DNA of 63,579 bases, counting the filler, from Octopus bimaculoides (Eukaryota): assembly GCF_001194135.2 (NCBI RefSeq). It is 8 parts of 8 records of this genome, joined end to end, with 100 filler letters (N's around TTAATTAATTAA, not from the genome) between each part and the next. Parts side by side here need not be neighbours in the genome. Positions count along the whole stretch, not along the records: positions 43,152 to 63,579 come from NC_068987.1; 7 more parts are not named here. The stretch is one strand, 5' to 3'. The notes beneath the pieces were generated by a model, which was given only the letters and a program-made list of their open reading frames with translations, was not told the origin of the DNA and ran no database searches. Shown piece by piece: positions 1-63,579 of the stretch. Made by a program: the position numbers and the translations under genes. Position 1 is the first letter of the stretch. The number at the start of each line of letters is the position of its first letter.

Positions 1-67
1 CTTTGACAACTATATCTGGTCTATTGGCCTTAATTTCTCTATCTGTGTGTAGTGGCATATCCCAGAG

Positions 68-68
<1 letters not shown>
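1..68 (-). mobile_element. R4/Dong-type non-LTR retrotransposon fragment (endonuclease region), cut by the window edge
   Basis: Bases 1-68 closely match 61372-61440 (tctctgacaactatatccggcctattggccttaatttctctatctgtgtg), which encodes the RPDIVV motif of a restriction-like endonuclease on the minus strand. It abuts a long (ATT)n tract. Confidence 0.8.
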
Positions 69-129
<61 letters not shown>

Positions 130-146
130 TACTATTATTATTATTA

Positions 147-220
<74 letters not shown>

Positions 221-250
221 GTTATTATTATTATCATTATTATTAATTAT
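69..250. repeat. (ATT)n/(TAA)n microsatellite
   Basis: About 60 near-perfect ATT units read directly. Confidence 0.98.
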
Positions 251-251
251 T

Positions 252-445
252 GAGGCAGTGAGCCGGTGGGATCGTTGGCACGCATTACGCCTGTCACTGC
301 GTTCTAGAAGCAAATAGCGTCGATGCTTACTTTGCTTTTCATTATTTTGGGGTCGATAAATTAAGCTCTAGTGGAACACTGGGGTCTATGTGATTGATTA
401 GTCCCTTCACCAAAAATTTCAGGCCTTGTGCCTATAACAGAAAGG
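252..445 (+). mobile_element. tRNA-type SINE, family A (degenerate copy)
   Basis: Matches the ~210-bp unit aaggcggcgagctggcagaa...gagttcaaattcc...ggggtcgataaattaagtacca...ggccttgtgcctagagtagaaa seen about 20 times in the window. Flanked by ATT tracts. Confidence 0.85.
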
Positions 446-452
446 ATAATTA

Positions 453-505
<53 letters not shown>

Positions 506-507
<2 letters not shown>

Positions 508-699
508 GGCAGCAGTCTCTCAGAATCCTTAGCACACCGAGTGAAATGCCTAGCGACATATTGTCCGTCTTTACGTTCTGAGTTCGAATTCCGCTATGGT
601 CGACTTTGCCTTTTATCCTAACGGGGTCGATAAACTATGTACCAGTGAAACACTGAGGTCGATGTGATCGAATAGTCCTCTCTCTACAAATTTCAGGCC
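506..699 (+). mobile_element. SINE family A copy
   Basis: aaggcagcagtctctcagaatccttagcacaccg...gagttcgaattccgc (B-box-like)...ggggtcgataaa...tttcaggcc, directly after an ATT tract. Confidence 0.88.
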
Positions 700-938
700 A
701 TACAATGTCAACAACGCAACTAACAATGTCAGCAATAGCAGCGGTGCCAACGATGGCAGTAACAGCAACAACAGCTACAATGATGGTTACACCGTGGGCA
801 AACACACATACACATACATACACACACATGCACACACACAAACAGGGACACACACAAACAAGCACATAAGGATAGACATCTTAGAAGAACAGAATAGAGT
901 AAGTGGTGCAAGAACGCACGTGAAAACGAAAAGTGTCA

Positions 939-966
939 CTGAAGAGGTCACAGGTGTGTGACGAAA
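939..966 (+). ncRNA. Hammerhead ribozyme core (candidate), upstream of a Penelope-like ORF
   Basis: CTGAAGA (939-945), extra G, stem II gtcaca/tgtgac (6 bp, loop ggtg), GAAA (963-966). Stem I and the cleavage triplet are not convincingly intact. Confidence 0.55.
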
Positions 967-1164
967 AATTTCCGGAAAATGGACGTGAGTTGAAATAATA
1001 AAATAAGAACAGTAATAGACAAGTGAAGAAAATATATATATATAGTGCATATGTTTATTTGGCAAAAAATTAACCATCCAGAAATACAACAATATATATT
1101 TTACCACACGATTTCACATCAGAAATCTTGGAAAACGAATTGATAAACGTATATACATATAAAA

Positions 1165-2480
1165 CACCCCGAAGTTCTACCGGACCGCATAAACCAGACA
1201 TTTATCATTGAATCCCTGAAGTTCATCCTTCAAAACAACTACTTCATATTCGATACAACATACTATTGCCAAAAATGCGGTATTGCGATGGGTACTAAAG
1301 CTGTGCCTGTTCTGGCGAACCTAATAATGGGTTACTTTGAATCTACCTTGTATGAACTCTCACTCCAAAAATTTGGACCACCATTCCACCACTATATAAT
1401 AGAAAACTGGAAAAGATATTTAGACGATTGTTTTATCATCTGGAATGAAGCCTATGATAATCTGCTGTTTTTCATATCTACACTGAACAGTATTAATCCC
1501 AACATCCAGTTTACCATGGAATACAGCAAGGAACAACTCCCTTTTCTGGACATCTTGATTTTTAAAATGTCCAACAACCACATCGCAACTGACATTTACT
1601 ACAAGCCAACAGACTCTAACCAGTATTTCCTTTTCAGTTCATGCCATCCTAAACACACCAAAATAAATATTCCATTCAATCTAGCAAAAAGGATTTGTAC
1701 GATTGTATCTAACACAACCACTCGGGAACTTCGATTGCAAGAACTCAAAATAACACTCATTGAACGTCAATATCCAGCTACACTTATAGAACATGGAATT
1801 GAACGTGTCAAGAAATTAGACACAAACACACTAAGAACAACAAAACAAAACACCACACCTCACCTCAAATCACTCCCATACATATCAACCCACAACCCTA
1901 GAAACAACGAAGCATACAACGCAATTATACAAAATCTTCCTATCTCACTCAGGACCCGAAAATGAACAGCATCCTAAATAAACACAAATTACTAAAAAGT
2001 AAAAGACAACACAAATCACTCAAGAGACTCCTTACAAATGCAAAACTATTCTCAATACATACAAAACCAACAGTTAAAAAATGCAGACGACCCAATTGTG
2101 GTACATACCCACACCTAAGGGAAGGCTCGCAATCCACATTTCAGCAAGGACAAAAATTTTCTATCAAAATTAACTTCACATGTGCCTCCCACAACCTTAT
2201 CTATGTCCTAACCTGCTCAGGTTGTGGCCATAACTACGTAGGCCAAACGAGCCTTTCTTTGAGACTCAGAGTCACGGTGCATAAGGAACAGATTCGCTTC
2301 CCCCAGTACAGGCAAATTGCACTGAGCGCACATCTTGACAAATGCGCAAGAGATAAAACGCCGAAGTTCTTTATCTTCCCCCTGTACCAGTGCAAAGATT
2401 CAATTTCAGTGCAAGAACGACTAAATAAAGAGAATTTATTCATTCAAAAATATAAACCACACCTCAATATTCAAACCTGA
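1165..2480 (+). mobile_element. Penelope-like retroelement, 5'-truncated: RT C-terminal half plus GIY-YIG endonuclease, one frameshift
   Basis: Reads NNYFIFDTTYYCQKCGIAMGTK, WKRYLDDCFIIW, LPFLDILI, TDIYYKPTDSNQYFLFSSCHP (RT; ORF 1288-1965), then CRRPNCGT..FTCASHNLIYVLTCSGCGHNYVGQT (GIY-YIG; ORF 1962-2480). The two ORFs overlap across one frameshift near 1940-1960. Confidence 0.95.
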
Positions 2481-2872
2481 CAACCCCAGAAACTATACTA
2501 AGTAATCAGTTATCCCCCTTGACACCCATTTCCTCTCTAAATCTTTTCTTATTTTTCAAACAGCCAAAATGGCGAAAGCCCCTCATGCGNNNNNNNNNNN
2601 NNNNNNNNNNNNNNNNNNNNNNNNNNNNNNNNNNNNNNNNNNNNNNNNNNNNNNNNNNNNNNNNNNNNNNNNNNNNNNNNNNNNNNNNNNNNNNNNNNNN
2701 NNNNNNNNNNNNNNNNNNNNNNNNNNNNNNNNNNNNNNNNNNNNNNNNNNNNNNNNNNNNNNNNNNNNNNNNNNNNNNNNNNNNNNNNNNNNNNNNNNNN
2801 NNNNNNNNNNNNNNNNNNNNNNNNNNNNNNNNNNNNNNNNNNNNNNNNNNNNNNNNNNNNNNNNNNNNNNNN

Positions 2873-2907
<35 letters not shown>

Positions 2908-3990
2908 AAGTAATTAAGATTCATTTGAATTAGGTACTTAAGTTGAAGCACCAAGTCAGTCCTTTATTATCCCCATAGCTCGAAGTAAGGTGAATAAAAT
3001 CAAAATAAGTAACACGATGTCAAGTAGTCACGCAGTACGACCGTTTCAAGTGGCCTCACTTACTGGAACGATGTAATCATTACATCAATTTAAATACAAC
3101 GCTACCTTCTGTAGCAAGAAATATGGATTTTCAACACACAAGATATATTAATATAATTTTTTTTTAATATTTTAACAGAGCAAGAGGATGAAAGAATTTC
3201 CTGTTGTCACTATAGCAGCAAGAATAGCTAAGAGAAGAATAACTACAATTTCGGGGGTGTGGCATGGGACACAGAGGAATCATAAGGTCGTAATTCATTT
3301 CCAATTTATCTATCTCCTTATCATCAACAAAAAATCTAAGACTAGAAGACTGCATTTATGTAGACGAAAGAGCAAAGTGAGTTGACAGCTCATAGCTAGC
3401 TGTTGGTCATAAATTTCATACTGTCACAAGTATCCCTCAACCCACAAGGAAAAAGACAAAACTTTAGAAAGAGTCAACTAGATAGTAGTAAATGTCTATA
3501 AAAGAGGTAGGGTAGGGTTGACATTAATTAATGATGTTTTTACCAGTTAAAAGAGCAAACATTATGAAACTTAGGATGCTACTATGATATCTAGGAAAAC
3601 ATTAGGGGCTCAGCGGGAGAACACTTATGAGCAAATATTGTTATGTTGTATAAAAATAATAAAATTGTAAAAATAAAAGTTAAAAAAAGGAAAACATGCT
3701 AGAAAGCATTATCTTAACCAGATTAGCTAGGAAGGATATATGGATCAATTTAAACATTAAACAGATTATTAATAAGTAGAATCCACTTAATACCTCATCA
3801 TTGCATAATTAATTATTAGCTGGTCGCTATAAAGACCACTCAAATCAAATATCTAAGAAAAGTTATATATCTCGTCTGTTGAAAATTCTTATTTCTTGCA
3901 GCTGAAGATAGCGCTGTATTTAAATTGATGTAATGATAACATTGTTCAATTAAATGGAGCCGCTTGAGACGGTTAATTACTTTGATGATA

Positions 3991-4305
3991 TCTATAATCT
4001 ATATATATATAAAACTGAGCCTGTCTGTCAGTCAATCTGTCTGTCTGTCTGACTGTCTATATTCGTGCATCACTGAAACTCGAGAGCTACCCAACCGATT
4101 TCATTCAAATTTTACACATGCCTTACATAGAGTCCATGCAGTGTCGTGGACCAAAACAATTTCAACTTCTTACCTAATGCGAGCCCGGAGCAATCTCTCA
4201 TCTCTTACAGTATTTCAGTATTACGTGTCAAAAGTGAAACAATAACATCTCTATTGTGAGATAATATTTCAGTTTTAATAGTTTCACTGAAACTATTATA
4301 TATAT
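3991..4305 (+). mobile_element. Non-autonomous Helitron-like element, 5' portion
   Basis: Starts A|TCTATA..TATATATAAAA, followed by (CTGT)n and accgatttcattcaaattt. This layout is typical of non-autonomous Helitron/DINE-like elements. The 3' end is lost in the gap. Confidence 0.6.
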
Positions 4306-4405
4306 NNNNNNNNNNNNNNNNNNNNNNNNNNNNNNNNNNNNNNNNNNNNTTAATTAATTAANNNNNNNNNNNNNNNNNNNNNNNNNNNNNNNNNNNNNNN
4401 NNNNN
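4306..4405. other. Artificial scaffold spacer: 44 N + TTAATTAATTAA + 44 N
   Basis: The same N-TTAATTAATTAA-N block of about 100 bp recurs near 16367, 18315, 23163, 27198, 34527 and 43052. The 12-mer has stop codons in all six frames. Confidence 0.95.
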
Positions 4406-4478
<73 letters not shown>

Positions 4479-4864
4479 CATGTGCAGAACCTCCATTGGT
4501 CAATCTTGGCTATCCATCTGCACATGCTTGTTTACATTTAGTGAGGAAGGGGGCTACAAAAGTGGTGTTGTTGGCATTTCTCCTGTCAACAGATCCCTTA
4601 CTCCCTTTGCATCTTCAGAGACAAATGTGAAGAAGGGATCCGTTACTTGAAAAATAGATAAGGGTTAGTGACAGCTAGGGCATCTGGCTGTAAAATAATG
4701 CCTCAATAATACATTTGTCTAACCTATTCTGAGCACGGAAAAAGTGGTCATCAAAATGAACAAAAAGTACAGATATATAAATATATCCACTATGAACGTG
4801 TATGTTCATGCATAAACACACACACACACACACATGTATGGTCAAGCATTGCATATGTCCATAT

Positions 4865-5150
4865 CTTTTGTCTTTTGCTTGTTCCAGTCACTGGACTGTG
4901 GCCATGCTGGAGCACTGCCTCAAAGGGTTTTAATCAGACAGATTGACCCCCCACCCAGTAGTTATTTTAAGTCTGGTACTTGTTCTATAAGATTCTCTTG
5001 CCAAACAGGCTTCCTCACAGTTTCCACCTACCAAATCCACTCACAAGGCAGTGGCCAGCCCAGAGCTGTAATAGAAGATATTTGCTCAAGGTGCCACGCA
5101 GTTGGAATGAACCTGAAGCCACATGGTTGAAAAGCGACGTTCTTAACAAC
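4865..5150 (-). mobile_element. tRNA-type SINE, family C (degenerate)
   Basis: Reverse complement of head (gtggcaccttgggcaa..agaagac, ccttgtgagtggatttggtag) and tail (ccagcatggccacagtc) seen at 13092-13485. Confidence 0.75.
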
Positions 5151-5598
5151 GACGTTCTTATAAATGCACACACACACACACACACACACACGTATACACC
5201 TACAAAACAGATTTAGTTTCCATCTGGTTTGATTTTGTAATTGTTTATACAAATATAAACAAAATAAATACACCATATGTACACACACATTATATATACA
5301 CACACATTCTGTTTGGGACCTCATCTTATGTATGTATGGTGTGTGTGTGTGTTCAAATTTAAGTCCAAAAATAATAAAACAAACAACAGTACGTAATCAG
5401 TGTTGTCCCACTGTCAGAGCCTCCTAAGTAAATGCCAACATTTGGAAATAATTCACTTTTTAAGACTAGAAATAAATAAGCTATTAACAGAGATAGCATC
5501 AGCTATTGACTAGTTGAAAAACCTATTTTAAACTGACAAATAAAGGAACAACAGCCCCATTTTGGGGGACTTAAGCTCTATTTTGAGGGTGTATACTC

Positions 5599-5895
5599 TT
5601 AACCCTTTCATTACCATATTTGGTAAACATATCTGTTGCAAAACGTTGCTTTTGTTTCAATTAATTTTGAAAATAATGAAGAATTTATTAAAATAACTTT
5701 GTCATTATTCAGCTTGTGTTTGGAATATTAACATAAAATTTTAATAGTTTTAATTTAGTTCACTTTAACCCTTTTCTTACAACATTTCAAGAGAAACTTT
5801 GAAAATAATGACTACTTTGGTAAAAATAATTTTGCCTTTAGTTAGCTGGTGTTTTTGGAACTTAAATTGACATGATGGAAGGTTTTAATTTAGAT
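5599..5895 (+). repeat. Unclassified interspersed repeat (family F), two tandem units each starting TTAA|CCCTTT
   Basis: ttaaccctttcattacc at 5599 and ttaacccttttcttac at 5765. The body (tttcaattaattttgaaaataatga...agctggtgtttggaac) recurs at about 46390-46520. TTAA-CCC starts suggest a piggyBac relationship. Confidence 0.5.
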
Positions 5896-5964
5896 CTCTC
5901 AGTAAACTCTATAAACTGCTATGCTGTGAGAACTCATTAGATTCGTTGAGAAGAGGACACCTCT

Positions 5965-6208
5965 TTAGTGCTGGTGCCACAAAAAAAAGCACTCGGTAAG
6001 TTCAAGAAAATGGCTGGTGTTAGGAAGGGCATCAGGCTGTAGAAACCAAAGCCAAACATTAAATGCAAGCAAGATGCAGTCCTCCAACCTATCTAGGTCG
6101 ACACAGTACCCTTGATTATATACTGACTCTGACTGTGACAACCTATCTGACCCATACCAGCATGGAAAGCAGTTGTAAAACAATGATGATGATGATGATG
6201 ATGATGAC
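5965..6208 (+). mobile_element. RTE-type LINE 3' end (family B)
   Basis: gttaggaagggcatc..gctgtagaaac...acccataccagcatggaaag..(GAT)n tail, as in 32706-32975 and 40254-40595. Confidence 0.75.
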
Positions 6209-6447
6209 ATAAACATTACCCTTGCAAAGCTCTATAAATCTAATCCTTGACATGATGAGTTGTTTGAGGACAGAAGTATAAGCTTAAATGTGACTCTAAT
6301 TATAGTTACAGTTTCTTTATCTTTGTCACGGTGGTGGTGCTGGTGGTGTCAATGATATTTCAAGAGTTTAATGAAGTCTCCAGACGTGAAACAGTCTAAG
6401 AATTGGATAATAAACCACTTCACAGCAAATATGATCGCAGATGTGAG

Positions 6448-6493
<46 letters not shown>

Positions 6494-6899
6494 TGAGAAT
6501 CTTTATATCTAAGTGTGTGTGTATGTGTGTGCATNNNNNNNNNNNNNNNNNNNNNNNNNNNNNNNNNNNNNNNNNNNNNNNNNNNNNNNNNNNNNNNNNN
6601 NNNNNNNNNNNNNNNNNNNNNNNNNNNNNNNNNNNNNNNNNNNNNNNNNNNNNNNNNNNNNNNNNNNNNNNNNNNNNNNNNNNNNNNNNNNNNNNNNNNN
6701 NNNNNNNNNNNNNNNNNNNNNNNNNNNNNNNNNNNNNNNNNNNNNNNNNNNNNNNNNNNNNNNNNNNNNNNNNNNNNNNNNNNNNNNNNNNNNNNNNNNN
6801 NNNNNNNNNNNNNNNNNNNNNNNNNNNNNNNNNATATATATATATATATATAATGTATGTGTATATGTGTGTGTGCATATAAGTATATGGATAGATAGT

Positions 6900-6985
6900 G
6901 GTATAGAGGAAGCCAGATTTTATAATGCCTGTGTGCGAACATCTATGCTATATGGCAGTGAAGCATCAGCTGTGACAGCTGAGGT
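6900..6985 (+). mobile_element. RTE-type LINE RT fragment
   Basis: Translates RFYNACVRTSMLYGSEASAVTAE, matching the RTE-clade LYGSETW region. Confidence 0.7.
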
Positions 6986-7887
6986 ATGTATGTATGTATG
7001 TATGTATGTATGTATGTATGTATGTATGTATGCGTGCATGTATGTATGTGTGCATGTGTGTGTGTTCATCTATTCATTTGAATCATTTTATGTCCATTTT
7101 TTTTTCCATACTTGTTTGTATGAACTCAGCGAATATATTATTTGAATCTTTGTTTTACAGCCAGATGCCCTTCCCATCACAAACCCTTATCTTAACTATT
7201 TTTCAAGTAAAGGATCACTTATTCCATACAGCTTCAAAGGCATGAAAGGACCAAAGGATTTGGTGATTGGAAAAGTGGCAACTTTCTTACAGTCACAGAT
7301 GTAAACACACACACACACACACACACACACATGCATGATGATCTGCTTTCAGTTTACAACTACCAAATGTGTGTGTATGTGTGTGTCTGGTTGCAGGTAT
7401 GGTTGAGTCATTAAGGAATTCACATCACAATTATGAGATTATTGGTTCAATCCCCTTCCACAGTAGATCAGGAGAGTGTCTTCCAGTAAGGGTCATCCCA
7501 AGCCATTTGGGTGAAAATAAGGGACATTGTCCAAAATGGGAGTCCATCAGTTGCACAATATCTGTAACTTATTACATGTGATGTCACACTGAAACTACCT
7601 GAGGATTATATGAGATTACATTTCTTTGCGGAATAATTAGCCACCTTCATCATCATCAACCACTGGACATTACTGTCTTGACTCTTAAGACTCATAGGCT
7701 TCCATGGTTTATTAGTGACCAATACCACAATATTCTCCACTTAACAGGAGGTCAGTTCATTGCAAGGCTAATCGTTTTACAGCTAAGTAGACTGGGGCAA
7801 CATAAAATGAAGTGTTTTGCTCAGGAACACAACACATCAACTAGTCTGGGAAATGAATATATATATGTGTATGTTTGTGTGTGTGTG

Positions 7888-7934
<47 letters not shown>

Positions 7935-8084
7935 NNNNNNNNNNNNNNNNNNNNNNNNNNNNNNNNNNNNNNNNNNNNNNNNNNNNNNNNNNNNNNNNNN
8001 NNNNNNNNNNNNNNNNNNNNNNNNNNNNNNNNNNNNNNNNNNNNNNNNNNNNNNNNNNNNNNNNNNNNNNNNNNNNNNNNNNNN

Positions 8085-8089
<5 letters not shown>

Positions 8090-8132
<43 letters not shown>

Positions 8133-8330
8133 ATTTGTGTCCTAATGACTCTGCATAGTGTGACAGCAGTAAAATATCACCATCATACAACAAGTGTTGT
8201 TTGCTTCCAGTCTTCCATGAAAACATATCTGGCCATGGGGAAATATTACTTTGCTTGGAAACAGGTGAAGGTTGGTGACAGGAAGAGCATCCAGACAGAA
8301 AATCTGCCTCATTTTTATCTGACCAAGCAA
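8090..8330 (+). mobile_element. SINE family C variant with RTE-like tail (C2), 3' part
   Basis: (TG)n then catggggaaatattactttgcttggaaacaggtgaaggttggtgacaggaagagcatcc, also seen at 29470-29530 and 31710-31740. Confidence 0.7.
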
Positions 8331-9359
8331 GGAAAAATAGATTCTGCTGACGATATATATATGCTCACGCTCAATGCATATATACACTGATGATATAAAC
8401 ACATATACACATACATACATCAACAAATATCATCACACACACACACTCACACATGCAAACACAGAGTTATGTATGGGTTAACATATTTAATCTAGGGAGC
8501 CAAAAGGAATTTTTAAATAACTGAAATTAAACATGTAATAAGGAGAAAAATCATTAACTTTACTGACAATTTTTGTAAGGGAGAGAACTTTAAAATTTAA
8601 ACTGATTAAAAATGAAAATGTTTGTAATGAATGGCCAAAAGATCAGATGAGCACTTTTGGCTGTTTGGCATTTTAAAAACTTTTGGAGAATATTAGAAAA
8701 TCATTATCAAGCGTGTATACAGACTCCTTCAAAATAAACACCAGGAAATATTTTCTTAGCAACTGATGCTTAGTTAAGATAACTATTTCTGTCTGAAAAT
8801 GTTGATGGGCTTCACATAAGAACATTGCCATAAATGCACACACATATTTGGAAATATATTACTATACATACAAACATACACATACATACATTGAAACATG
8901 AACTTATACAAAACTATATTCATACATATAAATGTGAATACATTATATACATACATATAATTATATACATACATATAATTATAAACATAGATATTCTATA
9001 TACATACACACTTTCTATAAATAAATATTCTATGTTTATAATTTCACATATGGAAACATTGAAAATTCTCAATGTTGAGTTTGATATTGAGATAAACCCT
9101 GTCAAATAGAGTTATTATTTATTATCAATGGGTGAATATATCCACATTTAAGACTGAAAATCAATTTAGCTTTCAACAGCTAGGTGGACTGAGACCATGT
9201 TGAATAATGTAGAACAAGAAATGGCCAACTGGAGCAGATATGATACCATGGTCTATGAACTGATATTCCAAAACCTTCAACCCGTTCAGCTATTCTTTTC
9301 TATAGAGATCTATATAAAAGTGTGTGTTTGAGTACACACACACACATGCATGCACACAT

Positions 9360-9690
9360 CTTCATTGTTTATATCATTATTTCAATGTCCATATTTCCAT
9401 GCTTGCACAGGTCAGAGGAACATGCAGAGGCAGACAGTCTTTGGCTCTTCCTGTCACCAATCTTTGTTTGTTTCAAGCACAAACAATACAATGATCAGAT
9501 GTCTTTTCACAGAAGATTGACAAACAAATGACACTGCTTATTCTGTTTAGAATTGGTATACACTGTCAAAAAAAAAACAATGACATATACACATTTAATG
9601 TACTTCATTCCATTTCTCTCCACCAGATTTACTCACAAGGCTTTGGTTGGGCTAGTGCTGTAGTAGAAGACACTTGCTGAAGATGAGACA
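9360..9690 (-). mobile_element. SINE family C2 copy (degenerate)
   Basis: Reverse complement of the tail catgcaagcatggaaatatggacattgaaa at about 9375-9410 and of the head ccaaagccttgtgagtaaatctgg at about 9620-9690. Confidence 0.6.
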
Positions 9691-9807
9691 ATTTCTCTGG
9701 CACCAGTGAATGAATGAAGACAGAATAGGGTAGAGAGAAATCACTCATCTTTCTGAGCATGACTGACATAAATGCTTTCCTGTCTTCAAACACATGAAGA
9801 GAAATAT

Positions 9808-9850
<43 letters not shown>

Positions 9851-10048
9851 GGGAGAGAAAAAGGGGCATTAAAATGAGAGAAACACTAAAAATATCTGAT
9901 GTCATGTAAATTGCATCAGATAGCAACATCAAATACGTGATACCAAAATGGTTGTACCAAAATGTATGAAAATACCCCTGTAAGTAATCACTCAAGTCAA
10001 ACTAGTATCTGGGACAAAATGATTCTGGCCTGATATCATGTATATTAT

Positions 10049-10225
10049 GGTGCTGAACTGACACCATCGTTAGCATGCTGGGCAAAATGCTTAGTGGCAT
10101 TTCATTTGTCTTCACATTTTGAGTTCAAATTCTGCTGAGGTTGACTTTGCCTCTCATCACTTCAAGGTCAATAAAATAAATACCAGTTGAGTACTAAGGT
10201 TAATGTAATCAACTTAACTACTCCT
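10049..10225 (+). mobile_element. SINE family A copy
   Basis: cgttagcatgctgggcaaaatgcttag...gagttcaaattctgctgaggttgactttgcc...aaataaataccagttgag. Confidence 0.8.
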
Positions 10226-11062
10226 CCATATAGCTATGTCTGCACCTCAATTAGCTTACAGAATAGCTTGGGAGAAGTAGTTAAAAAGTTTAAGAAGCAC
10301 TAAACTGGAGAATGGATTTGAAGAACTTGATGCGGATGTGTTGTGTGAATAGATTTGGTTGTGGGTGATTGTAGGAACCACAAGATAGAAGAAGTAATAG
10401 ATAGCACTGTTGCCACCATCAATGAACATCCATCCACCTATCTATTGATCTATCTGACAAATAACATAGGAGCATAGCTATAGCATACTTTTAAAGAAAA
10501 ACACAACAGCAACATCATCATCAACAACTTACAAAACAAGCATATGGACCCATGAAATGCAGTTTATTCTTTTTTTTTTTTATTAATTCTTTTTACTTGC
10601 TTCAGTTTCAAGACAGCCGCCATTATTATTTTTTGTTCCATAATGATGATGTATTTCACAAAGAACAGATTAACCGTGAGTTTTAGGTTAAACCAACAGA
10701 AGAAAATCTACAACAAAAACATTAGCACTCAATTGATTTGTCTTTTGTTTCATTTATTTATTTTTCAATCACAACTTTTAAAGGAATTAAGGTTATAAAT
10801 CGTTTCTAAAGTTTGAAAATAGTTGAAGGATTATTTATCTTGACATTTAAATGCACAACTGTCTTGTAGTTCCTCCAATGTCTTTTTTAGCACTACCCCC
10901 AATATTTTGTATATAAACAAAGTCTATGTTGATAACACTTTCAAGTAAACAGTGAATGTGAAAGACCCTTGAAACAAGAATTTTTAGTTCAGTATTTTTC
11001 TTAGAAGAAGAGGAAAACAAAATGAAGGAACTCTGTCAAAAAATCAGAATCAACAAGTAATC

Positions 11063-12104
<1,042 letters not shown>

Positions 12105-12500
12105 TTTAATAATAATAATTATAATCTCCTACATGCATGAAGAACTAATTTTATTTGTTACTTCTGAGAATATCTTTTTGTTATTTTTCCTTAGCTGCCC
12201 CCATCCCCTGCCTATACCCAGGAATAACAACAACAACAAAAAAAAACTAAAAACTTAAAGAAAACAACTCAGATATGTAGAATTCACTTAAATAACAAGT
12301 GCAGAAGAATTTAGTCTGTGACAAATGATGTTGGAACCAGATGGAATAGAAAGATTGGAAGAAGAACAGTAAAAATTCAAGTTACACTAATACAATGGAA
12401 AAAAGATACAGACAAACTACAGAGCATAGAACCATCATGCTTATTATCTGTGTCATCGTCATTATTATTTTTATTATTATTAATACTATGATTATTATTA

Positions 12501-12557
<57 letters not shown>

Positions 12558-12558
<1 letters not shown>

Positions 12559-12845
12559 GGTGGATGTCAGTACTCTCGACCGGCTTTGTGCTGGTGGCAC
12601 ATAAAAAGCACTATCCGAACATGATTGATGCCAGGCCCGCCTGACTGGCTCCTGTGCCAGTGGAACATAAAAACCACCTACTACATTCTTAGAGTGGTTG
12701 GCATTAGGAAGAGCACCCAGCTGTAGAAACATTGCCAGATCAGATTGGAGCCTGGTGCAGCTGCTGGCTCTCCAGACCTCAGTCAAACCATCCAACCCAT
12801 GCCAGCATAGAAAATGGACGTTAAACGATGATGATGAAGATGATG
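12558..12845 (+). mobile_element. RTE-type LINE 3' end (family B)
   Basis: ggtggcacataaaaagcac...gagtggttggcattaggaagagcacccagctgtagaaac...ccaacccatgccagcatagaaaatggacgttaaacgatgatg. Confidence 0.85.
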
Positions 12846-12846
12846 T

Positions 12847-13027
12847 AGTGAGTTGGAAGAATCATTAGTGTCAGGCAAAATACTTGGCAGCATTTCTTCT
12901 GACTCTTTATGTTCTGAGTTCAGATTCTGCTGTGGTCAGCTTGAAATAAGGACCAGTTGAGTACTGAGGGGAAGGGGGTGTATCTCCCTCCCCTCAAATT
13001 TCTGGCTTCTGTACCAATAGTAAAAAG
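12847..13027 (+). mobile_element. SINE family A copy (internally deleted)
   Basis: gagttggaagaatcattagtgtcaggcaaaatacttggcagc...ctgagttcagattctg...ccagttgagtactgaggg, followed by an (ATT)n tail. Confidence 0.8.
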
Positions 13028-13028
13028 A

Positions 13029-13081
<53 letters not shown>

Positions 13082-13091
13082 CATTAGGTAC

Positions 13092-24435: not shown

Positions 24436-26399
24436 ATATATATATATATATATATATCTATTTATCGATCTATCTANNNNNNNNNNNNNNNNNNNNNNNN
24501 NNNNNNNNNNNNNNNNNNNNNNNNNNNNNNNNNNNNNNNNNNNNNNNNNNNNNNNNNNNNNNNNNNNNNNNNNNNNNNNNNNNNNNNNNNNNNNNNNNNN
24601 NNNNNNNNNNNNNNNNNNNNNNNNNNNNNNNNNNNNNNNNNNNNNNNNNNNNNNNNNNNNNNNNNNNNNNNNNNNNNNNNNNNNNNNNNNNNNNNNNNNN
24701 NNNNNNNNNNNNNNNNNNNNNNNNNNNNNNNNNNNNNNNNNNNNNNNNNNNNNNNNNNNNNNNNNNNNNNNNNNNNNNNNNNNNNNNNNNNNNNNNNNNN
24801 NNNNNNNNNNNNNNNNNNNNNNNNNNNNNNNNNNNNNNNNNNNNNNNNNNNNNNNNNNNNNNNNNNNNNNNNNNNNNNNNNNNNNNNNNNNNNNNNNNNN
24901 NNNNNNNNNNNNNNNNNNNNNNNNNNNNNNNNNNNNNNNNNNNNNNNNNNNNNNNNNNNNNNNNNNNNNNNNNNNNNNNNNNNNNNNNNNNNNNNNNNNN
25001 NNNNNNNNNNNNNNNNNNNNNNNNNNNNNNNNNNNNNNNNNNNNNNNNNNNNNNNNNNNNNNNNNNNNNNNNNNNNNNNNNNNNNNNNNNNNNNNNNNNN
25101 NNNNNNNNNNNNNNNNNNNNNNNNNNNNNNNNNNNNNNNNNNNNNNNNNNNNNNNNNNNNNNNNNNNNNNAACCACATCACTATAGGTGTTAATACTAAC
25201 CACAAAAACCACCACCACCACCGCCACCACCGTCGACGCCGCCGCCATTAACATAACGAAATGATTACCACTACCACTGTAACCAATACCAACATAGCCA
25301 CATATTTCTGCATCAACAGCGCCAGCAGCATCACCACCATGAGCAGCGGCTGCAGTAGTGGCGGCAGCAGCACCACTGCCGTACGTATTACTATTTCTTA
25401 GCAGCACCATTGTTAGCAACGGCTCCCTATCGTATCCTTTATCCTATTCCCAACACCACCAGCTGCAACAACAGAGTTGCTATAATCACAACAGCGGTGA
25501 TAGAGCGACTAAGTGAAGCAATCAAAGCAAACAGCGTTACTGAAGTATCTTGCATCCAGAAATAAACATCTATTTATTTCCCCATTTCTCCCACTTTTTC
25601 CTGCTTCTCTCCCTCTCTTTAGGTGCATTTCATCAGGTGATCCTTACAAAATTTCCTCCACCTTAATACCTTAATATGTTCCCACCACCAACACTAATAC
25701 CAACAGCGCCGCCACCACCACCAACACACACNNNNNNNNNNNNNNNNNNNNNNNNNNNNNNNNNNNNNNNNNNNNNNNNNNNNNNNNNNNNNNNNNNNNN
25801 NNNNNNNNNNNNNNNNNNNNNNNNNNNNNNNTAATATATGTATGATTGTATACTCATAAATTGCATACAAATTCCAAGGTAAAAAGGAAAAGACTTTCAT
25901 ATAGAGTTGCACAGATTGTACAAATACGACGGCGCTTTTTCTATATACAATCGATGCTCATCTCGATAAAACGGAACTATCCCTTCTATGCACCACATCT
26001 AATCTTTCTATAGATTGAATTTCCTTTATTTATTGAAAATAGTCAACACACAACAGGCTATGTGTCTGTATGTGTCTTTGTATATGTACATATATTTTAG
26101 ATATATTTATGTATGTATGTAGATATATTTGTATGTGTGTGCGTGTGTGTGTGCGTGCGTGTACGTATATATATATATATATGTATGTATGCATACATAT
26201 ATGTATATATATATATATATATGCATATAGATATATGTGTATGAGTGTGTGTGCGTATGTGTGTGTATGTGTGTTCCATTATTCTTTTCTTTTATACTTT
26301 TATACATTTCATCCCTAAGGTTGTGGCCATACCGGAGCACTGCCAGTATCATCACTTCTTCAATGGCCAATTTTATGTGATTGGCTCTTTGTGAATGAG

Positions 26400-27197
26400 G
26401 CACTTCGACACTGCTGCCTTCTTTTGAATCTCCTGCCTTAATATTAGTTCTGAGACCTTGGACAGGAAAAGATCATGCTGTTTCTTGAAAACATCTACCT
26501 TCACTCCATGAAGATCCTTCAAATGTTTTCGTAAGGCGTTGAATTAGCTATTGCAATACATGGTCCTCGCTCTTGATGGGATAACTGGAACCTGTCAAAC
26601 AATGCAGTGACGTCCATTTCGGGGTCTGGTATAGAACTCACTTTCCAAGTTTGGTGCCAATCCCTCCAGTATCTTCCATACATATATTACTGCATTCGCC
26701 TTTGCTCCAGGGAGTAGAGTCGTAACTTTTTCAGTCTCTCTCAGCTGTGCCATTGATGCAACCTTTTTTGTATAACATCGTTGAACAACCTCATGTTCCG
26801 CTATTAAGCTGACACTATAGGGTGACTACAATTGAGAGTAGTATTTAAGACGGCTGAGAACAAATGTCCTCCATAGGACCAGCATAGTATCCATCCGGCC
26901 ACTCGCCTGCACACTGCCACCATGTGAAACGGGGCATGATTGCTCATATCAATCCTGAGATCAGGCATTGTATGTGATTCTGGGATTGCAGCTCTTTTTG
27001 GTTCAAAATATCGTTGTTACGACTTCTGCGCACCGAGTAGCTGATAGCACAGGGATTGGGATTTGCCTGCATTTCATTGCATGTCGTTCCCCTCAGCTCA
27101 TTTATATATGGCATATAGATGTTTCTACAGATTAGCATTAGAAGGTTCCTTGACTGTGTCGTCGGCATAGCTAGTAAGTGTGGCTGTCTGTGTAACT
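26400..27197 (-). mobile_element. CR1/L2-type LINE RT 3' region (degenerate)
   Basis: Minus strand reads ERLKKLRLYSLEQR..(V)IYVWKILEGLAPNL. The segment gctgcaatcccaga..gcaggcgagtggccggatggata matches 63460-63579. Confidence 0.8.
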
Positions 27198-27297
27198 NNN
27201 NNNNNNNNNNNNNNNNNNNNNNNNNNNNNNNNNNNNNNNNNTTAATTAATTAANNNNNNNNNNNNNNNNNNNNNNNNNNNNNNNNNNNNNNNNNNNN

Positions 27298-27334
<37 letters not shown>

Positions 27335-27354
27335 ATAGTTATGTGTATGTGTTT

Positions 27355-27560
27355 ATGTTTGTATTTGCTCTCCGCACACACTTGACAACTGGTATTGGTT
27401 TGTTCACATCCTCATAACTTAGCAATTTGGCAAAAAGAGACCAATAGAATAAGTACCAGGTCTTAAAAAAATTAGTACTGGGGTCAATTTGTTCAACTAA
27501 AACCTTCAAGGTGGTGCCCCTGCAAGGCCACATTCAAAAGACTGAAGCAAGTAAAAGATA
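27355..27560 (+). mobile_element. SINE family C tail
   Basis: cttgacaactggtattggtttgttcacatcctcataacttagc...gagaccaatagaataagtaccagg...ctgaagcaagtaaaag. Confidence 0.8.
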
Positions 27561-28250
27561 ACCGTCACTCACAAGCAAACATAACCTTCTGGCATATACC
27601 ATGCTTTTGTTAATTGTTTTCTTGAGCCTATGTAATCATGAGCATAAACAGACACTTGTTTGGCCCTTTCACCTAACAGCCACCAGAACATCAAGGATGT
27701 GACATCTGAAGTGAGAGAGAATCAGAGGGCTGCACCAAGGCTCACTTCCAGCTGAGTAAACTGGGGCATTGTGAAATGAAGCACCTAACTCAATGAGACA
27801 ATTGCTGGTCAGTGCAAGAGGGAGTCAAACCCACAACCTTAAAATCATAGACCCAATACTCTAAGCACTAGAGAAAGCATACAGAGAAAACAAAACTTTG
27901 CTCCCAACATATCCATAAGAATAATATTTAAAAGCTAGAGAAGTCAGCACTGAATACAGATAATAAATATAGACTTGGTATAATATCTGAGATGAGAGGT
28001 TAACTTTGCCTTTCATCTCTTTCAGGGTAGATAAAATAAGTACCAGTTGTGTACTGAGGTCGATCTAATCGACTGGCCCCCTCCCCCAAAATTTCAGGCC
28101 TTGTGCCTAGAGTAGAAAAGGATATCTGAAATGAAAAAAATATCACACACATAAACATATATCAAATTAAAATCTTGCCACATTCTATGGATCCATAGGA
28201 CTCACATGATCTCAAGCCAGATGAATTTTGTTAGATCAACAGTTTTATAA

Positions 28251-28297
<47 letters not shown>

Positions 28298-28624
28298 TTT
28301 TTGCATGGAATTCAATTCAATACTCAATGAAATAGTTGTATAGTCTTTCCCATTGAGTTTATTAGCTTTTATAGTGTTAAAACCCTTAGGAAGTATATGT
28401 ATGAACTTTACAAAGGAATTTTCCTCTGATAAACCTTTTTTTTTAAGAGCAATGCTTAGCTGAAGAAAGCAAATAAAAAAATATCTACAAAGTTGTGAAA
28501 TAGAAAAGCTGCTTGTTATTCAGGTAGATTGAGACAGGCAGTATTTAGTCAACAGGTCTACTAGTTCACTAAATAGCTTCTGTTAACTTGATCACATGAC
28601 CATATGGTAATATTCAAACTGCTT

Positions 28625-28825
28625 AAGGCAGTGAGCTGGCAGAATCATTAACACACCAGGTAATATGTTTACCAGCATTTCATCTGTCTTCATATTCTGA
28701 GTTCAAATTTCCCCGAGATCAACTTTACCTTTTATTCTTTCGGGATTGATAAAATAAGTACCAGTTGAATACTGGGGTCAATGTAATCAACTCATCCCTT
28801 CCCCTTTATGCCAAAATGTGAAACC
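28625..28825 (+). mobile_element. SINE family A copy with 16-bp TSD
   Basis: aatattcaaactgctt occurs at 28609-28624 and 28826-28841. Confidence 0.9.
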
Positions 28826-29084
28826 AATATTCAAACTGCTTCATTTTCCTCCCAACTGTACTTCCCTTGAAGATTGAAAATCATAAAAATTCTCCTTCTT
28901 TTCTTACCTACCTGTCTTTAGACTGTGGTTTCTCAATACAATGATTTCCTTGTGCATTCTCAAAACAAATATGAAAATTTTTACAGCCATTAGGACAATC
29001 TACATGGAAAAAGAAAATATTAATTTTCACAAAAGGAAAACATTACAAAACTGATTTACAATGCATACAAACACACCCACACAC

Positions 29085-29610
29085 CTCATAGTTTCAGGTT
29101 CAAACCTACTCTGGGACACTTTAAGGGAAGTGGTATTTTTTTTAGCCCTAAGCCAACCAAAGCTTTGTAAGTGGAATTCGTAGAAGGAAGCTGAAAGAAG
29201 CTTGATCACATGACCATATGGTAATATTCAAACTGCTTGAGGTGGTGAGCTGGCAGAATCATTAGCATGCCAAGCAATATGTTTAGCAGCATTTCATCCA
29301 TCCTTGCATTCTGAGTTCAAATTTCACCATAGTCGACTTTACCTTTCATCATTTCAGAAATGTGTGTGTGTGTTGTGTCTCCTTGTCTTAAAATGTGATA
29401 GCCATAAATGAGTGTCACCCTAATACAACCAATGTTACTCATTTCTAATCTTCTGTGAAAAGATGTCTAGTCATGGGGAAATATTACTTTGCTTGGAAAC
29501 ATGTATGAATTAGCAACAGGAAGGGCATCAGCAGTAGAAATCTGCCACAACAAATTTGATCTGATTTATGCATGCATGGAAAAATGGATATTAAAACGAT
29601 ATTGATGATA
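29085..29610 (+). mobile_element. SINE family C2 copy interrupted by a duplicated segment
   Basis: Head 29085-29200, inserted copy of 28587-28740 at 29201-29355, (TG)n, RTE-like tail ...catgcatggaaaaatggatattaaaacgat. Confidence 0.7.
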
Positions 29611-30686
29611 CACATACACACACACACACAAACATCTTGAATTATGCTTACATTTGTATATATAAATGAATGTGTGAATAAATATATCTATGAACATGTA
29701 TATTTCCCTATCATATTATGGGTGCTACATTATGATTAACTGAATATTAAATAAAAGGAGGGGAAAAAATCCAATATATTTTACAAAATAATTTTCAAAT
29801 CTTTAAATAGCAGTAAATCAATCATCTGTAAGAATTTCCAAAAAACGCCCTGTGATAAACAAAAATTGTTTCAAAAGGATTCAGTAGTATAGTTTACAAA
29901 ATATTCTCTGAAGAACAGGTTAGCATCCTCTTTAATAAAAACTACTATATCAAAGTTTAATTAGTGTGATTTTTCATCAAAATTTAATTAATGTTATTTT
30001 TCAATATATAATAATGTGAAGAGATGTAATGTTCAGTTCATTTCCAAGTGTATTCACAATTAAAACCATGTTACTCGTAGTCTAATTCACTGAGAGGATT
30101 TACTATTACACTATTTCACCCATAACTTTGAATAAAAGTAGATAAATGGAAGGGGTTTCTTTATTCCACCCTACAAAGAAACAAAGAAAAACTTAAAGAC
30201 TTTCTAGAGTTGGTGTCAGAATAAAGCTCACCAAGTCCATGCTGTATATTGGTAGGCGATAGAAAGGGCATCCAAGTGTTACAGAATGCATAACTGATGT
30301 TATGACACACATAACAGTGGTTATTGTTTCTGTGTGTGCCACAGTAAGTGGCAAAATGCTTGGATAACCAAGACATCATGGAAAAAGAAAAAACTCTTTG
30401 ATGATGATGCTGGTGGAGATCGTGAATATGATGATGATGATGATGAGGGTTTGAGTTATCTTGAGTCGACTAAACAAGAAGACCACTGTTCAATAAAGGA
30501 CTCAATCCCTTAATAAATGTAAAGTGTATATTCATGATATTGACCTTACAAGCATGTACACTGATTCAATGTGTCACAACAATCTTTCTAGAAGTGACCT
30601 CTGAAGAGATTCTGGGGTCACATCAAAACAGTTTCCATGCTGCAACATCAATACCATGAATGTGTATGTATATATGTATGTATGTG

Positions 30687-30728
<42 letters not shown>

Positions 30729-31269
30729 CGTGCACACACACACACACACACACACACATGCATACGTGTGTGCACCTGAAGACTGGAAACCAGTAACTTC
30801 AAGTCACACAAATTCAGCCTTGAATAAATGTTCTTCTAATTTACCTAACAATAGCAAATACTTTTACTCTTAACTACAATTCACAACAGTGAGAAACTAT
30901 CATACACTATTTACATACATTACAGACAGACAGATACACGCACACAAACACACACATGTGTGTGTTCTTATTTCTATCCGTTTTTTTCAATACAAGCTTG
31001 GACTAGATACATATATTATTGATGCATTGTTTTACAGCTGAATGTCCTTCTTGTCACTACTCTTACCTGTTTTTCAAGTTAAGGGATACTGAATTCCAAG
31101 ATTTCAAAGTTGCAAAGTCAGCAGGTGGCCTGTTGACAATGTAAATGACAGCAATATCAACGCCCACAGCTGAGCAAATTTCAGGAAAGTGAAAACACAC
31201 ACACACTGGTGCAGACATGACTGAAGCTTGGACATACACTTCCCAGCTACTTGGTTTTTTCCAGTTAGG

Positions 31270-31386
31270 TCCCACTGTGTGGTACCTTGGACAGATGTCT
31301 TCTATTGAAGCCCTGGGTTAACCAGGACCCCGTGAGCTGAATTAGTAAACAGAGGCTGAAAAACTTAGTTGTGTGTGTGTGTGGGG

Positions 31387-31422
<36 letters not shown>

Positions 31423-31790
31423 ATTGTCTTGGTATGGATTTAACCCTTTTAGTATTTAAACTGGCTATATCCAGCTCAAATATTCAAACAGCTTTATGTT
31501 CAGTCCAGCCAGATCTGGCCTATCACACCTAGCCTATGATGTTATTTGGAAAGTATAAAGCTATGAGAAAATACAGGATTAATTCCAAACAATGTGAATA
31601 AATAAACGCTGCATTTGACAGGGTAATCTGAATGCTCAAGGGTTAAATGAGGGTCACTGCCACACAAGCAGTGTCATTTATTTCTAATATTATGTGAAAA
31701 CATATCTGGTCATGGAGAAATATTACCTTGCTTGGAAACAAATGAGTGGTACAAGAGAAATAGCTATAGAAAATCTGCTTCAATGAATTC
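31270..31790 (+). mobile_element. SINE family C2 copy hosting a MITE
   Basis: Head cccactgtgtggtaccttggacagatgtcttct; tail catggagaaatattaccttgcttggaaac resumes after 31646. Confidence 0.65.
31444..31642. mobile_element. piggyBac-like MITE (199 bp)
   Basis: TTAA at 31440-31443 and 31643-31646. Imperfect TIRs cccttttagtattta / tgaatgctcaaggg. Confidence 0.75.
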
Positions 31791-32665
31791 CCATCCACTT
31801 TCTATGCCTGCATAAGTCAAACAAGAATTTGTTGGGGCAAATTTCCTTCAACTGGATGCTCTTTCTCATACCAGCCCTTGCCTCTTTATAGAACATTGTA
31901 AATGACAACACTGCTTGTATAGCAGTGACAATCATTTACAACTTACACAATGTCAAGGCAAAGAAACACAAACACACACACACACATACATGCATATGCA
32001 TGCATGCACACACACACACACACACATATGTGCTACTGACATGCTGTATTGCTTAGTATCCATGCTGTGGAACAGATAAGTACCTAAATAAGTTATTTGA
32101 TCAAACTGCTTGCCAGAACTCAATAATAAATATCAGGTTTTCATAACGACGCTGCAAACTTGACAGAGTTTATCAGAGAAGCAAGAAAACAACCATCTGC
32201 TAAAAATTTCCTTCATTTTGAAAGAAGCCTTATCACAAAAATGCTTTTATATTTTCGTTTTTTTTTTTTCTTAATGCCCCTATTTGTTGGAATACAAAGC
32301 ATCACCACTTTCCTTGCAGACAAAATGAAATTTATTTCTATTATGTTTCTACGCACTGAGTATATGAAGATTACTTTATTTTTCTTAGAATTCACACTGC
32401 AAAAATTCATCATCATTGTCATTTTTAACATTCACTTTTCCACGCTTGCATTGGTTGGGCAGAATTTATTGTGACAGATTTTCTACAGTCAGACGCCTTT
32501 GTGTCACCAACCCACAACCGTTTCCAAGTAACATGATATTTCCCCATAACCAGATATACTTTTATAGAATATGACAAATGAAGGACACCACTTGCATTAT
32601 GGTGACACTCATTTATAACTATTACATTGTGTCAAGACAAGGAGACAGTAAGACAAACATACTCA

Positions 32666-32705
<40 letters not shown>

Positions 32706-32708
<3 letters not shown>

Positions 32709-32975
32709 GGACTGGCTCCTGTGCAGGTGGCACGTAAAATACACCATTTCGAGCGTGGCCGTTGCCAGTACCACCTGACTGACCTTCGTGCCAGTGGCAC
32801 ATAAAAGCACCCACTACACTCTGAGTGGTTGGCGTTAGGAAGGGCATCCAGCTGTAGAAACTCTGCCAAATCAGATTGGAGCCTGGTGTAGCCATCTGGT
32901 TCACTAGTCCTCGGTCAAATCGTCCAACCCATGCTAGCATGGAAAGCGGACGTTAAACGATGATGATGATGATGA
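32706..32975 (+). mobile_element. RTE-type LINE 3' end (family B)
   Basis: ggtggcacgtaaaatacaccatttcgagcgtggccg...ccaacccatgctagcatggaaagcggacgttaaacgatgatgatg. Confidence 0.9.
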
Positions 32976-32978
32976 CGA

Positions 32979-33138
32979 TTCCATCTACCAAATCCACTGA
33001 CAAGGCTTTGGTTGGCCTGAGGCTTTGGTTGGCCTGAGGCTATGGTAGAAGACATTTGCCCAAGGTGCCACATAGTGAAATTGAATCTGGAACCAAGTAG
33101 TTAAAAAGCAAAACTTCTTACCACACAACCACACCCGG
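32979..33138 (-). mobile_element. SINE family C head
   Basis: ctaccaaatccactgacaaggctttggttggcctgagg (17-bp tandem duplication)...agaagacatttgcccaaggtgccac. Confidence 0.8.
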
Positions 33139-33308
33139 CATATTTGATTTTCTACATTTATTTTTTCATTTTCAATAAGTGCTATTTAATTCCTTACTGA
33201 AATATCTGTCAGTTAAGTTATCATATTCCTGCTATGCACTTTCACAGTTTAAATTAAACCCATTATAACAAATCTTTTAAATTTAGTCAATTAACTTTTG
33301 AAACTCAT

Positions 33309-34470
33309 CTCCAGTCCGACCCCTCCACCTCCCGCATCTTCCCTAATCAACCCCGCCCCTCCTTCAAACGAGGCCATAACCTACGAGACCTCTTAGTCCA
33401 CAGCTTCTTCCCCAACCCAACCTCCACACACACAACACATATGCATGCACTTACACGCTCAGATTCATCTACACACATATATAAACGCACATACACACGC
33501 ACACTTGTGCACACACACACGCAAGCACACACGCATACATATACATACACACACACACCCATGCACACACACACACACACACACAACCCTACACAAACAC
33601 AGACACACACACCCGCACACAAACGTACACGCCTACACACAACCACATACAAACACAAACACACAGAGAAGTGCATACACGCAATAAAACGCACACATAC
33701 TTGACACACATCCCTACACTCACACACACACACACATATACACACATGCACATACACACACACATATACACACGCATACACACACTCATGCACACATACC
33801 TCCCACATACACAACACAACACACAGACACGCATACAATTACACACACATGGGTATAAATAACACACACACATGCACGCACGTACATAAGCAAACGCACA
33901 CACACACACACACATACACAGGAATGCACATATACACAACATACACACACACACGCATGCACAAGAATATACACAATATACACATACACACATGCGCACG
34001 CACAAAAATATACACATGCACACACACACACATACAGACATACATCTTCACACACACGCAAACACACACATACGCACCTAACACTCACAATCCCACACAC
34101 ACACACATACACTAACATATAAACAGCCAAACCACACACACACACATACATGTGCTGTTATTACACACACACACAGACACGGACCCGCGGACACGCACAC
34201 ATACATACCTCCCTCTCTTGCACTCTCCTGTCTTAGAAAGAACCTTTTCTTCACCCATTCCCTTCTGGTCATTCCACAATGTAACCTCGTGTATATTGTT
34301 GGCGATTTTTTTCTGCCTCCGTCTTCCTTTCTTTGGACTTTCCTATATTTCTGATGAAGAGCTTCGCTCGAAACGTCAAATTCTGTTTCCTTTCCTGAGC
34401 GTCCAATAACACAATATCTGTATCACGTCCTCGTATTGTTGGTTTTTTTTTTGTCGTTTTTCTTGTTTGA
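33309..34470 (+). mobile_element. Penelope-like derivative: RT-EN linker, ~780 bp of degenerate (CA)n, pseudo-LTR with hammerhead
   Basis: 33309-33404 translates LQSDPSTSRIFPNQPRPSFKRGHNLRDLLVHS (PLE linker-like). A pyrimidine-rich tail follows the CA tract and contains the ribozyme core at 34351. Confidence 0.7.
34347..34381 (+). ncRNA. Minimal type I hammerhead ribozyme
   Basis: Stem I attt/aaat, CTGATGA (34351-34357), extra A, stem II gagc-ttc-gctc, GAAA (34370-34373), CG, then T-C (GUC triplet ending 34377). Confidence 0.8.
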
Positions 34471-34650
34471 ACTCACTATATACATATATACATATATATA
34501 AACATATATACATATATATAAACATANNNNNNNNNNNNNNNNNNNNNNNNNNNNNNNNNNNNNNNNNNNNTTAATTAATTAANNNNNNNNNNNNNNNNNN
34601 NNNNNNNNNNNNNNNNNNNNNNNNNNATATATATATATATATATAGATAG

Positions 34651-34709
<59 letters not shown>

Positions 34710-34749
34710 GAGATAAAACTTACTTGGAATTGGATGCGTGGCGTTCATT

Positions 34750-35603
34750 CATATAATCATATAAATAATATATATATGCATATACACATACGTATATGTA
34801 CATACATATATATGTATATACATATGCATATGTGGGCACAGGACGTCACAGCACGTAAACAACATAAAAAAACGAAAACATGAGATACGAAGTACGAATA
34901 CATGGAATATGAACTTTTTTTGCAACAACGAAAGAAACAAATGGAAAACAAGACAAGCAACATAACGAACGACCTTTCATCAGTCTGTCACTCTCTCCCC
35001 CTCACCCTTCCTCCTCAATCTTCCTCCCTCACTCTTCCTCCTTTGCTCTCTCGTGGCTCCCACGTGACCATCGGCCATCTTTCTTCCTTTTCCTAAATTG
35101 TGTTTCTTTCTTTCCTTCTGATTCAGCTGGACGAATCAGACGCATTTTTGTCTCTCTCTTGTCCAAGCTTGCTTCTCCTCGTTCGCCACCTCACCTCGTT
35201 TAGGCTTAATAGCCCTTCCTGTTTGTTTTCACTGTCCTGTTTTGTTACCAATTTTGACCCTCTGCAAAATCCCAAATTTTATTTAATTTGTTTTCCGGGA
35301 GCAACTGTTTTATCGAAGGCGTATCTTGTCGCTGAATTGCTCGAAATACGGATAAGAAAAACAGCCAACAACTGATGAAGGGTCGTTCGTTATGTTGCTT
35401 GTCTTGGTTTCGATTTCTTTCTTTCGTTGTTGCAAAGAAGTTCATATTCCACATATTCGTATTTCGTATTTCATGTTTTCGATTTTTTATGTTGTTTACG
35501 TTCCGTGATACCCTGTGCCCACATATGCATATGTATACACTTATATATGTATGTACATATACGTATGTATATATGCATATATATATTATTTATATTATTA
35601 TTT

Positions 35604-35605
<2 letters not shown>
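34750..35605. mobile_element. Inverted pseudo-LTR pair (PLE-type), ~230-bp arms
   Basis: 34750-34984 is the reverse complement of 35371-35605 with scattered mismatches. A third, single copy lies at 62860-63130. Confidence 0.8.
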
Positions 35606-35680
<75 letters not shown>

Positions 35681-36335
35681 TGTGTGAGAGAGAAAGATAT
35701 ATATATATATATATATATCGATGAAAAAAATCTAAATATCGTGACAACTGAAAAATCGATGCTTTTCGGGCAGAATCTCTTGAGATAAACATTCTCTACA
35801 TAAACACTTTTTGNNNNNNNNNNNNNNNNNNNNNNNNNNNNNNNNNNNNNNNNNNNNNNNNNNNNNNNNNNNNNNNNNNNNNNNNNNNNNNNNNNNNNNN
35901 NNNNNNNNNNNNNNNNNNNNNNNNNNNNNNNNNNNNNNNNNNNNNNNNNNNNNNNNNNNNNNNNNNNNNNNNNNNNNNNNNNNNNNNNNNNNNNNNNNNN
36001 NNNNNNNNNNNNNNNNNNNNNNNNNNNNNNNNNNNNNNNNNNNNNNNNNNNNNNNNNNNNNNNNNNNNNNNNNNNNCACTCTGTCACATAGCTACTATCG
36101 CTATGAATTTGGAGCAAAACATTTTGTGAATCACTTCGCTTTTAAGTACTTTATAAATGAGATTTGTGCGTGTTTTAGGCCATTAATTTAAGCCATAGTG
36201 CAATGGGGGAGGGGGGGGGAGTCGTGATAGCGAAATTGTAAATGTTACAAACATATTGCATGAATCCATTTTTCTAATGATTTATACAAGACTTGACTCC
36301 TGGATCAATAAATACTAGAATCGTCAATTGTCTTC

Positions 36336-36787
36336 AGGCATGGCTGTGCGGTCAAGAATATCGATTCGCATTCACGAGGTACTGGGTTCAGTCCCACCGC
36401 ACATCTTTTATGGCAAGTGTCTTTTTGTATAGCCCCGGGTGAACCATTGCTTTGTAAGCAGATCTGATTGATGGAACGAGTGTAGTGGTCGTCGTGTGTG
36501 TGTATATATGTGTGTGTGCGTGTGTGTGTGTGCGTGTGTGTGTGTGCGTGTGTGTGTGTGTGTACACGTATGTGTGCGCGCGCGAGTCATTGTGTTTGTC
36601 TGCCCCACCGCTTGACAGCCGGTGTTGGTTTGTTTATATCCCTATAACTTAGTAGTTCGGCAAAAAAAAGACGATAGAATAAGTACCAAACTTGAAAAAC
36701 AAAATTAGTATTGGATCGATTTAATAGACAAAACCCTTCAAAACTCTCATCATGGCTGCCACCCAATGATTGAAATAAACAAAAGGA
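36336..36787 (+). mobile_element. SINE family C, full length with internal (TG)n
   Basis: aggcatggctgtgcggtc...gggttcagtccc...(TG)n 36495-36580...cttgacagccggtgttggtttg...gatagaataagtacca. Confidence 0.85.
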
Positions 36788-37449
36788 TGTCCCAATTCTT
36801 GTTTATNNNNNNNNNNNNNNNNNNNNNNNNNNNNNNNNNNNNNNNNNNNNNNNNNNNNNNNNNNNNNNNNNNNNNNNNNNNNNNNNNNNNNNNNNNNNNN
36901 NNNNNNNNNNNNNNNNNNNNNNNNNNNNNNNNNNNNNNNNNNNNNNNNNNNNNNNNNNNNNNNNNNNNNNNNNNNNNNNNNNNNNNNNNNNNNNNNNNNN
37001 NNNNNNNNNNNNNNNNNNNNNNNNNNNNNNNNNNNNNNNNNNNNNNNNNNNNNNNNNNNNNNNNNNNNNNNNNNNNNNNNNNNNNNNNNNNNNNNNNNNN
37101 NNNNNNNNNNNNNNNNNNNNNNNNNNNNNNNNNNNNNNNNNNNNNNNNNNNNNNNNNNNNNNNNNNNNNNNNNNNNNNNNNNNNNNNNNNNNNNNNNNNN
37201 NNNNNNNNNNNNNNNNNNNNNNNNNNNNNNNNNNNNNNNNNNNNNNNNNNNNNNNNNNNNNNNNNNNNNNNNNNNNNNNNNNNNNNNNNNNNNNNNNNNN
37301 NNNNNNNNNNNNNNNNNNNNNNNNNNNNNNNNNNNNNNNNNNNNNNNNNNNNNNNNNNNNNNNNNNNNNNNNNNNNNNNNNNNGCCATTTGATTTTTGTA
37401 GTAGGAATGATAATGGATTTAACACCAAAATGAACACAATAACAAAGTG

Positions 37450-38260
37450 ACTATCTCCTTGGAATCGTCCCATTGGAGACGATATTTCTACTCTTCGTTC
37501 TTAGTGTAAGAATTATTGTCCAGGTTTTTGCGAGCCTCTCAATCGCAGCAATTAAGATAGCTGGCACTTTTGCAAAATGGTGACACTTCAGCAGCCATGA
37601 GTGGGGAATAGAATCAAATGCCTTCCTATAATCAAGCCATACTGTTCTAAGGCTCCTAGATATTAAAGATAATTTTTTTTTTACTTCAGACAGTAGATCT
37701 TTGTTGATCAAAAGTTGTTCAGTGCATCCCCTCACTCCCTTCTTCCCACCGGCCTTCTTATCAGTCACTATGTTGCTGGACTCACGATGATCCTAGAGGA
37801 ATTCGTTGAGGCAGCTTGTGTACAGTTTATACATAACGTTTAGGCAAGCAATGAGCTTATAGTTTTCAGCCAACTTAATAGTTTCATTCTTGGCCACGAG
37901 ACTTCTGTATCCTATATTAAGCTAATTTGATATGTCAGTCTGATCTTCTACAGTACCTCTGAATATACTTATTAGTGGTTTCGTGTAAAATGTCAGCCTC
38001 TTATATTGATATCCAACTATTAGGTCCCTTCCCATAATGCAGTTTGCCTACAGCTATGGCGAATGTTTCCAGATCATTTGCATACGTTTTACTGTTGATG
38101 CTGGTACAGTGTTCTCTTTTTGTTGCATTTGGTCGCGGTGCATTGAGGTTGATATCCCTCTTTTCGTTCCAGAATTTTTAATCTAAATGTTTTAAGATCT
38201 TCTTGGGGGGCGGTTTTCTTAACGTTAATATTTTCTTTCCTCATCTCTCTGTATAATATC
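37450..38260 (-). mobile_element. R4/Dong-type RT fragment
   Basis: ORF 37451-37768 reads GGKKGVRGCTEQLLIN...VWLDYRKAFDSIPHSWL. Confidence 0.85.
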
Positions 38261-38301
38261 TGTGAGTGAGAAACAAACTGTATTATGTAAGTATATATGT
38301 G

Positions 38302-38333
<32 letters not shown>

Positions 38334-38344
38334 TGTATGTATGT

Positions 38345-38900
38345 ATGTATGTATGTATATGCAAGTATGAGAGAGCAGTGCATGCCATCAAAGTGACATT
38401 GGGGTACAAATATACGAAGCCCATTATACCATCATGACTACCCGTCTGATAAGGGCACACTAGGAACATGCATCGTAACCATATCTGCGCGATATGGTGA
38501 TCTCATATCAAGATAAACAGCGCATGACCTTGCAGGTGAAGCCCAGTAAGAATTTTCTTCAGGTCGAGTAGCTCATCTCGCTCAAAAGGTCCCTAAATAA
38601 GGTTTGTTTAAGGATGTTGAGCAAAACATCCATGTTTCCAAAGGTAAATTATTCAAACCCCAAAGCATCCCTCTCAGCACATGGCTATGATTTTGCCCAC
38701 TACTTCTGCTCATGATCAGAGATGCACATATCGTCAGCCACCAAGGGACATACTCAACTGGTTAAGGTCAAACAACTGACAGACAAATCTTTGGTATTGA
38801 GCAGAATATTTGCTGTAGCCCATCTTTTATACCAAGACAAAACAATGTACATGATAAGACTTCCAATCAGTTAAGATTAGAAGCTATGAAAGTCACTGCG
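38345..38900 (+). repeat. Unclassified interspersed repeat (family E)
   Basis: Shares about 85 bp with 18228-18314. No coding motif recognised. Confidence 0.6.
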
Positions 38901-38969
38901 TGCCTGCCTGCCTGCCTGCCTGCCTTGTCTACAATCAGTTATATCTGCATTTCTGTCATATATTCGTTT

Positions 38970-39235
38970 CTACTCTAGGCACAAGATCCGAAATTTTTTT
39001 TTTTGGGGGGGGGGAAGNNNNNNNNNNNNNNNNNNNNNNNNNNNNNNNNNNNNNNNNNNNNNNNNNNNAGTCGATTAGATCGATCCCAGTACGCAACTGG
39101 TACTTAATTTTTCGACCCCGAAAGGATGAAAGGCAAAGTCGACCTCGGCGGAATTTGAACTCGGAACGTAACGACAGACGAAATGCCGCTAAGCTTTTGC
39201 CTGGCGTGCTAACGTTTCTGCTAGCTCGCCGCCTT
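38970..39235 (-). mobile_element. SINE family A copy (gap inside)
   Basis: ctctaggcacaagatccgaaa...gaaaggatgaaaggcaaagtcgacctcggcggaatttgaactc...ctagctcgccgcctt. Confidence 0.9.
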
Positions 39236-39801
39236 GCTGTCATATATTCTGATAAGAAGTCAAATCTTTATAAAATCAAAATATCATCAATTTCCACCTG
39301 TATTTTTTCACCCATTGTCGTTGTTTTCAATTTTTATCATCGTTATTTTTTCTTTTTCTTTTTTTTTTTTCTTTTTTTTCTTCAACTTTTAAATTGTCAT
39401 CAGTTGAAAAGAAGCTTTTTTTCGTGGTGGTCTTTTTTTAACGTTTATGCTTCTCTCACCATCATTGCTACCACCACCATCATCACCACCACCCCTGCCA
39501 CCACCAGTACCACCATCAACACAGTTACCACCCCAGCTAACAACAACAACATGTCTGCTATTCGAGAACGCTTAATTTATGCAAATAAATCAGATGGATT
39601 TGGAAAGGAGAAAAAACATTGATTGGCAAACAGAAAAGTAATCGATTAATATTGTTGTTTTATCGCTGATACGGTTGTTGCTGTTATTGTAGTTGTCATT
39701 GTTATTGTTGTTTAGCCCTAGGCCCGTAGTCAATTCACCTGCTTTATTCCTATGAAACAGGGAAAGTAAGGCCATTCATTAAATATATCTCTTAAGATGC
39801 T

Positions 39802-40014
39802 GAAGGCGGCGAGCTGGCAGAAACGTTAGCACGCCGGGCGAAATGCTTAGCGGTATTTCGCCTGTCTTTACGTTCTGAGTTCAATTTCCGCCGAGGTCAG
39901 CTTTGCCTTTCATCTTTTGGGGGTCAATGAATTAAGTACCAGTTGTGTACTGGGTCGATCTAATCGACTGGCCCGTTCTCCAAAATCTCGGGCCTTGTGC
40001 CTAGAGTAGAAACG
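39802..40014 (+). mobile_element. SINE family A copy with 20-bp TSD, inserted into a family G repeat
   Basis: aatatatctcttaagatgct (39782-39801) and aatatatcgcttaagatgct (40015-40034), 19 of 20 identical. Confidence 0.92.
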
Positions 40015-40253
40015 AATATATCGCTTAAGATGCTACAGGTATGATTTGAGGGAGATTTCACTAGTATTTCTAACAGGTCGAGTGATCACAAGAGTGTGTG
40101 TGTGTGTTCGTGTGTGTGTATGTGTGTGTGTGGTGTGATGTAATTCAAGAAATATCAAATACTAAATCATTTCCTGAAACGATATCAAATTTAAAAGACT
40201 GGGAGTTAAAAACTTTGTTCGCTCACATGGCTTCTTCTCAATATCAATGACTT

Positions 40254-40595
40254 GTGACCGAGACCTTTGGCGATATGTCGTGCTTGAGAAGAAGACCCAT
40301 GAAGCCAAGTGAAATCATAGTCGTGGATGATACTGGTGTCACGCAAATGGCACCTGTGCAAGTGGCACGTAAAAGTACCCATTACACTCTCGGAGTGGTT
40401 GGCGTTAGGAAGGGCCTCCAACCGTAGAAATCAGGCCAGATCAGATTGGAGTCTGGTGCAGCTCCCCTGCTTGCCAGCCTTGGTCAAACCGCTCAATCCA
40501 TGCCTGCCCTGGTCAAACCGTCCAACCCATACCAACCCTGGTCAAACCGTCCAACCCATGCCAGCTTGGACAACGGACGTTAAATGATGATGATG
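40254..40595 (+). mobile_element. RTE-type LINE: ORF end plus 3' UTR (defines family B as a LINE tail)
   Basis: gaccgagacctttggcgatatgtcgtgctt translates DRDLWRYVVL (RTE-like C-terminal DR..WR), followed by the family B sequence and a (GAT)n tail. Confidence 0.8.
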
Positions 40596-42854
40596 AATGG
40601 TTTCTAATANNNNNNNNNNNNNNNNNNNNNNNNNNNNNNNNNNNNNNNNNNNNNNNNNNNNNNNNNNNNNNNNNNNNNNNNNNNNNNNNNNNNNNNNNNN
40701 NNNNNNNNNNNNNNNNNNNNNNNNNNNNNNNNNNNNNNNNNNNNNNNNNNNNNNNNNNNNNNNNNNNNNNNNNNNNNNNNNNNNNNNNNNNNNNNNNNNN
40801 NNNNNNNNNNNNNCTGGTTTATCACGAGTTGTTTTTCTTATAGAATCTATTGTAGAATCTAGATTCCAGTACTAAAACTAACGAAGAAACTGTTAAATGT
40901 TGAAGGTGGCGCTCCAGCATTCACACAATCCAATGACAGAAAAGATAAAGAGATACTGAAGAGCACCAGTTATTGTGTTTTCGGATTCCGTGCTTCACAG
41001 ATCAATCAGTAAAGATTTGAGCTGCGCTCCAAGATGAGAGAAGCAACCGGCTCCCGTGCGAATGGTTTGGTGCTAATTTTCACAGTGGCGCTGAAGTGAT
41101 CTCTCTACGGCTCTAGTATGGGATGGGTGTATGACAATACTGGATTGTCCTGGCGCCAGAATCACCCTCTCGTTGCTGGTGTTGCCCAAAGAAGTGTGGC
41201 GCTGTATGTTTGATATTAGCTTAGCTACCGGATTTGCCTGAAGAGTGTTAAATTGAACACCAACCTACCTTAGGGAATCCACTTCGGGTTTATTATAAGG
41301 TTTGTTCCCAAGCAAATTTCTCCCAAGAGATAGAAGCTATTTACCCTCTCAGTAACCTAGGATAGAAACTCATACCAGCTACAGTCAGAATACTCTACTT
41401 GAACCTGGTGTACTTGAACCTGATGTAACGACTGACGTCATTAGCTTCTATCTAAAGCAACACAAGGGATAAAGGAAATAAAACAAAACACGACCGTTCA
41501 CAGTATACGCAGCGAGTGGTAGATGTAACTTGGTCGTTCAGAGTTAAGTCCCTTGGCTAAAGACACTGCAGCACGAGTGACAGCGAACTCTTGATCACTT
41601 AGCTTGTCATTGCTATTGTTGATGATGATGACGCTGTTTAACCCCTGGCCAGCCATTAATGAACAAACCTAAGGCATTCCAGTTATGACCACCCCGTCTT
41701 CTTACAGACATATGAATATACTTTATACAATGCTTTCTTTGCTTTCTTTTCTTTTCTAGAGTTGCTAGGTTAAATTAGAGAGAGATGTGGCTGCTATTTC
41801 TTGCCGATGAAGATGCTGCGTTGAAGCGCCTCTGTTAGTTTGTCTTTTGACTGATTAGCCGGTTGCTTGGTACCTCTATCGACGCGACCATCTCCAGCTC
41901 TCAAACCAGAGGCACAAAGACATTGGCAGACAATTAATTCCTAACAGCATGTTATTGTTGCTGTGCTTTGAGAGGGTCATTGTGTGTCTCAGAGACTGAG
42001 TGAGGAAACAAAAACAAAAACAAAAATAAAAAGGCGAGTAGGAGGAGGAAGCAGAGGGGTAGTAAGAGGCATGCTTCATTGATGAGTGTGTGACATGACA
42101 AATAGATTCACCAGAAGCAAAGAGAAATCGATCGAGGAAGACAGTAGGACGTATCTTAAGAAACATACCACTTTACCGCACCTCATGTTAGCCAGTGGAA
42201 TTTATTTCCTTCCTTAATTGTTTTCTTGTCTTTAATAGATTCATTTGACTTTTATTTTCAATAGTTCCGATGAAACAATTGCCTCGGTTTGTGTCGCATT
42301 CAAATTAGACATACGGTCCATACTTTCGCTAGTTCGTCTTTCTTGTTTCAGTCAATCCTTCTTGTCTGCTGCCGCTGTTGCAATTATTGTCGTTAGATGG
42401 CGTTGTTGGCGTTTATAACGTTGTTGTTGTTGTAGATGTTGTATGTGTGTGTGTGTATGTGTGTGCGTGCTGTAGTTGTAATTGTTGTTCACAAACTTAT
42501 TGTGGCTAAACAAAAGACAGCTATTTGAAATATGGCGAACCAATCATCAGGTCACGGACAATAGTTATCTTTATTATTTCATACAATGCTATAATGAGAG
42601 GTGTGTCTTGAAACATCTAATCTTTCTCTCTCTCTCTCTGTCTCTCCCTCTCTCTCCCCCTCTCTCTTCTTTTCTCTCGCTTGCTCGGTCTCTCTCGCTG
42701 CCATCCCTGTTTTTATCTAACTATTTATCTGTCAATCTATCGCACTCTCACTTCTTTCTTTTGGTATGCATATATGTATATGTATGAATACATACATGCG
42801 CACGCACGCGCGCGCACACACACACACATACACACATTCTTTTATTTTTTTATT

Positions 42855-43050
42855 CTTTTACTTGTTTCAGTCATTTGACTGCTGCCATGCTGGAGCACCG
42901 CCTTTAGTCGAACAAATCGACCCCAGGACTTATTCTTTGTAAGCCTAGTACTTATTCTATCGATCACTTTTGTCGAACCGCTAAGTTACGGGGACGTAAA
43001 CACACCAACATCGGATGTCAAGTGATGGTGGGTGACAAACAGACACACAA
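42855..43050 (-). mobile_element. SINE family C tail
   Basis: cttttacttgtttcagtcatttgactgctgccatgctggagcaccgcctttagtcg...ccgctaagttacggggacgtaaacacacc. Confidence 0.88.
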
Positions 43051-43289
43051 ANNNNNNNNNNNNNNNNNNNNNNNNNNNNNNNNNNNNNNNNNNNNTTAAT
43101 TAATTAANNNNNNNNNNNNNNNNNNNNNNNNNNNNNNNNNNNNNNNNNNNNACAAACATGATCGTCAAAGTTAAAAATAAAAACATTACAAAATACCATT
43201 TATAAAATCCAAACTTGGAACGATATTTAGTTTCTCCGTCACAAACGAAACACAACATACAGAAATACCCAAAATAAAACAAATATTCT

Positions 43290-43500
43290 TTTCTACCCTA
43301 GGCACAAGCCCGAAATTTTGGGGGAGGGATCCAGTTGATTAGACCGACTCCAGTACGCAACCGGTACTTAATTTATTGACCCCGAAAGGATGAAAGGCAA
43401 AGTCGACCTAGACGGAATTTGAATTCGGAACATAAAGACAGACGAAATACCGCTACGCATTTCGCCCGGCGTGCTAACGTCTCTGCCTGCTTGCCACCTT
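43290..43500 (-). mobile_element. SINE family A copy
   Basis: ccctaggcacaagcccgaaa...gaaaggatgaaaggcaaagtcgacc...ttcgcccggcgtgctaacg. Confidence 0.9.
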
Positions 43501-43625
43501 CCAAAATAAAACAAATATTAATCAACATCAGGTATTCTAACAGACTAATAGATTGGATCATAGACGAGTACTTCAAGAAAAATAACGAAAAACATACACA
43601 TATTAAAAATAAGTGTATCATATTA

Positions 43626-44381
43626 GGATCCTTCTGAATTGACGGGCACCACTTTTCATTTATGTTTTATGTAGTGTTTTTGGTACAGAAACACTTTCAA
43701 ACTTCGTATACTTGTATATTTTGTGTTATAGAACAGATAAAAATTTCTGTGTTCGGTAATTGTCGTATTTTGGTAACTTCAACCAATCACTGACGTCTGT
43801 TGAGATGAAAACAATTACTGCTGTGAATTGTGAACACCACACGTTGTGCGATGTAATGGGATCTCTTCCCTCGAATAAAATTAGTGCCGCTGTTTGTCAA
43901 CAACTATCAGCGGTACTGTTATTTATAACATCGTTCGTGCATTTGTACTGGTTTTAGCTTTAGGGTTTTAGGGTTTTAGGGTTAGGGTTCGGGTTTTAGA
44001 GTTAGGGTTAGTTTTAGGGTTAGGGTTAGGGTTAGGGTTATGATTATTTTGCCATAACCTAACTCATAACACTAACCCTAAAACCCTAATCCTAACCCTA
44101 AACCTAACCCTAACCCTAACCCTAACCCTAAAACCTTAATCCTAACCCTAACTCTAAAACCCGAACCCTAACCTTAAAACCCTAAACCCTTACTAGGGAA
44201 TAACGATATAATTACCAGGGAATAACGATCTTGACACCGGCAAAAATTATTGTTTACAAAAATAGCAGTAACTGTATTCAGCTGAATAGACGTCAGTGAT
44301 TGGTTGAAATTATAGAAATATGACAACTTTAACATGAAATAACTTGCAAAACAAGTGGTGCCCGTCAATTCAGAAAGATCC
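43626..44381. mobile_element. Non-autonomous foldback DNA transposon (Merlin-like termini) with internal inverted telomeric-type arrays
   Basis: TIRs ggatccttctgaattgacgggcaccacttt vs ggatctttctgaattgacgggcaccacttg (28 of 30). TSD TCATATTA at 43618-43625 and 44382-44389. A ~75-bp subterminal inverted repeat. TTAGGG-type array about 43954-44040 and CCCTAA-type array about 44055-44190. Confidence 0.9.
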
Positions 44382-45299
44382 TCATATTAATCTAATACAT
44401 ATATTAATCATGAATTTCACCGTTTATTGAGTACTCACTTCATCTTTCGGTGACAAATAGTAACATTAGAACACACACGCATACACGCACACACAAAATT
44501 AACTCATATACACACATATATCAGTATATTGTATTGAATACACGATTGTGTTCTAGTTTTATCTTATTTATCAAAGTATTTTCGTAATTTTCACGGGAGT
44601 TTATTTCGAATAATAAATATTCTAATACTTTTAGATCTTCACAGTTTCGTCTTCAGTCTGAAGTGATATATTGCTATCTTCAAAAAATACTAGAACCATC
44701 TTAACAATAACAAGCCACAAGCATGTAAATTTATGATTACGCTACTAATAACCAATGTAAATTCGCTTGCAAACGTAGTAGTTGTAATTTTCACAACTCC
44801 AACTGCTATATTGATCATACAAACACTCACTGACCAGTTCACCAAGCTCACTAGTGGCAATGCACTATTTCATGCGACACAAAACACAACTAAATAGGAA
44901 AATAGTAGACAACATGTCTATACTTCAGAGAATTCTACACAAAACCAGACGATTAATTATGAAAGAAATACTAGCAATATCAATTAGTCAAAAAATGGAA
45001 ATAATCATCTGACTGATGACGTATAAATGTAACAGTAAAAATTCAAATCCCCATGGTAACCTATATATCAACTACATTGTTTCTGTCTACTATAAATGGG
45101 CAGCAACCTACATTAATATCACTCTTGAAGATAAGAATGTGAAGTTCTTAAGATATTAATACTGGATTTTAAATGTTTACTATTTGAAACAAATTTCAAG
45201 GAAATTATGTGAAAAGTTTTCGATGAAAAGATAAAAATGGAGTAGTCGTGATATCAAACCAACATACAAACATGTGTACGAGAGTGTGTGTGTGTGTGC

Positions 45300-45388
<89 letters not shown>

Positions 45389-47024
45389 GGCGTATGTGAG
45401 TATCTTCAAATGTTGCAATTTTTTTTTACCAAATAATGAAAAATGAAATAGAGTATACGGTTCGTTAAAATTGTGCTTTTTCTTGCACTTTTGGTATTAG
45501 GGCTTATTTTGCATACATCGGGGGAGAGGGCATTCTTTTGTTTAAAGTTATCCTTTTTATAGATTGCTTTCTGGTGTTGCTTTATTAAGGTGTTTTCTAT
45601 GGTTGTCGTCGTCTTTCATTGGCCAATTCATCGGTCGTCCTGTTTCTGCTTGTAGTTTTCTGTTTGAGTAATATTGGCACAATTGCGTATTTCAAATATT
45701 CGATATACATACCACGTGGTTTCATGTGTCGATTTGATTGCGTAACACTTTGAAAAAGTCTATTTTACTATGGATCGGATTACCAAAGCCTTGTGAGTGG
45801 AATTTTGAAGAAGACAACCGTGAGGAAGTCCACATGTGTTAATGTATACATACGCGCACATACACACACATAGATATACACACGTGTGTATGTATATATG
45901 TGTGTATGTATGTTTGTATGTATGTATGCTGGTGTATGTATGTGCATGTATGTGTGTATATGTCTGTGTTTATGTCTGTATGCATGTATGTATGTATGTA
46001 TGCATGTATGTATGCATGCATGTATGCATGTATGTATGTATGTGTGTGCGTGTGTATGTATGTATATAAGTATATAAACGTAATCCACAAAATCGGGTTT
46101 TCGCGTTTCTTTTTCTGTTTTCGCAAATTGTAATATAACGCTTATACACGAAGACAACTAAGAAAAGAAGATATATCGTATGCGAGGAATAAGGTTAAGG
46201 TTTGGAATGAAACAAAAAAATACAGGGAGAAGAAGCGAAAAGAGAAGCTAGAGAGAAGCTTTTGATCTTTGGCACTCTTAAGATAGATCGTTATTCCGTA
46301 TTTTGTAGTATTTTGGAAAGTGAAAAGACAAGAGTTAGTTTGTCACTTGTAACAGACAACCTTCATCTTTTTGTCAGGTCACTTCCTGTGTTTCAATTAA
46401 TTTTGAAAATGATGAGAAAATTACTAAAATAACAGTCATTATGAAGCTGGGATTTGGAACATAAATTAACATGAAATAATCATGGAAGCCTTTAATTTAT
46501 CTCACTTTAAAACAAGATCTCATGGAAGACTACTACAGAGCTAGATTAATTGATTCATGCACAGAACGTTCTGAGAATGAACATTCCCAGTTGATTTGGC
46601 GCCTATGATTTGGCGACCATGTAAATTTTTAGTGTACTGAAACTTACAATAGTTAATATAATCCCTATTCCTGTCAGAAGTTGATCGAAGGTTAAACATT
46701 CGCATGGGCCAAATCATCTGATACTGATCCCTGACTGACAGCTTGCTGAACCGATTGATAAACTGCGCTCTGACACTTTACTGTATTGATCTGGTACTAA
46801 GTTAATATCGGGGGAAAGTGTTGTATCAATCCAATCGGTCATCTCAAATCTAGAAACTTGAAAGGTCTGAAAGAGATATCACCAAGTTTTACTGATTACA
46901 ACTCTATTTCTCGCATATATGATATACTTATCAATTAATAGTTAATTTAACATAAACATATCAGCTGTAATGAACTTTAAATAACTTAATTCGAAATAGT
47001 TAAGCACTGATGAAAAAAATTTTG

Positions 47025-47268
47025 GTTTCAAATTTTGGCACAAAGCTAATAATGTCGGGGGAGGGGCTAAATCGATTACATCGACCCAGTTTTCGACTCA
47101 CAGTTATTTTATCGACCCCAGTATTCAACTGGTACTTATTTTATTGACCCCGAGAGGATGAAAGGCAAAGTCGACCTCAGCAGAATTTGAGTTCAGAACG
47201 TAAAGACGCGCGAAATGCCGCTAAGCAATTTCTCCGGTGTCCTAACATTTCTGCCAGTTCACCGTCTT
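47025..47268 (-). mobile_element. SINE family A copy with internal duplication
   Basis: ggtttcaaattttggcacaaag...atcgaccc block present twice...gaatttgagttcagaacgtaaagacg. Confidence 0.88.
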
Positions 47269-48899
47269 GATCTGAGAAAAAATATTAGTCAATGAATAAT
47301 ATTGTTTTAAACCATCATGTGCACGATGAATAGCAAAACTCAAATTAATGACATGCATATCCATTCTTAACACCTTCCGGCGGATTCGAACGTGAGTCAA
47401 CTAATTGCTGTTGTATTTCGTAATTGGAGAACGATTCTTTCAGACAAGTGTATGTTCAGGATACGCTCAATTCAATGGAGTGGGAGGACGTTGAGAACAG
47501 GGGGATTTAATTTTGTTGCACATTTTATTCAATTCAAGCTACACCAGACCAATGAATCTAATAAGAGTTATTGGTTCGATCTAGTGTAACTCTAGCTGAG
47601 GAGATAGACAAGGATGAAACACTGATGTTCCTTCACCACCAACAACAACAACGAATCGAGTTTGAAATGAACACACATTCGTCTGAAAGGAGATATTACT
47701 CAATAACGAAATACACCAGCGATTAGCATACACACGTTAGAATCTGCTGGAAATTATTAAGAACGAATGCGTCTGTTATCGTAATGTTGTTTTAATTATT
47801 TCGGCAAGCATAGGAAACATATTTGCACGAGCTTAGGTATAATTGGACCTCTCCAAAGAAGCATAGACTTCATCATACTTGCAGAAGTTGTAATGAGAAA
47901 ATTACTTAGTAAATGTACCGTAAATGCAGGCGTGTCGCGTGACTTTTAGAGGCTCCCTGCAACTTTTTGGTTTGAGGCCCCATCCCTTCAATCAAAATTC
48001 ATAATCTACGCACCTTTTATTCATAGCTATATTTTACTTTAAAATTCAATATCTCACGTTATCCTAAAGAGCATACCGTTCGTGGTACAATGAAATATTT
48101 TTATAAGAACTTTTGCAGGTACAATGTATTATCATTTTATTTCTTGAAAATTTCAGTTAACATAGATAGTTTAATTCTTGTTAAACATCTTAACCAAAGT
48201 AATAGATGACTCATCTACGTACTTTGATCTTAACATGGAGCACTGCAACCGCGGAGGCCCCCTGCAACCGTATGGGTTACAGGGTCTAAGCGACGGCTGA
48301 TGATGAAAATTATATTTTATAGAATGAATTCATCGGAGAAATTAACCAATAAATTTCTTCGGAATAAAATAAAATTACGTTACGTTAAATGATTATTAGT
48401 TGCATTGTATCATGTCCATCGGCCAAGAGAATTGATTCTCAACTGACATAGTCCACCTAGCTGAGAGAGAAGGAAAAACTTACCGCTAGGTTGTAGAAAT
48501 AGTAAAAGATAGAGTGGTACTTGAAAATTAATTCTGCCTCCAGTGATTAGTGAAGATGAGTTCGATTACATTGTAGGAGTCCGAAAAAGTTTGATATTCA
48601 TTCAACAACTGATAAGACTACAGCCAAATGTCTTCGCCTCCGTCTGCCCATCTACTGGTCGGTTGAGAACTAATATTTCTTCTGATGAGAAGTTCTGGGT
48701 TTTGCACAGTGCGCGTATAAAAACATCGATCACCGAGTGTATATACCACTCAGCTAACTTTGATATTTAAATGTATGTGTCTATGGATGGATGGATAGAT
48801 GGATGGTTGGATGGATGGATGGATGGATGGATGGATGGATGGATGGATGGATGGATTTGTATGTGTGTATTATCTATTTAAAGGTCACAATACTTGTAT

Positions 48900-48960
48900 T
48901 AAAGCGCTACTAATAATTTCATATGTTGAGAAAACTCATACATATTCTTCAGGCTCAAAC
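48900..48960 (-). ncRNA. Hammerhead ribozyme core (candidate) in an inverted pseudo-LTR
   Basis: Minus strand: CTGAAGA (48952-48946), stem II atatgt/acatat extended by tgag-tttt-ctca, GAAA (48920-48917). Stem I is weak. Confidence 0.6.
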
Positions 48961-49469
48961 CACATATCATAACGAACTAAAGAAATTGAATAATAGAAGA
49001 AACACGAAAAATCTGAGAAGGCAGCATATAGAAAAAGCAGACAGTAAACAACGGAAAACGAAAAACAGAAAACGGAACATGTAAAAAGTAAAAAGGTAAA
49101 AGAGCTATCTCTCTTAGACCTTAAATGGTAAGGCTGGAAAGATATCAAATCAGTCAGGAATAGGCGGAATTTTCCAATTCTTCAAAATATATTTATACAT
49201 ATGCATGCAACCACTGAAAATTTCTGACCTGGAGTTCAATAGAAAGTTAGGGATCTTACATCTGAACAGGATCTGCGCTCTTTATTCGATCCATTCACAT
49301 AAGGTATGGATTTCTCAATTACTTTCCATTTAATCACATCCGGTATTTCGTTATCTTCTAAAGTCAATACATAGCTAGCCAACTTAGTAATTTACTTTTG
49401 TCTCTAGCTCGGAAGGAGGCTATGTGATTGGGTATCTCTCATAGTGTGTAATAGTCACACTCTTGATAG

Positions 49470-49655
49470 ATTTAGGAAGCAACTAATTTCTACCGTTAAT
49501 CAATTAAGACTTAAAATTACAGTAGCTACTAATCTTTCTATAGTTGATTATTTGAATGTTCCCTAGATTTAAACTCTTCCTCGTATAAACCTTTCCATAA
49601 GCCTAATGAGAAACTCGCATGTATACATAAACAGTCTTGTCACCCTCCTGTCTCT
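49470..49655 (+). mobile_element. Penelope-like RT C-terminal fragment (second lineage)
   Basis: Translates DRFRKQLISTVNQLRLKITVATNLSIVDYLNV/LDLNSSSYKPFHKPNEKLACIHKQSCHPP. Confidence 0.75.
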
Positions 49656-50099
49656 ATTCTTCTAACTTTTATTTTACTCTTTATTCATCTATCTACTATT
49701 TTATTCCTTATAAACTGTGAATTTCCCTGTCTTGATCTTTTCAGCCAACCTTCTTATATATGTATAAATACACACACGAACGCACATACACATGTATGCA
49801 TGTATATATATATATATATATATATATATNNNNNNNNNNNNNNNNNNNNNNNNNNNNNNNNNNNNNNNNNNNNNNNNNNNNNNNNNNNNNNNNNNNNNNN
49901 NNNNNNNNNNNNNNNNNNNNNNNNNNNNNNNNNNNNNNNNNNNNNNNNNNNNNNNNNNNNNNNNNNNNNNNNNNNNNNNNNNNNNNNNNNNNNNNNNNNN
50001 NNNNNNNNNNNNNNNNNNNNNNNNNNNNNNNNNNNNNNNNNNNNNNNNNNNNNNNNNNNNNNNNNNNNNNNNNNNNNNNNNNNNNNNNNNNNNNNNTGA

Positions 50100-62859: not shown

Positions 62860-63075
62860 TTGGTATTTATGGGAGCAACTGTCTTCGAAGACACATGCTG
62901 TCGCTAAATGCTCGAAATGGGGAGTAGATAGACAGCTGACAACTGACGAAGGGCCATTCTTTATGTTACTTGTCCTGTTTTCCATTTTTTCTCTCGTTGT
63001 TTGCGTATTTAACTCATTTGTTTTCGTATTTCCTGTTGTTTACTGTTTGTGACGTCCTGTACCTATATATGCATA

Positions 63076-63109
<34 letters not shown>

Positions 63110-63130
63110 CATATTTTTATACGTCTCTCT
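62860..63130 (+). mobile_element. Solo copy of the pseudo-LTR family seen at 35290-35605
   Basis: gggagcaactgtc...tgctcgaaat...aactgacgaagggcc..ttatgttacttgtcctgttttccatt...gtgacgtcctgtacc matches the 35295-35520 block. Confidence 0.75.
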
Positions 63131-63183
63131 CTATATATATTTATATATGTATATGTATATTTATATATATATATATATGTTTT

Positions 63184-63579
63184 GGCACTGTTTTGGGACC
63201 ATTACTGTTCATAATGGCCCTCTCAGACATGCCTTCAGCCACAGAGAGCCACGGTCACAAGTTATGCAGATGACACAAAAGTCTCACAGGTAATACAGAA
63301 CCCTGAAGACATTATGCACCTGCAATGTGAGCTGGATGAAATATACAAGTGGGCTGAAAAGAATAACATGCAGTTTAATGCTGAAAAGTTTCAAGCCTTA
63401 TGCTATCAGCATGCAAGACTAAATGCAGAACCCATGAAATACACTGGACCTGGAGGGACTGCAATCCCAGAGGCAGAGACAGTGCGAGACCTGGGCATTT
63501 ACATGAGTAATAATGCATCCTTTCATGTTCATGTTGCTAAATTGTCAATGAAATGCAGGCGACTGACCGGATGGATTCT
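63184..63579 (+). mobile_element. CR1/L2-type LINE RT fragment (continues beyond the window)
   Basis: GTVLGPLLFIMALSDMP / VTSYADDTKV (YADD at 63263-63274)..WAEKNNMQFNAEKF..VRDLGIYMS. Confidence 0.92.

What the first reader, a model, noticed from the sequence alone, without database searches (positions are those of the whole stretch)
43618..44389. Foldback transposon carrying mirror-image telomere repeats that mimic a chromosome fusion
Seen: perfect 8-bp TSD, GG-starting 30-bp TIRs, a second ~75-bp inverted block, and a central (TTAGGG)n then (CCCTAA)n arrangement, the orientation expected of an end-to-end fusion. However, the variant string gttagggttcgggttttagagttagggtta (43981-44010) is mirrored exactly at 44143-44172, so the arrays are inverted copies inside a mobile element. 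Established: 8-bp TSD with GG termini fits Merlin/IS1016 better than hAT, and TTAGGG is the common metazoan telomere repeat. Inference: a MITE family that disperses interstitial telomere-like, G-quadruplex-prone and cruciform-prone sites, possibly recruiting telomere-binding proteins and confounding fusion-site searches.
Basis: partly seen in the sequence, partly recalled or inferred. Interest (0 to 1): 0.8.

Follow-up and report, generated by a model that had tools for sequence, protein, structure and literature searches.

The report
Octopus Merlin MITE carrying mirrored telomere repeats
This is a small, non-coding "jumping gene" of the Merlin family in an octopus genome that carries telomere-type repeats in head-to-head orientation, so it looks like the scar of a chromosome fusion but is mobile-element cargo.

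Summary
A 756-bp element (43626-44381) has 29-bp terminal inverted repeats (TIRs) that start with GG and match at 28 of 29 positions. It is flanked by a perfect 8-bp target-site duplication (TSD), TCATATTA. It has a second inverted block and a core of TTAGGG-type repeats followed by CCCTAA-type repeats, including an exactly mirrored 30-mer.

- An O. bimaculoides contig carries a second complete copy: 87% identical, its own 8-bp TSD, a perfect 29-bp GG-TIR, and the same telomere-like array with the same variants in the same order.
- The element's terminal and subterminal sequences also occur, in the right orientation, 0.5-1.2 kb downstream of Merlin (DDE_Tnp_IS1595) transposase genes in O. bimaculoides and O. 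sinensis.
- Two other Merlin families checked here give 8-bp TSDs and GG termini in 6 of 6 insertions.

So this is a Merlin-derived foldback miniature inverted-repeat element (MITE) whose telomere-like core is inherited family cargo. It is not a fusion relic, not a local telomerase insertion and not an assembly artefact.

Untested: copy number (two full copies seen), a full-length autonomous partner with both ends, and any G-quadruplex or telomere-protein function. The finding is moderately interesting as a new variant of a known kind.

The parts
43618..43625 (.). Left target-site duplication, TCATATTA
   Evidence: Identical to 44382-44389. Chance about 2.8e-5.
43626..43654 (+). Left terminal inverted repeat, GGATCCTTCTGAATTGACGGGCACCACTT, starting with GG
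   Evidence: 28/29 match to the right TIR. Only two matches in the window and none in 100 shuffles. Homologous to the TIRs of the L004 MITE and of the end downstream of Merlin gene P0004.
43655..43759 (+). Left subterminal region. Positions 43644-43723 are shared with the 3' end of the O. bimaculoides Merlin element. The mirror of this region is deleted from this copy's right arm.
   Evidence: 87.5% over 80 nt to L004 4505-4584. 84/98 identity over the first 100 nt including the TIR. The right-arm counterpart is present in the L004 MITE (pair I7).
43760..43822 (+). Left arm of the subterminal inverted repeat, with the core TTCAACCAATCACTGACGTCT (CCAAT and TGACGTC motifs)
   Evidence: 63 nt, 84% complementary to 44264-44326. 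The 21-nt core is identical in all four arms of the two copies and recognisable downstream of Merlin gene P0121.
43823..43949 (+). Left-arm-specific spacer with a small internal hairpin (GTGCCGCTG...CAGCGGTAC)
   Evidence: No counterpart in the right arm. Conserved in the L004 copy apart from a 22-nt indel.
43950..44046 (+). G-strand telomere-like array: 9 perfect TTAGGG plus TTTTAGGG, TTCGGG and TTAGAG variants, with four consecutive perfect units at 44014-44037
   Evidence: G-quadruplex motifs. The same variant order occurs in L004 at about 5890-5970.
44047..44057 (.). Centre of the foldback (TGATTATTTTG), part of the conserved central motif TATGATTATTTTGCCATA
   Evidence: The central motif is conserved in the L004 copy as TATGATTATTTTTGCCATA.
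44058..44192 (+). C-strand telomere-like array: 10 perfect CCCTAA, with 44143-44172 the exact mirror of 43981-44010
   Evidence: Inverted pairs I1, I3 and I9. Much shorter in the L004 copy, about 5983-6015 with one perfect unit.
44190..44229 (+). Two direct copies of TTACYAGGGAATAACGAT, 22 nt apart, specific to the right arm
   Evidence: family D6. Conserved in the L004 copy.
44264..44326 (-). Right arm of the subterminal inverted repeat. The surrounding 44234-44351 is homologous to the 3' flank of O. sinensis Merlin gene P0121.
   Evidence: pair I4. 82.8% over 122 nt, colinear, to L006 11926-12047.
44353..44381 (-). Right terminal inverted repeat (reverse complement GGATCTTTCTGAATTGACGGGCACCACTT)
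44382..44389 (.). Right target-site duplication, TCATATTA

Best explanation
The feature is one insertion of a non-autonomous, foldback-shaped miniature inverted-repeat element (MITE) of the Merlin superfamily, in an octopus genome.

Shown:
- The element has GG-starting 29-bp TIRs and an 8-bp TSD.
- A second, independently inserted copy in O. bimaculoides has the same architecture.
- Its terminal and subterminal sequences are homologous to sequence lying just downstream of Merlin (DDE_Tnp_IS1595) transposase genes in two Octopus species.
- The telomere-like array, with its idiosyncratic variants in the same order, is shared by both copies. It therefore travelled with the element.

Inferred:
- The element is cut and pasted in trans by a Merlin transposase that binds the TIR and the conserved subterminal CCAATCACTGACGTC block, making a staggered 8-bp cut at the target.
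- The head-to-head order (TTAGGG)n then (CCCTAA)n exists because the element is an inverted duplication around a centre (TATGATTATTTTGCCATA). A single ancestral telomere-type array is therefore represented on both arms.
- The long, partly exact mirror in the window copy reflects either hairpin-templated repair or conversion in this lineage, or loss of part of the C-arm in the other copy.
- The core is passenger DNA. It incidentally creates a site prone to G-quadruplex and cruciform formation, and it mimics a telomere-telomere fusion.
For: - Anatomy and statistics.
- Merlin definition from the literature: TIRs of 24-462 bp with terminal 5'-GG and 8-9 bp TSDs. O. bimaculoides is unusually rich in Merlin, with 191 protein hits (PMC8101967).
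- Second copy, L004 5575-6284: TSD TAACGTTG on both sides, perfect 29-bp TIR GGATCTTTGGGGTTTGACGGGCAACATTT, 87.3% identity over 589 aligned columns, same G-array variants, same centre, C-type repeats on the far side.
- Link to transposase genes, locus 1: L004 encodes P0004 (277 aa, PF12762, E = 5e-17) at 3223-4056. An element end at 4602 reads, in reverse complement, GGATCTTTTTTAAAACGGGGGCCACATTTTTCATT... It is 84/98 identical to the window element's first 100 nt.
- Link to transposase genes, locus 2: L006 (O. sinensis) encodes P0121 (289 aa, 72% identical to P0004) at 10001-10870. Positions 11926-12047 are 83% identical and colinear to the window's right subterminal block.
- The two loci together reproduce the order of the MITE's right arm.
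- In-session control: two other Merlin families gave 8-bp TSDs and GG termini in 6 of 6 insertions.
- TTAGGG is the only experimentally determined cephalopod telomere motif (PMC13218726 and PMC6160780).
Against: - Only two complete copies and two end fragments were seen, in about 131 kb of octopus DNA. Copy number is unknown.
- No full-length autonomous element with both matching TIRs and a TSD was recovered. Homology between the three related gene copies stops about 8-50 bp upstream of the start codon, and no left end was found. The end fragments next to the genes could in principle be truncated MITEs that landed there.
- The three TIR variants differ at 7-11 of 29 positions, so the exact autonomous partner of the window's subfamily is not identified.
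- The origin of the telomere-type array (capture, telomerase healing or microsatellite growth) is not resolved.
- The species of the window is inferred, not proven.
Confidence: 0.85

Rival explanations
1. It is the relic of an ancestral end-to-end (telomere-telomere) chromosome fusion, as at human 2q13.
For: Head-to-head orientation, (TTAGGG)n then (CCCTAA)n. This orientation defines fusion-type interstitial telomeric sites (PMC6410037).
Against: The arrays sit inside a unit bounded by TIRs and a TSD. The two arms share an exact mirrored 30-mer of variant repeats. A paralogous copy at another locus carries the same array with the same variants. Independent telomeres would not share these features.
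Confidence: 0.01
2. It is a MITE of another superfamily that also makes 8-bp TSDs (hAT, P or a MULE). The Merlin-gene neighbours are coincidental MITE fragments.
For: An 8-bp TSD alone does not discriminate between superfamilies. No complete autonomous element with both ends was recovered. Foldback forms are known in P (Galileo) and Mutator (Tm1) relatives (PMC3573991 and PMC3169594).
Against: The termini begin GG rather than with the hAT-type terminal consensus (from my own knowledge). Homologous end sequences lie in the correct orientation within 0.5-1.2 kb downstream of Merlin genes at two independent loci in two species. Only one other copy of the family was found in the remaining ~110 kb, so double coincidence is unlikely; I estimate roughly 1e-4, as an inference. 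Other Octopus Merlins show the same TSD and terminal rule.
Confidence: 0.07
3. The telomere repeats were added locally, by telomerase-mediated repair of a double-strand break or by microsatellite expansion, inside a pre-existing MITE at this locus. They are not family cargo.
For: Short interstitial telomeric sites in vertebrates arise at break-repair sites (PMC8537989). The C-arm is much longer here than in the second copy.
Against: The G-arm, including the variants TTCGGG, TTTTAGAG and TTAGTTTTAGG in the same order, is present in the L004 copy with only about 3 mismatches in about 70 nt. That is better conserved than the element as a whole.
Confidence: 0.03
4. It is an assembly artefact: a palindromic chimera or collapsed reads in a gap-rich draft.
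For: The piece is a draft with several N gaps. Palindromes can be produced by library artefacts.
Against: The arms are imperfect (84-90% complementary), with arm-specific segments and indels. The same architecture exists in an independent contig of another assembly.
Confidence: 0.02

Closest known systems
Merlin superfamily DNA transposons and their MITEs (Feschotte 2004; survey in PMC8101967)
   Same: 8-bp TSD, TIR of at least 24 bp starting 5'-GG, and ends homologous to sequence flanking DDE_Tnp_IS1595 transposase genes. The host, Octopus, is known to be rich in Merlin.
   Different: It carries a head-to-head telomere-type repeat core and has a foldback body. My searches of the held literature found no description of a Merlin element with such cargo.
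Foldback-type elements with internal tandem repeats: Drosophila FB, Galileo (P superfamily), Tetris, Tm1 (PMC4079207, PMC3573991, PMC3169594)
   Same: Extensive arm-to-arm complementarity, internal tandem repeats and a strong hairpin/cruciform potential (z = -22).
   Different: The arms are short and interrupted by arm-specific segments. The tandem repeats are central rather than forming the TIRs. The repeat unit is the host telomere motif. The superfamily is Merlin, not P or MULE.
Fusion-type interstitial telomeric sites, e.g. human 2q13-q14 (PMC6410037)
   Same: The orientation (TTAGGG)n then (CCCTAA)n, with degenerate units.
   Different: It is bounded by TIRs and a TSD, the arms share mirrored variants, and it is present at more than one locus. 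So it is transposed, not a fusion point.
Elements associated with telomere repeats: Oxytricha telomere-bearing elements (Tc1/mariner, PMC4724952) and rotifer Terminons/Athena (PMC6431247)
   Same: Mobile elements that contain host telomeric repeats.
   Different: In those elements the repeats are at the termini, or serve to attach the element to chromosome ends. Here they are internal, palindromically arranged, and have no shown role.

Membership tests
Merlin superfamily (non-autonomous member) | Target-site duplication of 8-9 bp | tested here: met
   Window copy TCATATTA. L004 copy TAACGTTG. Control Merlin families gave 8 bp in 6 of 6 insertions.
Merlin superfamily (non-autonomous member) | TIRs of at least 24 bp with terminal 5'-GG | tested here: met
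   29-bp TIRs beginning GGATC in both copies and in the end downstream of P0004. Definition taken from PMC8101967.
Merlin superfamily (non-autonomous member) | Ends homologous to those of an element encoding a DDE_Tnp_IS1595 transposase | tested here: met
   84/98 identity to the end 546 bp downstream of P0004 (L004). 83% over 122 nt to the 3' flank of P0121 (L006). Both are in the expected orientation.
Merlin superfamily (non-autonomous member) | A complete autonomous partner with both matching TIRs and a TSD | tested here: inconclusive
   No left end was found upstream of P0004, P0016 or P0121. The copies sampled are decayed or carry nested insertions.
MITE (operational class) | Short (under ~800 bp), non-coding, with TIRs and a TSD | tested here: met
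   756 bp. The longest stop-free reading frame is 70 aa, and a query made of its concatenated stop-free reading frames had no protein homologue.
MITE (operational class) | High copy number in the host genome | not testable with these tools
   No eukaryotic genome search was available. Two complete copies and two end fragments were seen in about 131 kb.
hAT superfamily | hAT-type terminal consensus and a hAT transposase partner (the 8-bp TSD is shared with Merlin) | tested here: not met
   The termini are GGATC.... The linked transposase genes are PF12762, not hAT. The hAT terminal consensus is from my own knowledge.
Drosophila-type Foldback (FB) elements | Very long TIRs built of tandem subrepeats | tested here: not met
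   The TIR is 29 bp and unique. The tandem repeats are central. Only the overall hairpin shape is shared.
Fusion-type interstitial telomeric site | Head-to-head arrays at a unique junction of two ancestral chromosome ends, with independent arrays and no transposon boundaries | tested here: not met
   The orientation criterion is met. However, TIRs and a TSD bound the unit, variants are mirrored, and a paralogous copy exists.

The most novel reading that the evidence does not exclude
The telomere-type core may not be a passive passenger. The G-arm is the best-conserved internal part between the two copies. A second, unrelated inverted-repeat element in O. sinensis (L005 7149-7601) also has a TTAGGG-like array at its centre. 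Octopus DNA transposons might therefore have repeatedly acquired telomere repeats because these help the element. Possible benefits are recruitment of telomere-binding proteins, or a G-quadruplex/hairpin that aids excision, repair or silencing escape. In that case such MITEs would supply a large share of octopus interstitial telomeric sites and fragile palindromes in a lineage known for heavy genome rearrangement.
Probability: 0.1. Interest if true: 0.75.

Novelty: new variant of a known kind. Interest (0 to 1): 0.45.

Why it matters
- It is a practical warning. In cephalopod and probably other genomes, a head-to-head TTAGGG/CCCTAA site cannot be read as a fusion point unless transposon boundaries and paralogous copies have been excluded.
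- It adds a characterised non-autonomous family, with three TIR subvariants, to the poorly curated Merlin complement of Octopus.
- It identifies dispersed sites prone to G-quadruplex and cruciform formation. These could be tested as fragile sites or as binding sites for telomere proteins.

Tried and rejected
1. Exact scans for the TIR core (TTCTGAATTGACGGGCACCAC) and the conserved subterminal core (TTCAACCAATCACTGACGTCT) found nothing in the metagenome, prokaryotic-genome and viral collections. This was expected, since those collections hold no cephalopod DNA.
2. I searched the protein database with a query made by joining eight stop-free reading-frame segments of the element (389 aa), hoping for spurious gene calls on other copies. 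There were no hits.
3. Rfam and tRNA scans of the piece found nothing.
4. Look-ups of a window reading frame and of P0010 were not on record.
5. Contigs for P0014 and P0142 turned out not to be octopus: they have no SINE and no MITE. They were useful only as a Merlin TSD/TIR control.
6. The left end of the autonomous element was sought by BLAST, nhmmer and motif search upstream of three gene copies and was not found.
7. The alternative boundary (TIR AGGATC..., 6-bp TSD) was considered and set aside, because the second copy has an unambiguous 8-bp TSD.
8. Literature searches for a described Merlin or MITE with telomeric cargo found none. Repbase and Dfam could not be consulted, so prior annotation as an unclassified octopus repeat cannot be excluded.

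Full report
**1. What is in the window**

The piece (43152-63579) is AT-rich (34% G+C) metazoan DNA, full of microsatellites, N gaps and decayed transposons.
- The 8-mer TCATATTA occurs at 43618-43625 and again at 44382-44389.
- Immediately inside these lie GGATCCTTCTGAATTGACGGGCACCACTT (43626-43654) and, in reverse complement at 44353-44381, GGATCTTTCTGAATTGACGGGCACCACTT. That is 28 of 29 matches.
- With up to three mismatches this pattern occurs only at these two places, and never in 100 dinucleotide-preserving shuffles.
- A fixed 8/8 direct repeat has a chance of about 2.8e-5 at this composition.
- A second inverted block, 43760-43822 / 44264-44326, is 63 nt long and 84% complementary.
- The centre holds a G-strand array (43950-44046; 9 perfect TTAGGG plus TTTTAGGG, TTCGGG and TTAGAG variants). 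A C-strand array follows (44058-44192; 10 perfect CCCTAA).
- The variant-rich 30-mer at 43981-44010 is the exact reverse complement of 44143-44172.

The two halves are not a perfect palindrome.
- The left arm has about 80 nt after the TIR that the right arm lacks.
- There are arm-specific spacers at 43823-43949 and 44193-44263.
- As single-stranded DNA the element still folds at -187.7 kcal/mol, against -70.8 +/- 5.3 for shuffles (z = -22).
- G-quadruplex motifs are present on both strands.
- One ambiguity remains: from this copy alone the boundary could be shifted by one base, giving TIR AGGATC... with a 6-bp TSD.

**2. Which organism**

A tRNA-derived SINE lies at 43288-43500 on the minus strand, and further copies lie at about 47106-47268 and 60734-60897. 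These match repeats in O. sinensis and O. bimaculoides loci at 75-85% identity. The last 400 nt of the piece match O. sinensis and O. vulgaris sequence at 86-89%. Contigs from unrelated animals fetched in the same way have none of these repeats. The window is therefore from an octopus, or a very close relative; the exact species is not established. The only experimentally determined cephalopod telomere motif is TTAGGG, in Amphioctopus areolatus (PMC13218726 and PMC6160780).

**3. Finding relatives**

Direct DNA scans of the available collections found nothing. Searching the protein database with the element's own spurious reading frames also found nothing.

The literature supplied the way in. 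A survey of Merlin (PMC8101967) defines the superfamily by TIRs of 24-462 bp with terminal 5'-GG and by 8-9 bp TSDs. It reports 191 Merlin protein hits in O. bimaculoides. Its supplement gave an O. bimaculoides Merlin protein, KOF79200.1. I used this protein, and then its relative P0004, as queries. I then fetched the genomic loci of the Octopus hits.

**4. A second copy**

Locus L004 is O. bimaculoides contig LGKD02092233.1, 8016 bp. At 5575-6284 it contains a 710-bp element with these features:
- TSD TAACGTTG at 5567-5574 and 6285-6292.
- A perfect 29-bp TIR, GGATCTTTGGGGTTTGACGGGCAACATTT.

A global alignment with the window element gives 87.3% identity over 589 aligned columns, with many indels. 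Shared features are:
- the subterminal block;
- the inverted block with its 21-nt core TTCAACCAATCACTGACGTCT, identical in all four arms;
- the left spacer;
- the G-strand array with the same variants in the same order (...TTTAGGGTTTTAGGGTKAGGGTTCGGGTTTTAGAGTTAGGGTTAGTTTTAGG...), with about 3 mismatches in about 70 nt;
- the centre TATGATTATTTT(T)GCCATA;
- C-type repeats on the far side;
- the duplicated TTACYAGGGAATAA motif.

Two differences are informative.
- The L004 copy keeps, on its right arm, the mirror of the left subterminal block (pair I7). The window copy has therefore lost about 80 nt there, and the ancestor was a more complete foldback.
- The L004 C-arm is short, with one perfect CCCTAA and about four loose units. 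Either the window lineage extended its C-arm by copying the G-arm, which would explain the exact 30-nt mirror beside arms that are otherwise only 84% complementary, or the L004 copy deleted it between CCCTAAAACC repeats. Two copies cannot decide this.

**5. Link to Merlin transposase genes**

*Locus L004 (O. bimaculoides).*
- It encodes P0004 at 3223-4056. P0004 is 277 aa and matches PF12762 DDE_Tnp_IS1595 with E = 5e-17.
- 546 bp downstream of the gene, an element end at position 4602 reads, in reverse complement, GGATCTTTTTTAAAACGGGGGCCACATTTTTCATTAACGTTTTACGTAGTGTTTTTGGTACCGAAAGACTTTCAAACTTCGTATACTT...
- This is 84/98 identical to the first 100 nt of the window element. It even retains an 11-nt stretch that the L004 MITE lacks.

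*Locus L006 (O. sinensis chromosome CM016877).*
- It encodes P0121 at 10001-10870. P0121 is 289 aa and 72% identical to P0004.
- About 1.05 kb downstream, after two nested insertions, positions 11926-12047 are 83% identical and colinear to the window's right subterminal block.

Both fragments are oriented as the right end of an element whose gene is on the plus strand. Together they reproduce the order of the MITE's right arm.

In the remaining ~110 kb of octopus DNA sampled, the family occurs only once more. Two such coincidences are therefore improbable; my rough estimate, an inference, is about 1e-4.

The left ends of these gene-bearing copies were not found. Homology among the three gene copies stops about 8-50 bp upstream of the start codon. 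A complete autonomous partner is therefore still missing.

**6. Control for the 'Merlin rule'**

- An 8.7-kb element around P0077 in O. sinensis and O. vulgaris has 354-bp TIRs starting GGCGATG / GGCATAG. Its TSDs are GCAAATCT, CAAGGCTT and GAAACTTT.
- A 2.5-kb element around P0142, from a non-octopus ENA assembly, has the TIR GGAACTTCTTCGC... Its TSDs are CAATTTTA, AATGTTAT and GGGAATTT.

That is six of six insertions with 8-bp TSDs and GG termini.

**7. Interpretation**

The element is a Merlin-derived foldback MITE. The telomere-like core is inherited family sequence. This excludes a fusion relic, a local telomerase insertion (at least for the G-arm) and an assembly artefact.

The head-to-head orientation follows from the inverted-duplication architecture of the element.

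The TIRs of the two MITE subfamilies differ from each other at 7 of 29 positions, yet are identical or nearly so between the two arms of each copy. This fits arms that are generated or homogenised from one another, for example by duplication of one end or by hairpin-templated repair. That is an inference.

Mobilisation in trans by a Merlin transposase, and a role for the invariant CCAATCACTGACGTC block as a binding site (or an incidental promoter-like motif), are also inferences.

**8. Comparison with known systems, and novelty**

- Merlin MITEs, foldback elements with internal tandem repeats (FB, Galileo, Tetris, Tm1) and elements bearing telomeric repeats at their ends (Oxytricha telomere-bearing elements, rotifer Terminons) are all known.
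- I found no report of a Merlin element with internal head-to-head telomere arrays. A recent O. vulgaris repeat annotation lists Merlin and MITE families but does not mention telomeric content (PMC13282606).
- Repbase and Dfam could not be checked.

I rate this a new variant of a known kind, of moderate interest. It is a clean, verified example and a caution for fusion-site searches. It has only two full copies and no evidence of function.

**9. Limits**

Copy number, the share of octopus interstitial telomeric sites due to this family, the full autonomous partner, the ancestral state of the C-arm, and any structural or protein-binding role could not be tested with the tools available.

Noticed in passing
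window 43269-43519: A tRNA-derived SINE of about 213 bp on the minus strand (43288-43500) is flanked by a perfect 19-bp direct repeat, CCAAAATAAAACAAATATT (43269-43287 / 43501-43519). This is presumably its target-site duplication. Related SINE copies lie at about 47106-47268 and 60734-60897, and there are many in the O. sinensis loci L005 and L006.
   Followed up: partly
L005 7149-7601 (O. sinensis VCDQ01004827.1): A different inverted-repeat element has arms of about 45-75 nt (7177-7221 / 7538-7582). It carries a single-orientation degenerate TTAGGG/TTTTAGGG array (7399-7492) at its centre. It has no sequence similarity to the Merlin MITE outside the array. This hints that telomere-like arrays inside inverted-repeat elements may recur in octopus.
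   Followed up: partly
L001 4265-12990; L003 4252-12991; L002 ~3878-12950: An unusually large (~8.7 kb) Merlin element has 354-bp TIRs and an internal inverted duplication (4638-4981 / 9412-9755). It encodes the intact 305-aa transposase P0077. It is present at three loci at 99.3-99.6% identity in O. sinensis and O. vulgaris, each with a perfect 8-bp TSD. It looks recently active.
   Followed up: partly
L004 4603-5566: The complete MITE copy lies only about 970 bp beyond the end of the Merlin gene-bearing copy on the same O. bimaculoides contig. This could reflect local hopping or clustering of Merlin-family insertions.
   Followed up: no
window 57602-58250: A remnant of a mariner-type transposase (PF01359 Transposase_1, E = 2e-7 for 58056-58250) runs into an N gap.
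   Followed up: partly
window 52465-54914 (minus strand): Decayed non-LTR retrotransposon fragments. The reading frame at 53124-53432 has a weak RVT_1 match (25.4 bits, below the Pfam cut-off).
   Followed up: partly
window 63184-63579: The end of the piece is 86-89% identical to a repeat that also occurs inside the 8.7-kb Merlin element (L001 6615-7016) and elsewhere (L001 15358-15755). It is an unidentified interspersed repeat.
   Followed up: no
window 43787-43803 and 44283-44299: The 21-nt core of the subterminal inverted repeat combines a CCAAT box with a CRE-like TGACGTC. It is identical in all four arms of both MITE copies. It may be a transposase-binding site or a promoter-like motif carried to new loci.
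   Followed up: no
L006 11185-11600 and 11640-11870: Two further small foldback/MITE-like insertions with long inverted arms are nested in the 3' region of the O. sinensis Merlin copy.
   Followed up: no
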